Shown: in pieces, positions 1 through 61,470 of the stretch | How positions within the stretch are numbered: position 1 is the first letter of the stretch | Layout: every line of letters begins with the position of its first letter | NCBI GenBank assembly: GCA_020632235.1 | Contig: JACKFY010000003.1 | Location: 160,139 to 221,608 of the forward strand | Length of the DNA stretch: 61,470 bases | Reading direction: 5' to 3' | DNA from: Pseudomonadales bacterium | GTDB lineage: Bacteria > Patescibacteriota > Microgenomatia > UBA1400 > PJMF01 | The notes under the pieces: model-generated | Database searches by the model: none | What the model was told of the DNA's origin: nothing | The model's input: only the letters and a program-made list of their open reading frames with translations | Translations under genes and position numbers: made by a program

Positions 1-542
1 CTATCACGGCAGGACTACTAATCACCCAACTCATCACCGCAAAACGCACATCGCTCACGCTCCTTGCAGGCATCATACTGCTGGCAACTCTGCCTCGCTC
101 ACTCTACTTTTTGCGTGAGTACGCCAGTCGGTATCAGACACATCAAGTTGACAACCTCATCAGGCCAGAAGAGCTAGCAGCGGGAGCATTTATCCAAGCT
201 ACCACTCAACCAACCAGCGTTATCTATGTTGACGCGAGCTTTTCCTATAATGAGCAAACGCCGTACGTTTCGTTTATTACCAAACGCCAAACAGTCTTAG
301 GAGGTGACGGTCTGCTTGAAAGTCACGCACAAGATATCAGTGGTCTTCAAGCTCTTCAAAAGAGCATTGAAGATAAGCGCGATGCGAAAAAGCTCCATGC
401 ACTACTCCAACAAAATAACATTACCCATCTCTATCTCGACCCAACTTCAGAGCTCTCAAAGCGAGTGCTTCAAGATCTTAATAATGTATACTTTGCTCCG
501 TTGCTTGAGAACGCCAAAGTGCGTATTGTTGCAGTCAAGTAG
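1..542 (+). CDS. 5'-truncated membrane protein, probably the C-terminus of a GT-C/ArnT-like glycosyltransferase
   Basis: The frame of ORF 111..542 is open back to base 3 (ITAGLLITQLITAKRTSLTLLAGIILLATLPRSLYFL, hydrophobic), followed by a soluble tail; glycosyltransferase-cluster context. Confidence 0.55.
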   Translation, partial: ITAGLLITQLITAKRTSLTLLAGIILLATLPRSLYFLREYASRYQTHQVDNLIRPEELAAGAFIQATTQPTSVIYVDASFSYNEQTPYVSFITKRQTVLGGDGLLESHAQDISGLQALQKSIEDKRDAKKLHALLQQNNITHLYLDPTSELSKRVLQDLNNVYFAPLLENAKVRIVAVK

Positions 543-543
543 C

Positions 544-2133
544 TTATGGACTATCAGAGGTGAGAAAAAAGTAAAATCTTGGCTGCCCGTCGCTTCCAAA
601 AACGGTGTGGAATGCCTTACGCACATCTATTTCGTCTTCTGGCGAGGCAACTACCAACGCATTGTTTCTGGCTAAATCGACATCGGTGATGTCTTGGGTA
701 AACTCATACTTCACTAATGATCCACCTCTATACCAAATAGGGTTGGTCTTGCGCACAAAAAGCGCGTAGATATAGGGCTGACCATACTCTGCAGTGAAGA
801 GTATTTTTTCTACCGTTGGTGCTCCGTCCAGCCCTTTTTCGTACTGCTGGGCGAGCGCAAACGCCTCTAGGTACCCATCTGAGAATGATGAAGCGGAAGT
901 CTGAGCAAACACGCAGTAGTAATCTGAAAGATAGGCGGTGAAAAGAAAGACGTGTAGTGTCAAGACAACACCTATCGTAAGTTTGAGATAAATACTACCC
1001 AATTTTTTTGCCACTCTTGCCATCACGCTCATACCTAAAGTAGCCAGGAGTATACACCCGGGTAGTGCGAGAAGTGCTCTATTGGGATGCGGCACACTTT
1101 CCCCAATTGCAGCAGGAATTATCCCTATCACCATCCACAAAAATCCAAGTACCCACACTTTTTTTTCTTTGCTAGAAAAGCTGTGTTTTATAAAAAATCC
1201 AACACAAGAAATGAGCACTAATGCCAGCGTGGTGGGTAAAAGCACTCCCCACACTCCATCGCCGTGCCGCAGCGTATCGGTTGCACCGCCTATTAAAAAT
1301 CCTGGAGAAAGATGCAGCAACCACTGCTGTCCTGTTCTTGCTAACGCTTGGCCAAGTGGCTGGGTGGCAAACACCGTGCTGCTCGCTCGCGCTAGCCCTT
1401 GCCCAAACAATGAGTCTTTCAGGAATGGGTAGAGCGCAACTATGCCTAAAGCTCCGCTCGCTACCAACTCGCGCAATCGAGAATGAGCGCTTTTTTTATA
1501 AAGAATAAGGAGAGAGAGGAATAAAAGTGGGGTTACTACTTTTGCGCTATGGTAGGTGTAGAGGCTGCCTGCTCCACAAAGAACCGAGAATGTGAGTAAA
1601 ATAAGCCCGAGCTTACTACTCGCGCTTGTTTGAAACGCCCACAGTAGAAATACCACCATCCAGACGAGAAAACACAACGCAATGCCCGACTCAAACCCCA
1701 CCCGACTAAAGTGATGATGCCAAGGAGAGGCTATCATCAAAAACATACCAAATAATGATAGCCAAGTGCTTTGTGGTGTTTTTGGTAACAGTAGTTTGAG
1801 TAAAGCATATATGCCAATAATCGAGATAACCCCTGCGAGCGCAAAGGGTGTGCGTACTGCCGTCAGGTTCATGCCAAACAAAAAAGTAGAAAAGCCATTA
1901 GCGTAAATTGCAAGCGGAGCTTTGTAGTCACCAAACGATTGAAACGAAACAGGTAGGCGTTCCAACCACTCATCTCTTCTAGTGTGAAGGACTGCGTAAC
2001 CATTGTAGCCGATAGCTACCTCATCCCACGTCATGCCATGGGGAACTACCCCCAGATTGTAGAAGCGCGTTATAACTACTAGTAGCAACAGCGCAATACC
2101 CAGCAGTAATTGCGGCGGCACTCGTTTCATCAC
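544..2133 (-). CDS. GT-C fold glycosyltransferase (ArnT/PMT, GT39/GT83-like)
   Basis: N-terminal TM then RFYNLG..WDE acidic loop motif, YKAPL, many TM helices. Confidence 0.85.
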   Translation of the reverse strand: MMKRVPPQLLLGIALLLLVVITRFYNLGVVPHGMTWDEVAIGYNGYAVLHTRRDEWLERLPVSFQSFGDYKAPLAIYANGFSTFLFGMNLTAVRTPFALAGVISIIGIYALLKLLLPKTPQSTWLSLFGMFLMIASPWHHHFSRVGFESGIALCFLVWMVVFLLWAFQTSASSKLGLILLTFSVLCGAGSLYTYHSAKVVTPLLFLSLLILYKKSAHSRLRELVASGALGIVALYPFLKDSLFGQGLARASSTVFATQPLGQALARTGQQWLLHLSPGFLIGGATDTLRHGDGVWGVLLPTTLALVLISCVGFFIKHSFSSKEKKVWVLGFLWMVIGIIPAAIGESVPHPNRALLALPGCILLATLGMSVMARVAKKLGSIYLKLTIGVVLTLHVFLFTAYLSDYYCVFAQTSASSFSDGYLEAFALAQQYEKGLDGAPTVEKILFTAEYGQPYIYALFVRKTNPIWYRGGSLVKYEFTQDITDVDLARNNALVVASPEDEIDVRKAFHTVFGSDGQPRFYFFLTSDSP

Positions 2134-3254
2134 GGACTGACTTTCTGCACTATGGTGTCACCAGAAAGTTTTTGCTCCAGCAGTCTTACGATCAGCACTA
2201 TCCAAAACGGCAGCAGCAAGAGTATGTAGCGAAGTGAACTAGCAGAACCAAACGCAAAGAGAAATAAGGTCAGGACGCTAAACATCCCCATCATCATGCT
2301 CCAAAATGAGTGGCGTTGTCTCAAGCATGCATAGCAGTAGCCCAGAAATGTCAGTGGCACAGCCCGAGACCATGAGGGCTCAGTGTATATCGTGTGAGGT
2401 TGCCACCAGGCGGCATACTTCCCAAATAATATTGAATCAAAAATAAGAAACTTTGGTATGGTACGCTCTCCTGTCCACCAAGAAAAACGAAACCACTCAA
2501 AACGCGCAAAGTCTACAAGACTATGACTCATAAAATAAACACTGTAGGTGGCTAGGTACACTCCTACTGCCACTACAAATGAGTACAAAGCGTGCAGTAA
2601 CACTTTTTCTTTGTGAGCAACAACCATCACCAGCCCAGCTGGTAGGATCATAAAGGGAAATGGGTACTTGATCGCACTCATTACACCCAAACACACCCCA
2701 ACCAATCCATACTTCATCACTGGACTACATTTTTTTGAAGCAAGCAAAATAAACAGCAGTAATACAGAAATAAGAAGGGGTATGTCAAGCATCGTAAACT
2801 GCAGCTGCTCGGATACAATAGGGAAAGAGAAAAAGATTGCCATGCTCAAGAACCTCATACTGGTGCGCTGCAGTACCATTGCTGAGAATGCATACATGCA
2901 CAGAGCCAACACTCCATATACAACGCTATTTATAGTATAGACGGATCCAAACAGCTGTGCCCCAAAACCATAGAGATACTTCGCCAGCGGAGGATGTTCA
3001 AAGTTGACCGTAGTAGGGTCTTGACCCTGCAGATAGATGTACGCAGCGTAACTATACAAATCTGAGTCACTTATCTCAAGCAACTTTTGATCACCCAATA
3101 CATACTGTGATGTGCTGTATAACACAGAGTAGTCATCAAGTGTTGTTTGTTTGAAAAGCGTCTCTCTATACCCAATCAATGACCAAAAAAATAATACTAA
3201 AAAAATACTAAAAAAACCATACAGCAATATGTTTTCTGTTAAACTATTCGTCAT
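2130..3254 (-). CDS. GT-C fold lipid-carrier-dependent glycosyltransferase
   Basis: SDSDLY and NFEHPPLAKY motifs, polytopic membrane protein; 4-nt overlap with the next gene. Confidence 0.75.
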   Translation of the reverse strand: MTNSLTENILLYGFFSIFLVLFFWSLIGYRETLFKQTTLDDYSVLYSTSQYVLGDQKLLEISDSDLYSYAAYIYLQGQDPTTVNFEHPPLAKYLYGFGAQLFGSVYTINSVVYGVLALCMYAFSAMVLQRTSMRFLSMAIFFSFPIVSEQLQFTMLDIPLLISVLLLFILLASKKCSPVMKYGLVGVCLGVMSAIKYPFPFMILPAGLVMVVAHKEKVLLHALYSFVVAVGVYLATYSVYFMSHSLVDFARFEWFRFSWWTGERTIPKFLIFDSILFGKYAAWWQPHTIYTEPSWSRAVPLTFLGYCYACLRQRHSFWSMMMGMFSVLTLFLFAFGSASSLRYILLLLPFWIVLIVRLLEQKLSGDTIVQKVSP

Positions 3255-4143
3255 ACTTCATCTTCCAGTACGGTTTCCACAGTAGATGCAAAAACTTCTC
3301 TTTCAGCGTGCCATTTTTCCACACAAATGTCTGTGCGTTGTTCCAGCTCATGGCTTGAATCTGCTTTCTGCCAAACACCGATCTATTGGTTGTCTCGTGA
3401 TCGTGCGCAACGGTGGCAGTTGGCTCAAACAACACCTTCCAGCCCCTTTTTCGCGCTCGAAATGACAAGTCAACATCTTCCCAATACGCTGGATGGTAGG
3501 CCTTATCAAACCCACCCAGCTCAAGCCATTTTTCTCTGTCAAAAAGCGCGCTGCCGCCCGACGCCCAGGCAGTCTCGCCCCCACTCATATCATCTGCTTT
3601 TTGGTGAAAAAACAATCCTTTTTCAAACCACAGCTTGTTTTTTCCTGATACCACCTGGTGATTATCTGCCTCCACCTCTCTGCAGCCAACTGCAAATACT
3701 ACCTCGTCATCGAAGTGAGCTAGGAGTGGAGCTATCAGCTCGCCCATCGGGCGCACATCATTATTGAGTAGCAGTACAAAACGATGTGATGACAAAAGCA
3801 CGCCAATATTGGCAGCACCTGCAAAGCGTATGTTGTCTCTCAGCGCCACCAACACGATACGCATTTTCTTTGCTGTAGCCGTTATGACACTACCGTAGGC
3901 TATCTGTGAAATACCATCAGTGGAGTCAGGATAGTACCCACGAGGAGTGGGAACCTGAGGTATCTGCTCTACCTGTTTGAGGCCATAGGTCTGCTCGAGC
4001 CAGCTTTTCGTTTCATCACCGCTTGCATCATCCACAATCACCACTTCGTCTTGATCCCTGAGTATGCTCAGCACCGCTGGTATGTTTTTTTGGAGATGCA
4101 CAACTCCATTGTAGGTGGGAATAACAACCGATACGCCTGACAT
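3244..4143 (-). CDS. GT2 family glycosyltransferase
   Basis: SVVIPTYNG, IVDDAS, LLNND, YWEDVDL motifs. Confidence 0.9.
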   Translation of the reverse strand: MSGVSVVIPTYNGVVHLQKNIPAVLSILRDQDEVVIVDDASGDETKSWLEQTYGLKQVEQIPQVPTPRGYYPDSTDGISQIAYGSVITATAKKMRIVLVALRDNIRFAGAANIGVLLSSHRFVLLLNNDVRPMGELIAPLLAHFDDEVVFAVGCREVEADNHQVVSGKNKLWFEKGLFFHQKADDMSGGETAWASGGSALFDREKWLELGGFDKAYHPAYWEDVDLSFRARKRGWKVLFEPTATVAHDHETTNRSVFGRKQIQAMSWNNAQTFVWKNGTLKEKFLHLLWKPYWKMKYDE

Positions 4144-4186
4144 GACCCTTAGTATACGCTATTACCCCAAAAAGTGATTGGTTATC

Positions 4187-5299
4187 CTAGACTCCAAATA
4201 CGGCAGCGACCCGTTTTTCAAAGAGTGACTGATCAAACTGCCACGCCCTTTGGCGCACTGACGCTTGAAATGACGTGTAAAGGTCTGGGTTGGCAATGAG
4301 TTCAAGCGTTTTATTACTGCATTCTTCTTTTGTGTGCCACAACAAATCTTTCAGCTCTGGACCGAGCACCTCTATCTGCCCACCCTTCGCGTGTACTAGA
4401 GGAACAGCCCCGGCTGCCATAGCCTCGACAGTGCTAATGCCAAAGTGCTCTACTTGCTCTGGATGCTTTGATTGTTTGATGCCGTACCCCGCCGCGTGCC
4501 AAAATAAGCGTGCACGAGAAAGTCGCTTGACCAACTCTAGGCGATCTACATCATGATGAAATGAGATGGGGTACCCGACAGCTTTTGTGCGTAACTGGGC
4601 AACATAGCTAGCATCTTCAACCGGGCCGATGAGCTGCAAACTCCATTTTTTTTTGATACTTGGTTGCTTCTGACACAAATTGATGAACATCTCGATCAAG
4701 ATATCTTGCCTTTTGGCATGAAGCTGCGTAAAAAACCTACCTACACTCACAATGGTGTTTGTTTTTTTTTGGTGAGCAAGTGGAGCAAACTCTTTCAAGG
4801 AAACAACGGGATGTAGCACGCTATCAACACGCACCCCCCACTCTCGCTCCACCACCTGTTTGGTAAACAGTGAGTTTGTATTAATGTGGCTCCAGGTTGT
4901 GTACTTGAGTCGCTGCGTGAGTGAGTGAGAGACAGTAGTCAGCGGCACTTGTATATGCAAGATGCTGTTTTTTGCCCCAGAGAAAAAAATACTTCCATCG
5001 GTGGTATAAAACAGATGTGAGTAGCGTCGTGTCCAGAGGTACTTGGTGAGTGGGTTGGCACTTGTGCCCAGCGGAGTCGTCTCCCAGGTAATGCAGTCCA
5101 GGCTCTGGTCTAGAAACATCTCGTATGTTTTTTTAATGCGGGCCTGAAACGTAGCGTCTCTGTGCGCGGGGGTGTCCCTGAGTGCTACCGTGATGGGCAT
5201 ACCTGTTTTTGTATGCAGGGCAAGCGCTATGGAAAACAGATGTTTTTCTCCTCCACCGGTGTGATTGGGGATGTAGGGAGAGTACAGGGCAATCTTCAT
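4187..5299 (-). CDS. GT4 family glycosyltransferase
   Basis: Start reassigned to MKIALYSPY..GGGEK (5299, ATGA overlap); EHFGISTVEAMAAG GT-B motif. Confidence 0.9.
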   Translation of the reverse strand: MKIALYSPYIPNHTGGGEKHLFSIALALHTKTGMPITVALRDTPAHRDATFQARIKKTYEMFLDQSLDCITWETTPLGTSANPLTKYLWTRRYSHLFYTTDGSIFFSGAKNSILHIQVPLTTVSHSLTQRLKYTTWSHINTNSLFTKQVVEREWGVRVDSVLHPVVSLKEFAPLAHQKKTNTIVSVGRFFTQLHAKRQDILIEMFINLCQKQPSIKKKWSLQLIGPVEDASYVAQLRTKAVGYPISFHHDVDRLELVKRLSRARLFWHAAGYGIKQSKHPEQVEHFGISTVEAMAAGAVPLVHAKGGQIEVLGPELKDLLWHTKEECSNKTLELIANPDLYTSFQASVRQRAWQFDQSLFEKRVAAVFGV

Positions 5300-6111
5300 A
5301 ACCCCTTTTTCCACTCTGAAACAATGCTTTTTTCCATCTCTTTGTAACGCTCGGCAATGCTTGGATTTTGTTGACGTTCCCACACCTGAATGTACACCAA
5401 GACTCGGTTGATGGCCTGCACCACCCCCTCGATCACCCCCACCTGGCCGTCTTTATACCCTCCTTGTTGGATCACTCTTCTAAAAAACTCCATCGCGCCT
5501 TTACGTAGTAGTGTCCAGACCGTTACTGGCAAAGCACCCGACTGATACAGCGCTTCTGCTTCCATTGGTGTCCAGGCTATCGTTTTTTTGAGTCCAGAAA
5601 TAGTATCACGGTGAGAAAGGTGTATCAGCGGTGTAGTGAGTGTTCTCTGTCCTCCTGTAAACACAGGGCTTTCATGCACGTCACCGTGCCAAGTAGAGAG
5701 TGCAGAGCGGCGAAAAACTCGTGTCACGCTGTCACTGCCCCACCCGCCAAACTGCAAGTGAGAGCCATAAAAAATATTATCTCGCTTGATGGTAAGTGCG
5801 CTCTCATGCCCCAGCTCAATGGCAAGTAAGATCTCTTTGGCGAGTGGTGGGGTCACACGCTCATCCGCATCGATGTACACTACCCACCCCGTGCTAACGT
5901 ACTTGAGAGCTTCGGTTCGTTTTCTCGCAAACGAAGAGTGAGAAAATGAAACAACTCGCGCACCACGCTTGCTGGCCACGCTCGCCGTCTCGTCACGGGA
6001 CGCATCATCTATCACTAACTGTTCATCACACCACTGCAAAGTGTCAAGGCATGCTCCAATCATCTCTGCTTCGTCTTTTGCGATGATAATGGCAGTAATG
6101 CTTGGTTTCAT
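5296..6111 (-). CDS. GT2 family glycosyltransferase (WaaE/KdtX-like)
   Basis: ITAIIIAKDE, IDDASRD, YIDADERV, VHE motifs. Confidence 0.9.
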   Translation of the reverse strand: MKPSITAIIIAKDEAEMIGACLDTLQWCDEQLVIDDASRDETASVASKRGARVVSFSHSSFARKRTEALKYVSTGWVVYIDADERVTPPLAKEILLAIELGHESALTIKRDNIFYGSHLQFGGWGSDSVTRVFRRSALSTWHGDVHESPVFTGGQRTLTTPLIHLSHRDTISGLKKTIAWTPMEAEALYQSGALPVTVWTLLRKGAMEFFRRVIQQGGYKDGQVGVIEGVVQAINRVLVYIQVWERQQNPSIAERYKEMEKSIVSEWKKGL

Positions 6112-6115
6112 GCCT

Positions 6116-7024
6116 CTATACTACCGTATACTTTCCCATTCTGCCTATGAGTGCGTGAAGTGCTCCCAGTCGTTCGTACTGCGCTCCCCCATACAACTGG
6201 CGAATGGCAAATGAGAGTGTCGTCATCTTTCTGCGCCATTTTCCGTGTTGCAGACCAAAATAAATCCTGTTTCTGGTAAAGTAGTAACGTTGGGTGGGTG
6301 AGGCAATCCCAGAAGAGCCAGCGTTATCATGCCAGACAATTGCGCTGGGCTGCAGGTAGAGCTCATACCCATATTTTTTGGCTAAAAGTGAAAATGCTAC
6401 GTCTTCTAAGTATAAAAAGTACTGCGGGTCAAGTCCGCCTGTTTTTTCCAGCACTTCGCGCTTGATAGCCATACAGCACCCCGTGGCGTAGTCAACTGGC
6501 TGCAAGGCAACACATTGACCTCTATCAACCTCGTCAACCCCGCGATGAAATGCTAGGACATTAGGCCAATCGATACTTCCCCCAGCATACCAAATAACCT
6601 TTCCTCGCTCTGCTTGGGTATACCCAGAGTGAAACTCCTGACCTTTAGTAAAGTAAATAAGCGGACAGATAATACCTGCGCCAGGGCGCTCATCAAATGC
6701 TGTCAGTAACTTGACCAATAGCTGTCTATGAACAGTGGTATCGTTATTAAGCAGCGCCACGTGTGATGAGTTTTTCTGCTCGATAGCATGCTTGATGCCT
6801 ATGTTATTACCACCAGTAAAGCCCAAGTTCTGTTCACTACGCACCACTAAAAACCTTGAAGGTGAGAGAGTGCGGGGTAGTGTGTAGGGCTTTTTTGAAC
6901 CATTATCAACAATAATCACCGAGTACCCAAACCCCTTGGTGGCCAGCTTTGAGAGCGAGCGTAAACAGCGAGAGGTAACCGCAGAGTTGTTGTAATGAAC
7001 GATGACAAGAGAAATGTGCTGCAT
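6116..7024 (-). CDS. GT2 family glycosyltransferase (WbbL/rhamnosyltransferase-like)
   Basis: IVHYN, IVDNGS, NLGFTGGNN, LLNND, GCCM, YFLYLED. Confidence 0.9.
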   Translation of the reverse strand: MQHISLVIVHYNNSAVTSRCLRSLSKLATKGFGYSVIIVDNGSKKPYTLPRTLSPSRFLVVRSEQNLGFTGGNNIGIKHAIEQKNSSHVALLNNDTTVHRQLLVKLLTAFDERPGAGIICPLIYFTKGQEFHSGYTQAERGKVIWYAGGSIDWPNVLAFHRGVDEVDRGQCVALQPVDYATGCCMAIKREVLEKTGGLDPQYFLYLEDVAFSLLAKKYGYELYLQPSAIVWHDNAGSSGIASPTQRYYFTRNRIYFGLQHGKWRRKMTTLSFAIRQLYGGAQYERLGALHALIGRMGKYTVV

Positions 7025-7045
7025 GTACCATGCTAGTATAGCATC

Positions 7046-7963
7046 CTACACCCCTAGCTTACGCCGCACTCGCCAATACAGCTTTATAAGCCCCTTGCTT
7101 TCTCGCACACGGTACTCAGCAATCCAGTAGTGAAGATCTCGGGCAACATGAGTCAGCGCCTCAAGCGTTATATCAACATCTGTCTTTGACACAACAAAAT
7201 CATGCGCTTGCCATACTTTGGCTTGCTCTACCACCTGATACATGCTCTGCAGTAGAGAAAGCAACACACCGTGCGTACCATCTTTAAGCCCCTCTTTGGC
7301 AAACAACCTACTGAAAAACTCGCTAGAAAATGCCTCTATGACTTGGGTTTCTGAAAGTGGCTGGACAGGCGCCGTATCTTCACCAGCACTAATGGAAGTA
7401 TAGCGCTCTAGCCGCTCAAGATAACTTTCAATGCTTGGATAGTTGTGGTGTAACAAGGCGTTTTTTTCTGTCGGCGCAAGTTGCACAAGTTCTCCTTTGA
7501 CATCAGGCTGTCTGTGTATGCCGTTGTACCACGATACACTGCCGTTTTTAAATAATCTGGTTTGATAGTCCGGCCACCAACCAGTATGAGCAATCCATGC
7601 GCCAAAAATGATATTTTTTCTAGGGATCGCGTACGCACTGACATCTCTGTTTTTGATCAAAGTAGGTAGTTGGTCTGCTAGGGAGGCTGATACTTCCTCA
7701 TCAGCATCGAGTACTAGTATCCACTCACCCTTTGCTTTGCTCAGGGCAAAGTTGCGTGCCGGCTCAACATACCCCAAATCATTATGAAAGTATGTGTGTG
7801 CACCGTACGTTGTTGCTATTTGTATACTGTCATCACTGCTGTGCATATCTACAACGATAATCTCTGCACCAAGGTGCGCAACGCTCTGTAAACACGCTTT
7901 GAGCGTTTCTCCAGCGTTTTTGGTATTGATAACAATAGAGAGTGATGGTTGTTGTGTGGACAT
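7046..7963 (-). CDS. GT2 family glycosyltransferase (WaaE/KdtX-like)
   Basis: SIVINTKN, VVDMHSSD, LDADE, WWPDYQTRLF. Confidence 0.9.
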   Translation of the reverse strand: MSTQQPSLSIVINTKNAGETLKACLQSVAHLGAEIIVVDMHSSDDSIQIATTYGAHTYFHNDLGYVEPARNFALSKAKGEWILVLDADEEVSASLADQLPTLIKNRDVSAYAIPRKNIIFGAWIAHTGWWPDYQTRLFKNGSVSWYNGIHRQPDVKGELVQLAPTEKNALLHHNYPSIESYLERLERYTSISAGEDTAPVQPLSETQVIEAFSSEFFSRLFAKEGLKDGTHGVLLSLLQSMYQVVEQAKVWQAHDFVVSKTDVDITLEALTHVARDLHYWIAEYRVRESKGLIKLYWRVRRKLGV

Positions 7964-7967
7964 GCTA

Positions 7968-9452
7968 CTACTCTTTTAGCAATGAAATCTCTTGTCGCAG
8001 CTTGCTGTTTCCTACTATCCAAAATACTACCATATAAGTACATGCTAGGAGCATCATGCCAAAGAGTAACTGTCCTACTCCTTGACTCCACCACCCCCAT
8101 CCCACCATCCCAACCAAAGCCATACAACCAGCTGCCACTAGCTGCCGCCAAAATGTCTCCAAAAAGTGAAACGGCACAAACCGCTTGAGCATAGTGACAG
8201 ACAAGGCCGAACTCCAACTAATGACAAATGCCGCCAGCGCAACACCTTGATATCCCTGCCACCACACAAAAAGAGGTGTTACTACCCACACTAAAACTGT
8301 CCACATGATCATCAACTGTAGCGTCTTGTTGATCTCACCGATAGCATTGAGTGCGTTGGTGAGAGGTGAGGAAAGCGCGCTCCACCCAATACTTAAGGTA
8401 AAGAAAATCAAGCTACTGGCTGCAGGTAGCCACTTGCTGTATTCAGTAAACACTCGCAAAGTAGGGATAATAAATACGCACATTCCAACAATGATAGGAA
8501 AGATCACCAGTGTGATAAAAAAAAGTGATGATTCTATTCCTTTCGCCAGTGCTTTTTTATCATTTTGCAACCGAGAAAACGCAGGAAATGTAACTGCCAT
8601 AATATTTTGTACTGTTAGATTGTACGGATACATCGACCAACTTTTTGCCCATTGAATATATCCAAACTCTCTGGGAGAAAGAAAGAAAACCAATACTAAA
8701 TAAAATAGTTGGTCTTTAATACGAGCCAAGAAATCATTTAGTTGGAACTTAACGCCAAAACCCAGAAGACTTTTCAGTTTTGAGAAGTGAAATGAAAAAC
8801 CAATTGGCCACCACTGAATAGATGCCAATACTAATACTCCACTGATTGATCGAGCAAGAATTGCAGGCGCATAAGAAAGTACGCCAAAATCAGAAATAGC
8901 CAAAGCAATAAGAACAGCATGAAAGACCACTTGTTCAACAATTTGCGGAATGACTAACTTCGAAAAAGCCAACCGTCGCTCAAGCATAACTGAGGGAATT
9001 GTTTTTAGCGCTGCTAAAGGAAAAGAAAATCCAAGTGAGAGTAGAATCAAAAATCCAACCTGACCGAGCCTGTCCTGAAGGATCGGCACCTGATACAAAC
9101 CAATTATTACTAGTACAATTGCCCAAGATAACAGTTGTTGAATAGTGAAAGCCAGCCTATACTCTTCAAGCGTTGGCTCCTCCTCCTTCTGAACCAGTGT
9201 TGCCGCCAGTCCAATGTCAGAAAAAAAGACTAAGATACCAATTACCTGTATTACTAGTCCATACAAACCAAAATCTTCTGGACTGAAGTAGTAACTCAAG
9301 ACAAGTACTGAAACCAAACCTATACCCTGCACCAAAAGGGTCCGAAAAAAGTAGGAGGCAGCACCCGCTATGCTCTTGGCGTGAATACTCTTTTCTGCTG
9401 GAGATGCGTGGGTGGCTGTTTTGTTACGCATGTTTGCTGTGTTTGTAGACAA
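7968..9452 (-). CDS. wzx: Oligosaccharide flippase (Wzx/PST family)
   Basis: LSYYFSPEDFGLYG, DIGLAATLVQK, about 12-14 TM; start may be 9431. Confidence 0.85.
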   Translation of the reverse strand: MSTNTANMRNKTATHASPAEKSIHAKSIAGAASYFFRTLLVQGIGLVSVLVLSYYFSPEDFGLYGLVIQVIGILVFFSDIGLAATLVQKEEEPTLEEYRLAFTIQQLLSWAIVLVIIGLYQVPILQDRLGQVGFLILLSLGFSFPLAALKTIPSVMLERRLAFSKLVIPQIVEQVVFHAVLIALAISDFGVLSYAPAILARSISGVLVLASIQWWPIGFSFHFSKLKSLLGFGVKFQLNDFLARIKDQLFYLVLVFFLSPREFGYIQWAKSWSMYPYNLTVQNIMAVTFPAFSRLQNDKKALAKGIESSLFFITLVIFPIIVGMCVFIIPTLRVFTEYSKWLPAASSLIFFTLSIGWSALSSPLTNALNAIGEINKTLQLMIMWTVLVWVVTPLFVWWQGYQGVALAAFVISWSSALSVTMLKRFVPFHFLETFWRQLVAAGCMALVGMVGWGWWSQGVGQLLFGMMLLACTYMVVFWIVGNSKLRQEISLLKE

Positions 9453-11136
9453 TACCTCCCAAAAGCACTGCGCTGATTAAGGTAATGCTGTCAGCAGTTT
9501 TTCTCAGCGGTGTTTCTAAAAATACAAGTCGTACGTTGTGAGTGCCTGCTGGTTGCTGCCAAGAAATACGCCCATACTCATCTGTTGTGGTGGCGACTGG
9601 TAGGTCATCAACAAACACCTGCCAGCCAGGATACCACGCCACACTGCCGCTCACCAAGCTAGTAGTTGCTTGGTCTACTGCAAAACGAACGCGGTGAGGC
9701 TGCTCTACGAGATCACGCACTTGACCACACCCACTGCACGAAAACAGACCCGTGCGAGCTCCTTCTGGGGGTAGGTAAAACTCGGCCGGAGCAAAGTCAT
9801 TCATGGTGTTACTCATCTCTACTGCAATGCGAGGAGGATCACTATAGTAGTGCTGCTCTACTACATTTTGCGTGGAAACAGGCCGAAAGTATGTGAGAGA
9901 GGTCAAGCACGCCCACGCAACCCCTACCGTGACAAATATTTTTCTCAGCTGTACAGGCGCCAGGGGAACCCAAGCAGTGGCAAGAAGTCCCATAAAAACA
10001 CTGGCGAGTGAGAGCCAGCGCCAGGGAAACTGTAAGTAAGAAAAAAGAGACAGTGTTTCCCACACTGACGTTGAAAAACGGTGGGTGAGCAAAAGCAAAA
10101 GAGCCGTAACTCCAAACAACATACTCACCAAACGAACCCCCCTACTCGGCCAGGTTTTTTGAAAGATGCTCTTTCTATAATGCGCCACATACCACAACAA
10201 CAACCCCATCGTAAGGATGCTTCCGCCCAACTGAGGCCATCCCAAAAAGAATGAAATGCCATCGAGTGGTCCTTCAAGAGATCCACCGTACTCCCAGTTT
10301 TCTACAAACCACTGTCGCCAACCAACGAAGTGCAAGTGATAATCAAACAAGTTGCCTGTCACTGCGGTAGTGACAATGGTATCTGGTCGCTCTAAAAACG
10401 CTGGAATCGTGTAAAACGCACTGACACCTACTGCAAGGAGACTAATGACTATAATATTTCTGTACATCCTAACCCATGTTGAAAAAAATCGTCTTGATTG
10501 TGGGGTTAAGAGCGCGAGAAGCATAACAGGAGCAAAAACAATCACCATGAGGCTCATTAAGTTATGACTCAGTAGTAACGTAATGAATGACGTAGCAAAA
10601 ATCACATATCCAATACCATCTTTTGTATTATCATAGATGCGCAGCAAACCGTATAACAACCAAGGAATGGTCATCATCCCCCAACTTTCAGCAACTGCCC
10701 CGCGCACAAACAGATTAACCGCCCGGTAGGGAGCCAGGGTAATAAACGCCGCTGTCAGCACCCCACCAGCAGCTCCAAACAGACGTCTGCCCAAGAGGTA
10801 CGAGCCAAGCAGTGTCACCAGACTCGGGATGATAAACAATGCCTTAACCGCAGTTGTCAGTGATGCTCCCAACAGGGTGCATAACGCCCCCACCAGGTAG
10901 GGTAGCGGAGCGTAAAAACTAAACAGCGGCATGCCGTAGCCATAATTGAAGTTTTGACTCCATCGCGCCGGGATATGTCCAGCCAGCACTGCACGCTGCA
11001 TTTCTACGATTCGCGCCCCATGCACAAAGTCATGCGTATAAAACATGCCGTCTTGACTAATAATACTCCAGGTAGTGCACAGGAAAACCAATAGTAGAGA
11101 CAAAAAGATAAAAATAGCCTGCTTTTGGATGACCAT
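9424..11136 (-). CDS. PTPS-related/YfhO-like membrane GT-C protein
   Basis: THDFVHGAR, RWSQNFNYGYGMPLFSFYAPLPY, APYR..RGA..E, C-terminal WYPGWQV..G.H.VRL. Confidence 0.8.
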   Translation of the reverse strand: MVIQKQAIFIFLSLLLVFLCTTWSIISQDGMFYTHDFVHGARIVEMQRAVLAGHIPARWSQNFNYGYGMPLFSFYAPLPYLVGALCTLLGASLTTAVKALFIIPSLVTLLGSYLLGRRLFGAAGGVLTAAFITLAPYRAVNLFVRGAVAESWGMMTIPWLLYGLLRIYDNTKDGIGYVIFATSFITLLLSHNLMSLMVIVFAPVMLLALLTPQSRRFFSTWVRMYRNIIVISLLAVGVSAFYTIPAFLERPDTIVTTAVTGNLFDYHLHFVGWRQWFVENWEYGGSLEGPLDGISFFLGWPQLGGSILTMGLLLWYVAHYRKSIFQKTWPSRGVRLVSMLFGVTALLLLLTHRFSTSVWETLSLFSYLQFPWRWLSLASVFMGLLATAWVPLAPVQLRKIFVTVGVAWACLTSLTYFRPVSTQNVVEQHYYSDPPRIAVEMSNTMNDFAPAEFYLPPEGARTGLFSCSGCGQVRDLVEQPHRVRFAVDQATTSLVSGSVAWYPGWQVFVDDLPVATTTDEYGRISWQQPAGTHNVRLVFLETPLRKTADSITLISAVLLGGIVYKHSKHA

Positions 11137-11183
11137 ACAAGCTATTGTAGCGCAGAGTGATGCTGTATAGTACCCTACAGATC

Positions 11184-12305
11184 ATGAGTGACCCATTACC
11201 CCTACCCGAGCCTGCAGAGCAACCAGAATTTTCCTGGAAAATACTTGGCATCTTATTTCTCAAAACCACCGCCCTTTCGTTTGTGTTTGTCGCTGTGTTG
11301 CTCTTCTTGACAACGCTCATTGTTGGCGTTGTTGCGGAAAGAAAACTCACCACCTTTCAAACGCTCACGGGGGTCTCTCGATCAGAACTCTTCTCGTTAG
11401 CAAAAGAGGGTTGGCGGGCAACACCTAGACAAACCGATGGCAGTATTACTATTCTTTTGCTTGGCACAGATTCTCTGGAAACCAGAGGTGACACTCCACC
11501 CCTCACCGATACGATGCTGCTAGCGTCAATCAACATCCACTCGGGAGAAACAACACTCCTTTCTCTTCCGCGAGACCTGTGGAGTAGCGCCTATCAAACC
11601 AAGATCAACGCACTCTATGCCTACGGATTTGAGAAAACACCAACAGAGCCAACACGCTTTGTCACTGATACCATTGCCGAGATGACACAACTTCCCATCA
11701 ACTACACCGTAGTGCTCTCGATGGAAGATGTAGCCACCATTATTGATGCCATCGGAGGTGTGAGGGTAGATATTCCCACTTCATTTACTGATGCAGAGTT
11801 TCCTAAAAGTGACGTTGATGTGACAACAGAGACCGACCCAGAGGTACTCTATAAAACAGTTTCGTTTGCGCGGGGACAAGAGCTGATGAATGGCTCGCGA
11901 GCCCTTGAGTACATGCGCAGCCGCCACTCTCAGGACGAAAACGGTAGTGATGGTAGTCGTGCGCTGCGCCAACAACTAGTACTACAAAGTATGCTCTCGT
12001 CCCTCTTGACTACCAAAACTATGACTAATCCAGAAACGCTTGCCCAGCTTTTCACCTACTATCAAGATCATCTGGCCGAGTACCTCCCCATGACTGATGG
12101 CATCGCCATCGCCAGGTTGCTCAGAGACGCTGATGACGACCTTTCGTTTGAGAGCACGAGCCTGAGTATATTTCCCGACGACTCGAGCGGTGTCATCTTC
12201 CACCCGCCCACCACCCAAACTGAAGGCGTATGGATCTATGAAGTCAGAGATACCCAGACGTTTCGCCAAGAAATCGCCCGCCTACTGGGAAACACAGCAG
12301 AGTAA
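11184..12305 (+). CDS. LCP (LytR-CpsA-Psr) family glycopolymer transferase
   Basis: N-terminal TM, ILLLGTD, TDTM, SLPRD, KINALY, ALEYMRSR, D..R..RQ; start taken at ATG 11184. Confidence 0.9.
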   Translation: MSDPLPLPEPAEQPEFSWKILGILFLKTTALSFVFVAVLLFLTTLIVGVVAERKLTTFQTLTGVSRSELFSLAKEGWRATPRQTDGSITILLLGTDSLETRGDTPPLTDTMLLASINIHSGETTLLSLPRDLWSSAYQTKINALYAYGFEKTPTEPTRFVTDTIAEMTQLPINYTVVLSMEDVATIIDAIGGVRVDIPTSFTDAEFPKSDVDVTTETDPEVLYKTVSFARGQELMNGSRALEYMRSRHSQDENGSDGSRALRQQLVLQSMLSSLLTTKTMTNPETLAQLFTYYQDHLAEYLPMTDGIAIARLLRDADDDLSFESTSLSIFPDDSSGVIFHPPTTQTEGVWIYEVRDTQTFRQEIARLLGNTAE

Positions 12306-12390
12306 AAACTTGGGATTGGGTGTGACTCCAAAAAAAGCTTGCCAGTACTCGCAAAGTGCAGTACCATGCACTCCAGATACAACAAACACT

Positions 12391-13401
12391 ATGCACACAC
12401 TCTTGGTTACCGGCGGAGCCGGGTTTATTGGCTCCAACTTTATTCGCTACTGGCTAAACAGGCATCCTGAAGACAAGGTCATAAACCTTGATCTACTTAC
12501 CTATGCTGGTAGCACTCAAAATCTGGGGTCGGCAAATGACAACCCTCACTACCAGTTTGTACAGGGTGACATTCGTGATCAAGAACTGGTAGACAAGCTC
12601 GCCGCTGACGCAGATGTGATTGTTCACTTTGCAGCCGAAAGCCACGTTGATCGCTCAGTGCTTGAGCCAGACGTCTTTCTCTCGACCAACGTACTGGGCA
12701 CCCACACACTGCTCAAAGCCGCTCGCGCTCAAAACATCAAACGATTTCATCATATCTCGACAGACGAGGTCTTTGGCTCACTAGAGCTGGGCACCACAGA
12801 GCAATTTAATGAGCGCACCGCCTACGACCCGCGCAGTCCTTACTCTGCCAGCAAAGCAGCCTCCGACCACCTGGTGCGTGCGTATGGCGAAACGTACGGT
12901 CTCCCTTTCACCATCACCAACTGCAGCAACAACTACGGTGAGTATCACTTTCCAGAAAAACTCTTTCCCCTGGCTATTACCAACCTTATTGAAGGAAAGC
13001 CCGTGCCTGTCTATGGCGATGGACTGAATGTGCGTGACTGGCTCTATGTCCAGGACCACTGTAGTGCGATCGAGCGTGTGTTGACCGACGGGAAAACAGG
13101 TAAAACCTACGTGGTGGGCGGCATGAACCAAGATGTTTCTAACCTTGATGTAATCAAGCAGATCCTCTCACTCATGGGCAAGAGTGAAGATATGATTACA
13201 TTTGTCAAAGACCGCGCCGGTCACGACAGGCGCTACAGTGTTGACTGGAGTAAGATAAAGCGCGAACTAGGCTGGCAACCTTCCGTCACCCTTGAAGAAG
13301 GGCTTGAAAAAACTATCCAGTGGTACAAAAATAATGAAAGCTGGTGGCGACCGAGAAAAGAACAAGAAGGTGATTTTTTCAAGAAAAACTATCAAGTATG
13401 A
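12391..13401 (+). CDS. rmlB: dTDP-glucose 4,6-dehydratase
   Basis: LVTGGAGFIGSNF, HFAAESHVDRS, STDEV, SPYSASKA, NCSNNYG; start reassigned to 12391. Confidence 0.97.
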   Translation: MHTLLVTGGAGFIGSNFIRYWLNRHPEDKVINLDLLTYAGSTQNLGSANDNPHYQFVQGDIRDQELVDKLAADADVIVHFAAESHVDRSVLEPDVFLSTNVLGTHTLLKAARAQNIKRFHHISTDEVFGSLELGTTEQFNERTAYDPRSPYSASKAASDHLVRAYGETYGLPFTITNCSNNYGEYHFPEKLFPLAITNLIEGKPVPVYGDGLNVRDWLYVQDHCSAIERVLTDGKTGKTYVVGGMNQDVSNLDVIKQILSLMGKSEDMITFVKDRAGHDRRYSVDWSKIKRELGWQPSVTLEEGLEKTIQWYKNNESWWRPRKEQEGDFFKKNYQV

Positions 13402-14006
13402 CCCACAGTTTCTTTCCTACACCAAGCAACCAAGTTGATGAGTATATCTACCAAACACCTATTACTGGCTTGTGGTATATCGCTGGCAAACGCTTTGACG
13501 ATGAGCGCGGGTTTTATGCAGAGCTGTTTCGCACTCCAGAGCTCGACAGACTGCTTGAAACACCATTCACCCCCAAGCAAACCAACCTTTCTCACTCCAA
13601 ACAACACGTTATACGCGGCATTCATGCTGAAAACTGGAACAAGCTACTGACTGTAACACAGGGCAGCTGTTTTGCAGCTTGGGTTGATGTGCGAAAAGAA
13701 TCTGATACTTACGGGCATGTCATCACAGCCACATTGGGAACAGGAGAAAATGCTATGTTCGGCAGCATGTTTGTTTCAAGTGGTATCGGCAACTCATTTG
13801 TGACACTCTCAGACAACCTTGATTATATCTATACGGTTGACCAACTCTACGCTGAGCGTGATACCTCGGGTGACGTTGCTATCTCGGTGTTTGACCAAGC
13901 CCTCGCCATTCCCTGGCCTGGAGATAGAGAAACCTATAGTATTTCAGACAGAGATCGCACTGCCTTAACACTAGCCGAGTGGGAAGAAAAAACGTATGCC
14001 AGTTAA
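13398..14006 (+). CDS. rmlC: dTDP-4-dehydrorhamnose 3,5-epimerase
   Basis: FDDERGFYAELF, Q.N.S.S, VIRGIH, VDVR; between rmlB and rmlD. Confidence 0.9.
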   Translation: MTHSFFPTPSNQVDEYIYQTPITGLWYIAGKRFDDERGFYAELFRTPELDRLLETPFTPKQTNLSHSKQHVIRGIHAENWNKLLTVTQGSCFAAWVDVRKESDTYGHVITATLGTGENAMFGSMFVSSGIGNSFVTLSDNLDYIYTVDQLYAERDTSGDVAISVFDQALAIPWPGDRETYSISDRDRTALTLAEWEEKTYAS

Positions 14007-14880
14007 ACAGCCACTTTTGATTACTGGTGGCAACGGGCTGGTTGGCTCAAAATTTAAACAGCTGTATCAAGATATATATGACTTTGACTCACTTGATATT
14101 TCAGATAAAAAACGACCAGTAGATATTACTGATCTTGAAAGTGTTCGGGCAGCACTAGATGGCTCAGCGGCTACTCACATCATTCACCTGGCTGCCTATA
14201 CCGATGTAACTGGGGCTTGGCAGCAAACTGACGACAAAACTGGCCTCGCGTGGAAAGTCAATGTGGACGGTACAGATAATATTGTGCGGGCGGCACAGGA
14301 AACAGGCAAGCACCTCGTGCACGTCTCGACTGCGTTTGTCTTTGATGGGGAAAAAGAAGGGCTCTACACAGAAACAGACGCACCCAACCCCATCGAGTGG
14401 TACGGCTCTACCAAGGCGCAGTCTGAAAGAATCGTAATGAACGCTAGCGGTGACTGGACCATCTTTCGGATTGACTTTCCCTTTCGCTTTGATACCTTTC
14501 TCAAGCCAGACATTGTGCGAAAACTAGCGGGCGTCATCACTAGCGACAACCCTTATCCACTGTTCGCCAATCATTACTTTGGCCCTACCGTGATTGAAGA
14601 CTTCTCTAAAGTACTTGACTGGGCTGTGCGTACTTCACCCACCGGGCTGTACCATGCATCAAGTGGAGAGAGGTGGAGTGATTATGACCTCGCACACTTG
14701 ATCAACACCACTCATAACCTAGATGGAACGGTTATAAAGGGCGATGTGCATGAGTACCTGAAAACCCTTGATAGACCCTATCAAAAAAACACCGCCATGA
14801 GCACAGAAAAACTACAAAACAAGATAGATTTTGAGTTGATGAGTGTTAAGGAGGCGATAGCAAAATGTGTAATTGAGTAG
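13996..14880 (+). CDS. rmlD: dTDP-4-dehydrorhamnose reductase
   Basis: ITGGNGLVG, HLAAYTDV, STAFVFDG, YGSTK. Confidence 0.9.
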   Translation: MPVKQPLLITGGNGLVGSKFKQLYQDIYDFDSLDISDKKRPVDITDLESVRAALDGSAATHIIHLAAYTDVTGAWQQTDDKTGLAWKVNVDGTDNIVRAAQETGKHLVHVSTAFVFDGEKEGLYTETDAPNPIEWYGSTKAQSERIVMNASGDWTIFRIDFPFRFDTFLKPDIVRKLAGVITSDNPYPLFANHYFGPTVIEDFSKVLDWAVRTSPTGLYHASSGERWSDYDLAHLINTTHNLDGTVIKGDVHEYLKTLDRPYQKNTAMSTEKLQNKIDFELMSVKEAIAKCVIE

Positions 14881-14882
14881 TG

Positions 14883-15533
14883 TCAATCTGAACTACTTTT
14901 GATCCTCCATTCTGCAATCTTCCCATGATTGCCGCTCAGCAATACCTTTGGTACACTCCAGTTATTGTATGTTTCTGGCTTTGTGTACTGCGGGGCAGCT
15001 AAAAATCCAGATGTATCGTGCGACTCTTGGTTGAGGCTTTCTGGATTTCCTAGCACTCCTTCTTGCAGTCGCATCACGCTATCTACTATACTCAGGGCCG
15101 CTGCTTCCCCGCCAGAAAGCACGAAGTCACCTATTCTCACTTCCTGGTCTACCAGATGCTCTGCCACGCGCTCATCCACCCCTTCATAATGTCCACAAAT
15201 GATGGTGAGATACTCCAGCCCCGCATACTCTCGGGCAGTTTTTTGAGTGTAGCGCTCGCCTTTCGCCGAGGTAAGAAGTATGCTTGATTTTTCTTGATTT
15301 TTTGCAACTCCAATGCTGCGCAACGCTTTCTCTATTGGCTCTACCATCATCACCATACCCGCTCCACCGCCATACGGAGTGTCATCCACCCGCTGGTGCG
15401 TACCTATGCCAAACTGCCTGAGATCAACTATTTTGAGCGTGTGTTCTGGTTGCGCAAACGCTCGACCCACAATTGAAAGTGAGAGTGGTTTTTTAAAGTA
15501 CTCTGGAAAGAGAGTGATGATGGTGATGGTCAT
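14883..15533 (-). CDS. trmD: tRNA (guanine37-N1)-methyltransferase
   Basis: ITLFPE, VDDTPYGGGAGM, CGHYEGVDER, IGDFVLSGGE, PQYTKP; start reassigned to ATG 15533. Confidence 0.98.
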   Translation of the reverse strand: MTITIITLFPEYFKKPLSLSIVGRAFAQPEHTLKIVDLRQFGIGTHQRVDDTPYGGGAGMVMMVEPIEKALRSIGVAKNQEKSSILLTSAKGERYTQKTAREYAGLEYLTIICGHYEGVDERVAEHLVDQEVRIGDFVLSGGEAAALSIVDSVMRLQEGVLGNPESLNQESHDTSGFLAAPQYTKPETYNNWSVPKVLLSGNHGKIAEWRIKSSSD

Positions 15534-15583
15534 GGAGAGTAGTATAGCAAAATTTTTGCCGACCACATGTAGGCTTCCCCAAT

Positions 15584-15661
15584 CTACAGTACAGGAAAAA
15601 TCTGAGCTCCTACATTTACCGCAATGGCAACAACCAGACCCGTGAGGATCAGTCCCAACAC
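15584..15661 (-). pseudogene. 3' remnant of a membrane-protein gene truncated by the IS
   Basis: Hydrophobic frame VLGLILTGLVVAIAVNVGAQIFPVL* of backbone-like composition runs right up to the IS left end. Confidence 0.4.
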
Positions 15662-15724
15662 TGACCCGCTCCCCTTATACTTGACACTAATTGTAATTAA
15701 AATAGTTGTCAGAAAGGGGGCAAA

Positions 15725-15937
15725 GTGGCAGGAATTTCTAAAGATATTAAGGCCGAAATCATAGCCAAGGTAAAGGCAGGGCAAAAAGTGGCGGATTTAG
15801 CCAAGGCGTATGGAATTAGCACTAAAACCATCTATAACTGGCTGCGAGGTCAAGTAAAAGAGCAGGTGTCTATGGGGAATACAAACGGTAATGAAGAAAC
15901 CAACAACTTAAGGCAAATACTTGAGTTCTCACACTGA
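15725..15937 (+). CDS. IS3-family OrfA (HTH)
   Basis: KVADLAKAYGISTKTIYNW helix-turn-helix. Confidence 0.8.
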   Translation: MAGISKDIKAEIIAKVKAGQKVADLAKAYGISTKTIYNWLRGQVKEQVSMGNTNGNEETNNLRQILEFSH

Positions 15938-16198
15938 ACCAGAAGTCAAAAAAAAGAACAGAAACTAGTACATTACTTTTGGAAGCACTGCCACATCTGG
16001 ATAAAACTCTCTTGGCGGATGCTCTTGGTATTTTAGGTAGTGGTTGTACAAAACAGATTTTATTCAGGTGAAAAAAGACAAGCAGTTAAAGCAACAAATT
16101 GAGGAGGTGTAGAGCCCTCACCCAGAGCAAAGCCAGTTATATGGCTACCGCAGGTTAGCAATTGAACTAGGAGTTGGTAAGAAGGAATTCGCAGATGT

Positions 16199-16826
16199 AT
16201 GAAGAAATATGGCTTGAGGCCATACAAAAGAAAAGCCAGATGGCGAAAAAGAAGAGATGAACAAAGAAAGCCAGTAGCTTTTGCAAACGAGATTAAAAAC
16301 CAGTGTCCACTAGTACCCAACCACACTTGGGCTGGAGATTTTACATACTTGCCATTTAAGGGCAAGTTTATCTACGTAGCTACTTTCTATGGATATTTTT
16401 ACCAGAGAGATAGTGGCTTGGCAAATATCCGATAGACATGACAAAACATTGGTTAATGCAAGCCTTTTAGATGGCTTAGTTAACCGAGACTTCCAGAAAC
16501 CAATATACATCCACTCTGACCAAGGAGCAGAATATTGTTCCCAAGATTACACTTGATTTAGTGAAGAATTTTGGGGTTAGCAATTTCCATGAGTACCAAG
16601 GCTTCTCCCTGGGAAAATGGTTACCAAGAATCCTTTTACAACAACTTTAAAACTGACTTAGGCCTTGAGTTTGACCGCTTCGACGATGAAGGGCACTTTC
16701 TGGAAGCAATACACCACACCCTTTAGAGCTACAACCATGAAAGAATTCACTCTGCCTTGAAAATGCCACCCTCCAGATTCCATGCCAAGTATTTACAATC
16801 CGTGTCTACGAAAAGGGGCGCTTGAC
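16199..16826 (+). pseudogene. IS3-family OrfB DDE integrase core, split by several frameshifts
   Basis: PNHTWAGDFTYL, IHSDQGAEY, PWENGYQESFYNNFK and RIHSALK occur in different frames. Confidence 0.8.
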
Positions 16827-16906
16827 AATGTGCTATTAAATTTCGTTATTATAACGCATCAATATCAATTCCCGTAAGTTCTTTTATTTTTAATTTTGAT
16901 CCATTA

Positions 16907-17368
16907 TCAATAGCTTGTAAAGCTATACAGAGATTTTATTGTTACTCCATGGTCTCCTTCCGATGGCGATAAATACCTTTCCTCAGACAAGCCTAATACT
17001 ATTCCAGGACCAAGTGTAGTGGTGGTAATTCCCAGTTTTTGAAGCTTTATAATCAATGTTTCTTTTCTTCCAATACTTGCCATTCCGCTATCTGTTAACG
17101 CATAAGGTCTAGCTAGTTGGGGGTCTGTTTCTACATGCATGGTTCGTGCATCTCTATTAAGTAAATAACTACCTTCGGCAATATCCAACAACAATGATCC
17201 CAAATTAACACCTCTAAAATAAAGCGAAGTACTGGGATCATAAGCTTCAAAAACTTGTGAATCATCGACTTTTTTCAGAATTTGAAATGCTGCATCAACA
17301 ATACTAATTCTAGTTTGTCTCTCCGGAATACCACCTTGATCAAAATTAAAAATATTGCCTTTACTCAT
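16907..17368 (-). CDS. Cassette 6: hypothetical protein
   Basis: 153-aa ORF starting about 35 nt after the attC5 core; no family recognised; the true end may be 16849 (..LQAIDNGSKLKIKELTGIDIDAL*) if frameshifted. Confidence 0.65.
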   Translation of the reverse strand: MSKGNIFNFDQGGIPERQTRISIVDAAFQILKKVDDSQVFEAYDPSTSLYFRGVNLGSLLLDIAEGSYLLNRDARTMHVETDPQLARPYALTDSGMASIGRKETLIIKLQKLGITTTTLGPGIVLGLSEERYLSPSEGDHGVTIKSLYSFTSY

Positions 17369-17402
17369 ATTACTTTACATATTGGTAAATTTAATAGCAT
17401 TT

Positions 17403-17537
17403 CATATAACGTTTTGCAGCTACCCGAAGGTGGCGATTTCGAAGCACTTCACTGTCAGCTAAGCACAAACTTTGATAGAGGCACAAAGCTTGATTTAACC
17501 ACTGAACCGCCACTTTTGGGTAGGTGCTGTTATGGGC
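17403..17537 (-). repeat. attC-like site 5
   Basis: R'' GCCCATAAC (17537-17529, contains the CPBP stop TAA), R' GTTATATG (17410-17403); arms CTACCCAAAAGTGGCG / CTACCCGAAGGTGGCG, 14/16. Confidence 0.9.
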
Positions 17538-18346
17538 TGGTGTTCTTCTCGCGTTCATTTGTCGCTAAATTTTTTGGCTTAAAAATAATGATTGTCAAAA
17601 TACCCCAAACTGTTATTAAAAATCCCATATAGTTCACGATATTTTTGTCGGCAAGGTCTGCTGTGAATGCGATGTCTATGGTTGAGTGAAAAAAAACAGC
17701 ACAAATTAAAATACTTGCTCTGGATGAGTTGTAAAGCCAAGTCAATAAAATACTTCCTGTCAATAGGCTAAATGTCCAGCCGAATATGCCTGCAAAATCC
17801 ATTGAAGTGTAACCTGGTCTGTAAAAGAAAAGTGGCCAATGCCAAACAGCCCAGAATATTGTCAAAATGATACTTGAAGTCAAAGCATTAAACTTGTCTT
17901 GAAACCTTGGCAATGCAAAACCCCGCCAACCAACTTCTTCTCCAAGTCCAAAGAAGATTAAGTTATAAATGAAAAATGTCAACAAGTTGAATTGAGGAAA
18001 CTCTTTTGAAGTTAAAAGACCCGAAATATTGATAGGCGAGTTATCAACGAAGTAGTTTATGATTGTCGCAATGAAAACGAGTAAGAATGGACTTAAAAGT
18101 GCGATTGCAAAATAAATTAGCGGTCTAACTTGTAAGCACTTTTTAATCAAACTTTTTACACCTTCGTTATTTTGAAACATCCAAGTTGTAAGAAATTAAA
18201 GCCGATTAACGGACCAAGTCCACCAAGTCCGTGGTAATAAGCAAGGTCGGCAAATTTGTCAACCCCAAAATGTGTCCATATAGCGGAAGCCAAATTGTCC
18301 AACTGATTAAATATGCAAGTCCGAAATATGTTATTAGTTGTTTCAT
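17530..18346 (-). pseudogene. Cassette 5: CPBP/Abi (CAAX-protease-like) intramembrane metalloprotease, two 5' frameshifts
   Basis: EEVGWRG, WAVWHWP, H motifs; N-terminus MKQLITYFGLAYLISWTIW starts at 18346 in another frame; stop lies inside R''. Confidence 0.85.
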
Positions 18347-18377
18347 TTCTTTTTAAACTCTGTCGTCACTTACACTT

Positions 18378-18518
18378 GCCCATAACGGTTGGGCGGTAAG
18401 GTATGAGTAGTGGCGGATTACGGAGCACTTTCCTGTCAAGATACGATGAACTTGATGCGAGGTAGAACGCCTGAATACGCTACAGCCCCCGCCATTACTT
18501 ATACACGATGTTATGGGC
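18378..18518 (-). repeat. attC-like site 4
   Basis: R'' GCCCATAAC (18518-18510), R' GTTATGGGC (18386-18378); arms GTATAAGTAATGGCGG / GTATGAGTAGTGGCGG, 14/16. Confidence 0.9.
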
Positions 18519-18537
18519 TGGGCTTCTTTTTCTGTCG

Positions 18538-19167
18538 TCAATAACTATACTTGTCATTCAGTCCTATTCCGTTAAAAATCTGTTCTTTGTATTTCTCAAT
18601 TCGACCAATTCTTGTTTGTGATTGCTTGGGTTGTGAAAAATGAATGATATAGCCCCTTTGTCGTCCAGCTGTTAATGCGTAAAATGCTTTCTTAAATGCA
18701 GGGTCTTGTTCAAATGCTTCAAGAAGTTCGTTAGGAATTGGTTCAGGGTTTTTCTTAAACTCTACTTTTTTTCCGCTTTCTTCAATTTCTATTGCTTCCA
18801 AAACGTATTCTTTTAAAACATCTTTTACTTTCTCTATGTCTTTAACATTGGTGAATTTTATAATTCTGTCTGACTGCAAATTTCCTTGTTGTTGGAGTAT
18901 TTTATGTTTGTCAGTCAATAATACTCCTTTGAAAAAGCCAATGTTTGCCGATTCCTTCAATGCACCCACAGAAACAATGTTTTTCCCTTTATGCGTATAG
19001 ACTGGTGCTCCCCATTTTATTTCTTCTGTCAAACCTGTTTCTAAAACAATTTGTCTAAGCATTTCCAATTCTTCACGCCAATTATGGACTTTGCATTGTG
19101 GCGTTCCGCCATACTTACAACGCATACAGCCGTCAATAAGATATTTGTCTACTTGTGGGTTCATCAT
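18538..19167 (-). CDS. Cassette 4 gene 2: DUF1801 plus YdeI/OmpD-associated domain protein
   Basis: EEIKWGAPVY, IGFFKGVLL, AFYALTAGRQRGY, TR..RIEK. Confidence 0.85.
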   Translation of the reverse strand: MMNPQVDKYLIDGCMRCKYGGTPQCKVHNWREELEMLRQIVLETGLTEEIKWGAPVYTHKGKNIVSVGALKESANIGFFKGVLLTDKHKILQQQGNLQSDRIIKFTNVKDIEKVKDVLKEYVLEAIEIEESGKKVEFKKNPEPIPNELLEAFEQDPAFKKAFYALTAGRQRGYIIHFSQPKQSQTRIGRIEKYKEQIFNGIGLNDKYSY

Positions 19168-19540
19168 TTTGTTAGAAGGTTTAATCTGTATTCAATCATT
19201 TTGATAATCAGTTCTTCGGGCAAAGGTTTATTTATAGGGAACAGAACAGAACCTTTACCTTTTTTGTAATCTTTTAATTCTTCATCAAATTTCTCAATTG
19301 TAGTGGGGTGAGGATAAAGTCCAACGTGATTTTATAACCTGCCATCATAATTTGTTGTTCTCTTTTTCCATTTTTTATTAGGGCATACGCTGGAATATTA
19401 TAATTCAATAATTCTTCTGCATCTGGAACAACCTTAAAAATACACTGTCTAATTTGAAGTAATGTATTTTTTACCTTTTCAGGTTGCGAATGGAAGTAAT
19501 CTTCTACTGAATTTATTTTTGCACTATTGTCCATAAGCAT
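19164..19540 (-). pseudogene. Cassette 4 gene 1: DUF1801 (YdhG-like) protein, one frameshift
   Basis: VEDYF, LLQIRQCI, YNIPAY; adding one A restores YKNHVGLYPHP..GKGSVLFP..KPLP and a stop overlapping the next ATG. Confidence 0.8.
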
Positions 19541-19581
19541 TTTAAATTATCCGTTTTTTCAACTGTCTGTCGTTTAGCCTT

Positions 19582-19654
19582 GCCCATAACGGTCGCGTGT
19601 ATGTGGCGTAGCCTGCCGATAGGTGGCTATGACATATACACAGTGTTAGGTAGC
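19582..19654 (-). repeat. attC-like site 3 (short, 73 bp)
   Basis: R'' GCTACCTAAC (19654-19645), R' GTTATGGGC (19590-19582); arms GTATATGTCATAGCC / GTATGTGGCGTAGCC, 12/15. Confidence 0.88.
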
Positions 19655-19669
19655 GTTTTTTTTACTTTT

Positions 19670-19963
19670 TTAGGTTAATAATCCGCAAATCAGCCCACCA
19701 ATTAACCCCAATGCCATTATTGGTTTAAATGCCTTCGTTATCAAAGCATCTGGAAAACTCATTACTCCGCCAATTATTAATCCCTTCAACCAACCCTGTA
19801 TTGGCAAGTCAATGTTGAAAATAATAAACCCAATAGAAAACCTATTTACAAATGAAGCAATAATTGCTTTTTGCTTATCTTCAAATTCCATAAAGAACAT
19901 TGGTATTATTGAGGTAATTCCAAAAATTGTCCCAGCAATCAAACCTTTGATAATATTATTCAT
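19670..19963 (-). CDS. Cassette 3 gene 2: small membrane protein of unknown function
   Basis: 97 aa, about 4 Gly-rich TM segments; ends just before R'' of attC3. Confidence 0.75.
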   Translation of the reverse strand: MNNIIKGLIAGTIFGITSIIPMFFMEFEDKQKAIIASFVNRFSIGFIIFNIDLPIQGWLKGLIIGGVMSFPDALITKAFKPIMALGLIGGLICGLLT

Positions 19964-19967
19964 ATTT

Positions 19968-20312
19968 TCAACTTTTTAATTCGTAGGCAGATTTAGCCAA
20001 CTTATCAATTCTTTGTCAACATCATTAAGTTTTTCCAATTTAACTATATGCTTAAATCTGTTAGCAGATATTTTTTCAATTTTTTGTATTCTTTCACTCT
20101 CAATTTCAAAGTTTGTGTGAATTTTCAACAAGAGGTAGTTTTTCCGTGAGTAAACTCCAGCAAATCCCGATTTACTGTCCAAATGAATGCTTGACTTTTT
20201 AGGTAATTGAGTTACTGTTCCAAATTTTTTCGCATTCGGTTATTAGTTTCTCGTAGATTTTGGAAACTATTGGTTCTTTATTTATCAAGTGGTCATTAAC
20301 CGTATATTCCAT
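19968..20312 (-). pseudogene. Cassette 3 gene 1: DUF5655-like protein, two homopolymer frameshifts
   Basis: Reconstructed MEYTVNDHLINKEPIVSKIYEKL..PKKSSIHL..FAGVYSRK..HIVKLEKLNDVDKELISWLKSAY. Confidence 0.7.
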
Positions 20313-20331
20313 TTGTTTGTTTTTTCGTAAT

Positions 20332-20467
20332 GCTACCTAACGTTTTGAATATGGTGCGTTTGGCATTTTGAAACACGTCATTTTCAAACTACTATTATTT
20401 TTTATTAATTGCTATAAACTTCATTTTTTGCACTTTCTGCCAAATGCACTATATTTTTGTTAGCTGC
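20332..20467 (-). repeat. attC-like site 2
   Basis: R'' GCAGCTAAC (20467-20459), R' GTTAGGTAGC (20341-20332); arms ATATAGTGCATTTGGCA / ATATGGTGCGTTTGGCA, 15/17. Confidence 0.9.
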
Positions 20468-20472
20468 AGGTA

Positions 20473-21049
20473 TTACTTTAATTCTCTTCCTAATTTTTCA
20501 ACTTTGTTAACCAACTTTTTCTTTTTGTACATCTGTTGAACTTTTAACAGGTCCAAAAGTTGTTATTTTCACGGGTTTAATGCCAACAAAAACTCCAAAA
20601 TCGACTTTTTCATTGAATTATGTCCAGGCTTTTATAAATCAATGAATAATACCAATTTGGTGTGTCAGTCGTTACAATTAATCTTGCAGTTTTTCAGTTA
20701 ATAGTTTTTGAGAACGGTGATTTCTCTTGGTATTCAAAAGCAAATCCAGGCAGAAACAATCTCATCAAAAATCTTTTAACAACGCAGGATAAGTCCCCCA
20801 CCAATTGGGATAAACGAAAACCAAATGATCAGCTTTTGTTATTAAATCCCATACTTTTTGTAAGTCTGGTTCCAAATCTGTTCGTTTTCTGTACCCATAT
20901 TTTAATACAGGCGAAAATTCTAAATCTGTGAGGTTAATAATTTCACATTCTGTTTCGGACTTATCTACTCCTGTTTTGTATTTTTCTGCCAATGAAGTGC
21001 AAAAACTCTCTTTGTCAGGATGTCCATTAATTATCAATATTCGTTTCAT
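20473..21049 (-). pseudogene. Cassette 2: NAD(P)H:quinone oxidoreductase (flavodoxin_2/MdaB-like), several frameshifts
   Basis: ILIINGHP, ADHLVFVYPNWWGTYPALLK; the downstream LFLPGFAF, KTARLIVTTDTP and GIKPVKIT segments lie in shifted frames. Confidence 0.85.
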
Positions 21050-21078
21050 ACTTACTGTCCTTTATATTGGTTTTACTT

Positions 21079-21223
21079 GCAGCTAACGTTTGCGTGTATG
21101 AGAAGTTTCGCACACAACCTTAATTTTATCAATTAAATGTGCGAAATTTGGGAGAAAGAAAAAGTGCAACCTTTGAAAATTACTAACGCACTTTTTCTTG
21201 AACCTTATACACGCTGTTATATG
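21079..21223 (-). repeat. attC-like site 1
   Basis: R'' CATATAAC (21223-21216), R' GTTAGCTGC (21087-21079); arms GCGTGTATAAG / GCGTGTATGAG. Confidence 0.88.
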
Positions 21224-21243
21224 ACGTATTGCTCAGACCCCTA

Positions 21244-21840
21244 TTAGTAGAGATTAAATTTGTCTAAATGATCTCTAATTCTAAAAAATATTTTTTTGTG
21301 ACCTTCTGAAGTCGGATGTAAGCCATCGTCTAAATCAGTTTCATTAATTACATCAAAGGTTGGAATAAAATGGACGTTTTGTTGGGATGAAATTTTTGCA
21401 ATTGCTTCATCGTATTTTTTTAGCGTTTCGTTCTTGTAGTACTTTTTCTTGTCACGGAGGTAAACAGCGTTGATTTTTTCCTCATCAACTTTTGTTAAAC
21501 CAACTAAAATAATATGAGAAGTGTAGGATCTGGCCATATCAACAAGCTCTTCAAAATTTTTGATTGTATCTTCGAGATTGACTCTATATTTCTTCTCATC
21601 AGTAAAATACTGTGAATCGTTGCCGGCAATTGCAAAAATTATTATTTCGGGTTTACGTGGCTTACATTCGTTATTAAACCTTTGAAGCAGGTCATTAGTA
21701 TCGTCTCCAGAAATACCAAGGTTAAAAATAAAAATGCCTTTTCCAAGAAGATATCTCTTTAGAAGGTCACACCAGCCGCCTTCTTTAAAGTCGTTCATGC
21801 CGCTGGTAATACTGGCTCCAAATACACAGGCTTTCTTCAT
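21244..21840 (-). CDS. Cassette 1: SGNH/GDSL hydrolase
   Basis: Block I FGASIT, block II NLGISG, block III GND, block V DGLHP; intact. Confidence 0.9.
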   Translation of the reverse strand: MKKACVFGASITSGMNDFKEGGWCDLLKRYLLGKGIFIFNLGISGDDTNDLLQRFNNECKPRKPEIIIFAIAGNDSQYFTDEKKYRVNLEDTIKNFEELVDMARSYTSHIILVGLTKVDEEKINAVYLRDKKKYYKNETLKKYDEAIAKISSQQNVHFIPTFDVINETDLDDGLHPTSEGHKKIFFRIRDHLDKFNLY

Positions 21841-21904
21841 AAAAAATATTTTTTAGAATTGTTTGTAAGATAAACTTTCATTTACGGTTGTCTGAGCAAT
21901 ATTT

Positions 21905-21966
21905 CATATAACACTTGTCTATACGAACCTTTTGTAACTAAAAGTTAGTATAGACAAGATATCAAC
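21905..21966 (-). other. attI-like primary recombination site with adjacent hairpin
   Basis: Core GTTATATG (21912-21905) matches R'' of attC1; no inverse core upstream; perfect 11-bp inverted repeat at 21914-21924 / 21948-21958. Confidence 0.7.
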
Positions 21967-21988
21967 AGTATGATAGTGTTTTATTACC

Positions 21989-22831
21989 ATGGTAAAAACG
22001 GATATTACGAACTTTAGGAAGAAGATGAAGATTCAGCGGTACTCCCCTCGTACCGTCAAAATATACTGCTCGCATGTTGCGCAGTTTTTCGCACATAGAC
22101 AACTGCAACCGAATCAAGTCACAAAAATAAATATCGAAGAGTATGTAGCGTTTTGCATTGACCAGAAAAACATCGCGTTTTCAACCCAAAAAGGCATCGT
22201 GGGTGCAATCAAGCTCTTTTACACATTATGCTATAACAGAAACCTGCACATCGACTACATCTACCCCAAACGAAAAGAGTATAAGATGCCCACAGTACTC
22301 TCACAAAATGAAGTAGCCCTACTACTCAACGCGCCCACAAATCTCAAACATAAGACAATCTTAAGCCTTATATACAGCTGCGGACTCAGGCTCTCGGAGG
22401 TTGTCAATCTCAAAATAGCAGATATCGACTCAGCTCGCATGCTGATTCACATACGGGCAAGTAAAAATAACCGCGACAGAGACGTGATGCTCTCGCCCAA
22501 AATTCTCACACTGCTCAGAAGTTACTTTGCAGAGTACAAACCGACGGTTTATTTGTTTGAGGGGCAAAAAAGAGGCAAGTACTCCACTCGCTCTGTGCAA
22601 AAAGTTTTCAAAATAGCACTCGCAAATTCAGGCATCCAAAAGAGCGCGAGCGTGCATACTCTTCGTCATTCTTTTGCAACACATATGATAGAAAACGGCA
22701 TAGATGTACGCGTTGTCCAAGAGCTGCTCGGGCACAAAAATATCCAGACTACCCAACTCTACACGCACATCACTACCCACATGAAATCAAAGATAAAAAG
22801 TCCCTTTGACACGTTGCTTGCCTCAACTTAA
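21989..22831 (+). CDS. Tyrosine recombinase, integron-integrase-like (short form)
   Basis: N-terminal SAM-like region (YSPRTVKIY); catalytic R (YSCGLRLSE), K (SKNNRDR), HTLRH, LLGH, TTQLY; divergent from the cassette array. Confidence 0.92.
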   Translation: MVKTDITNFRKKMKIQRYSPRTVKIYCSHVAQFFAHRQLQPNQVTKINIEEYVAFCIDQKNIAFSTQKGIVGAIKLFYTLCYNRNLHIDYIYPKRKEYKMPTVLSQNEVALLLNAPTNLKHKTILSLIYSCGLRLSEVVNLKIADIDSARMLIHIRASKNNRDRDVMLSPKILTLLRSYFAEYKPTVYLFEGQKRGKYSTRSVQKVFKIALANSGIQKSASVHTLRHSFATHMIENGIDVRVVQELLGHKNIQTTQLYTHITTHMKSKIKSPFDTLLAST

Positions 22832-23229
22832 CCCACTCTCCCACCCGCCCGCACCGCCAACTCATCAGCCTTTAGCAGCTCTTTGAGCTCATCGAGTGTT
22901 TTTACATCCTTTGGCGGCCGGATAAACCTATCAATAGTAAACTGCACCTCTTTGCCATATACCTCACCGTCAAAATCAAGGACGTAAACTTCAAGCACCT
23001 GGGTCGTCTCCCCCAGCACGTAGCGAGGGCCGTAGTAGAGTCCCCCTACATACTCTTGTCCTTCCAAGATTAGTTGAGAAGTATAGACTCCCGGCTTTGT
23101 ACTGCGGGGAATGCTATGAGCATCAAGGTTAAGCGTGGGGTACCCAATGGTTCTACCCAACTTCTGCCCAGCAAACACGTGGCTGCTGTACCACACTACG
23201 TGCTTCTCCTCCTGATCTGCACCCGCCAT
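22828..23229 (-). CDS. Stand-alone riboflavin kinase (RibF C-terminal domain only)
   Basis: GQKLGRTIGYPTLN, GVY, LEVYVLDFDGEVYG, FIRP; no FAD-synthetase domain. Confidence 0.88.
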   Translation of the reverse strand: MAGADQEEKHVVWYSSHVFAGQKLGRTIGYPTLNLDAHSIPRSTKPGVYTSQLILEGQEYVGGLYYGPRYVLGETTQVLEVYVLDFDGEVYGKEVQFTIDRFIRPPKDVKTLDELKELLKADELAVRAGGRVG

Positions 23230-24107
23230 AAACTGAAAAATACTAAGCCTGCACCAAGAAACTGAGTGTTGGTGAGTGTTTTATCAAAATACATATAGTC
23301 TATAGCCACTGCTGAAACTGGCCACAGTAACTCAAACAGCGTTGCTACTCGCGCAGGCGTATGCTTGAGCCCTGTGTAGTAAATAAGCAAGCCCACCATG
23401 CCAGCTGAAAGAGCTATAAGTAAGATGGCCTGCATCTGGACAGCAGTTACACTGAGAAGTTCTGGTGTTTTGCCCAACAGCACAACAAGAATACCTGCCA
23501 TCACGGTAGTCAGTCCAAAGCGCATCACTGTCGAGGTAAGCGCTGAGGTGGTGTTAAGCACCATCTTACTAATTACCGTTGAGGAGCCCCAACACGCGGC
23601 TGCACCCAGTGCCATCAGTGCTGCTAGAAGCGTTGCAGTATTTCCCTGTGTGTTGAGAGTGAGAGTAGGAAATGAAAGCAAGTACGCACCTATCAGAGCC
23701 AGCACCAGCCATACATAAAACTGCTTGTTCACCTGCTCTTTGAGCATAAATCGAGCCAAGACAACGACAAACAGCGGCTGGAGCTGTTGGAGTAACACCA
23801 CTACCGAGTACTGAATGTACTCCACTTTGCCAAGTGCCGCCGTGTAGAGAACTGTGCCCAGAAGCCCAGAGAAAAAAGCAACAACGGTCATTGTCATCCA
23901 GTTTTTTCTTGAAACTGTCTTGATTTCTGAAAGCCAACGAGGAGCTGTAAGGAGCAACAGTGTAAGGCCAAACAGATGCTCTAAAAACACTAATACCAGA
24001 GGTGATAGAGTGTACAACTCACGACGGAGCACATCATCAAAACTCCATACAATGGCCGCACACGCAACAAGAAAAGGGGCAACTGTTTGTATGCGGGTGG
24101 CATTCAT
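23196..24107 (-). CDS. EamA/DMT family transporter (possible riboflavin importer)
   Basis: 10-TM duplicated EamA pattern (LQPLFVVVLARFMLKE; ELLWPVSAV); overlaps the riboflavin kinase start. Confidence 0.85.
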   Translation of the reverse strand: MNATRIQTVAPFLVACAAIVWSFDDVLRRELYTLSPLVLVFLEHLFGLTLLLLTAPRWLSEIKTVSRKNWMTMTVVAFFSGLLGTVLYTAALGKVEYIQYSVVVLLQQLQPLFVVVLARFMLKEQVNKQFYVWLVLALIGAYLLSFPTLTLNTQGNTATLLAALMALGAAACWGSSTVISKMVLNTTSALTSTVMRFGLTTVMAGILVVLLGKTPELLSVTAVQMQAILLIALSAGMVGLLIYYTGLKHTPARVATLFELLWPVSAVAIDYMYFDKTLTNTQFLGAGLVFFSLWRVQIRRRST

Positions 24108-24207
24108 ATGTACCTAGTTTCGTATTGATTAGAAAAAGGCAGAGCGCTACACTAGCCTTCACGAGCAGACACGGTAGTGTAGCATACTTGAAAGAAAGAA
24201 AGCGTAT

Positions 24208-25500
24208 ATGCAGATAGTGATCATTGGTACAGGGTTTGTGGGCGTAGTAAGTGCGGCAGTGTACGCCTCGTTTGGACACACGGTGTACGGGCTTGACATA
24301 GATGAGCACAAAATCACTTCTCTAAAACAATCGAAGGTTCCCTTTTTTGAACCAGGGCTTTCAGAGTTATTGACGCAGCAACAAGAAAATGGCAACCTTC
24401 ATTTTACAACAAGTTATAAAGAGGCTATTACAGATGCTGATGTTGTGATTATTGCTGTCGGCACACCCTCAAGACCCGATGGCAGCGCCAACCTATCGTA
24501 TATCTATGCAGCTGGTGAAAGTATGGCGCCTTACTTGAAAGAAAACGCTGTAGTAGTCATCAAGTCAACGGTGCCACCTGGCACCATGGATGGTGTTACC
24601 CAAACAATCAAAGAGCACACCAGCACGCCACTCCATTTTGCCTCACTGCCAGAATTTTTGAAAGAAGGCAGCGCTGTTGCTGATACCCTCAAGCCAGACC
24701 GAGTGGTGATCGGTAGTAGTAGCGAGCATGCCAAAAAACTCTTGAGCGAACTACATGAGCCACTCGGCGCACCCATCGTCCACACCAGTATCGAGTCTGC
24801 CCAGATGTCAAAGTACGCTGCCAACGCCTACCTTGCCTCACGCATCAACTTTATCAATGAAATAGCCAATTTATGTGAAATAAACGGGGCTCATGTACAA
24901 GAAGTAATCAACGCTATGGGCTACGACAAACGGATCGGCCATCACTACTGGTACCCAGGCCTCGGCTTTGGCGGCTCATGCTTCCCCAAAGATGTAGCAG
25001 AGTTGGCGTCGTACTCAAAAGAGCATAGCTTGGACGCCAACCTTTTTGTATACCTTGATGCAGCTAACACACAGCGCATCCAGATAAAATGGAGAGAGTA
25101 CACACAGCTGCTTGACGGATGGCAAGGAAAAACAGTCGCCGTGCTCGGGCTGGCGTTCAAGCCTAATACCGACGACATGCGCGTTGCCCCCAGCCTAGTG
25201 TTTGTACCACAGCTCCTTGAGGCTGGCGCACTGGTTCGTGCATATGACCCCAAGGCAACCCCTACGGCAAAACAACTATTTGAAGAACATGAGCGACTCA
25301 TCTATGCAGACACCATCACGCAGGCAATCACCGATGCAGACATCATCATTCTCCTAACTGAGTGGGACGAGATCGTGCAGTTTGATTTCTCAAAACACAC
25401 AGAGAAAGAAAAACAACAGTGGATCATTGACACTCGAAATAGACTGAACAAAGCAACGTTAGAACAAGCAGGATACCACTATGTCAGCATTGGATCATAA
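24208..25500 (+). CDS. ugd: UDP-glucose 6-dehydrogenase
   Basis: IGTGFVG, AVGTP, KSTVPPG, PEFLKEG, GFGGSCFPKD, GLAFKPNTDDMR. Confidence 0.95.
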   Translation: MQIVIIGTGFVGVVSAAVYASFGHTVYGLDIDEHKITSLKQSKVPFFEPGLSELLTQQQENGNLHFTTSYKEAITDADVVIIAVGTPSRPDGSANLSYIYAAGESMAPYLKENAVVVIKSTVPPGTMDGVTQTIKEHTSTPLHFASLPEFLKEGSAVADTLKPDRVVIGSSSEHAKKLLSELHEPLGAPIVHTSIESAQMSKYAANAYLASRINFINEIANLCEINGAHVQEVINAMGYDKRIGHHYWYPGLGFGGSCFPKDVAELASYSKEHSLDANLFVYLDAANTQRIQIKWREYTQLLDGWQGKTVAVLGLAFKPNTDDMRVAPSLVFVPQLLEAGALVRAYDPKATPTAKQLFEEHERLIYADTITQAITDADIIILLTEWDEIVQFDFSKHTEKEKQQWIIDTRNRLNKATLEQAGYHYVSIGS

Positions 25501-26437
25501 CGCACCGATCTTACTTACAGGTGGCACGGGATTTGCCGGCTCTCATCTCTATGATCTGCTCGTAGAGCGCGGTTACACCAATCTTCACCTCACCAGCCTC
25601 ACTGGCAGCCATACAGCACGATTCCCTCAGGCTACAGTACACGCGCTTGATCTCACCAACACGGAAGCTACATGCACTCTTTTCAAACAAGTACACCCAA
25701 CAGCCATTGTGCACTTGGCGTCTATTCCCACCACTCACGACCCGAGCCTGCCCAAGCTCTACACCCTGCATCAAAATATCGCTGTGCAAGACTCGGTGCT
25801 TGAAGCAATGCGACTACATACCCCTACTGCTCGACTCTTGGCTATTACCTCGGCAGAGGTCTACGGCCACCACAACCAAGGCAACACACCACTCACAGAA
25901 ACAACCCCATTTACCCCAGCCAATGAGTACGCTGTTTCAAAAGTCTATCAAGATGCGCTGTCGTGTCAGTACGCTACAGAGCACAACCTAGACATTGTCA
26001 GGGTACGCCCCTTTAATCACGTCGGGCCGCGGCAGACTCCCCATTTTGTCGTTGCCTCCTTTGCCAAGCAAATTGTTCAGATTGAGAATGGTGCGCAAGA
26101 GACACTACAAGTAGGAAATCTCGATGCTGTACGCGACTTTACCGATGTGCGCGACGTGGTGCGCGCCTATCTTGTGTTACTAGAAAATGGAGTGTCTGGC
26201 GACGTCTACAACGTAGGGAGTGGTGTGGGCATCTCTATTACTTCTCTTTTGGACATACTGCGCGAACACTCTCGGGCTGAGATCAGTGTTGTACAAGATA
26301 AAGCACGATTGCGCCCCAGTGATAATCCCGTTATGATTGCAGATGTGACGAAACTAACAACACTTGGGTGGCAACCAACACTACCACTCAAAACAACCGT
26401 ACTCGATATACTTGCCTACTGGAGGGAACAACTATGA
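25481..26437 (+). CDS. GDP-4-keto-6-deoxy-D-mannose reductase (Rmd/Tld-like SDR)
   Basis: [48 protein letters not shown]; directly upstream of gmd. Confidence 0.75.
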
Positions 26438-27408
26438 AGAAAGCATTTATCACCGGCATTACTGGTCAAGACGGCTCGTACCTGGCAGAGTTCTTACTTG
26501 AAAAAAAGTACCAGGTATACGGCTTGACACGAAGAACAAGTACTCAAAATTACGAGCGTATCGCTGGTATTGTTGACAACCCCAACTTGACACTTGTCTC
26601 GGGGGACTTGAGTGACCAACACTCGCTGACACACGCGCTCAAAGAGATTCAGCCAGATGAAGTCTACAACCTTGCTGCCCAGTCATTTGTCAAAGCTAGT
26701 TGGGATCAGCCCGTACTAACGGGCGACTTTACTGGACTGGGAGTTACGAGAATGCTTGAGGCTGTCAAACTCGCCGTACCTCACGCCAAGTTTTACCAAG
26801 CCAGCTCCAGCGAGATGTTTGGCAAAGTCCAGGCAGTACCCCAAACTGAGAGCACTCCATTTTACCCTCGATCGCCCTATGGAGTTGCCAAGGTCTACGG
26901 TCACTGGATCACCATCAACTATAGAGAGTCCTACGATATGTTTGCTATTTCTGGTATTTTGTTTAATCACGAGTCTCCTCGCAGAGGGCTTGAGTTTGTA
27001 ACCAGAAAAATTGCCAACGCCGTGGCGCGTATCGTAGTGGGAAAACAAACCCATGTTGAGCTAGGCAACCTTGATGCACAACGTGACTGGGGTTACGCCA
27101 AAGACTATGTCGAGGCTATGTGGCTGATGCTGCAACAAGAAAATCCAGAAGACTACGTCATTGCAACAGGAGAAACCCACTCAGTACGAGAGTTTTTACA
27201 GCTCTCTTGCGCGGCAGCCGGCATATCAGATTGGGAGTCAGTTTACAAACACAACAAGCAGTACGACCGCCCAGCAGAAGTTGATCTATTGATTGGCGAT
27301 CCATCAAAAGCGCACAAAAATCTTGGGTGGAAACCAAGCGTGACGTTTGAAGAGCTGGTTTCACTGATGGTACAAGCCGAGATAGAAAAAGAACAACACA
27401 CTGCATGA
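26434..27408 (+). CDS. gmd: GDP-mannose 4,6-dehydratase
   Basis: [54 protein letters not shown]; start 26434. Confidence 0.97.
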
Positions 27409-28592
27409 AACAAACCGCCGTTGTTATCATTCCCACCTACAATGAGCGGGAAAATATAACCACTACTATCGAAGCACTTCTAGCCGTATTCAAAACAATC
27501 TCTGATTGGAAGATGTTTATTTTAGTTGTTGATGATACATCACCAGACAAAACATACGAAGTAGTGCGCCAGGTTGCCGCAAAAAACAAACAAGTGCACT
27601 TACTGCTCAATAAAAAAAAGTCGGGACTAGGTGGCGCTTACCTCAAAGGCATGGAGTACGCCTTTGGCACTCTGCAGGCCGACGCAGTATTTGAGTTTGA
27701 CGCCGATCTTTCTCATGACCCACAGCGTATTCCGGCCTTTCTCAAACAATTACATGAGGGAGCTGATATGGTGCTTGGATCACGCTACATACAGGGCGGC
27801 TCTATTCCTAGCAATTGGGGGGCGCATCGAAAATTGCTCAGTATTGGCGGCAACACGCTCATCACCGTTGTCTTGGGAAATAGAAGCATTCGAGATTGGA
27901 CAACAGGGTATCGCGCACTTACGAAAGATGTCTATCTGGCCGTTGAGCCACACCTACACGCAGAAAAATTTACTGGCTATACCTTTCAAATTGGATTTTT
28001 ACACACTGCTATAGAAAATGGATTTCGCGTCGTTGAGGTGCCCATCCACTTTGTGGACAGAGCGTATGGTGAATCTAAAATTGGCCCCGAGTACATCACC
28101 AACACGCTCCGCTACATTGTGCGGGTGCGAGCAAGCTCGCTTATAAAATCTCGGTTTTTTAAGTTTATGGTGGTGGGGGCTATTGGTGCAGCTGTGCAGC
28201 TGGTATCACTTCAAGTACTTCGGGTAGTACTTCCAGAATTTTCTCTCTTTCATCTTGACACCTACATGTTGGCCTCAATAGTGAGTATAGAACTAGCCGT
28301 ACTTTCAAACTTTATTCTCAATAATACCTGGACATTTGCTGATAGAAAACTACAGGTAGGTGAGTACGTACAAAAATTTTTCCAGTTTAATATGGCTTCA
28401 TTAGGCTCCATTGGTGTGCAACTGGTGATAGCATTTTTGGGGAAAACACTCATTGGTTTGAAGCACTTGTTTACCGTGCCCTTGATTGGAATATCTGTCG
28501 ATACAGGCTTGGTCTTTGCTGTTGTTGGCATCTTGGTGGGTATGGCATGGAACTTTTTTGCCTACACTACTTTTATCTGGAAAAAAAAGTAA
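27405..28592 (+). CDS. Polyprenol-phosphate hexose synthase (DPM1-like GT2) fused to a GtrA flippase domain
   Basis: [37 protein letters not shown]; C-terminal [19 protein letters not shown] GtrA pattern. Confidence 0.88.
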
Positions 28593-28619
28593 TACCTTCT
28601 TGGGCTATCACCATCCTTC

Positions 28620-30173
28620 ATGAAAACACTCACCGCACTACTCCACTCGCTACAAACCTGGGAAAAGGTGCTACTTATAAGCTGTATTGTAGCAGGAGCA
28701 TTCCTGTATTTTTTTCAAGTGAATCAAACACTGCAGTTTCAGGGAGACCAAGGCAGAGATGCACTCATCGTTTCACGCATATTTACCCAACATGACTTTG
28801 TGTTCATCGGCCCTGTAACCAGTGTGGGCAATATGTACTTGGGGCCCCTCTACTACTACTTTATGCTGCCGTTTTTATGGGTCACCTACCCCAGCCCTAT
28901 GGGACCGGTCTATGCGGTGGGCGCGCTCGCGCTGTTGGTTATACCCTTGTTATATTTGTTTGTCAGGAAATTATTTGGGCCAACTGCCGCTGCTGCCGCT
29001 GTGATACTCTATACAAGTAGTGCTGTGTTTGTGGCGCACGCTCGTTTTAGTTGGAATCCTAACCCCGAACCCATCGTGATGCTGGGAATGCTGTTTGGTA
29101 GTTATAAGGCGTGGATAGAAAAAGATCATAGGTACTGGCTGCTTGTCTCACTTTGTTTTAGCGCGCTCTTACAACTCCACTACGTAACACTCATTACTGC
29201 TGTGGGTGCGCTATTCCTTTGGATGCTGAGCTTTAAAACAGAGCTAAAAAAATACCAAAAAAAGAGAAAAAAAATACTTTCCTCTGGTTTTATGCGTAGC
29301 ACAGTACTTGCCATCGGCCTATTTCTCGTCTCACTCACACCTCTACTTTTATTTGATCTCAAACATGATTTTTTGAATGCTCGCTCATTTACCGAGCTCA
29401 TCACCAGCTCAAACTCATTCAACCCTGCGCACGCTGCTGCTGAAAAACAATCAAGCATCATACAGATGTATGATAGAACGCTCCAGATTCTTTATTTTGA
29501 GTTGCTTGATGACATACATATCGCTACCGCTACTACCTTTTTCTTGCTTGAAGTACTAGTCGTGCTTATTTTTTTTATACAGTCAGACTCACATAAAGAA
29601 AAGCAATCGCTGCTCTTACTTCTTTTCTACTTGGTTCCCACCTGTTTCGCGCTGGGTATGTACAACCGAGATGTCTACGCGCACTACATTCTCTTTGCTT
29701 TACTGATCTCGGTCATGTTACATGGGTTCGTACTCGCACACGCTGTGCGTCAACACACACACAGTATCACCATCGTGCCACTCGTACTATTTTTATCAGC
29801 ATATATTATTTCAAATGCGCGCTCACTACCTCTCACTCCACCCTCATGGACAGTCTCTGATATCTGGCACCTCTCAAACACCATTGCTGATCGAGTAACA
29901 CCAGGAGAAGCATATAACATCTCAGTTATTAACAACGGCGGTGATAACGAAGGTATGAACTATCGATACTTTCTCACAACAACCAACACTCCGCCACTCC
30001 AAAAAGAAGAGTACGATACCGCCCAGACCCTCTTTATCATCAATGAAATGCCGTTTGAGGTCACAAATCCTACCAGCTCTCCTCTCTATGAGATCGTTGT
30101 GTTTCCTAACAAAATTCCAGCAGAGGTGTATACTGTTGGTGGTGACCACCAAGTAGTTGTTCTGCGAAGATAA
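28620..30173 (+). CDS. GT-C fold glycosyltransferase (ArnT/GT39-like)
   Basis: FQGDQGRD, GPVTSVG..YLGPLYYY, RFSWNPN, LQLHY. Confidence 0.85.
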   Translation: MKTLTALLHSLQTWEKVLLISCIVAGAFLYFFQVNQTLQFQGDQGRDALIVSRIFTQHDFVFIGPVTSVGNMYLGPLYYYFMLPFLWVTYPSPMGPVYAVGALALLVIPLLYLFVRKLFGPTAAAAAVILYTSSAVFVAHARFSWNPNPEPIVMLGMLFGSYKAWIEKDHRYWLLVSLCFSALLQLHYVTLITAVGALFLWMLSFKTELKKYQKKRKKILSSGFMRSTVLAIGLFLVSLTPLLLFDLKHDFLNARSFTELITSSNSFNPAHAAAEKQSSIIQMYDRTLQILYFELLDDIHIATATTFFLLEVLVVLIFFIQSDSHKEKQSLLLLLFYLVPTCFALGMYNRDVYAHYILFALLISVMLHGFVLAHAVRQHTHSITIVPLVLFLSAYIISNARSLPLTPPSWTVSDIWHLSNTIADRVTPGEAYNISVINNGGDNEGMNYRYFLTTTNTPPLQKEEYDTAQTLFIINEMPFEVTNPTSSPLYEIVVFPNKIPAEVYTVGGDHQVVVLRR

Positions 30174-30185
30174 TCTTAGATACAC

Positions 30186-30962
30186 ATGTCAACATCTCAA
30201 CCCTTTATTTCTATCGTCATCCCCTCCTATAATGAAATGAAAAACATTCGTCACGGGGTGCTTGATGAAGTGCTGTCATTTCTACAAGAGCAATCATTTT
30301 CTTGGGAAGTTGTCTTAAGTGATGACGGCTCAAGTGATGGAACAGTGGAAGAGCTTGAAAAATGTGCTAAAAAAGATGCCCGCATTCGCGTGCTAGAAAA
30401 CCCACATCGTGGCAAAGCACCAACGGTCAAGGCTGGCATGCTGAAAGCAACTGGCAAGTGGCGGCTGTTTACCGACTTTGACCAGTCTACTCCACTCTCA
30501 GAACTCACAACGTTTTTACAGATAGTCAAGCAACAAAACCCTGACATCATTATTGGCTCTCGCGAAGGTGATGGAGCCCAGAGAGACAAAGAACCGTTTC
30601 ACCGACACCTAATGGGTCGGGTGTTTAATACTCTCGTCCAGCTGCTCGCTGTTCCTGGTATTGAAGACACCCAGTGTGGATTTAAGCTATTTTCCCAAGA
30701 TGCTACAAAGCACCTCTTTAACAACCTCGTGATTTACGGTGATGAGGTAGAGCGCACGGATGCATTTACTGGCGCCTTTGACGTTGAGTTGCTCTTTTTA
30801 GCCAGAAAATACAATTACCAAGTGGTAGAGCAACCTATTGTTTGGCGACATGCTGCCTCCGACAGAGTTAGCCCTGTGAAAGACTCACTGAGAATGTTTC
30901 GTGATATCGTGCGCATTCGCCTGGCAGACTTGACAGGAAAGTATCGATCCTCACACTCATGA
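30186..30962 (+). CDS. Dolichyl/polyprenyl-phosphate beta-glucosyltransferase-like GT2
   Basis: IPSYNE, DDGSSD, GKAPTV, FTDFDQSTP, DTQCGFKLF, FDVELLF. Confidence 0.88.
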   Translation: MSTSQPFISIVIPSYNEMKNIRHGVLDEVLSFLQEQSFSWEVVLSDDGSSDGTVEELEKCAKKDARIRVLENPHRGKAPTVKAGMLKATGKWRLFTDFDQSTPLSELTTFLQIVKQQNPDIIIGSREGDGAQRDKEPFHRHLMGRVFNTLVQLLAVPGIEDTQCGFKLFSQDATKHLFNNLVIYGDEVERTDAFTGAFDVELLFLARKYNYQVVEQPIVWRHAASDRVSPVKDSLRMFRDIVRIRLADLTGKYRSSHS

Positions 30963-32155
30963 TGACCAAACTGCTGCTGGCACGATGGATTGGTGTTGCA
31001 GCAATGTGGCTGGTGTTTTCCTATAGCTTTACTGATCCTAATCTAACGCTCGTCAACCATTCTCTGTATGTATCGCTTCAGGAATGGCTCTGGCAGCATC
31101 TATTTGCCAACAAACAACTACTCACTACGTTGTTTTTTCTGTTTGTGTTTATTTTATTTTTTCTGTATTTTTCCTCAATTAAAAAATATGAAAAAATTCT
31201 TGGGTATCCAATAGTATTAGTAGGTATATTTATTCTACTCACACTCTCCTACCCCGCCCTCTCGCACGATATTTTTAACTACATCTTTAATGCTAAAATA
31301 GTATGGGTTTACCAAAAAAATCCACATGAAGTAGCTGCCCTCTCATTCCCAGATGATGTGTGGACACGCTTTATGCATAACACACACACACCAGCTCCCT
31401 ACGGCTACGGCTGGACACTCATCTCGCTTGCTCCTTTCTCTTTAGGACTCTCAAAATTTATGCCCACATTTTTTTTATTTAAATTTTTTTCCTTTTTTTC
31501 ATATATATCATTTTTTGTACTTTTTACAAAAAAAGTGACTCTCTCTCGCTACACGCTGCTGTTCTTACTCAATCCACTGGTACTCATCGAAATTCTTAGC
31601 TCAGCACACAATGACCTGTGGATGATGCTGCCTGCCGTAGGAGCCATCATGCTTCTGATGAAAAACAGGTTGAGTAAAAAAAATAGCATACTTGCTCTCT
31701 TACTCCTTACTGTTTCTATCTCAATCAAGCTTGTTACCGTAGTACTACTCCCCATCTATCTCCTCAGACTCGCAGTAGAACACTGGAATCATCCACTACG
31801 CTCACTCTATATGCAGTCGCTACCCCTCTTTTCCTCACTCATACTGTTTCTGCCACTCATGACCGAGCGCTCTCAACAATTTTTACCGTGGTACCTGGCG
31901 TGGTCGCTCTGCTGGCTACCACTCTTTGCATACATACAGCATCCTGTGCTCAAAAAACTAGGTATCTACTGGAGTACTGTGCTTATTACCTTTTCGGCTA
32001 GCTCATTGTTTCGCTACCTACCTTGGATATATGAAAACGGCTACTCACCAGAAATACAGCTACAGCAACGCCTCATCACGTGGATTCCGGGACTAATCGC
32101 GTGTGTACTCATCTGTATGCACTGGGCGCATCAACGACAGACAACAGCATCATGA
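30959..32155 (+). CDS. GT-C glycosyltransferase (MptA/GT87-like)
   Basis: SHDIFNY, APYGYGW, NPLVLIE, AHNDLWM, SIK, PWY. Confidence 0.75.
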   Translation: MMTKLLLARWIGVAAMWLVFSYSFTDPNLTLVNHSLYVSLQEWLWQHLFANKQLLTTLFFLFVFILFFLYFSSIKKYEKILGYPIVLVGIFILLTLSYPALSHDIFNYIFNAKIVWVYQKNPHEVAALSFPDDVWTRFMHNTHTPAPYGYGWTLISLAPFSLGLSKFMPTFFLFKFFSFFSYISFFVLFTKKVTLSRYTLLFLLNPLVLIEILSSAHNDLWMMLPAVGAIMLLMKNRLSKKNSILALLLLTVSISIKLVTVVLLPIYLLRLAVEHWNHPLRSLYMQSLPLFSSLILFLPLMTERSQQFLPWYLAWSLCWLPLFAYIQHPVLKKLGIYWSTVLITFSASSLFRYLPWIYENGYSPEIQLQQRLITWIPGLIACVLICMHWAHQRQTTAS

Positions 32156-33692
32156 AAAAACTATTTTTGTTACTACTCTTTTTCTACGTGATCTTGACCA
32201 TACCAGCACTCACCTCCATACCCGTGTTTGCCGATGAGGCTATCTATATTCGCTGGGCACAACTCATTCTCTCCGATCCACAACAGTACCTTTTTTTTTC
32301 TCTCAATGACGGAAAAACGCCTCTTTTTATCTGGCTACTAACACCATTTTTGCGCATTTTTTCTGATCCACTCATGGCTGGCAGAGCTTTGAGTGTGTGT
32401 GTTGGAGCCGGGCAAGTGATGGCTGTGGTTATGCTTGCACAGACCATAAAATTGTCAAAACAAACACAGTTATTTTCTGGAATGCTAGCTGCCAGTCTTC
32501 CTATTTTCCTGATACACAATAGACTGGCGGTCATGGACGGACTTCTCACGCTTTTGGTAACACTCAGCGCACTCTTTTTTTTGCGCTACACCCAATACCT
32601 CTCTAGTAATAAACTCTCTATTACTCGCGCATACATCTGTTCACGGTGGCTGTGGATGGCTGCAGGATGCTTTTTCTTAGCACTGATGAGTAAACTCACA
32701 GCTGTGATTGCGTTTCCTGTAGTGGTGCTTATTGGCTTTTTTCCTTTCAAGTTTTCATCACGAGGAATGCAACAGTGGTTGTTGGTTGGAGCACTGTTTG
32801 GAGGAATCAGCATGGGTTTGTTTTCACTCCTCGCCCTCCACCCTGCGTTCCCCAGCTTTTTTCACGAGGAGGTGATTTTTTGCGCCCCATCAGCTCGCTT
32901 TTTCACTCATCGTTTGTGTATAGAAGCGCTGGCAACCTGCGTTTTATACTCTCTGTATTCTGGCAGTACTTCACTCCCGGATTTTCTATCTTACTGGTAG
33001 CAAGCATACTGTTGAAAAAAAAATCTACTACTCTCCTCCTACTTGCTGGCAGCTCGTTTCTCTCGCCACTCATCCTCCTGGCTGATGTACTACACAGTAG
33101 ATACCTCTTGCCTGCCGTTCCCTTTTTTGCGATAGCTGTTGGCTCGGTGCTAGAAGCATCGTATCAGCAGTTGACAAAACAGTTCAAAGCACCACTCGTC
33201 ATTCAATGCCTGCTCTTTACTTTATTTGTGCCATCGTTACTGTTTCTCTATCAACTCTGGACCAACCCCATCTCTGCCAATTGGGTAGCTGATGATGAAA
33301 GCCAGTTATTTACTTCTTGGTCGTCAGGGCACGGCATTAAAGAAGTATCCACTCTCATTCTTGAAGAATCCCGTAGCACTCCAGTTGCAGTAGCAACTGA
33401 AGGCTACTTCGGCACACTACCAGACGGTATACTGATGTATCTGTTTGGTAAATCTGGAGAGTACTACGTTGAGGGCATTGGCCAACCCGTGCGTGAAGTA
33501 TCGGGTAAGTACGCACGGCTGAGTCAAGGGTACGAAAAAAAATGGCTTGTCGTGAACAGTCATCGGCTAGACATGCAGCTTCCCCCAGAGTTACTCATCA
33601 GCGAGTTTTGTCGACCATTGAGCGCCCCCTGCCTGCAGCTGTGGGACGTTTCTTCCATCGCTCCCACTCAATCAAAAGAGGTGCTGCCGTAA
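32152..33692 (+). pseudogene. GT-C glycosyltransferase (GT39-like) split by a single frameshift
   Basis: PVFADEAIYIRWAQ, DGKTPLF; one extra C in the CCCC run at 32850-32853 joins ORFs 32080..33000 and 32775..33692 as HPAFPQLFSRGGDF; may be a sequencing error. Confidence 0.75.
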
Positions 33693-34512
33693 AGGTAGAC
33701 GAGTAGGTGCCCGTAATCGCACCTATCAAGAGTGCCAAGGCAAATCCAAAGATGCTCTCTCCACCAAGTAACACCAGTGATAACAGCATAATAATGATAG
33801 TGAGTGAGTTATTAAGCGAGCGACCCAGTGTTTCAAGTACTGCTACTCCAACAAGTTCGTGCATGGGGGCTCTTGTATGTGATCGCTGCAGCTCTCTAAT
33901 ACGATCAAACACCACAATGGTATCGTGCACCGAGAACGAAAGAGTGGTGAGTACTGCTGTCACAAATAGCGTGTCAACTTGCAGAGGTAACACCAGTGAT
34001 AGCATGCTGTAGCTACCCACCAACACCACTGTGTCATGGAGCATTGCTAAAAGTGCCGAGACCCCAAATTGAAGGTCTGAGAACTGGCGCCAGACATACA
34101 ACACAATGCATATGGCCGCGATCAGCACGGCAGTCAGGGTTTTCGTCAATAACTCACTACTAAATGTCGGGCCAACAGTTGCAAACTGTTGCTCACTCGC
34201 TGGGGCAATGTTCGAGAGAGTGGCTAAAGCTGCATCCTTTTGTGACAATTCCATTTGATCAAAGCGGAGTGAAAACTGGTTATTGCCAAGACTACGCACT
34301 GACTCAAATCGAAAGCTTTCATATGGGAGTAGTGCTGCTTCTACCTCTTGGGTCGTCACAACTTGATTGCTCGAAAACGAAACATCAAGGAGCGAACCGC
34401 CCGTAAAGTCAACGCCCAGCGGCACACCGTTGAAACCCAAAGAGATAAGACCAGGAACAATAACCAAGAGTGATATCACAAAGTACCAACGGTAGTGTTT
34501 CATCAAGTTCAT
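33598..34512 (-). CDS. secF: Protein translocase subunit SecF
   Basis: LGVDFTGG, VGPTFS, AMLHD, FSVHDTIVVFDRIRE, GTYSSTF. Confidence 0.96.
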   Translation of the reverse strand: MNLMKHYRWYFVISLLVIVPGLISLGFNGVPLGVDFTGGSLLDVSFSSNQVVTTQEVEAALLPYESFRFESVRSLGNNQFSLRFDQMELSQKDAALATLSNIAPASEQQFATVGPTFSSELLTKTLTAVLIAAICIVLYVWRQFSDLQFGVSALLAMLHDTVVLVGSYSMLSLVLPLQVDTLFVTAVLTTLSFSVHDTIVVFDRIRELQRSHTRAPMHELVGVAVLETLGRSLNNSLTIIIMLLSLVLLGGESIFGFALALLIGAITGTYSSTFTAAPLLIEWERWKKRPTAAGRGRSMVDKTR

Positions 34513-35882
34513 AGGCGTTCTTCTCCAAGATTATCGGTACGCAAAAATGCACGCAGCAAAACCCTTGAAATAAACACGCCAGTAAACAGCCCCAACAACA
34601 CTCCTATCAAAAGCGTAATACCAAACCCACGCACAATACCACTGGTGCTCAAAAAGCTGACATTGAGTGGGTTGATAAGAATAAGAGAGGTGAGAATGGT
34701 CGCAACATTAGCATCTTTAATGCTATCCCAGGCTCTACCAAACCCGAGCTCAAGTGCTTGGTTACCTGATTTGCCACTCCGCAGTTCTTCTTTCATACGT
34801 TCAAAAATGAGAATATTGGCATCCACCGCCATACCCACCGAAAGAAGTAGGCCTGCGATGCCAGGTAGGGTGAGGGTAACTCCCAGCACTTTATACACAG
34901 CGATGGTCATCACACCGTAGAGGGCAAGTGCTAATGAAACAATAGCGCCTTTTGTCCCGTACATACTGATCATAAACACCACTACAGCAACTAGGCCAAT
35001 CAAGCCAGCTACCGTGCTTTGTTTGATCGAGGCTGCTCCTAAAGAAGCACCAATGCTGCGTTGCTCTAAAATAGAAACTGGCACAGGAAGTGCACCTGCA
35101 TTCAGCTGGATACTCAACTCTTTGGCTTGCTCGACGGTCATACCACCACTAATAACTGCCTGACCGTTTACAATAGGTTCTCTGATAACTGGCGCCATGA
35201 TCGACACGCCATCAAGCACAATCGCCAATGCTTGCCCGGTATGATCGGTGGTAATCTGAGAAAATAACTCTGTTCCTTCGCTATTAAATGAAATGCCCAC
35301 CACAGGCTCACCCGTATCGGGTTGAAACTGCACGGTGGATTTTTGCAGTTGTGAACCATCAAGATCGGTAGGTTGTAGTAGTGATGCAGAGGTACTTGCA
35401 TCAGTGACTGTTTGTGCAGCTTGCGTATCCAACAGAGCAAACGAAAGCTGCGCTGTGGTCCCCACCAGACTCAATGCCTCTGCCGGGTCCTCAACACCAG
35501 GCAGCTCCACCAACACACGGTAGGCATCGGTGCTGACCGAGGTCTGCACGTTTGGTTCTGAAATACCGTACAGGTCCACCCTCCTGGTGATGATTGCTCG
35601 CACCGTTTCAAGCGCATCAGCTCTATCAGCAGCAGAAACACCCGACATATCAGCGTCAAGCAAGATCTGCATACCTCCCTGAATATCAAGCCCTTTTTTA
35701 AGCTCAAAAGTCTTATGCACCAGCCTATCACCCAGCATAAATGAAATAGTAGGAGAAGTGATAGGAAGTGTGTACTGCCTACCCATTAGGACAATCTGGG
35801 TTGGAGTGCTCGGTAGAGCAATAATCGTAGAGACAATAGCCAGCAGTACAATCTCAATCAATTTCTTGGTTAATCCTGACAT
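34509..35882 (-). CDS. secD: Protein translocase subunit SecD
   Basis: KGLDIQGG, RRVDLYGISEP, LNAGALPVP, IGASLG, GMAVDANILIFER. Confidence 0.96.
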   Translation of the reverse strand: MSGLTKKLIEIVLLAIVSTIIALPSTPTQIVLMGRQYTLPITSPTISFMLGDRLVHKTFELKKGLDIQGGMQILLDADMSGVSAADRADALETVRAIITRRVDLYGISEPNVQTSVSTDAYRVLVELPGVEDPAEALSLVGTTAQLSFALLDTQAAQTVTDASTSASLLQPTDLDGSQLQKSTVQFQPDTGEPVVGISFNSEGTELFSQITTDHTGQALAIVLDGVSIMAPVIREPIVNGQAVISGGMTVEQAKELSIQLNAGALPVPVSILEQRSIGASLGAASIKQSTVAGLIGLVAVVVFMISMYGTKGAIVSLALALYGVMTIAVYKVLGVTLTLPGIAGLLLSVGMAVDANILIFERMKEELRSGKSGNQALELGFGRAWDSIKDANVATILTSLILINPLNVSFLSTSGIVRGFGITLLIGVLLGLFTGVFISRVLLRAFLRTDNLGEERL

Positions 35883-35885
35883 AGG

Positions 35886-36485
35886 CTAGATTCCAGGCAC
35901 TGATCGCTCTGAAAAGTCATCCTCATTGCCAATAACCATTACTTTGGTTGAGTATAAAATATCCATCACAAATGGGTCACGACGTGTTTTTCGAAACTCA
36001 AACTCTTCGTCGCTAAAAACAGCATAGTTAATTTCGCGTTGCACAACCTCTTCTTGCTCTTTGATCAGTGCTTGAAGCTCTGCTATCACAATGTCACCCA
36101 CCACCAACAAATCAACAGCTGAGTTGCGCGGAGGCTGCCCGCGCACAAAGTGGCCAGCAAACATAATAAACGAAACATCGCCAAGCTTTCGACGCAACTT
36201 AACCATTTTCTTGCCTAAACCAGAAGACTTGACTACCATCTGCTGCAGTTCTTGAAAAAACTGATAGCGCTTGTTTAAAAAGTAGTACATTCTGTTACCG
36301 CGTTGCTCGCTCTTGAGTAAACCATAGCCCACCATTTTTTCCAACTCTCTTCTGACGGCATTGATTTCTTCGTTGATCTCTCTGGTGATCTCTCGCACGT
36401 AGTAGAGCTCGTCTGCGTTGTTAAAAAACAACAGCATCATCTTGACGCGAACTTTGGAAATCATGAAGTGTTGCAGTGGATGCAT
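35886..36485 (-). CDS. Winged-HTH protein with a C-terminal minimal-nucleotidyltransferase-like domain
   Basis: SKVRVK..YVREITREINEEINAVRRELEKM HTH; VDLLVVGD, REINY. Confidence 0.7.
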   Translation of the reverse strand: MHPLQHFMISKVRVKMMLLFFNNADELYYVREITREINEEINAVRRELEKMVGYGLLKSEQRGNRMYYFLNKRYQFFQELQQMVVKSSGLGKKMVKLRRKLGDVSFIMFAGHFVRGQPPRNSAVDLLVVGDIVIAELQALIKEQEEVVQREINYAVFSDEEFEFRKTRRDPFVMDILYSTKVMVIGNEDDFSERSVPGI

Positions 36486-36548
36486 AGAAAATCCATTCTA
36501 CCCCAATCACTCACTATTTGGCAGTGATAGTTTTCTTTTTCTCAAACA

Positions 36549-37706
36549 CTAGTTGTAGGAAACTTCACGAGACGTATCAAGTACTGAGATCCAAATGGGT
36601 CCGCGAACAAACTGGACTGGTTTGCCATTAACGGTAAACGAAATCTGTGACTCGCGGGTTGGCTTACTCCACGTTGTCTCCACGACAGTACCATTTTGAA
36701 ACACAAGAGCCTCGCCCGTACCAGTGGTATCATACAGCATGTGCTTGAGCTCGTTGAGGGGACCTCGCTCGTTTGTCTGTAGCACTACCACGTTGGAAAC
36801 AGTCAGCTGAGCATCGTTATTCAGATCAGTGTGTGCTGCTCCCGCCATCGAGCGCTGATAGGTGTTGGTAGCAGCGTCATAGCTCCAGGCAACGGAGTAG
36901 TCATTATATCCTGTCCAGAAAAGGTATGAAAGAGAGCTCGCGTCAGGAGTGCTTATGGGGGCACCATCAGCAAAACTCCACTCTGTGTACCCATCACTCC
37001 ACTCCTTGCCATTAGGAGAGGTGTTGGTCCAGCCTCGAGCGTCACCTACTTCCCACAGTTTCTCGGTGGTGGTCTCCATGGTGTGTTCTGTTGCCACCGG
37101 CCTTCCCAAACGCCCTGCGTTACGCACGAACGTAGGGTAGCCAATCGAGAACTGATTCAAATCATTTTGTTGTGACCAACCGTACTGGTCAAGTTGACCA
37201 AGCGCGTTGGTGGGCCCTGGTAAGTTGGCTCCACCCACATGCACGTAGAGGGGGTAGTTAAATCCAGATGCCCAGTCAATATAGTACGTGCGAGCCGAGC
37301 GAATGGGTGCCAAAGTAGTATCTTCAGCCTGAACATCACAGTAAAATAACGCCATAAACCGAGTGACCCCGCCCTCGGCTAATGCCTCAAACACCACGTC
37401 AGCATTTGAAAGACCTGACTGTGGACGAGCATCAGGCGAGTTTTCGATCATCACCGCCAATGGTCGTCGCTGCTCCCATGCGTCACGCTCTGCCTGGGTG
37501 TAGAGCGCGCCGTTGAGTGGGCATATTTGATCTTTAGGCGCAGACGGATCAATAGCGAGTAGTGAGCCGAGTGCGGTCTCTTCGTCATTCTGTGTTGCCA
37601 CCTGACCAGCACCTCCTAGTGGGTTGAGCGCACTAAATACACCAAACACCGCAATGCTTGATACCAGGTAGGTAAGAACTGCTGTGATGATAATATTTTT
37701 TTTCAT
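36549..37706 (-). CDS. DUF3048 domain exported protein
   Basis: RPLAVMIEN, ARPQSGLSNADVVFE..EGGVTRF, PIRSARTY. Confidence 0.88.
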   Translation of the reverse strand: MKKNIIITAVLTYLVSSIAVFGVFSALNPLGGAGQVATQNDEETALGSLLAIDPSAPKDQICPLNGALYTQAERDAWEQRRPLAVMIENSPDARPQSGLSNADVVFEALAEGGVTRFMALFYCDVQAEDTTLAPIRSARTYYIDWASGFNYPLYVHVGGANLPGPTNALGQLDQYGWSQQNDLNQFSIGYPTFVRNAGRLGRPVATEHTMETTTEKLWEVGDARGWTNTSPNGKEWSDGYTEWSFADGAPISTPDASSLSYLFWTGYNDYSVAWSYDAATNTYQRSMAGAAHTDLNNDAQLTVSNVVVLQTNERGPLNELKHMLYDTTGTGEALVFQNGTVVETTWSKPTRESQISFTVNGKPVQFVRGPIWISVLDTSREVSYN

Positions 37707-37768
37707 AGTATTTTCTTGCTTTAGCTATTTAGGGCAGCCTTCCTGCGCTACTACAACAGCATACCATT

Positions 37769-38032
37769 TTAGCGAATATACATCCAAATGCCAACCAACA
37801 AAGCTATCAAGACGGTACTCACCAGCACTGTTTTTTTGAGGTCTTGATAGATAAATGCTGGGTCGTAGGCAAAGTATGCGGCAAGACTACTTGCTGGTGC
37901 ATCTGAAACAAGACCAGACTGCTCAGAACGGCTGCGCTGTGTGCCCGCTGGCGCATCAAAGGTGTAGACGCCCTCTTCTCGTTTTTGCGAGACTTGCTGC
38001 TTGTGTGCTTTTGTTCTTCTTTGTACTGCCAT
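37769..38032 (-). CDS. Small hypothetical protein with C-terminal TM
   Basis: 87 aa, GAGG SD, IYQDLKKT followed by a hydrophobic helix. Confidence 0.7.
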   Translation of the reverse strand: MAVQRRTKAHKQQVSQKREEGVYTFDAPAGTQRSRSEQSGLVSDAPASSLAAYFAYDPAFIYQDLKKTVLVSTVLIALLVGIWMYIR

Positions 38033-38052
38033 AGCAACCTCTTATGTACTCT

Positions 38053-39150
38053 CTACCATAATCGCGTAATGTCTCGAGCGGTGATAATGATAATCAACCC
38101 CATCAGCACAATGTAGCCTACCGAACCAGCCACTTCCTCAATTCGTTTTGAGCGGTGAGCACCGATAATGCGCTCCAAGATAATAAAAACTGCCCGCCCG
38201 CCATCCAGCGGCACAATGGGCAACACATTCATGATCGCTAAGTTGATAGAAAGCATGCCGGCAAACGAAAGCGCTGCTAAAAACCCGTCTTGAAACACCC
38301 CCAGCTCGCCTGCTTGCTGGACAATGCCGACTGGCCCGGCCAGGTCAGCTGGTAACGTTTGGTTACTGACTGCCTGCTGAACAAGACTGCCGAGCGCATC
38401 AAGAATCAACACACTCATCCCCAAGGCTTGCTGGGTACCATACACAGCTCCGCGCACCGGCATCTCGTACCAAGGGTATGTCTGCATGATGGGTGGGTCA
38501 AAGGCAACGCCCAGCGCTCCCTCTCCTTCTGGTGTTTCCTCGGCTGTTCTAATGTAGGCAGTTGTCTCTGTAGTCTGGGTGCACACCCCATCGTCTTGAC
38601 ACTCTCGAGTAGTAAGGGTGACATCACTCCCTGCGTGCTCCGAGATAAAGTACATCAGCTCATCTGCTGAGGTAATCTGCATACTGTCATCACCAGACTC
38701 AACCCGAGTTACTTCATTACCTGCCGTCAGCCCTGCCTGAGCTGCCGGTGAGCCCGGCGCAACCTCTACAAATCGCGCGGGGTAGTGGGGAATGCCGACA
38801 ATTGAGTAAATAACGGCAAACGCCAGCACGCCAAACACAAAGTTGACACTCGCCCCAGCCAAGATAGTCACTAGTTTTTTGACAACGCTAAGTTGAGAAA
38901 ACTTGCCCGTAAATTTTTTTGCGTCTTCCGCCTCGTCTTCCTCACCCCACAGCTTGACAAACCCACCAAAGGGAATCCAGTTGAGCGTCCACTCTGTCCC
39001 CCATTTCTCAAACAGTTTTTTGGCCCGCGGGGGGTAACCCAAGCCAAACTCTTCTACCTTGACCCCCGCCCATCGGGCTGCCAAGTAATGACCCAGCTCA
39101 TGGATGATAACTAAAAATGAAAGAATAAGAATTGAGTAGATAATAAACAT
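38053..39150 (-). CDS. rseP: Site-2 protease (M50, RseP-like) with PDZ domain
   Basis: IHELGH, PFGGFV, AGASVNF, PDZ (SPAAQAGL), NVLPIVPLDGG. Confidence 0.92.
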   Translation of the reverse strand: MFIIYSILILSFLVIIHELGHYLAARWAGVKVEEFGLGYPPRAKKLFEKWGTEWTLNWIPFGGFVKLWGEEDEAEDAKKFTGKFSQLSVVKKLVTILAGASVNFVFGVLAFAVIYSIVGIPHYPARFVEVAPGSPAAQAGLTAGNEVTRVESGDDSMQITSADELMYFISEHAGSDVTLTTRECQDDGVCTQTTETTAYIRTAEETPEGEGALGVAFDPPIMQTYPWYEMPVRGAVYGTQQALGMSVLILDALGSLVQQAVSNQTLPADLAGPVGIVQQAGELGVFQDGFLAALSFAGMLSINLAIMNVLPIVPLDGGRAVFIILERIIGAHRSKRIEEVAGSVGYIVLMGLIIIITARDITRLW

Positions 39151-39156
39151 AGCGTG

Positions 39157-39711
39157 TTACAGCTTGAGTAGCTCAGCCTCCTTTTTATCAGAGAGCGCGA
39201 CAAGTTGATCGGTGTACTGCTTGACAATCCCCTCTAGTTCTTCCAGTTGGGTGGTAATGTCATCTTCGCTCACCCCATCATCATCTTTGGTGTCTTCAAT
39301 GTCTTTTTTCAGCTCGCCCCGCTGTGTGCGCAACATAACTTTACCCGACTCAATCTTTTGGTGCAGTTGCTTGACTAGCTCTTTTCGCTGCTCGCCTGTG
39401 GGTGGGGTAACGGTGATTCTAATCATGTCGTCACTTACCACTGGGTTGAGGTTGAGGCCTGCAGTGGCAATTCCTTTTTCAATATCTGGCAAGAGTGCTT
39501 TATCCCAAGGGGTAACCGTTAGCAGAGTAGGGTCAGGTGCACTCACACTGGCTACCTCGATCAGCTTCATCGGCGCACCGTACGCCATCACCGTTACTGG
39601 GTCGAGCATCTGGGTAGTTGCCCTACCCGTGCGCAGTGTGGCGATGTCCTGCCCTACGTGAGAGAGGATATTTTCAAATGCTGCCTGAGCTGCTGCTTGT
39701 GTGTATGCCAT
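39157..39711 (-). CDS. frr: Ribosome recycling factor
   Basis: LRTGRA, V.AYG, PWDK, GLNLNP, PPTGEQRKELVK; start reassigned to 39711. Confidence 0.95.
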   Translation of the reverse strand: MAYTQAAAQAAFENILSHVGQDIATLRTGRATTQMLDPVTVMAYGAPMKLIEVASVSAPDPTLLTVTPWDKALLPDIEKGIATAGLNLNPVVSDDMIRITVTPPTGEQRKELVKQLHQKIESGKVMLRTQRGELKKDIEDTKDDDGVSEDDITTQLEELEGIVKQYTDQLVALSDKKEAELLKL

Positions 39712-39850
39712 AGACTTCCTTGGTGAAAAGCATTGTAGCAAATTCAGCTGATAGGTACTACTGGGAAGTTTGTTTAAAATGAACAAAAAAAGTACTCAAA
39801 ACCATTTCACAACCGTTTCACGACAACTACTACTTGAGAAATCCATTGTT

Positions 39851-40282
39851 TCACGGTGAAACAAAAAAACTATACACAAAGAAAAACAATCCCAGAAATG
39901 CCGCGCAGGTGTGAAACAGCTGGTACAAAATAGCAGAATCATTCTGCTTGATCCATGCGTACCTGCGAAACAATGGTGCCTGGTACTCATTACTAGAAAA
40001 CTGATGTGCCAACCAATAGAGCACTTCAACAACACTGCGAATGGTAAAAAAGAGCAAAAGATAACGTAATATCCACAGAGGATCCAAAAACAAAAATAGC
40101 ACTGATGATACTGCCCAAAATGGGGCCAAAACTAATCCATCACCCCACACAAAAACCCCCAGCGGCCATAAAACATGGGTATCTGTGTAAAAACCACTGT
40201 GACGAGAGTTTTTTCCTGCCTGCCAAAACACCACCACACTTACCAAAAACAAACAGAGACTGAGTAGTTGAGGTATGTTCAT
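39851..40282 (-). CDS. Hypothetical membrane protein
   Basis: 143 aa, about 4 TM; co-directional with neighbours. Confidence 0.7.
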   Translation of the reverse strand: MNIPQLLSLCLFLVSVVVFWQAGKNSRHSGFYTDTHVLWPLGVFVWGDGLVLAPFWAVSSVLFLFLDPLWILRYLLLFFTIRSVVEVLYWLAHQFSSNEYQAPLFRRYAWIKQNDSAILYQLFHTCAAFLGLFFFVYSFFVSP

Positions 40283-40287
40283 GCTGA

Positions 40288-40656
40288 TTACTCTAGTGAT
40301 AACTCCATCGAAACTGCAGGAAATGGTAGGTACTCATCGGCGGGGTCGGCTGCCTCAAGCTCTGCTTGCAGCTGGCGAATACGCCGCTCGTACTCATTCT
40401 CTTCAGGCGTGAACGCAGCAACTGAAGGCGATGGCTCTATCGAGGGCTGCACCAGAGGCGCGCTTGGTTTTCTATTGGTAAGAGCTACGGTTGAAAAAAG
40501 CAGCGCAGCTACCGCAACGCCGATGCCAATCAAAACCCTTTTCTTCTTGTACCACTTCGTGGATGTAGCACCATCGTCTGTTGCAGCTTGCTCTACAGAT
40601 AACACATCAGGGTCGTTGGTAAAGGTGGTTTGGTTTTCGCTTTGGTTTTTTTTCAT
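40288..40656 (-). CDS. Hypothetical single-TM protein
   Basis: 122 aa, KKKR then TM, P/S linker and short coiled coil. Confidence 0.7.
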   Translation of the reverse strand: MKKNQSENQTTFTNDPDVLSVEQAATDDGATSTKWYKKKRVLIGIGVAVAALLFSTVALTNRKPSAPLVQPSIEPSPSVAAFTPEENEYERRIRQLQAELEAADPADEYLPFPAVSMELSLE

Positions 40657-41532
40657 AGTTGCAGTAGTTCTGTAAGATAGCGAATACCTCTGGAGAGATC
40701 GGAGTACACACCGCCTAAATCCTCGCGCAACCGGCTGTAGTTGCTTTCCGACAAACCAGTGATGTTGGCAGTCTGCTGCTCGATAAGTACTGCGTGAGCA
40801 CTCTCAAACCGTGTATCAAGCTCGGCTACTGCGCGCTCGCGTTGAGCGCTAATAACCTGCGAGACTGGCTCTGTTTGCTGGTAGGACACCAACGATTCTT
40901 TTAAAATTTGTGACTTGTCATAGACAGCCTGGAGCTTACCCACTCTGAGCATCCCCAGTGTAAAGTAGGTGGTCGAGCGAATACCTGGGGCAATGCTGGC
41001 AAATGACCCACTGAGTGCTGCCACTTCTTCTCTTGTTGTGGCACTGCTAACCTGGGCAATATGCTGGCTTAGCTCTGATTTTCTGACCTCAATTTGCTGT
41101 AGCGCTTCTGCTTTTTTTGCCTCATCTACCCCTTCTGACAGAAGTACCTCGTATCGCGCGATGTCAAAGTATGTATGTAGCACATCACCTCGCAAACGAA
41201 ATGCTGTCTTGGTTGATCCAAGCAGCGACTCGAGTGCTGTTAAAGTTTGCAACTGCTGATAATCAGTCTTGGCCAAAAAGAAGTTTTTTTCTGCCTTGCG
41301 ATACTCTTCTATCTGCCCACGGTAGGTGGCGCGAAGCACTGCTTGCTCCTCCATCCAGGCTTGTTGCTGGGGGTTGACCACGATACTGCTGTTGGTAGAC
41401 TCTCGTTGCTCTGCTGGTGGTTCAGCTGCGATTGAAGCTTGTTGGTCCACCTCTTGAGCTCTGAGCGGCACAACCCTGCAGTAAGCAGACCGGCAAAAAC
41501 AGAAAGAATGTAGAGAATATATGGTGTTTCAT
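40653..41532 (-). CDS. Hypothetical secreted helical/coiled-coil protein (probable frameshift in the signal peptide)
   Basis: ORF 40653..41471; removing one G of the GGG run near 41475 links it to ATG 41532, giving MKHHIFSTFFLFLPVCLLQVVPLRAQE. Confidence 0.6.
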
Positions 41533-41623
41533 AGATACTATCGCTCAATTCAAACTACGGTACGCTCTCACTTAAATATACCGTACTGAGATTGATTGTT
41601 TCAAGACTCCCCTACCCCAAACG

Positions 41624-42475
41624 TCAACGCACATCTAGGTACTTTCCATACCCAGATTTTTCGAGCGGTCGGGCTAACTTCTCAAGTTGTTCTCTGTCTA
41701 TAAAACCCTGTTGATACGCGGTTAACTCTGGTGATGCGATAATCTTTCCTGTTCTGTTCTGCATCACCCGCACAAAGTCATTGGCATCAACTAGGCTGTC
41801 TATCGTGCCGGTGTCAAGCCAGACATCGCCAAACAAAGAAACCTTGAGCTCTCCCATCTGTAAGTAGGCATCAAGCACCGAGGTGATCTCGATCTCTCCT
41901 CTTTGGGATGGAGTAACTGCTTTAGCAATACGAGGAACTCTGTTGTCAAAAAAGTACAAGCCAGAGTTGGCGTAATGGGACTTTGGCTTTGCTGGTTTTT
42001 CCTCAATGGAGAGCACCTGCATCTCTTCATCAAACTCATAAATACCGTACCGCTCTGGGTTTTCAACCTCAACTGCAAAGCCCATGCCTCCGGTGAAGTC
42101 CGCCACCGCTGTCTGCAGTTGCTCTGCCAAATCTGCACCGTAAAAAATATTGTCTCCCAAAATCATAGCCACAGAGTCACTGCCGATGAAGTCTTCGCCC
42201 ACTATAAATGCGTCTGCCAACCCACAAGGTTTTTCTTGCACAGCATACTCTAGTTGAACTCCCCATTGTGAGCCATCTAACAGCAATGACTTGAACTTCG
42301 GCTGATCTTCTGGCGTAGTGATAATCAAGATTTCTTGTATGCCAGCCTGCATCAGGGTAGACAGCGGATAGTAGATCATTGGTTTGTCATAAATCGGCAT
42401 CAATTGCTTGCAGACTGCTTGAGTAATAGGAAACAGCCGAGAGCCCGTTCCACCTGCCAAGATAATGCCTTTCAT
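41624..42475 (-). CDS. rmlA: Glucose-1-phosphate thymidylyltransferase
   Basis: KGIILAGGTGSRL, KQLMPIYDKPMIYYPL, LGDNIF, RGEIEIT, WLDTGT. Confidence 0.97.
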   Translation of the reverse strand: MKGIILAGGTGSRLFPITQAVCKQLMPIYDKPMIYYPLSTLMQAGIQEILIITTPEDQPKFKSLLLDGSQWGVQLEYAVQEKPCGLADAFIVGEDFIGSDSVAMILGDNIFYGADLAEQLQTAVADFTGGMGFAVEVENPERYGIYEFDEEMQVLSIEEKPAKPKSHYANSGLYFFDNRVPRIAKAVTPSQRGEIEITSVLDAYLQMGELKVSLFGDVWLDTGTIDSLVDANDFVRVMQNRTGKIIASPELTAYQQGFIDREQLEKLARPLEKSGYGKYLDVR

Positions 42476-42505
42476 ACACTCCCTCTCTGTTTTTTTATAC
42501 TAAAG

Positions 42506-42775
42506 CTACAGCGTGATGACATACAGTGCGCTGCCAGCTACCAGCGATAGTACCACATACTCTATAGCGATGCTTTTTGTAAGAGTATTGCTGCGAAGAT
42601 GCGCCATCCAACCCCAAATACAGTAAAAACAGGTAAAGAAAAAGATAAGCACGCGCGCAAGTGATTTATTTGGCCAAACAGATAGAAAGAGTGCAACAAA
42701 CACCACTAGAAACAACACAAGCGAGACATACGAGCGAACACTATGCGCTGTACTATTTTTGTGGATACGTCTCAT
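42506..42775 (-). CDS. Small hypothetical membrane protein
   Basis: 89 aa, 3 TM, YCIWG..H..IAIEY pattern. Confidence 0.65.
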   Translation of the reverse strand: MRRIHKNSTAHSVRSYVSLVLFLVVFVALFLSVWPNKSLARVLIFFFTCFYCIWGWMAHLRSNTLTKSIAIEYVVLSLVAGSALYVITL

Positions 42776-43659
42776 ATCACTACTCCGCTTTTGATACTCA
42801 AGAGCAATGCAATAACAACTAAAAACACCAGCACGTGCGCCGTTGACGCACCAACATTGCGCCCTAGTGTCAACCGACTGGCTACCAAGTGGTCATACAA
42901 AAATAATATCACCAGTAACGTCAAGACAATACCAATAGCTACCTGTAAAACTAAAAAAGGTGAAACCGTTTGCGCTACCCCTTGGGTTGTAGCAACCAGC
43001 GAAGACGAGGTTGGTGAAGCCTGAGTTGTGCTGGTCCCCACTACGCCAACGCTACCCTCTATTACTGGGTCCTGACCAACCAACCTAGGGAGAGCAAACA
43101 GCTGCACCACAACAGTGGTCTGGACACCATCAAGCATGCCGGTAGCCAAACCGATACCCGTTTGGGTATAGCGCGGATGCACAATATTTGCCCGGTGCGT
43201 TGGCGAACGCATCCAGGCCTCCACCATTCTGGGTGTTGTATCAAAATCTCTGGCCAAGTTTTCACCAGCCAGTTGATAGGAGTACCCAACCTCATCGATA
43301 AATGCCCACGGCTCCTCACCCGAGGGTGTGGTGTGTGCCCAGTACTGCTTTTCTAGCATATCAGCAGCCTTGTGCTGGGCAGCTTGTGAAAGGAGGGTGT
43401 TTTCTACCAACGCTTCAAGCCCTCTGTTTTGTCGTTCTTGATTCGTCTGGCTGAGCACTTGCAAAGTAGTAATACTTGAAGTATATCCAAGCACTACTCC
43501 ATGTGAACTAGTGGTATGCCCCACAAGCAACAGCCACAAAGGAAGTACCACCAGACAGGCTAAAAAACCCAGTAAGGCAGGTGTGTGGAGAAGACGAGCC
43601 CGATAATTATTGGTATGACCTGGAGTAACAAAGTGGTGAAAGGTGGAGCGAAACATCAT
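42772..43659 (-). CDS. CAP (SCP/Tpx-1) domain membrane protein
   Basis: TNQER, LSQAAQHKAADM, YWAH, AGENLA, WMRSPTHRANI. Confidence 0.9.
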   Translation of the reverse strand: MMFRSTFHHFVTPGHTNNYRARLLHTPALLGFLACLVVLPLWLLLVGHTTSSHGVVLGYTSSITTLQVLSQTNQERQNRGLEALVENTLLSQAAQHKAADMLEKQYWAHTTPSGEEPWAFIDEVGYSYQLAGENLARDFDTTPRMVEAWMRSPTHRANIVHPRYTQTGIGLATGMLDGVQTTVVVQLFALPRLVGQDPVIEGSVGVVGTSTTQASPTSSSLVATTQGVAQTVSPFLVLQVAIGIVLTLLVILFLYDHLVASRLTLGRNVGASTAHVLVFLVVIALLLSIKSGVVI

Positions 43660-43691
43660 CTACCACTATAGCAGAGATGCAAGAACACATG

Positions 43692-44879
43692 CTACAACTG
43701 CAAGATGTTGAGTGGTGGAGATAATTCTGAAGTGTTACCGACCACATCTCTGACTCTCAGGCGCATAAACTGCTGTTCGTCAGTTGGCTCAAAGACTCTT
43801 AACCACTCAAATGACCCTTCAGGAACGCTCTGGAAAGTCAAGTTGGCAGAGGATGATGATACAAACCAGTCGTGAAACACCGGTTGCCAAGAGTATGGAC
43901 CAGCAGCCTGTGAGGCTACAGCTGTTTGCAACACAGCGCCAGTGTCTTGATATGCCTCATCACCATATCGCAGCATGAGTTCTCCCTTGCTCCACTCAAA
44001 CTCTCCTGTGGTGGGGAGGGTGGGTGGGGTGGCGTCTGCAATAAGCGTCGTATTGATCATAGATACAAGATCGGCAGAGTCTTGGGCAGTGATAACGGCG
44101 GGAGACAGTTGATCATGGTAGTAGGTATAGATCAGCTCGGTATCTTGACAAGTCTGGAGTGAATCTAGTTGCAGGCAGATGTCTGCTGGTTCATTGGTGG
44201 TGATGCGCAGCGACTCACCAGCCCGAAGAGCGATGTTCTGTGTCTGTACATTAGCTATCTTGATTGTCGCAGAAGTATGGGGAAATACTGCCCGAGACCA
44301 AAAAGTCAATAGTTCTGGAGTACCCGCAGGCAAGCGGGCAAAGCCTTGGTGCCACTCGCCATCAGTATCGCTGCTACTTGGCTGAAACACAACATCACTG
44401 CCGTACGTGACTTGAAATAACCGCTCGCGCATAACGTCTGAGTACTCATGAGGTGTAACTGCATACCAAAATGAAAGAACCTGTTCTGAGCTAGGAGAAA
44501 ACGCTGTGCTAATCAAGGCGGGTGAGTTGTGTTCTGCCTGCAAAACAGCAACTTGAGCGCTGGTCGAGGCCGTAGGAATGCTGTCCAAACCAACAGATAC
44601 ACTACCCTGAGTGGTCCAATCAACCAATCCTTCTTGAAACGAGCCGTTGGAGATGTACTCAACGATCTGTGTTTCGGCACCCGTTTCACCCAGGTGAAAG
44701 AGTGACATTTCTGGTGGCACCCAGTCGCCACTCTGCAGTAAGATAGACAACGATGAAACTGGCGCGCTAAAGTATGCGCGGGCAGGACTGCCCGCGCAGG
44801 CCAGCACCGCTACTGCACACGCAGTAGCGGCACATACCCCAGTCATCACAGTGTTACAGCGCTGGCCAAACATCTGCAT
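43692..44879 (-). CDS. Hypothetical secreted protein with a SipW-type signal-like motif
   Basis: Hydrophobic N-terminus ending ARAYFS..GDWVPP; beta-rich body. Confidence 0.6.
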   Translation of the reverse strand: MQMFGQRCNTVMTGVCAATACAVAVLACAGSPARAYFSAPVSSLSILLQSGDWVPPEMSLFHLGETGAETQIVEYISNGSFQEGLVDWTTQGSVSVGLDSIPTASTSAQVAVLQAEHNSPALISTAFSPSSEQVLSFWYAVTPHEYSDVMRERLFQVTYGSDVVFQPSSSDTDGEWHQGFARLPAGTPELLTFWSRAVFPHTSATIKIANVQTQNIALRAGESLRITTNEPADICLQLDSLQTCQDTELIYTYYHDQLSPAVITAQDSADLVSMINTTLIADATPPTLPTTGEFEWSKGELMLRYGDEAYQDTGAVLQTAVASQAAGPYSWQPVFHDWFVSSSSANLTFQSVPEGSFEWLRVFEPTDEQQFMRLRVRDVVGNTSELSPPLNILQL

Positions 44880-45390
44880 CGATCTGTTTTGCCCCCATCA
44901 CCACGTTGGTAGCAATATCTTGGGCTTGATACTCGTTGCCTGCCTCAGAAGCAAGCGAGATACTTGCCCGATACTGCACGCTCTGACTAGGCAAGAGCGA
45001 GAGCAAGTTTGACTCTGACCCATCATCGCTATAGAAAAAGACCCCTTCACTAGAAACTTGCACCGGCTCCCACACACCAGCGTTATTCCTCTCGATGCTC
45101 TCAACGGTCAGATAAGAGCTGTCGAGCGAGCTGTCAACAAACGTAGGGTTGATGCTTCCCATCAAGTGCAACTCTCTATCTCCGCTGTTTGTCGCACTCC
45201 ACCCTACTTGGACTGACTCTCCTGGCAACAGCGTGTCGGCACTACCTGTAGTTTCAGATGCAAGCTCAATCTCAAGCGTTGCGGTGCCAAATGAGCCTAT
45301 GTTGAGCGTCTTGACGCTGGTAAAGTAGGCATACGCTACTCCTACTACCAGACACAGCGCTGTGAGCGCAAACACCATTCTTTTTTTCAT
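44854..45390 (-). CDS. TasA/CalY (camelysin M73)-like protein with SipW-dependent-type signal peptide
   Basis: MKKR..VGVAYAYFTS..FGTATLEI, LLPGES, V.NSG, GNEYQ. Confidence 0.75.
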   Translation of the reverse strand: MKKRMVFALTALCLVVGVAYAYFTSVKTLNIGSFGTATLEIELASETTGSADTLLPGESVQVGWSATNSGDRELHLMGSINPTFVDSSLDSSYLTVESIERNNAGVWEPVQVSSEGVFFYSDDGSESNLLSLLPSQSVQYRASISLASEAGNEYQAQDIATNVVMGAKQIDADVWPAL

Positions 45391-45535
45391 ACCACCCTTT
45401 CCTAGTATGTTGTACTAGTTTGGTAGTGTAGAGGGTGTTTCTTACACAAAGATGACGCCCAAGCAGTAATAGCAATTGCAACACATCAGTGCTACACTAA
45501 CCACTCATTAGGAAACTACAAAACGAAAGCACACT

Positions 45536-45826
45536 ATGGCATCAAATCCACTCTCCATGCTTGGCGATCTCAATAAACTACGCCAACAGGCAAAACAAAT
45601 GCAGCAAGACCTAGCTGCCGAAGAAATTCGCATTGAAGAAGGTGATATCGTGGTCGTCATCACAGGAGCACAAGAAATCACTCATTTCTCAGTCCAGGGC
45701 ATCACCAGTGACGCCGCAGTCAAGGCTTTGAACAAAGCAATTAAACAGTCGCAAGAAATGGCAGCTAAGAAACTGCAGAACATGACTGGCGGCTTGGGTG
45801 GGCTCATGGGTAGTGGTGCAAACTAA
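45536..45826 (+). CDS. YbaB/EbfC nucleoid-associated protein
   Basis: QQAKQMQQDLA, VVITGAQEI, ALNKAIKQSQ. Confidence 0.85.
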   Translation: MASNPLSMLGDLNKLRQQAKQMQQDLAAEEIRIEEGDIVVVITGAQEITHFSVQGITSDAAVKALNKAIKQSQEMAAKKLQNMTGGLGGLMGSGAN

Positions 45827-46418
45827 CACCCTGCTGTTTGCCACCAACAACCACCATAAACTAGAAGAGGCGCGTAGCATACTTGCCGCCGTTGGTGTTG
45901 ACGTGCTTTCTTTATCTGATCTTGAGGAAACCAAGCACATTTCAGACATACCAGAAACGGGCAGCACATTTGAGGGAAATGCCCAGCAAAAACTTGATTT
46001 CGTCTGGCAACAGTATGCCAAGCTGCCCGTTATGGCAGATGATTCTGGGCTTGAGGTGACAGCACTAGACAACCAACCTGGCGTGCGCAGTAAACGCTGG
46101 GTAGCAGGCAGCGATAACGACCGGGTTGCGTACTTACTCCAAAAAATTGAGGGAAACAGTGACCGCACTGCACAGTTCGTCACTTCACTTTGCTATAGAG
46201 AAAGTGAAGAACAGAGCGTTCTTTTTTTTACTGGAGTAGTGAAAGGCATAATAGCCGAAAAGCCAAGGGGAAAAAATGGTTTTGGCTATGATCCTGTGTT
46301 TATTCCACATGGCTACAACAACACATTTGCAGAGTTGAGTCAGAGCAGTAAAAACACCCTCTCGCATCGAGCGCTGGCATTTCACGCTCTTGTCAAACAC
46401 CTCACAAAGGAGGTATAA
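45816..46418 (+). CDS. rdgB: Non-canonical purine NTP pyrophosphatase (RdgB/HAM1)
   Basis: ATNNHHK, ETGSTFEGNA, ADDSGL, PGVRS, GFGYDPVF, SHR. Confidence 0.95.
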   Translation: MQTNTLLFATNNHHKLEEARSILAAVGVDVLSLSDLEETKHISDIPETGSTFEGNAQQKLDFVWQQYAKLPVMADDSGLEVTALDNQPGVRSKRWVAGSDNDRVAYLLQKIEGNSDRTAQFVTSLCYRESEEQSVLFFTGVVKGIIAEKPRGKNGFGYDPVFIPHGYNNTFAELSQSSKNTLSHRALAFHALVKHLTKEV

Positions 46419-46427
46419 CCACACCCT

Positions 46428-47627
46428 ATGTACGCTCCCGATACAAAAACTCTCACTGCCTACGCCCACGTGCTCGTCAACTACGCACTCAATTCTGGCG
46501 CAGGAGTCAAAGCCGGTGAAGTAGTGTACTGCGGCGTACCAGATGTGGCCAAGCCGCTCGCCCTAGCCCTACAAACAGCTATCCTCAAGGCAGGCGCTCA
46601 CCCCATGATGCAACTCTCGCCCACAGGCTTTGACAAAGACTTCTACCAGCACGCGGGGCCCGAACAGCTCACCTTTTTCCCTGAAACTTACCTAAGGGAA
46701 CGCGCCAACTTGATTGACCACACGATCGGCATTATTGCCGAGGTCGACCCGTATGAACTATCTGAAACTGACCCAGCCAAGATCATGGCAGCCCGAAATG
46801 CCCGCAAGCCCTACCGCGACTGGCTGGTAGAGAAAGAAAATGCTGGTGCGTTTACCTGGACTATTGCCCTCTGGGGCACCCGGGCTAAGGCTGATATTGT
46901 CGGTCTTTCGCTAGAAGAATACTGGCAGCAAATTATCAAGGCATGCTACCTTGATGCTGCCGACCCCATCTATGAGTGGAAGCAGCTGTCTGGACTGAGA
47001 GATACCATTAAAGAAAAACTCAACGCGTTGTGCATTGAGTGGCTACATATACAAGGCAATGATGCTGATCTTCACGTTCAGCTAGGAGAAAACAGAGTAT
47101 GGCAGGGTGGCGGTGGGCGCAACATCCCCAGCTTTGAGATCTTTACCTCTCCCGACTGGCGCGGCACGCATGGCTGGATCCGGTTTAATCAGCCAGTCTA
47201 TAGATATGGTTCAAAAATAGATGGCGTACGACTTGAGTTTAATGATGGGCTGGTCACCAAGGCCGAGGCACAAGAGGGTGAGGCACTCCTGCATGAAATG
47301 CTCAAGACCCCTAACGCCAATAAAGTAGGTGAGTTTTCCCTCACAGACTCCAGAATGTCACGCATCACCCACACTATGGCAGAAACTCTGTTTGATGAAA
47401 ACATTGGCGGCCCATACGGCAACACGCACCTGGCTATTGGCTCTGCGTATCATGATTGCTATCGAGGCAACCCCGCACACGTCTCCAAACAAGAGTGGCG
47501 AGAGATGGGCTTTAATGACTCTGCCGAGCACACCGACATCGTTAGTACTACTGATAGAACGGTAACAGCAACGCTGAATTCTGGCGAAAAGAAAGTGATT
47601 TATAAAGATGGGCAGTTTGCTGTCTAA
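46428..47627 (+). CDS. Aminopeptidase, M29 (AmpS/AmpT) family
   Basis: NIPSFEIFT, GEFSL, LFDENIG, HLAIGSAY, NDSAEHTD. Confidence 0.92.
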   Translation: MYAPDTKTLTAYAHVLVNYALNSGAGVKAGEVVYCGVPDVAKPLALALQTAILKAGAHPMMQLSPTGFDKDFYQHAGPEQLTFFPETYLRERANLIDHTIGIIAEVDPYELSETDPAKIMAARNARKPYRDWLVEKENAGAFTWTIALWGTRAKADIVGLSLEEYWQQIIKACYLDAADPIYEWKQLSGLRDTIKEKLNALCIEWLHIQGNDADLHVQLGENRVWQGGGGRNIPSFEIFTSPDWRGTHGWIRFNQPVYRYGSKIDGVRLEFNDGLVTKAEAQEGEALLHEMLKTPNANKVGEFSLTDSRMSRITHTMAETLFDENIGGPYGNTHLAIGSAYHDCYRGNPAHVSKQEWREMGFNDSAEHTDIVSTTDRTVTATLNSGEKKVIYKDGQFAV

Positions 47628-47642
47628 AACGAATAGCGAGTA

Positions 47643-48119
47643 CTACTCACTAAGATTTTCAATTCGGGGTTGCTGTTTGTACGTTGAGATAAGAACCTCT
47701 CCTACAACGTCTCTATAATCTTCTCGCTTTTCTTGGTGGCGAAGCACTGCTGTAAAACTCAGTGAGGCGTATGGTTTGTTTTTTGGTTTTTTTGTATCAA
47801 CAAATTTTACTTCAAGATCATCTAGGCTTTCTATCACGAAATCTTGCAACTCAGCTGTGTTTGCAATCTTTGAAAGTGTGTCGTCAATGATAAATCTTAG
47901 TGCAGCTTCAGCGCATTCTTCTGCCAAATTGTATAAATCTGTACCTGATCTGTAACCAATAGCAGTTTGAATCGCAGAGGCTAGTGCTGGAACCTTCAAA
48001 GTCAAACTAAGCTCATTCCAGTATTCTTCAGGAGATTTTTTTGATAAAAGGACTACGTCACCCCCCCCCGCTCTAAAGAGATCAACACGAACACCCATTT
48101 TTTCAGCATATGTAACCAT
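47643..48119 (-). CDS. Hypothetical protein, AT-richer than its neighbours, with a G9 tract
   Basis: 158-aa ORF filling the gap between the aminopeptidase and fbaB; no family recognised. Confidence 0.6.
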   Translation of the reverse strand: MVTYAEKMGVRVDLFRAGGGDVVLLSKKSPEEYWNELSLTLKVPALASAIQTAIGYRSGTDLYNLAEECAEAALRFIIDDTLSKIANTAELQDFVIESLDDLEVKFVDTKKPKNKPYASLSFTAVLRHQEKREDYRDVVGEVLISTYKQQPRIENLSE

Positions 48120-48146
48120 AGAATAATAATATCAAATGATATCAAT

Positions 48147-49202
48147 CTATGCAATAGTGATACTCTGATCCAGGTACACCGCCTGCACCAACCGCAAGAT
48201 CGCAAGCCCTTCATCCCAAGATTTCTTGAACACCTTACGCCCCATGATCAGCCCACTCCCACCCGCCCGCTTGTTGATAACGGCCGTGCACACTGCGTCA
48301 CGAATGTCGTTCTCACCGCTCTCCCCACCAGAGTTAATCAGAGGAATTTTCCCCGCGTAGCTATGCAGCACCTGGTAGCGTACCAGGTCTATCGGGTGAT
48401 CGGTCAAAAGTGCGTCGTACATCTCTGGTGTGTACTTGGAAAAACCCAACTCTTCAAAACCTCTGGCAGCTGAGGGCAGTTTTTGTTTGACAATGTCAGC
48501 TCCCAGCGTGGCGCCAATGTGAATAGCCTGCGAGGTGATATCAACCGACCGCTCGTGATTGGAGCCGTCTTTGGTGTACTGGTCATTTCTGGGGTAGCAC
48601 CATAGTACCGTGAACATACCCAGTTGGTGTGCGGCGGCAAATTGGCTTGCAATTTCGGTTATTTGTCGATGAGACTCTGGTGAGCCAAAGTAAATAGTTG
48701 CCCCCACCCCTTTTGCACCCAGCTGGTAGGCCTGGGCAGCGGTAGCAAACAATATCTGATTTGTTTTCTCGGGTAACGTCAAATGTTCACTGTGATTAAG
48801 CTTGACAATAAAGGGGATTTCACTGGCATACTGCCCAGAAACAAGCGCCAGCGCACCATAACTAGAGGCAACAGCACTACACCCCCCTGCTATGGCTAGC
48901 TTGATAATGTTCTCGGGGTCAAACAGACTGGGGTTGGTGTAAAACGAATAACCAGCCGTGTGCTCTAAAGCTTGGTCTACCGGGAAAATGGAGAGATACC
49001 CAGTGCCAGCAAGTGCGCCGTGATGGTACATGCTCATGAGTGAGTGCTGCACTGCTTTTGAACGATCAGAGCGGGCAAACGTGTGCTGGGCAGCCTCAAT
49101 CGAAGGTGTCTGCACACGCTCTCGAGGTACCTTCTGACAACGATGATTGAGCAGTGACTCTGCTTCATCACCAAGAATTGAAAAAATATCGGATTGTTGC
49201 AT
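48147..49202 (-). CDS. fbaB: Class I fructose-bisphosphate aldolase
   Basis: GYLSIFPVDQ, IPFIVKLNH, GATIYFGS, VLWCYPR, GADIVKQK, INSGG, GLIMGRK. Confidence 0.95.
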   Translation of the reverse strand: MQQSDIFSILGDEAESLLNHRCQKVPRERVQTPSIEAAQHTFARSDRSKAVQHSLMSMYHHGALAGTGYLSIFPVDQALEHTAGYSFYTNPSLFDPENIIKLAIAGGCSAVASSYGALALVSGQYASEIPFIVKLNHSEHLTLPEKTNQILFATAAQAYQLGAKGVGATIYFGSPESHRQITEIASQFAAAHQLGMFTVLWCYPRNDQYTKDGSNHERSVDITSQAIHIGATLGADIVKQKLPSAARGFEELGFSKYTPEMYDALLTDHPIDLVRYQVLHSYAGKIPLINSGGESGENDIRDAVCTAVINKRAGGSGLIMGRKVFKKSWDEGLAILRLVQAVYLDQSITIA

Positions 49203-49295
49203 AGGCAGAGAGATACGCTAGCCAAGCGCTAGCAAAATATGTTATTTTTACGTGTACTCACTATAGCAGAAGCCAAAACAAACACACAAGAACGC

Positions 49296-50951
49296 ATGTC
49301 TTCACCCAGTATTTCACCCGCCCATCCTGTTGCCTACCTGTGCGCTGAGTACGCGCTGTCTGACGCCCTCCCCTGGTATGCAGGAGGTCTTGGTGTGCTA
49401 GCTGGTGATACCCTCAAGCAAGCTGATGATGAACAGTACCCCATGATTGGTATTGGCTTACTGTACCGAGGGAAAAATGCGCTCCAGCATGTTGACGAGA
49501 CAGGCATGCAGTATGAAACTGATGATGCCTACGACCCACTCCAGCGCGGTCTACAACATGTCTACGACGCCCAAGGCGACCCGCTCTTTATCACGGTACA
49601 ACTAGGTGAGCTTCCAGTGTGGCTGCGTGTTTGGCAGTACATCTTACCAAACAGCCTGCCCCTCTACTTGCTTGACACAAATACCGATCAAAACCCGCTG
49701 GAAGTTCGCTCACTCACAGAAGAGCTCTATGCTGGCAGTGACACACTCCAGCTACAAAAACAAATCATCTTGGGTGTGGGTGGCGTACGACTGCTCGAGG
49801 AGCTACGCATCACTCCCAGTGTCTATCACTGCAACGAGGGACGCCCCATCTTTGCTGTCTGGGAGCTGCTGGCTCGCTATACAGAACGTGAAGAAATGAG
49901 CTTTGCAGATGCAGTAGCACTTGTTCGCTCTCAAGTGGTCTACACCAACCACACACTGGTGGCAGCTGGCAACAAGCAGTACGACCTGCCAAAAGTAGAA
50001 AGCCTCGCACTCCCCTACGCAGAGCGGGCTGATGTGAGTGTGCAAGAACTGGTTTCGCTAGGAGTACCTGGTGACCAAGATTCATTTAGCCCTACCGTGA
50101 TGGCACTCAACACCTCTCGTGCAGCCAATGGCGTATGCATGCTCCACACTGCTATATCTGAAAAAACATGGCCTGACTACAACTGGGTAGCCATCACCAA
50201 CGGCGTACACATGCCTACCTGGAAAGATACACGCATACGCGCAGATCAAAGTGACCAAGAGCTCTGGGACGCGCACCTACAGCTAAAACGAGAAACAGTA
50301 GAGTACATTCAACAAAAAACAGGCTACCGCTACAATCCAGAATGGTTGGTTGTGTCATGGGCGCGCCGACTAGCAAGCTACAAGCAGCCAGAGCTGCTTT
50401 TTTCTGATGTAGAAAGACTGCGCGCTATCCTCACCAATGCTGAGCGACCAGTGATGCTCCTCATGTCTGGTAAAGCTCACCAAGGTGACAGGGCTGGTAA
50501 AGAGCTACTCCAGACTATTATTGGCTACATGCGAGACACACTGCCAGGCCATGCTCTCTACATTCCTGGTTACTCGCTGGGTGTTGCCAAGATGCTAGTA
50601 ACCGGCAGTGACGTTTGGCTCAACACACCAGTCTTTGGTCTGGAGGCCTGCGGCACCTCTGGTATGAAGGCAGCTGCCAACGGCGTTATTCAGGCAAGTG
50701 TGGCTGACGGGTGGGTGGCCGAGGTAGATTTGACCACGGCCGGGTGGGTGCTTGACCACACAGATCTGCAAGCATCTCTCTACACCACACTTGAAGACGT
50801 GATCGCTCCACTCTACTACCAAAGAGATGGGGCTGGAGTACCTACCGAGTGGCTCGCGCGCATGAGGGAAAGCATGAAGATAGGTGAGCAGTTTGGGACC
50901 GACCGCATGCTTGAACAGTACAAAACACACTTCTACACACCACATGACTAA
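49296..50951 (+). CDS. glgP: Alpha-glucan (glycogen/starch) phosphorylase
   Basis: YAGGLGVLAGD, HCNEG, YTNHT, WARRLASYK, EACGTSGMKA; start 49296. Confidence 0.93.
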   Translation: MSSPSISPAHPVAYLCAEYALSDALPWYAGGLGVLAGDTLKQADDEQYPMIGIGLLYRGKNALQHVDETGMQYETDDAYDPLQRGLQHVYDAQGDPLFITVQLGELPVWLRVWQYILPNSLPLYLLDTNTDQNPLEVRSLTEELYAGSDTLQLQKQIILGVGGVRLLEELRITPSVYHCNEGRPIFAVWELLARYTEREEMSFADAVALVRSQVVYTNHTLVAAGNKQYDLPKVESLALPYAERADVSVQELVSLGVPGDQDSFSPTVMALNTSRAANGVCMLHTAISEKTWPDYNWVAITNGVHMPTWKDTRIRADQSDQELWDAHLQLKRETVEYIQQKTGYRYNPEWLVVSWARRLASYKQPELLFSDVERLRAILTNAERPVMLLMSGKAHQGDRAGKELLQTIIGYMRDTLPGHALYIPGYSLGVAKMLVTGSDVWLNTPVFGLEACGTSGMKAAANGVIQASVADGWVAEVDLTTAGWVLDHTDLQASLYTTLEDVIAPLYYQRDGAGVPTEWLARMRESMKIGEQFGTDRMLEQYKTHFYTPHD

Positions 50952-51243
50952 GTACAAAGCCTACTACCAAAAGATGGAGACAGAGCATCAAGAGCTGTTC
51001 GACCGCTTTGAGCCCATTCATGATGCGTATAAAGCCGACCGCAGTGAGGCGGAGGCGTTTCATGCCATTGGTGGAGAGGTAGTGGCGATCATGCGCGAGT
51101 GGGAGCAGCGACTGTGCGCTGGCATGGAGCGAGGTAAACACGCCCAGTACTCGCGTGGAGTCTCTGAAAAGTTTTGGAACGAGATTAAGCAGCGATTTTC
51201 CCACATCGAGTTGGTAGGAGTTACCTCAACGTTTCAAACATGA
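50944..51243 (+). CDS. Small hypothetical protein
   Basis: MTKYKAYYQKM.. starts overlapping the glgP stop and ends overlapping the next ATG. Confidence 0.7.
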   Translation: MTKYKAYYQKMETEHQELFDRFEPIHDAYKADRSEAEAFHAIGGEVVAIMREWEQRLCAGMERGKHAQYSRGVSEKFWNEIKQRFSHIELVGVTSTFQT

Positions 51244-52919
51244 CTGCCTTTGGCGAGATCACACTACTCCTAGCGCTTACTGCTGGCATTTCGTTGGTGA
51301 TGAAACTCATCCGCCAACCCCTGATCATTGGATACATCTTGGCTGGAGTGCTCGCTGGCCCGTACATGTTGGGTATTTTGACTGATACCCACAGCATCGA
51401 GTTATTTTCTACCTTTGGTATTACTATCTTACTCTTCATTGTTGGCCTGCACCTCAACCCTCTGGTGATCAGAGAGGTGGGAAAAGTCTCTCTGGTTACT
51501 GGTCTGGGACAAGTTCTTTTTACTTCGCTTGTGGGTTTTCTCATTTCTTTACTGATTGGTCTTAACGTAATTGCAGCCCTGTACTGCTCTATTGCCCTTA
51601 CCTTTAGCAGTACTATTATTATCTTAAAACTGCTGTCGGACAAAGGTGATATTCAGTCACTCTACGGCAAGATTGCGGTCGGGTTTCTCTTGGTCCAAGA
51701 CATCGTGGCAAGCATCATCTTGATGGCGTTTTCCTCTTTTGGCACAGCTGCCAATCAACCCCTTCCTCTCACCATCACGCTCCTGGTGGTAAAAGGCCTA
51801 TTGTTGTTCTGTTTTCTCTACGCAGTCAGTAAGTATGTACTGCCCAAACTGATCACCTTTGCTGCTGGTAGTAGCGAACTACTGTTCTTACTCTCGCTCA
51901 GCTGGGGACTACTAGTTGCAGTACTGTTTCAAACACTCGGTCTTTCACTCGAGATTGGCGCACTCATTGCAGGCATCACTCTTTCTACAAGTGATTACGT
52001 TGAGGAAATAGCCGCCAGACTACGCCCCCTTCGTGACTTTTTTATCATTCTCTTTTTTGTACTCCTAGGAGCAGAGATGATCCTTGATTTTACCCCTCAA
52101 ATTCTACTCTCGGCACTTGCCCTCTCTCTCTTTGTGTTGATAGGAAACCCCATCATCATGATCGTGATCATGAATCTTTTGGGCTACAAACAGCGCACTG
52201 GCTTTATGGCAGGCTTGACCGTGGCCCAAATCAGCGAGTTTTCATTGATATTGGCTACACTTGGCTTACAACTCGGCCACATCTCAAAAGAAGTCATGAC
52301 AATTATCACGCTGGTGGGACTCATCACCATCTCTATCTCTAGCTACTTTATTATCTACGCCGAGCGCATCTACCCTCCACTCAGAAAGATATTGAAGTTT
52401 TTCCAACTGAGAAAAAAAACTAGCGAAAAACAGAAAAAAATAAAAAAGATTGATGTATTGCTATTTGGATACAACCGAGTGGGACTCCAACTCCTCACCT
52501 TCTTGAAAAAACAAGACTACCGAGTAGGTGTGGTTGACCTTGATCCTGCTACTGCAGACAAGCTGCCAGGAAAACGCGCACCGCTCTTTCACGGTGATAT
52601 AGAAAACATAGAGTTTTTAGAAAGCCTGCCGCTCTCGGAGGCAAAACTCATCATCTCTACCATTACCAAAACAGAAACAACACTGTTGCTGACCAAAACA
52701 GTACGGACCGCCAACCCTACTGCCACCATTATTCTCTTTGCTCACACACAAGAGGATGCCCACGAGCTTTACCAAGCTGGGGCCACCTATGTCGTGCTAC
52801 CCCACCACGTGGGTGCAGATCATCTCACTCAAATCATCGAGAGTCTTGGCTTTGAAGAAAAAGCGTATACGCGCAGGAAGAATAAGCATGTAAGGGAACT
52901 GGAGAGCATACTGTCGTAA
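51240..52919 (+). CDS. CPA2 cation:proton antiporter (KefB/KefC-like) with TrkA-N domain
   Basis: RQPLIIGYILAG, LLFIVGL, SSTII, LLVQD, QISEFSL, GYNRVG. Confidence 0.92.
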   Translation: MTAFGEITLLLALTAGISLVMKLIRQPLIIGYILAGVLAGPYMLGILTDTHSIELFSTFGITILLFIVGLHLNPLVIREVGKVSLVTGLGQVLFTSLVGFLISLLIGLNVIAALYCSIALTFSSTIIILKLLSDKGDIQSLYGKIAVGFLLVQDIVASIILMAFSSFGTAANQPLPLTITLLVVKGLLLFCFLYAVSKYVLPKLITFAAGSSELLFLLSLSWGLLVAVLFQTLGLSLEIGALIAGITLSTSDYVEEIAARLRPLRDFFIILFFVLLGAEMILDFTPQILLSALALSLFVLIGNPIIMIVIMNLLGYKQRTGFMAGLTVAQISEFSLILATLGLQLGHISKEVMTIITLVGLITISISSYFIIYAERIYPPLRKILKFFQLRKKTSEKQKKIKKIDVLLFGYNRVGLQLLTFLKKQDYRVGVVDLDPATADKLPGKRAPLFHGDIENIEFLESLPLSEAKLIISTITKTETTLLLTKTVRTANPTATIILFAHTQEDAHELYQAGATYVVLPHHVGADHLTQIIESLGFEEKAYTRRKNKHVRELESILS

Positions 52920-52928
52920 TCAAACGAC

Positions 52929-53114
52929 TTAGCTACCTTCACCCTCCGCTGGCTCTTCAAGATCTTCAAGACCAACACTCACTCCTACTGAGGGGAAACT
53001 AAATTTCTCACCAGTTTGTCTTATTCTGTCTATAACTAATAGTACAGCCAAAGCTGAACCATAAGGATCAACTCTGATCTCTTTTTCTACTACCTCCCTC
53101 TTGTTGTTCTCCAC
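52929..53114 (-). CDS. Possible small hypothetical protein
   Basis: 61-aa ORF with GGAG upstream, filling an intergenic gap. Confidence 0.35.
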   Translation of the reverse strand: MENNKREVVEKEIRVDPYGSALAVLLVIDRIRQTGEKFSFPSVGVSVGLEDLEEPAEGEGS

Positions 53115-53189
53115 TTTCTGATGCTCGTTCTTGATCTGAAGTCATATACTTTTTCCTTTCTATACAATGCGGCAAGCAAGACAACTATA

Positions 53190-54110
53190 TCACAATACGT
53201 CTCGTTTTTTGAGCAAGAAAACCAGCAAGCCAGTCAAGCTGACCGCCAAAAGACCAATAGCGATAAACGAGCTAGAGTGCTGGGCAAACGGCAAGACAAC
53301 ATTCATCCCAAAAAAGCTAGCAATCATCGTGGGTACTGTCAAGATTGCTGTCATGACCGTCAACAACTTCATGTTTTTATTCAGTCTATTGGTGGCAATG
53401 GTGGTGTAGGAGTCACGAATGTTGATGATGCCCTTGATGTGCGTCTCGCACATGCGGATCAGCTGGTTGTTGTTCTGCAAAAGGTCTTCTAAAAGATCAG
53501 CGTCATGTTCGTAGAGCTTTAGGTACTTACCAGACATCAACTGCTCAAGCATCAAGCTGATAGGCTCGAGTGAAAATAACAACTCATTAAATGTTGACTC
53601 CAAAAGCACCAGCGACTCGATATCACTGTCTGAAAGCGAGGTAAAGTTTTTGCTCAGGGTAAGCACTTGCTTTGCGCGTGTGTGAATAATAGCCTCGTAC
53701 TCATTGTCTATCTCAAGCAAAATATTGATGATGAGGCGCGATTTTTGGGTAGTGTAGATAGCCTTGTTTTGCTCAAGTAGGGTGGTGACCCTATCCAATT
53801 TTTCAGGACTAACCGTCAGGACGTGTGCTGGTGTGCGAATGAGCAGTAGTGGCGCTGTGCGAATGGTATCACCAATAAAACGAGGAAAACGAGTGATCAA
53901 GTACGTTGTTTCTTCGTCCAGCTCTATGCGAGGGATCTCGAACGGGTCAAGCGCGTCAGATAAAATAGGGGTTTCGAGTGCAAACTCTGTTGCTAGCTGG
54001 AGTAGTTCTTTTTTGCTCGGCTCGCTCGTATGAATCCAAGCGCCAACTTTTGGCCCTGTCAGAAGTCTATAGTTTTTACTCAGCTTATTTTTATAAAAAA
54101 TTATCCGCAT
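53190..54110 (-). CDS. corA: CorA family Mg2+/Co2+ transporter
   Basis: DALDPFEIPR, RLNKNMKLLT, PTMIASFFGMN signature. Confidence 0.93.
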   Translation of the reverse strand: MRIIFYKNKLSKNYRLLTGPKVGAWIHTSEPSKKELLQLATEFALETPILSDALDPFEIPRIELDEETTYLITRFPRFIGDTIRTAPLLLIRTPAHVLTVSPEKLDRVTTLLEQNKAIYTTQKSRLIINILLEIDNEYEAIIHTRAKQVLTLSKNFTSLSDSDIESLVLLESTFNELLFSLEPISLMLEQLMSGKYLKLYEHDADLLEDLLQNNNQLIRMCETHIKGIINIRDSYTTIATNRLNKNMKLLTVMTAILTVPTMIASFFGMNVVLPFAQHSSSFIAIGLLAVSLTGLLVFLLKKRDVL

Positions 54111-54165
54111 GCGGTTACTATGACACAGATGATGGTGGTGTGCATGGGGAAAGGCGTAGTGCTTG

Positions 54166-54236
54166 ATCCCAGGCTAGGATTCGAACCTAGAATAACAGGG
54201 TCAGAACCTGTTGTGATGCCATTTCACTACCTGGGA
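54166..54236 (-). tRNA. tRNA-Gln(CTG)
   Basis: Cloverleaf TCCCAGG..ACAGG-TTCTGAC-CCTGT..CTAGG-TTCGAAT-CCTAG-CCTGGGA; U1-A72 pair; CCA not encoded. Confidence 0.95.
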
Positions 54237-54397
54237 GTGATCGACTAGACGTAGTATACCGCACAGAGAGTTGATAGACAAAGCAGGCTATCCCATCCCC
54301 TTTCAAAAGCCGCGTAAGGTGTTTGTAAGAAAGCCCCTGTATAGTACATCAAACTGTATATAAAAAAACTATACTGTATACTAGCTAGATATACACT

Positions 54398-55072
54398 ATG
54401 AACACCATTTTATTACTCGAAGATGATGGAGTTTTAAGAAAACAATTGACAAGCGTGCTGGGAGCGAAGTACCAAGTGCATGATTCAGGCAGAATGGATG
54501 AAGGGTTTGCTCTCATCCAAAAACATCTCTACGACGTCGTAGTAACAGATAGACTGCTGATTGATGGTGACAGCCTAGCCCTCATAGAGTACGTGCGAGA
54601 AATGTCTCCCACTACCAAAGTTATCTGCATATCAAAACTTTCAAAAAGCAATGAGCGTATCGAGGGACTCTATTCTGGAGCTGATGATTATCTTCCCAAA
54701 CCACTCTGTGTACAAGAACTTGTCTTGAAAGTTGAACGAATCCTAGAGCTAGAGAGAAAACCACAAAGAGAAGCGATTTCGTTTGGTCCATGTGCATTTT
54801 TTCCTGAAACAGGACGCCTACAAACACCAGATCGCACCATTCAATTGCGCAAAAAGGAGGCAGCTATTTTTTACACCCTCCTGAGACACCGCAACTATAC
54901 TGTCTCAAGACAGACTATTCTAGCTGAGGGATGGCCTGAAGAAACAGCGCCGCTGCAGACATCGCTCGACGTCTACATGCGCAGATTGCGTATACAGCTA
55001 GGTGAGTATGCCTACCTTTTGCAGACAAGTAGGGGGTATGGCTACAAACTGGTCAGCCCAGTGGAAGTATAA
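54398..55072 (+). CDS. OmpR/PhoB-family response regulator
   Basis: LLEDD, VVTD, GADDYLPKP receiver; winged-helix LRKKE, LDVYMRRLR, RGYGY. Confidence 0.93.
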   Translation: MNTILLLEDDGVLRKQLTSVLGAKYQVHDSGRMDEGFALIQKHLYDVVVTDRLLIDGDSLALIEYVREMSPTTKVICISKLSKSNERIEGLYSGADDYLPKPLCVQELVLKVERILELERKPQREAISFGPCAFFPETGRLQTPDRTIQLRKKEAAIFYTLLRHRNYTVSRQTILAEGWPEETAPLQTSLDVYMRRLRIQLGEYAYLLQTSRGYGYKLVSPVEV

Positions 55073-55733
55073 TTGTTGTTTTTGTGCCCAGTGATGGCTT
55101 GCTGTACATACGCATTGAACCACCCATTGAACGAAATACCTGTCTGGCAAACGGCAGCCCCAATCCTTTCCCCGCGTACTTGAAACTAACCCCTTTCTTG
55201 AGAGCCAAAAGGGTTGCAAGCTTATTCATACCTTTGCCAAAATCTTGGATGGTAATAACTGCAGCGCTTTTTGAGTACTCTAGTGAAAGAGAAACGGGCG
55301 CAGCACTCCCCACTGGGGATGCATCAATGCTGTTTTTTAACACACATAAAATCGCTTGTTCAAATATCACCGCGTCACCATGAAGTACGTCATTGGAGAT
55401 AGCAAGCGAAGTGTGGATAGGCGCGCCATATAACGACTCGGCCAACCGAACCACTGCTTCTAGCTTACTTTTTATACAAAACTGCGTGTCTTTGCTATCA
55501 GCAGTCAAAAGCTCCATAATGTGTTGAATGGCAGACGTTGTCTGAAGAAGTTGTGCGTGCGTCATGCTTCCCTCTCTGAGCGCTTGGTTGGTGGTGCTTT
55601 TCAACACACTGAGTGGAGTACCCACTGCGTGTTGGAGCGCAGGACAAATATAAAAGTCGTAGGAATCATGAGGTGCTACACGAAATTGACCTGGCTGAAG
55701 ACCGAGGAGCTTGGTGAGTAGCATCTGTAACAT
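55053..55733 (-). CDS. Soluble histidine kinase without a sensor domain
   Basis: H-box-like QHAVGTPL, N box VLKNSIDA, G1 QDFGKGM, G2 GKGLGL; no TM. Confidence 0.8.
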   Translation of the reverse strand: MLQMLLTKLLGLQPGQFRVAPHDSYDFYICPALQHAVGTPLSVLKSTTNQALREGSMTHAQLLQTTSAIQHIMELLTADSKDTQFCIKSKLEAVVRLAESLYGAPIHTSLAISNDVLHGDAVIFEQAILCVLKNSIDASPVGSAAPVSLSLEYSKSAAVITIQDFGKGMNKLATLLALKKGVSFKYAGKGLGLPFARQVFRSMGGSMRMYSKPSLGTKTTIILPLG

Positions 55734-55846
55734 AGTCGAGCAAGCGACATGGAGTATATCATACTATGCCAAAAAAGCAACTACTCGCCTTGTCTTGATC
55801 ACACCCTAAACAGAAACAGGATGTATGGCGTGTTAGACTGATAGAT

Positions 55847-56743
55847 GTGAAACAAACCCTGCTTGCCCCGCTTGCGCTATTTCTTGTTACGTTTGGCTAC
55901 GTTGTGTGGGTGCGATCTCTCCAACACGCTGCTACTCCCCCGATACACATGTATGAGCTCTATCAAATAGACACAGCGCCTCTTCCCACAGTACGTGGGC
56001 GCCCAACGATCGAGGGTGTGCAGGCTAGCTCATACTTGGTGCGCGATGTTGCTTCTGGTAGTGACCTAGCACGTAAAGCGCCCACTACCCAGGTCTTTCC
56101 CGCCTCAACCATCAAGCTAGCAACTGCCTTGACAGCACTGCACACCTATTCGCATAATCCCCTCCTCTCTGTACCTGCCCAAGCGGTCGGCCAAGGTGAG
56201 CGCGTTATTTTGCCTGTAGGCGCACAGTACTATGCAAACGATCTGATTCAGGCAGCCGTAGTCCAGTCAGTCAATGCTGCCGCACTTACCCTAGCCTATA
56301 ATCATCCAGGGGGTTATGAAGGATTTGTGCGCGATACAAACGAACTCTTTGAGTCTCTAGGGCTGACTGCAACACACACCGATACTCCTGTTGGGTTTGA
56401 TACCGAGTACACGCAGTCAACGGCTCGCGACTTGACCATCTTGAGTACTCAGGCTATTAAACAACCTCTGATTGCGTCAGCAGGAGGTACTCGGGTGCTT
56501 GATCTTACCAGTACTAACACCAAACAAGTTATTAGACTGCACAACACAAACCCCTTGTTGAGAAGTGATCCACGCGTGGTGGGGCTTAAAACAGGCACCA
56601 CTGATGGTGCGCGTGAAACGCTCATTACTCTAGCCATCATTGATGGACACCAAGTGCTGATTACGCTCCTTGATAGCCCTGATAGAGGTGGTGATACAGA
56701 GCGTATTCTATCGTGGCTTTCCTCATCGGTAAGCTGGAAGTAA
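55847..56743 (+). CDS. D-alanyl-D-alanine carboxypeptidase (peptidase S11)
   Basis: SxxK (ASTIK), SxN (SVN), KTG (GLKTGTT); N-terminal TM. Confidence 0.92.
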   Translation: MKQTLLAPLALFLVTFGYVVWVRSLQHAATPPIHMYELYQIDTAPLPTVRGRPTIEGVQASSYLVRDVASGSDLARKAPTTQVFPASTIKLATALTALHTYSHNPLLSVPAQAVGQGERVILPVGAQYYANDLIQAAVVQSVNAAALTLAYNHPGGYEGFVRDTNELFESLGLTATHTDTPVGFDTEYTQSTARDLTILSTQAIKQPLIASAGGTRVLDLTSTNTKQVIRLHNTNPLLRSDPRVVGLKTGTTDGARETLITLAIIDGHQVLITLLDSPDRGGDTERILSWLSSSVSWK

Positions 56744-56818
56744 AAAACAAAAAAGACCGCGCGCCTTTACACACAGATACAGTATTCGCTACACTACAAC
56801 GTACGAGATAACCTGCGT

Positions 56819-57892
56819 ATGGAAACCTACACCACTGCCCCCAACTCACTTACCAACGTCACTCGTGGCGGGAGAAAGGTGGTCCAGTTTGGCTTGATTG
56901 GTCTAGTCTTACTCATGACAGGCAGACTCTTGTGGGGAAGTTTCTGGAGCTACTGGGAGGCTACCCACCCCCGACCCACCCCCCCACCCACCATGGGCTT
57001 TGGCCAACTGCCAGAACTTCGTTTTCCTGAAATAACGAGCGCTACGAGCTATGAGTACACGCTCGAGCTGCCCACCGGCTCACTACCTGTGTTTGGTGAC
57101 AGAGCAAGCGTCTTTTTCATGCCACCAGCCAGCATCGGCCTCTTTTCAAGTGAAGATGCGAGTGAAGTTGCCAGCTCGTACGGGTTTACCAGCCCACCCA
57201 CCATCCTAACCTCCACTGAGTACCGCTGGAGTAAAACAGGGCAATTTTTAGAAACACTTGACGTAGCCATCGACACAGATAACATTACCTACAGCACCGA
57301 CTACCTGGCTAAACCAGAGTTACTCCTCCAGACGGATGTGCTCAGCGGCTTTAACGCACTCGAGCAAACTAAACGATTTTTGCAAAAAGCAGAGCTCTTA
57401 CCACCAGATATGGCAACAAGCTCGGGCAGCGTTGTGTATAAAAAATCACTTGCAGGCGAGCTAGTAGACGCTGTCTCGGTCTCTGATGCAGACTTTGTAG
57501 CTGTTGATATCAATCGCACACCAATTGATGACACCTACTCGCTCTTCACTCCAGAAGGAGAAGTTGGTGTTGTACACGCGGTCTTGACCAGTGGTACTTC
57601 GTCACAAAACGGCGTGCTCGAGTTGTCTCGTCGCTACCATCCGGTTGACTACACCCAGTCGCATACCTATCCACTCAAGACAACAGACCAAGCATATCAA
57701 GAACTACGCTCGGGCTCAGGATATATAGCCCAATACACAGGGAGCGCTAACGCTGTGACTATTCGCTCGGTAGAGTTGGGGTACTACGACGACTTTGAGT
57801 ATCAGGCGTACCTCCAACCCATCTATGTTTTTCGCGGTGACAATAACTTTTTAGGCTACGTGCCTGCTGCCACGCTCTCGCTCCAACAGTAG
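56819..57892 (+). CDS. Hypothetical single-TM exported protein
   Basis: 357 aa, TM then PTPPPT linker. Confidence 0.75.
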   Translation: METYTTAPNSLTNVTRGGRKVVQFGLIGLVLLMTGRLLWGSFWSYWEATHPRPTPPPTMGFGQLPELRFPEITSATSYEYTLELPTGSLPVFGDRASVFFMPPASIGLFSSEDASEVASSYGFTSPPTILTSTEYRWSKTGQFLETLDVAIDTDNITYSTDYLAKPELLLQTDVLSGFNALEQTKRFLQKAELLPPDMATSSGSVVYKKSLAGELVDAVSVSDADFVAVDINRTPIDDTYSLFTPEGEVGVVHAVLTSGTSSQNGVLELSRRYHPVDYTQSHTYPLKTTDQAYQELRSGSGYIAQYTGSANAVTIRSVELGYYDDFEYQAYLQPIYVFRGDNNFLGYVPAATLSLQQ

Positions 57893-57935
57893 CCTATTTT
57901 GGACTCACACACAAAGCTCGGGTATACTATCGCTT

Positions 57936-59369
57936 ATGAAACGTCGCACTCGCATTGCTCCTAGTCCTACCGGCATCGCTCACGTGGGGACTGCCTGGAT
58001 GTCACTGTTTGATTGGGGGCTGGCACAGCAGACCGACGGTGCGTTTGTAGTCAGAATCGAAGACACCGATCGGCGGCGCTTTATAGCAGAGGCAGAAAGT
58101 GAAATCTACCGTGCGTTTGAGTGGCTGGGAATTACGTATGATGAAGGTGGGCAAAAAAGCGGCCCACACGCCCCCTACCACCAGTCAAAACGACTCGATA
58201 TCTACCAAAACTATGCCACGCAACTAGAAGAAGAGGGACACCTCTACCCTTGTTTTTGTAGTAGCGATCGCCTTAAAGAAATGCGAGACACCCAGCAAAA
58301 AAATGGCACACCACCTGGCTATGATGGGTTGTGTCGAGCGTTAACACAAGAAGAGATTATAGCCAACAAAGATGCGGGTGAATCATACGTCTTGCGACTC
58401 AAAACACCAACAGCAGGAACAATTTCTTGGAACGACGCTATTAGAGGTCAGATCTCGTTTGATCTAGCGCACATTGATGATGCAGTGATGATCAAGTCTG
58501 ATGGCTTTCCCACTTATCACTTTGCCGTAGTCATTGACGATCACCTGATGGAGATCACCCACGTGTTGCGCGGCGAGGAATGGATCAGCAGTGGACCCAA
58601 GCACCTATTGCTCTACCGATACTTGGAGTGGGAGCCGCCCATCTTTGCCCACATGCCGCTGATTCGAAATGCTGATAAAAGTAAACTCTCGAAGCGTAAA
58701 AACGATGTCTCTATCATGAGTTATAAAGAAAAAGGCTACTTGCCCGAGGCGCTCGTCAACTTTATAGTGCTCTTGGGTTGGTCACATCCAGAGGGAAAAG
58801 AAATATTTTCTCTAGAAGAATTTTTGAAAGTGGTCTCACTCGACCGCGTGCAGACAACAGGGCCTATTTTTGATACTAAAAAGCTTGACTGGATGAACGG
58901 CCAGTACATTCGCTCACTCTCAAAAGAGGAACTGCACACACGACTCGTCCCATTTTTACCCCGTGATTTTCCTCTCGATCAATACCACGCTATTATTCCC
59001 CTGGTGACCGAGCGCTTAGTCACACTTGCTGATGTCGAGGGTCTGACTGCATTTTTCTACCGCACCCCAGAAGTGCCAGCAAACCTCCTTTTAAAGCGAG
59101 CTGATGGGTCATTGGTGGCAGAACAGCTCAAATTATTGATAACAACACTTGATCAGGTTGGAACTTGGGAAGCAGCAGAGATTGAAAGGCGTATTCGCTC
59201 GCTAGGCGAGACACATAACTATCACAAAAAACAGTTTTTTATGATGATTCGGGTTGCCGTCACGGGCAGCACCCAAACACCACCACTCTTTGAGACAATG
59301 GAGGTGATCGGAAAACAAGCAGTGCTTGAACGACTCCAAAGCGCCCAACAGCTAGCCCAAGCTGCCTAA
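57936..59369 (+). CDS. gltX: Glutamate--tRNA ligase
   Basis: RIAPSPTG, HVGT (HIGH-like), RIEDTD, RGEEW, KLSKR. Confidence 0.98.
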   Translation: MKRRTRIAPSPTGIAHVGTAWMSLFDWGLAQQTDGAFVVRIEDTDRRRFIAEAESEIYRAFEWLGITYDEGGQKSGPHAPYHQSKRLDIYQNYATQLEEEGHLYPCFCSSDRLKEMRDTQQKNGTPPGYDGLCRALTQEEIIANKDAGESYVLRLKTPTAGTISWNDAIRGQISFDLAHIDDAVMIKSDGFPTYHFAVVIDDHLMEITHVLRGEEWISSGPKHLLLYRYLEWEPPIFAHMPLIRNADKSKLSKRKNDVSIMSYKEKGYLPEALVNFIVLLGWSHPEGKEIFSLEEFLKVVSLDRVQTTGPIFDTKKLDWMNGQYIRSLSKEELHTRLVPFLPRDFPLDQYHAIIPLVTERLVTLADVEGLTAFFYRTPEVPANLLLKRADGSLVAEQLKLLITTLDQVGTWEAAEIERRIRSLGETHNYHKKQFFMMIRVAVTGSTQTPPLFETMEVIGKQAVLERLQSAQQLAQAA

Positions 59370-59413
59370 TTCCCTCCTGACAGTGCTCAAGATTCTGGCT
59401 ACAATGAGTCTCT

Positions 59414-60238
59414 ATGCCTAGGACTTCTGCCCAGCTGCAGGCTCTGCGTGAAGCCTCACTTTCCAAACAACTCGATTTCCAATCAGAACATGACGTTGTT
59501 GCAGCCCAATTACTTTCTACCGCCACCAGACAGACCCAAAGAAACACACGTGTCTGGTCTGATCAAGACACGGCTGCAAATACACAAATAGAAGAAACCC
59601 TCCACAACCTTGATGAGACTCTGGCGGGGCAAGCAACAAGTATTTCAGATGAAGAACAGGCGATGATCTTTGAAAAACTCACCCAGGTGGTGCACAGTCC
59701 CACTACGCTTTCACACGATGACCTGCTGTATCTTGAACAACAGTTGGCCGATATGTACGGTCACTCCATTTCACGCACACTCCTTGGTGTCCCACTCCCT
59801 ACTGTTGGGGTTACTGTGTGCGGCTTGCCACACATGAGTCGGCATGCTGCCGATACTCTCGCTGACCACCACAGCGTACTTGAAGCTGGGTACTCTTCCA
59901 AACGAGGTATTTTTTCTTGGTCGACTACCACTCAAAGCAACGAACACGAACTCTACGGGGTGTTCCTTCCCCTTTCGCTGTGTAAACAGCCCGATCAAAC
60001 ACTCGAGCGCACCCTCTCGTTACTAGCCCAAAGCAAAGTGTTGGTCATTGCTCCTCACAGCAAGCGGGCGGTGATTGCGCCAGTTGCTGGCATTCTTTCA
60101 GGATCTGCTGCCAGGTATGGACTGGGATGTACACCAGAGACTATGCGTTTCTTGCAGTTGTGGCAGCCCACAACACATGGCTCTGCCTGCCTGTTTGTAG
60201 TAGAAAACCCAGAGGCAAGCGTAGGGTTTTTAGAATAA
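59414..60238 (+). CDS. Hypothetical protein
   Basis: 274-aa ORF co-directional with gltX, with a TACAAT box upstream. Confidence 0.7.
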   Translation: MPRTSAQLQALREASLSKQLDFQSEHDVVAAQLLSTATRQTQRNTRVWSDQDTAANTQIEETLHNLDETLAGQATSISDEEQAMIFEKLTQVVHSPTTLSHDDLLYLEQQLADMYGHSISRTLLGVPLPTVGVTVCGLPHMSRHAADTLADHHSVLEAGYSSKRGIFSWSTTTQSNEHELYGVFLPLSLCKQPDQTLERTLSLLAQSKVLVIAPHSKRAVIAPVAGILSGSAARYGLGCTPETMRFLQLWQPTTHGSACLFVVENPEASVGFLE

Positions 60239-60247
60239 CCACACAGT

Positions 60248-60574
60248 ATGAACATTCATTTTTCCACGTTTTACGATACCCTACTTGACCAGGAAATGCT
60301 CTTGGGGGTTCTCTCCTACCTACCAGAGCATGAACAAACAGAAGGTCTGCAGTTGATCCTTGATGCCTGTGACAGCGTGATGTTTCACTATATCTTTACC
60401 CTTACCCCATCAGAACATCATCAGCAAGTACTCGCAGCTATCAATGGCGGATATACCAAGAAAGACGCACTTGAGCTCTGCCTGCAGTTGGTACCAGAAC
60501 TACAACCCGTTGTAACAGAATCACTACAACGCACACTTCTTGGCCTAGAAAACAGCATCAGCAGTATACAATAG
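60248..60574 (+). CDS. Hypothetical protein
   Basis: 108-aa ORF in the gltX-ybeY run. Confidence 0.65.
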   Translation: MNIHFSTFYDTLLDQEMLLGVLSYLPEHEQTEGLQLILDACDSVMFHYIFTLTPSEHHQQVLAAINGGYTKKDALELCLQLVPELQPVVTESLQRTLLGLENSISSIQ

Positions 60575-60582
60575 GATCTCAT

Positions 60583-60972
60583 ATGAATTATGTCTCTGTA
60601 TCGATCGGCTCTCGCTACCCTGTTGCCACCAGTACCATTACAGCCTGTGTGGAGCGCGTACTAGCCAAACACAACGTAGATAACACCAGGGTGGACGTCA
60701 GCATTGTGGGCAAGCGCAAGATCAAGCAACTGAATGAAACACATCTCCATCACCAGGGTCCTACCGACGTACTTTCCTTTCCCCAACACGAGCGAAACGA
60801 GCGCAACACCTTCCCTCAGCCTGACGGCACACTCACCCACTTGGGAGACATCGTTGTTAGTTTTCCTGAAGCAGTCACTCAGGCAAAAAAGTACGGCAAA
60901 CGCGTCGACGACCAACTCTGTTTTTATGTCCAACACGGACTGATGCATCTCTTGGGCTACCATCACGAGTAG
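60583..60972 (+). CDS. ybeY: rRNA maturation endoribonuclease YbeY
   Basis: PTDVLSFP, LGDIVVS, HGLMHLLGYHH zinc motif. Confidence 0.95.
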   Translation: MNYVSVSIGSRYPVATSTITACVERVLAKHNVDNTRVDVSIVGKRKIKQLNETHLHHQGPTDVLSFPQHERNERNTFPQPDGTLTHLGDIVVSFPEAVTQAKKYGKRVDDQLCFYVQHGLMHLLGYHHE

Positions 60973-60997
60973 CTTTGTCGTATAGTACACAAGCCGT

Positions 60998-61470
60998 ATG
61001 AACTGGAATCGCACCTATCGCCCCCAAACTATAAAAGAACTACATCTAGAACGAGTGCGAGCAGAACTCGAGCAGATCCTACAATCAGGTAGTATGCCGC
61101 AAGTACTCTTGTTTGCGGGTCCGAAAGGAACGGGCAAAACCTCAGCAGCACGCATTTTGGGGGCAGTGGTCAACACTCCCAATAACAAAGCATCGGTCAA
61201 CGCGAGTTTTTTTGGCCAGGGAACACACACACCGTTTCTTGATGAAACAGAAAGTGACCTGGCACACGCCATCTTTACGGGCAACTCATTTGTCGTTAGA
61301 GAACTTGATGCTGCTAGCAACCGCGGCATTGATGAGATCAGGCAGCTGAAAGAAACTGCCCACCTCCCACCCTCTCACGGCATGGTCTCTGTCTTTATTC
61401 TTGATGAGGCGCACATGTTGACCACCGAGGCCTTTAACGCACTCCTGAAGCTCCTTGAAGAACCGCCCAG
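60998..61470 (+). CDS. dnaX: DNA polymerase III subunit gamma/tau, 3'-truncated by the window
   Basis: Absent from the ORF track: MNWNRTYRPQT, LFAGPKGTGKTSAARI, ELDAASNRGIDEIR, ILDEAHMLTTEAFNALLKLLEEPP. Confidence 0.96.
   Translation, partial: MNWNRTYRPQTIKELHLERVRAELEQILQSGSMPQVLLFAGPKGTGKTSAARILGAVVNTPNNKASVNASFFGQGTHTPFLDETESDLAHAIFTGNSFVVRELDAASNRGIDEIRQLKETAHLPPSHGMVSVFILDEAHMLTTEAFNALLKLLEEPP

Follow-up and report, generated by a model that had tools for sequence, protein, structure and literature searches.

We report that the 45-bp palindrome at positions 21914-21958 of the window (i.e. the whole stretch of 61,470 nucleotides that was analysed) is, as judged by alignment with related loci, the L box of an attI site together with an inverted copy of that box, and hence a part of attI and neither a separate element nor the whole primary site. 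The site belongs to an active-looking cassette platform apparently run by a recombinase without the extra domain of the integron integrases, and its docking site has a definable and conserved anatomy. About a quarter of the sites in this family have such a foldable inner arm, abutting or overlapping the predicted promoter of the recombinase gene. Our preferred reading, to which we assign a probability of roughly 45%, is that the palindrome would be a recombinase-binding accessory or operator arm of attI.

The palindrome as part of attI

The palindrome is real and exceeds what chance would give. The original prediction described a hairpin whose stem has one mismatch and one bulged base and whose loop reads GTAACT, and both the sequence and a shuffle-tested fold agree with this description. 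The arms CTTGTCTATAC (21914-21924) and GTATAGACAAG (21948-21958) make up a perfect 11-bp outer pair that starts one base past the AAC at 21910-21912 (GTT on the cassette strand); further in, AAC pairs with GTT and TTTT with AAAA, with a G.A mismatch (21925/21947) and a bulged C (21929). For the 76 nt at 21900-21975 the predicted single-stranded DNA fold has a free energy of -13.3 kcal/mol compared with -3.98 +/- 1.83 for 200 dinucleotide shuffles (z -5.09; 0/200 as stable), and the 52-nt core folds at -12.0 on the plus strand (z -6.6) and -11.3 on the minus strand (z -6.1), with 0/200 shuffles as stable in each case. Inverted repeats with perfect 11-bp arms and a gap of no more than 30 nt number three in the 61-kb window and 36 in the genome (870,622 bases, 95% complete), the mean for 20 block-shuffled windows being 0.2; the three are the palindrome itself, one inside attC1 and one around 44787. 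The last is the sole other repeat of this class that lies outside the integron-like region of the window. The arm pair of the palindrome has a single occurrence in the genome. An independent short-read assembly of the source sample has no difference from the window across 21909-23300, which excludes assembly errors as the source of the mismatch and the bulge. Intrastrand pairing has clearly shaped the sequence, because the filler between the two arms is self-complementary as well, leaving a loop of 4-6 nt. Extension of the stem into the flanks was considered and found unconvincing, as only ATAT with ATAT can pair and AACA is left bulged, and no Rfam family matches at the palindrome site.

The features to the right of the array are as follows.

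21902-21912, plus strand: R box of attI, TTTCATATAAC (cassette ends that match their own attC R'', a contig branch, relatives)
21914-21928, plus strand: L box of attI and left arm of the palindrome, CTTGTCTATACGAAC (consensus match, AAC-N13-AAC spacing)
21914-21958, no strand: imperfect palindrome, 45 bp (sequence, fold, inverted-repeat counts)
21944-21958, plus strand: L*, the inverted copy of the L box and right arm of the palindrome, GTTAGTATAGACAAG (complementarity to L)
21951-21956, plus strand: predicted -35 element TAGACA, inside L* (5/6 against TTGACA, 17-nt spacer to the -10)
21959-21966, plus strand: ATATCAAC, in the predicted promoter spacer, about where relatives have a second L-type box
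21971-21979, plus strand: predicted extended -10 element TGATAGTGT, at +59 (TGnTAnnnT motif)
21989-22831, plus strand: Xer/IntI-like tyrosine recombinase of 280 aa without the IntI-specific (I2) insertion (profiles, structure alignment)

The recombinase matches Pfam Phage_integrase (9.2e-42) and Phage_int_SAM_4 (7.5e-13); it scores 219 bits against NCBIfam XerA_Arch (cut-off 220) and 196 bits against the integron-integrase model TIGR02249 (cut-off 265), the latter match being in two stretches. Aligned with VchIntIA (2a3v), residues 8-181 correspond to 8-182 and 200-274 to 244-318, and as the recombinase has 18 residues in place of the 61 of IntIA, it lacks the region of the IntI-specific insertion; of the features by which an integron is recognized, an integrase with the IntI-specific domain (I2) is thus absent. 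The nearest solved structures are those of archaeal XerA, 5hxy (1.2e-41) and 4a8e (2.4e-37). The genome also encodes two further tyrosine recombinases at other loci. In contigs of two other studies we found pieces of the recombinase gene, one with 0 differences and one with a single difference.

Homologs with flanking DNA were collected from genome contigs (40 loci with 35-59% identity over the best segment, nearly all from Bacteroidota and kin), metagenome contigs (46 loci), 300 other Patescibacteria genomes (matches in 42), 4 genomes from a nested second phylum-level search and 80 genomes of the family or order of the window (matches in 7). No close relative was among them, the best identities being 49-51% for the genome and metagenome contigs, 44% for the 300 Patescibacteria genomes and 43% for the 80 family and order genomes; among alignments spanning the greater part of the protein, 49% was the maximum. 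Frames continuing some 100 residues upstream (the longer Bacteroidota form), partial matches and loci with less than 150 nt of upstream DNA were dropped before counting; 56 of 114 loci were kept in addition to the window, together with 16 of 18 stretches fetched later. In a quick tree the recombinase of the window groups with Bacteroidota short forms without strong support, and a tree uniting it with every Patescibacteria row could not be rejected (p-AU 0.143 after removal of three long-branch rows). As an observation in its own right, the protein groups weakly with Bacteroidota short forms, and in its docking site and promoter geometry the locus conforms to the Patescibacteria type.

The attI of the window reads TTTCATATAAC, ACTT, GTCTATACGAA, i.e. 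inverted R and L boxes around the crossover and beside the recombinase gene, and the same R/L design and spacing are present in 35 related Patescibacteria loci, in which the crossover AAC is followed by the L box 3-16 nt on and by the predicted promoter about 40-70 nt on. In matching loci the L box is always at +3 to +16, 2-4 bp from the crossover triplet. The AAC-N13-AAC spacing of the window is that of its relatives, many of which have TTTC(A/G)TATAAC or a close variant at the position of the R box, and the family L box with its left flank is an inverted and slightly longer copy of the R box (TTTCGTATAAC compared with GTT..TATGCGAA). After the AAC the L box of the window agrees with the family consensus at 10/15 positions (1/200 shuffles as good). 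The consensus is found in 31 of 73 short-form loci (no more than 2/200 shuffles as good for each), namely in the window and 30 of the 43 Patescibacteria loci compared with 0 of the 29 loci from other phyla; among the family and order relatives, five of seven further loci match it. On these alignments the left arm of the palindrome is the L box of attI. The right arm, L*, can pair with the L box of the window at 12 of 13 positions, which was equalled in 0/500 shuffles.

The crossover (R) box lies outside the stem and has no pairing partner in the palindrome, and for this reason the palindrome is not an attC-like site; on the same ground we rejected its reading as an attC remnant. Past the stem comes ATATCAAC, which repeats the end of the R box in direct and not in inverted orientation, instead of the GTTATATG that pairing would require. 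The original prediction pointed to this place as a second GTT-initiated motif on the minus strand (GTTGATAT, 21966-21959); the motif is indeed there, but its position is the spacer of the predicted recombinase promoter. A canonical attI is double-stranded and without secondary structure of its own, whereas here the L arm is one half of a palindrome with a predicted fold at z -5 to -6.6.

The cassette array and the junction in use

The setting that the original prediction took for granted, a divergent tyrosine recombinase beside a co-oriented cassette array, is confirmed. Five units on the minus strand run away from the recombinase gene, each ending in an attC-like palindrome, so that co-oriented cassettes with imperfect palindromes ending in AAC and GTT, as expected of an integron, are present.

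21216-21912, minus strand: cassette 1, with a GDSL-type hydrolase ORF at 21244-21840 (Pfam Lipase_GDSL_2, 3.4e-24)
21085-21238, minus strand: attC1 (-25.7 kcal/mol, z -5.09, 0/200 shuffles as stable; TAAC and GTTA ends pair)
20339-20470, minus strand: attC2 (-17.7 kcal/mol, z -3.62, 0/200)
19588-19655, minus strand: attC3 (-14.1 kcal/mol, z -2.17, 4/200)
about 18384-18520, minus strand: attC4 (-18.0 kcal/mol, z -1.04, 33/200, no stabler than shuffles)
17408-17545, minus strand: attC5 (-22.3 kcal/mol, z -2.28, 2/200)

In all five predicted attC folds the TAAC end pairs with the GTTA end and there is a long inner stem, and asymmetric internal loops are predicted between the R and L stems; in attC4 the ATAAC and GTTAT ends pair in addition to a 16-bp inner stem. 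Stability relative to shuffles is clear in two of the five, moderate in two and absent in one.

Cassette 1 extends from the attI junction to the R'' side of attC1 (GTT at 21216-21218, plus strand). Its ends form a 24-nt inverted repeat (21215-21238 with 21890-21913) that is 92% complementary, and 21 of 24 positions match in the comparison of cassette ends. When the 5' ends of the cassettes are compared with attC R'' ends, each end and its own R'' share runs of 9-10 nt on the diagonal and 4-5 nt off it, two pairs of units that share a core being the exception off the diagonal. Such matching along the diagonal is, as a sequence pattern, the signature of exchange at G/TT. The contigs of the source run (Logan) bear on the same place: two of them end at 21938, one carrying cassette 1 of the window (depth 14.8) and the other fitting the window only over 21901-21938, with two differences, and being otherwise unlike it (depth 11.3); a third starts at 21909 and runs through the recombinase gene with 0 differences (depth 26). 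We interpret the 30-base overlap and the additive depths as a branch in the assembly graph, and on that reading the source population has at least two left-hand contexts that part just left of 21909, the contigs being evidence of presence only. The branch coincides with the predicted cassette boundary 21912/21911, and a loose contig end at 21086, i.e. at the next junction, points the same way. The junction that the original prediction placed at 21912/21911 (G/TT on the minus strand of the cassettes) is therefore backed by the cassette-end and attC matches as well as by the contig branch. Because two alternative left-hand contexts meet one junction, our data suggest that cassette exchange is ongoing in the source community.

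Several further observations concern the array. Its G+C content is 31-39% compared with 47-50% for the background, and a piece of cassette 1 is present without difference in contigs of a third other study. Over the core of attC1 (21141-21224) the source run reaches a depth of 88-175, up from about 15, and contigs of two other studies cover this core and then diverge at 21141, 21195 and 21224; since the depth rises and the contigs continue into unlike sequence, the attC1 type is common to many different cassettes in activated-sludge communities. In cassette 2, a short-read contig of the source run differs from the window over 20500-20800 by ten indels of 1-2 bases and two substitutions, so that the frame breaks in the flavodoxin-like/FMN-reductase gene there (94-aa fragment at 20765-21049) may be errors in the assembly of the window and not signs of a decayed gene. 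Within cassette 1 there is a perfect 20-nt inverted repeat (21277-21296/21841-21860) with a core, AAAAAATATTTTTT, that is itself palindromic; one copy immediately precedes the GDSL start codon and the other is near the 3' end of the gene. The unit past the fifth attC starts at 17399-17410 with GTTATATGAAAT, which equals the first 12 bases of cassette 1 and the family R-box consensus, as expected if the original outer half of attI had been pushed outwards by successive insertions. Past the array, at 15700-16800 on the minus strand, the frames look broken and the G+C content climbs stepwise, and this region possibly represents what is left of a decayed mobile-element gene at the distal end of the array.

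Recurrence of the inverted copy and the predicted recombinase promoter

The regions upstream of homologous recombinases were compared, as the original prediction had proposed, and a repeat capable of forming a hairpin at the attI position recurs: 8 of the 31 anchored, and hence comparable, loci have an inverted copy of their own L box (complementary at 11 or more of 13 positions, with no more than 1/500 shuffles as good for each). The copy follows its L box at a distance of 5 nt in five loci and of 6 nt in a sixth; L097 has a gap of about 12 nt and the window one of 17 nt. Across the eight aligned loci 92.8% of the cells are paired, compared with 31-51% for slid controls; this percentage is circular, the loci having been chosen for complementarity, but the compensatory changes are not. 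Of 14 pairs, eight are changed on both sides, the mean for shuffles being 4.2 and 0/500 reaching as high, which at the level of sequence shows that each inverted copy follows its own L box and not the family consensus. Five loci added later fall below the ungapped threshold, and one of them, L143, looks palindromic by eye if one additional base is allowed for. On the recombinase tree the loci with a palindrome do not cluster (7 changes for 8 rows; mean for shuffles 7.7, with 118/500 as low), and the palindromic state has for this reason been gained or lost many times.

All eight locus hairpins have z values from -4.4 to -9.6 on the recombinase-sense strand, and this strand is the stabler in six of the eight, equal in one and less stable by 0.1 in one. 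Seven of the eight predicted folds leave three to six unpaired loop bases, and three of the four mismatches within the arms are G.T pairs on the recombinase-sense strand. At L120:311-350 the palindrome includes the crossover AAC and the far-side GTT, so that a full R-L-loop-L-R hairpin resembling an attC is predicted in the place of attI (-16.9 kcal/mol, z -9.6).

The trinucleotide TTC is found exactly 5 nt past the L box in 11 of 36 loci, compared with approximately one estimated from base composition. In six of these 11 the remainder is not complementary to L and resembles the R box (TTCATAAT, TTCGTAAT). An R-like box at +16 to +40, with one mismatch allowed, is not enriched among the non-palindromic loci (3/23 compared with 2.3 expected).

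Strong inverted repeats before the recombinase gene are also present outside the Patescibacteria, in three loci in which they are different in kind and were not pooled with the above: a perfect 18-bp pair with its right arm over the start codon (L017:2964-3010), a 27-nt pair ending at the start codon (L012:2945-3000), and 30-nt arms 69 nt apart with ATATAAC at the start and GTT at the end (L008:1229-1357).

Between attI and the recombinase gene, the motif TGnTAnnnT occurs at +45 to +80 after the AAC in 19 of 31 loci compared with 2.6 expected from shuffles, and in 15 of those 19, the window included, this putative extended -10 is at +59 to +62, usually with a TTG-type hexamer 16-18 nt before it. 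The ATG (21989) of the window is 9 nt past the -10 element, and in L110, L115 and L123 the distances are 6, 6 and 9 nt, suggesting that the recombinase message would be of the leaderless type; the absent ribosome-binding site would be explained by a message with almost no leader. A standard consensus scan of 21700-22200 returned 0 promoter-like and 0 terminator-like sites.

A second and direct L-type box (TATRYGAA) is present at +49/+50 in 15 of the 23 non-palindromic loci, where 1.8 would be expected; the best match in the window has two mismatches and is at +46, 3 nt off. Only two of the eight palindromic loci have this second box as against 15/23 (Fisher p 0.097, the loci not being independent), a hint that L* may stand in for it. 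The overlap of L* with the -35 is particular to the window, and in the loci with a distance of 5 nt L* ends about 7 nt before the -35. Loci with a palindrome and loci without one do not differ in how far the -10 is from the AAC.

Candidate roles and comparison with known systems

Among the three roles that were originally put forward, i.e. a structured primary site, a recombinase operator and a cassette promoter (Pc), the operator fits best. We infer that L* would have arisen in place as an inverted copy of L, filling the space up to and including the -35, and that the recombinase would bind L and L* on duplex DNA with L* acting as an accessory arm comparable to DR1 and DR2 of attI1. Occupancy of attI would then lower transcription of the recombinase gene (autoregulation), because L* covers the predicted -35. 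In favour of such binding to the duplex, the left arm is a recombination box conserved in the family, whose members as a rule have additional copies of it near the promoter, the direct second box tends to be missing from palindromic loci, and the TTC at a fixed offset of 5 nt suggests a sequence motif and not only a structure. Several findings argue against it: the variable distance between L and L* is not what a protein pair at a set geometry predicts; the inverted copy keeps its place relative to L and not to the promoter; L* tracks the locus-specific letters of L, although nothing would oblige binding sites to do so if they were independent; the promoter is predicted from motifs and has no counterpart in the standard consensus scan; and the R-like box is not enriched in the non-palindromic loci. 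Moreover, L and L* face each other by their outer ends, and this geometry, which is not known to support cooperative binding by tyrosine recombinases, also counts against the duplex.

It is unlikely, though still a serious contender, that L and L* instead pair on single-stranded DNA, chiefly on the bottom strand of the cassettes (the plus strand here), such that a recombinase without the IntI domain would meet the L box of attI as a hairpin, much as in attC, and the palindrome would be a structural part of the primary site. The compensatory changes (8/14 pairs on both sides, 0/500 shuffles) speak for this, as do the varying spacing with loops that nevertheless stay short, the longer gap of the window being filled by self-complementary sequence, and the complete hairpin of L120; the greater stability of the recombinase-sense strand (6/8) and the G.T mismatches on it (3/4) are in the same direction, both weakly. 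However, the R box, where the cut would be made, is unpaired in the window and in six of the seven other palindromic loci, so that the cleavage site would stay single-stranded, and 23 of the 31 loci have no inverted copy. The percentage of paired cells is circular, as noted, the sign test of about 0.13 makes the strand bias a weak one, and L-type and R-type boxes show the G/A difference in general as well. Template-switch correction of near-palindromes would furthermore give the same compensatory pattern without any function. This process is the core of a further explanation, which we consider improbable, where a chance or ancestral partial repeat was perfected by template switching into a harmless by-product without a function of its own that happens to supply a usable -35. 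The scatter on the recombinase tree is expected under frequent gain and loss, the unchanged distance from AAC to the -10 indicates copies made by in-place replacement and not by insertion, and the palindromic filler between the arms of the window is what a single templated event would leave; against this, TTC exactly 5 nt past the L box in 11/36 loci is far above the approximately one estimated, repeated appearance at the same box needs some bias, and the copy holds the best available -35 of the window and would thus at least have been co-opted.

The TATACT hexamer facing the cassettes, to which the original prediction drew attention, is present on the minus strand (21952-21947), and the site is flanked by divergent genes, a setting in which operators are often found. 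Nonetheless, we consider it very improbable that the palindrome is a Pc promoter, a terminator or an operator bound by some host regulator that has no relation to the recombinase. The proposed Pc did not hold up: the hexamer has no TTG-type -35 16-18 nt before it and no TG directly before it, and 21700-22200 gave 0 promoter-like sites. For a terminator, the stem is A+T-rich with no T run after it on either strand, the same interval has 0 terminator-like sites and Rfam has no match; for a host operator, the left arm is the conserved recombination box of the family and not a private sequence. We therefore retain the accessory or operator arm bound by the recombinase as the preferred reading. A broader and quite doubtful proposition is that the docking site of platforms without I2 can be a folded single-stranded site, in which case the hairpins of the window and L120 would be stages of a continuum from attI to attC; if so, cassette insertion could be a reaction of hairpin with hairpin, and this would inform ideas on the origin of attC and on the emergence of single-strand recombination from Xer-type enzymes.

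To our knowledge attI has been treated as plain double-stranded DNA in all integrons studied, and the extra domain of IntI is held to permit the use of folded attC sites. In attI1 the L and R boxes and the direct repeats DR1 and DR2 are bound by IntI1 and crossover is in the GTT of the R box (PMC4792948); attI is treated as the double-stranded partner in PMC2095811, and the I2 element of IntI, of roughly 20 residues, is described as being used for extrahelical attC bases (PMC4792948). Like attI1, the site of the window is beside the recombinase gene, has its crossover in the GTT of the R box and an inverted L box a few bases in, and has more box copies towards the gene. Unlike in attI1, the extra copy is inverted, complementary to L and foldable and overlaps the predicted recombinase promoter, and the recombinase is without the I2 element of IntI. 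With attC the palindrome shares its imperfection (mismatch and bulged base), an arm that starts near AAC as do the L arms of the attC sites in the window, and a TAT-rich core present in four of these; it differs in its length (45 nt compared with 68-154 nt for the attC sites of the window), in having no R'' partner and in a crossover that is outside the stem. The inverted boxes that are 5 nt apart in five related loci, and 6 in a sixth, resemble Xer core sites (dif; XerA, XerC/D, XerH), although the arms in the window are 17 nt apart compared with a central region of 6-8 bp in the Xer/dif core, and the junction is at the R box and not between the arms.

The main text of the paper on archaeal integrons, in which archaeal IntIs have the domain, is silent on Patescibacteria platforms, and our full-text literature search returned no description of a Patescibacteria integron-like platform with a recombinase without the extra domain. 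The present sites provide short DNA substrates for asking whether an Xer-like enzyme acts on folded sites and whether attI binding feeds back on the expression of the enzyme itself. In integrons a LexA operator lies over the integrase promoter, inside the gap between attI and intI. The arrangement in the window would likewise place an operator over a promoter, the candidate operator here being composed of the recombinase's own recombination boxes. As a whole, the platform is without the integrase by which integrons are defined and yet has the sites that define them.

Follow-up and report, generated by a model that had tools for sequence, protein, structure and literature searches.

A predicted riboflavin salvage operon pairing an ImpX-type permease with a kinase-only riboflavin kinase in a Patescibacteria genome

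Background

Nicotinamide riboside is taken up and phosphorylated by PnuC–NadR, a system that combines a facilitator with a cytoplasmic kinase. For riboflavin, the closest described proteins are ImpX, RibN (an EamA-type importer of alpha- and gamma-Proteobacteria) and RibF (the bifunctional riboflavin kinase/FAD synthetase), together with the stand-alone riboflavin kinases of bacteria. Linkage to an FMN riboswitch is the standard criterion for predicting bacterial riboflavin transporters, and the ImpX protein of Fusobacterium nucleatum was predicted in this manner and then confirmed by complementation of an Escherichia coli ribB mutant (PMC4418817). ImpX has been described as monocistronic, and published surveys encountered it only in riboflavin prototrophs (PMC4418817, PMC6593275). 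It has also been described as distantly homologous to SLC52/RFT2 (PMC4418817); the SLC52 fold is MFS/ENT-like (PMC12044054).

Here we describe a gene pair from a member of the Patescibacteria (CPR bacteria), found in a 61,470-nt stretch of DNA (hereafter, the window) that belongs to genome G000 (870 kb in 6 contigs, 95% complete). The features on which the analysis turns are the following, in window coordinates.

23196..24107, minus strand: gene for an ImpX-type EamA/DMT permease of 303 aa, a predicted riboflavin importer (two PF00892 repeats, E 4.1e-34; similarity to ImpX; clade)
22828..23229, minus strand: open reading frame of a monofunctional riboflavin kinase (RFK; PF01687), 133 aa from ATG 23229, probably 122 aa from GTG 23196
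23194..23198, minus strand: TAGTG, in which the permease stop overlaps the kinase GTG start by one base (read from the sequence; orthologous kinases start here)
23205..23213, minus strand: Shine–Dalgarno-like AGGAGGAGA, 8–11 nt before the GTG and within the last permease codons (read from the sequence)
24108..24207: divergent intergenic region of 100 nt, 5′ of the permease, without an FMN riboswitch (Rfam scans)

The permease shares with ImpX the EamA/DMT architecture (303 versus 299 aa) and a common clade, and nine of its CPR orthologues lie behind FMN riboswitches; unlike ImpX, the window gene has no riboswitch, is apparently coupled to a stand-alone RFK and resides in a genome in which no riboflavin synthesis markers were found, and in some relatives the two genes are fused. 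RibN shares its superfamily and predicted function with the permease but has marginal similarity to it (E 1e-4 over 84 aa). The RFK carries the PTxN, GVY and LE.Y.LDF motifs of the kinase module of Thermotoga maritima RibF, whereas the adenylyltransferase module of RibF is missing. The predicted arrangement resembles PnuC–NadR in that the substrate of a facilitator would be trapped by a dedicated kinase, although the proteins are unrelated and the vitamin is different.

The permease belongs with ImpX

A preliminary description of the window had reported an EamA gene overlapping a kinase-only RibF domain at 22828–24107, and both open reading frames are present at these positions, on the minus strand. 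The 303-aa product of the EamA gene (23196–24107, −) contains two EamA repeats in Pfam (PF00892, E 4.1e-34), in keeping with the architecture of the ImpX family (two repeats, ~300 aa, ten predicted helices), and it ends in a basic C-terminal tail, RVQIRRRST. The protein Atlas model of the permease has a pTM of 0.84 and TM scores of 0.86–0.90 against EamA clusters. General resources gave no more specific assignment: the protein Atlas returned only generic EamA clusters, NCBIfam only generic DME-family matches, and a search of PDB sequences a single match, LicB (E 1e-5).

The impX sequence was recovered with the published primers (PMC4418817). The forward primer matched five metagenome contigs, and in four of them an FMN riboswitch follows the primer site after ~250 nt. 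In one contig (L146; 24–28% G+C), an exact match to the reverse primer lies 17 nt past the stop of the single open reading frame between the primers, such that the two primers flank an FMN riboswitch and one 299-aa EamA open reading frame (L146:5133–6032). This is the ImpX gene that rescued the E. coli ribB mutant. A reverse-primer match in a Methylocella metagenome-assembled genome (L002) proved to be a chance 21-mer match. The notion, derived from the SLC52/RFT2 homology, that ImpX is not a DMT protein was rejected, as the recovered open reading frame itself contains two PF00892 repeats.

The window permease and ImpX share 35% identity over 272 aa (90% of the length, E 7e-47), a full-length similarity that is closer than that to other EamA subfamilies. 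When G000 was searched with ImpX, only the window permease was matched (E 2.7e-42), whereas the EamA paralogue on contig C4 was not. In a quick maximum-likelihood tree, which has thin outgroup sampling and long branches, ImpX nests within the CPR clade (SH-aLRT 98), and a set of RibN-type proteins forms a separate sister to ImpX plus the CPR clade (SH-aLRT 94). That comparison set consists of FMN-riboswitch-linked EamA proteins from an order-level alpha-proteobacterial sample around the Methylocella genome, their identity as RibN resting on riboswitch linkage and taxon rather than on a named sequence; they form one family with 41–79% identity. The best BLASTP match between this set and the window permease has an E value of 1e-4 over 84 aa, the best matches of the permease in the alpha-proteobacterial genomes are other paralogues, and the RibN-like protein used as a query has no matches in five CPR genomes. 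The likeness to ImpX suggested in the preliminary description was therefore upheld, by identity, by the single match in the genome and by the common clade, whereas closeness to RibN-type transporters was not found, neither search direction recovering the other family. By sequence relationship, the window permease is ImpX-type and not RibN-type.

The kinase gene and its junction with the permease

The adjoining open reading frame matches Flavokinase (PF01687) with an E value of 8.4e-24 and a score of 84.6 bits (cut-off, 19.6). NCBIfam RibF models cover it at their C-terminal kinase module only (positions 174–283 of 290), and it aligns with residues 168–275 of T. maritima RibF (PDB 1MRZ), which bears out the earlier reading of a kinase-only RibF domain. 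In the alignment with 1MRZ and orthologues, the motifs GYPTLN, GVY and LEVYVLDF..VYG are intact; the nucleotide/flavin-binding motifs GYPTLN, GVY and LEVYVLDFDGEVYG are thus shared with both. The protein (122–133 aa) has no FMN adenylyltransferase module, and it is the sole Flavokinase in the whole genome. Judged by its domain content, the window RFK is a kinase-only riboflavin kinase, for which FMN formation is predicted.

The two genes do overlap, as had been reported, but an overlap of 34 nt requires that the kinase start at ATG 23229, and no ribosome-binding site was seen upstream of that codon on inspection of the sequence. By contrast, an AGGAGG site precedes GTG 23196, and orthologous kinases begin one residue ahead of a conserved W, which is the position of this GTG. 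The permease stop TAG occupies 23198–23196 and the GTG 23196–23194, so that one base is common to both. The start of the RFK is thus probably GTG 23196, with a stop/start overlap of 1 nt rather than 34 nt. The AGGAGG site and the GTG at the orthologue start position make a translationally coupled TAGTG junction likely, and this overlap suggests that translation of the RFK is coupled to that of the permease.

The main rival to this reading is that the two open reading frames are one permease–RFK fusion gene whose frame is broken by a single-base mutation or error within the T5 run (23236–23240); the function would be unchanged, with a single polypeptide carrying it. Loss of one T from this run would join the frames, and four relatives have in-frame fusions, among them one (G409, L106) from the family to which G000 belongs. 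Against this, the strong AGGAGG site and TAGTG have the look of a real two-gene junction, separate genes overlap by 17–23 nt in many relatives, and the basic RVQIRRRST tail is an ordinary way for the permease to end on the cytoplasmic side. We therefore regard a split fusion as unlikely and treat the locus as two genes.

Downstream, the RFK faces a convergent tyrosine recombinase gene (Phage_integrase plus a SAM-like N domain; window 21989–22831, +), which overlaps the RFK stop by 4 nt. Beyond the recombinase lies a low-GC island (~16000–22000; 32–38% versus ~47%). It holds a GDSL lipase gene and, at 20765–21049, the truncated fragment of a flavodoxin-like NAD(P)H oxidoreductase. On the other side, several genes for sugar-nucleotide enzymes and glycosyltransferases form a run that diverges from the permease (window 24208–28592, +). 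Its first gene encodes a UDP-glucose/GDP-mannose dehydrogenase according to Pfam, and the next two open reading frames resemble, from their translations alone, an NAD-dependent epimerase/dehydratase and a GDP-mannose 4,6-dehydratase. This run seems to have no relation to flavins.

Flavin metabolism in the genome

The flavin complement of G000 was profiled in the whole genome. Neither lumazine synthase (RibH), GTP cyclohydrolase II (RibA) nor a RibU-type ECF component was found. The preliminary description had noted that the window contains no FAD synthetase, and this holds for the entire genome, in which profile searches returned no FAD synthetase domain (PF06574). A RibL-type FAD synthetase was considered and rejected, because the only cytidylyltransferase-like (CTP_transf_like) protein encoded in G000 is NadD. 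The genome does encode flavin-dependent enzymes, namely an FMN-using tRNA dihydrouridine synthase of the Dus family and the FAD enzyme thioredoxin reductase TrxB (C1:134627–135700, at the TIGR01292 cut-off). The presence of Dus and TrxB indicates a cell that depends on flavins. With no markers of riboflavin synthesis found, G000 thus appears unable to make riboflavin and able to make FMN, with no recognisable route to FAD.

This complement bears on what the permease carries, and in which direction. Many DMT proteins export a broad range of substrates, the NCBIfam matches of the permease are generic (DME family), and no FAD source is evident in G000; the protein might therefore carry another flavin-related compound (FMN, FAD, roseoflavin, lumichrome or deazaflavin) or export flavins, with the RFK merely co-regulated. 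However, the characterized member of the family imports riboflavin (PMC4418817), the substrate of the RFK is riboflavin, and fusion of the kinase to the permease is sensible only if riboflavin arrives inside. In addition, with no riboflavin synthesis markers found in G000, the cell would have nothing to export. These observations render another cargo or direction very improbable, and we retain riboflavin import as the predicted function.

Linkage and riboswitch control among relatives

Permease orthologues were collected at a threshold of E ≤ 1e-20 from a sample of the phylum (301 Patescibacteria) and a sample of the class (301 genomes). In the phylum sample, an orthologue is present in 19 genomes, 18 of which encode an RFK (versus 76 of 301 overall) and 13 of which have it within ~2.3 kb on the same strand. 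In the class sample, the orthologue occurs in 34 genomes, with an RFK in 33 and adjacent in 24. When the samples are combined, 48 of the 50 orthologue genomes encode an RFK and 35 have it within ~2.3 kb, leaving 15 orthologues that do not adjoin one; these counts come from related genomes and are not statistically independent. The two genomes without an RFK (G129, locus L084; G526, locus L114) are 85% complete, and in each the permease gene stands at the edge of a contig; their kinase genes have probably just escaped assembly. The order and orientation of the genes vary, yet the linkage persists: permease then RFK (as in the window), RFK then permease, convergent genes and in-frame fusions are all observed. 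Three of the four fusions (423–448 aa) contain both Pfam domains, and the fourth is an open frame of 437 aa. The conservation of linkage across the CPR, which the preliminary description had left to be checked, is thus borne out.

FMN riboswitches provide a second line of comparison. In nine of 45 loci (L045, L078, L086, L090, L093, L096, L097, L098 and L114), the permease orthologue is immediately preceded, on the same strand, by an RF00050 match that exceeds the Rfam gathering score. Four of these nine are riboswitch–permease–RFK operons. In L078, L086 and L096, the riboswitch precedes the permease and the RFK is elsewhere in the genome; in L045, the riboswitch lies between an upstream RFK gene and the permease; and in L114, the contig ends before any gene downstream of the permease. 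The window copy lacks this mark of the ImpX family. An Rfam scan of the whole window at gathering score found a tRNA only, an E-value scan of 23900–24500 gave no match to RF00050 even at E 10, and a scan around the permease–RFK pair recognised neither a sigma-70-like promoter nor an intrinsic terminator.

EamA genes are common and the window copy has no riboswitch, as would befit a generic exporter that happens to lie beside a housekeeping kinase, but such chance adjacency is hardly credible and already contradicted by the comparative data, given that the pair stays within ~2.3 kb in 35 of 50 genomes through several rearrangements, four are fused, nine orthologues have an FMN riboswitch and the other EamA paralogue of G000 is not matched by ImpX.

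The surroundings of all 75 other RFK genes in the phylum sample were surveyed and the neighbours clustered. Riboflavin synthase (ribE) is a neighbour in 21 loci and lies directly downstream of the kinase in 18, with ribH following in 16. The permease is a neighbour in 12 loci, including the window, and is directly downstream in nine; in the window, it precedes the RFK. Two loci have the order kinase–ribE–ribH followed by the permease. The phyletic pattern is similarly structured, with the permease present in 14 of 31 genomes that have RFK without RibH, in four of 45 that have both and in one of 225 without RFK. The neighbour and phyletic patterns thus show the importer in the position beside the RFK that ribE–ribH fill in relatives that make riboflavin.

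The survey also turned up other neighbours and fusions of the RFK. Fe/Mn superoxide dismutase genes occur beside it in eight loci and Mur ligase genes in 11. The kinase is fused to RibE in L041, L050 and L063, and to 5-formyltetrahydrofolate cyclo-ligase in L024 and L033. In one Patescibacteria family (genomes G118, G047, G019 and G096, all without RibH), the RFK forms the C terminus of an ABC-transporter ATPase (L028:3176–4354, L040:234–1517, L042:3092–4363 and L044:3989–5119), and a BPD_transp_1 permease gene is nearby in two of the four loci; here a transporter seems to have been joined to the kinase independently, for a second time. Finally, L102:564–1463 (G424) encodes an RFK–NUDIX hydrolase fusion beside two tandem ImpX-type permease genes, and its NUDIX part might split FAD to FMN.

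Proposed function

These results are best accommodated by a two-gene riboflavin salvage operon, a reading that we consider very probable. The ImpX-family DMT permease would import riboflavin from the environment or a host, and the kinase-only RFK, translated by coupling to the permease stop, would phosphorylate it to FMN. As FMN could not leave through the facilitator, phosphorylation would trap the flavin and pull uptake forward, and the FMN would then serve enzymes such as the Dus tRNA-dihydrouridine synthase. The data show the gene identities, membership in the ImpX family, linkage and fusion to the RFK, riboswitch control of orthologues and the failure to find markers of riboflavin synthesis; which compound is carried, in which direction, and how it is trapped are our inference. 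The candidate flavin salvage role put forward in the preliminary description gains support from the ImpX similarity, the RFK linkage and the lack of synthesis markers; the window copy, which has neither an FMN riboswitch nor a recognised promoter, speaks against it.

The origin of FAD is a separate matter. Because G000 encodes TrxB and no FAD synthetase was found, the salvage route proposed here is not complete. True FAD synthetase domains (E < 1e-30) are present in six of the 301 Patescibacteria sampled, all of one family, whereas 76 of the 301 have an RFK, and in most of the flavin-using Patescibacteria sampled the flavin pathway visibly stops at FMN. The small number of FAD synthetases, and the occurrence of TrxB with NadD alone, raise three options: an undescribed FMN adenylyltransferase, FAD import or FAD enzymes that operate on another flavin. 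It is possible, if somewhat doubtful, that one of these applies in these Patescibacteria and that ImpX–RFK is the single entry point for flavins. In the family with real FAD synthetases, one locus (L006; G084 C6:22150–23002) has RFK and FAD synthetase as adjacent, separate open reading frames with the kinase first, whereas in RibF the two domains come in the opposite order.

Both ImpX and riboflavin kinase had been described before, and our literature search found no published description of an ImpX/EamA–riboflavin kinase module in the CPR. What is new is the occurrence of an ImpX-type gene in a genome without detectable riboflavin synthesis genes, the tight coupling or fusion of an ImpX-type permease to a stand-alone kinase, and the loss of the riboswitch in the G000 lineage. 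Since surveys had encountered ImpX only in prototrophs (PMC4418817, PMC6593275), its candidate role as the sole supply route is new as well, and the published view of ImpX-type facilitators as a feature of prototrophs only is contradicted.

The analysis gives a specific, predicted function to a large, unnamed EamA family of CPR bacteria, and it offers the most likely explanation of the FMN supply of cells in which riboflavin synthesis genes are not detectable. That importer and kinase have been fused repeatedly would be a clear example in nature of uptake tied to metabolic trapping, and riboflavin would be a supplement worth trying in the cultivation of CPR bacteria.
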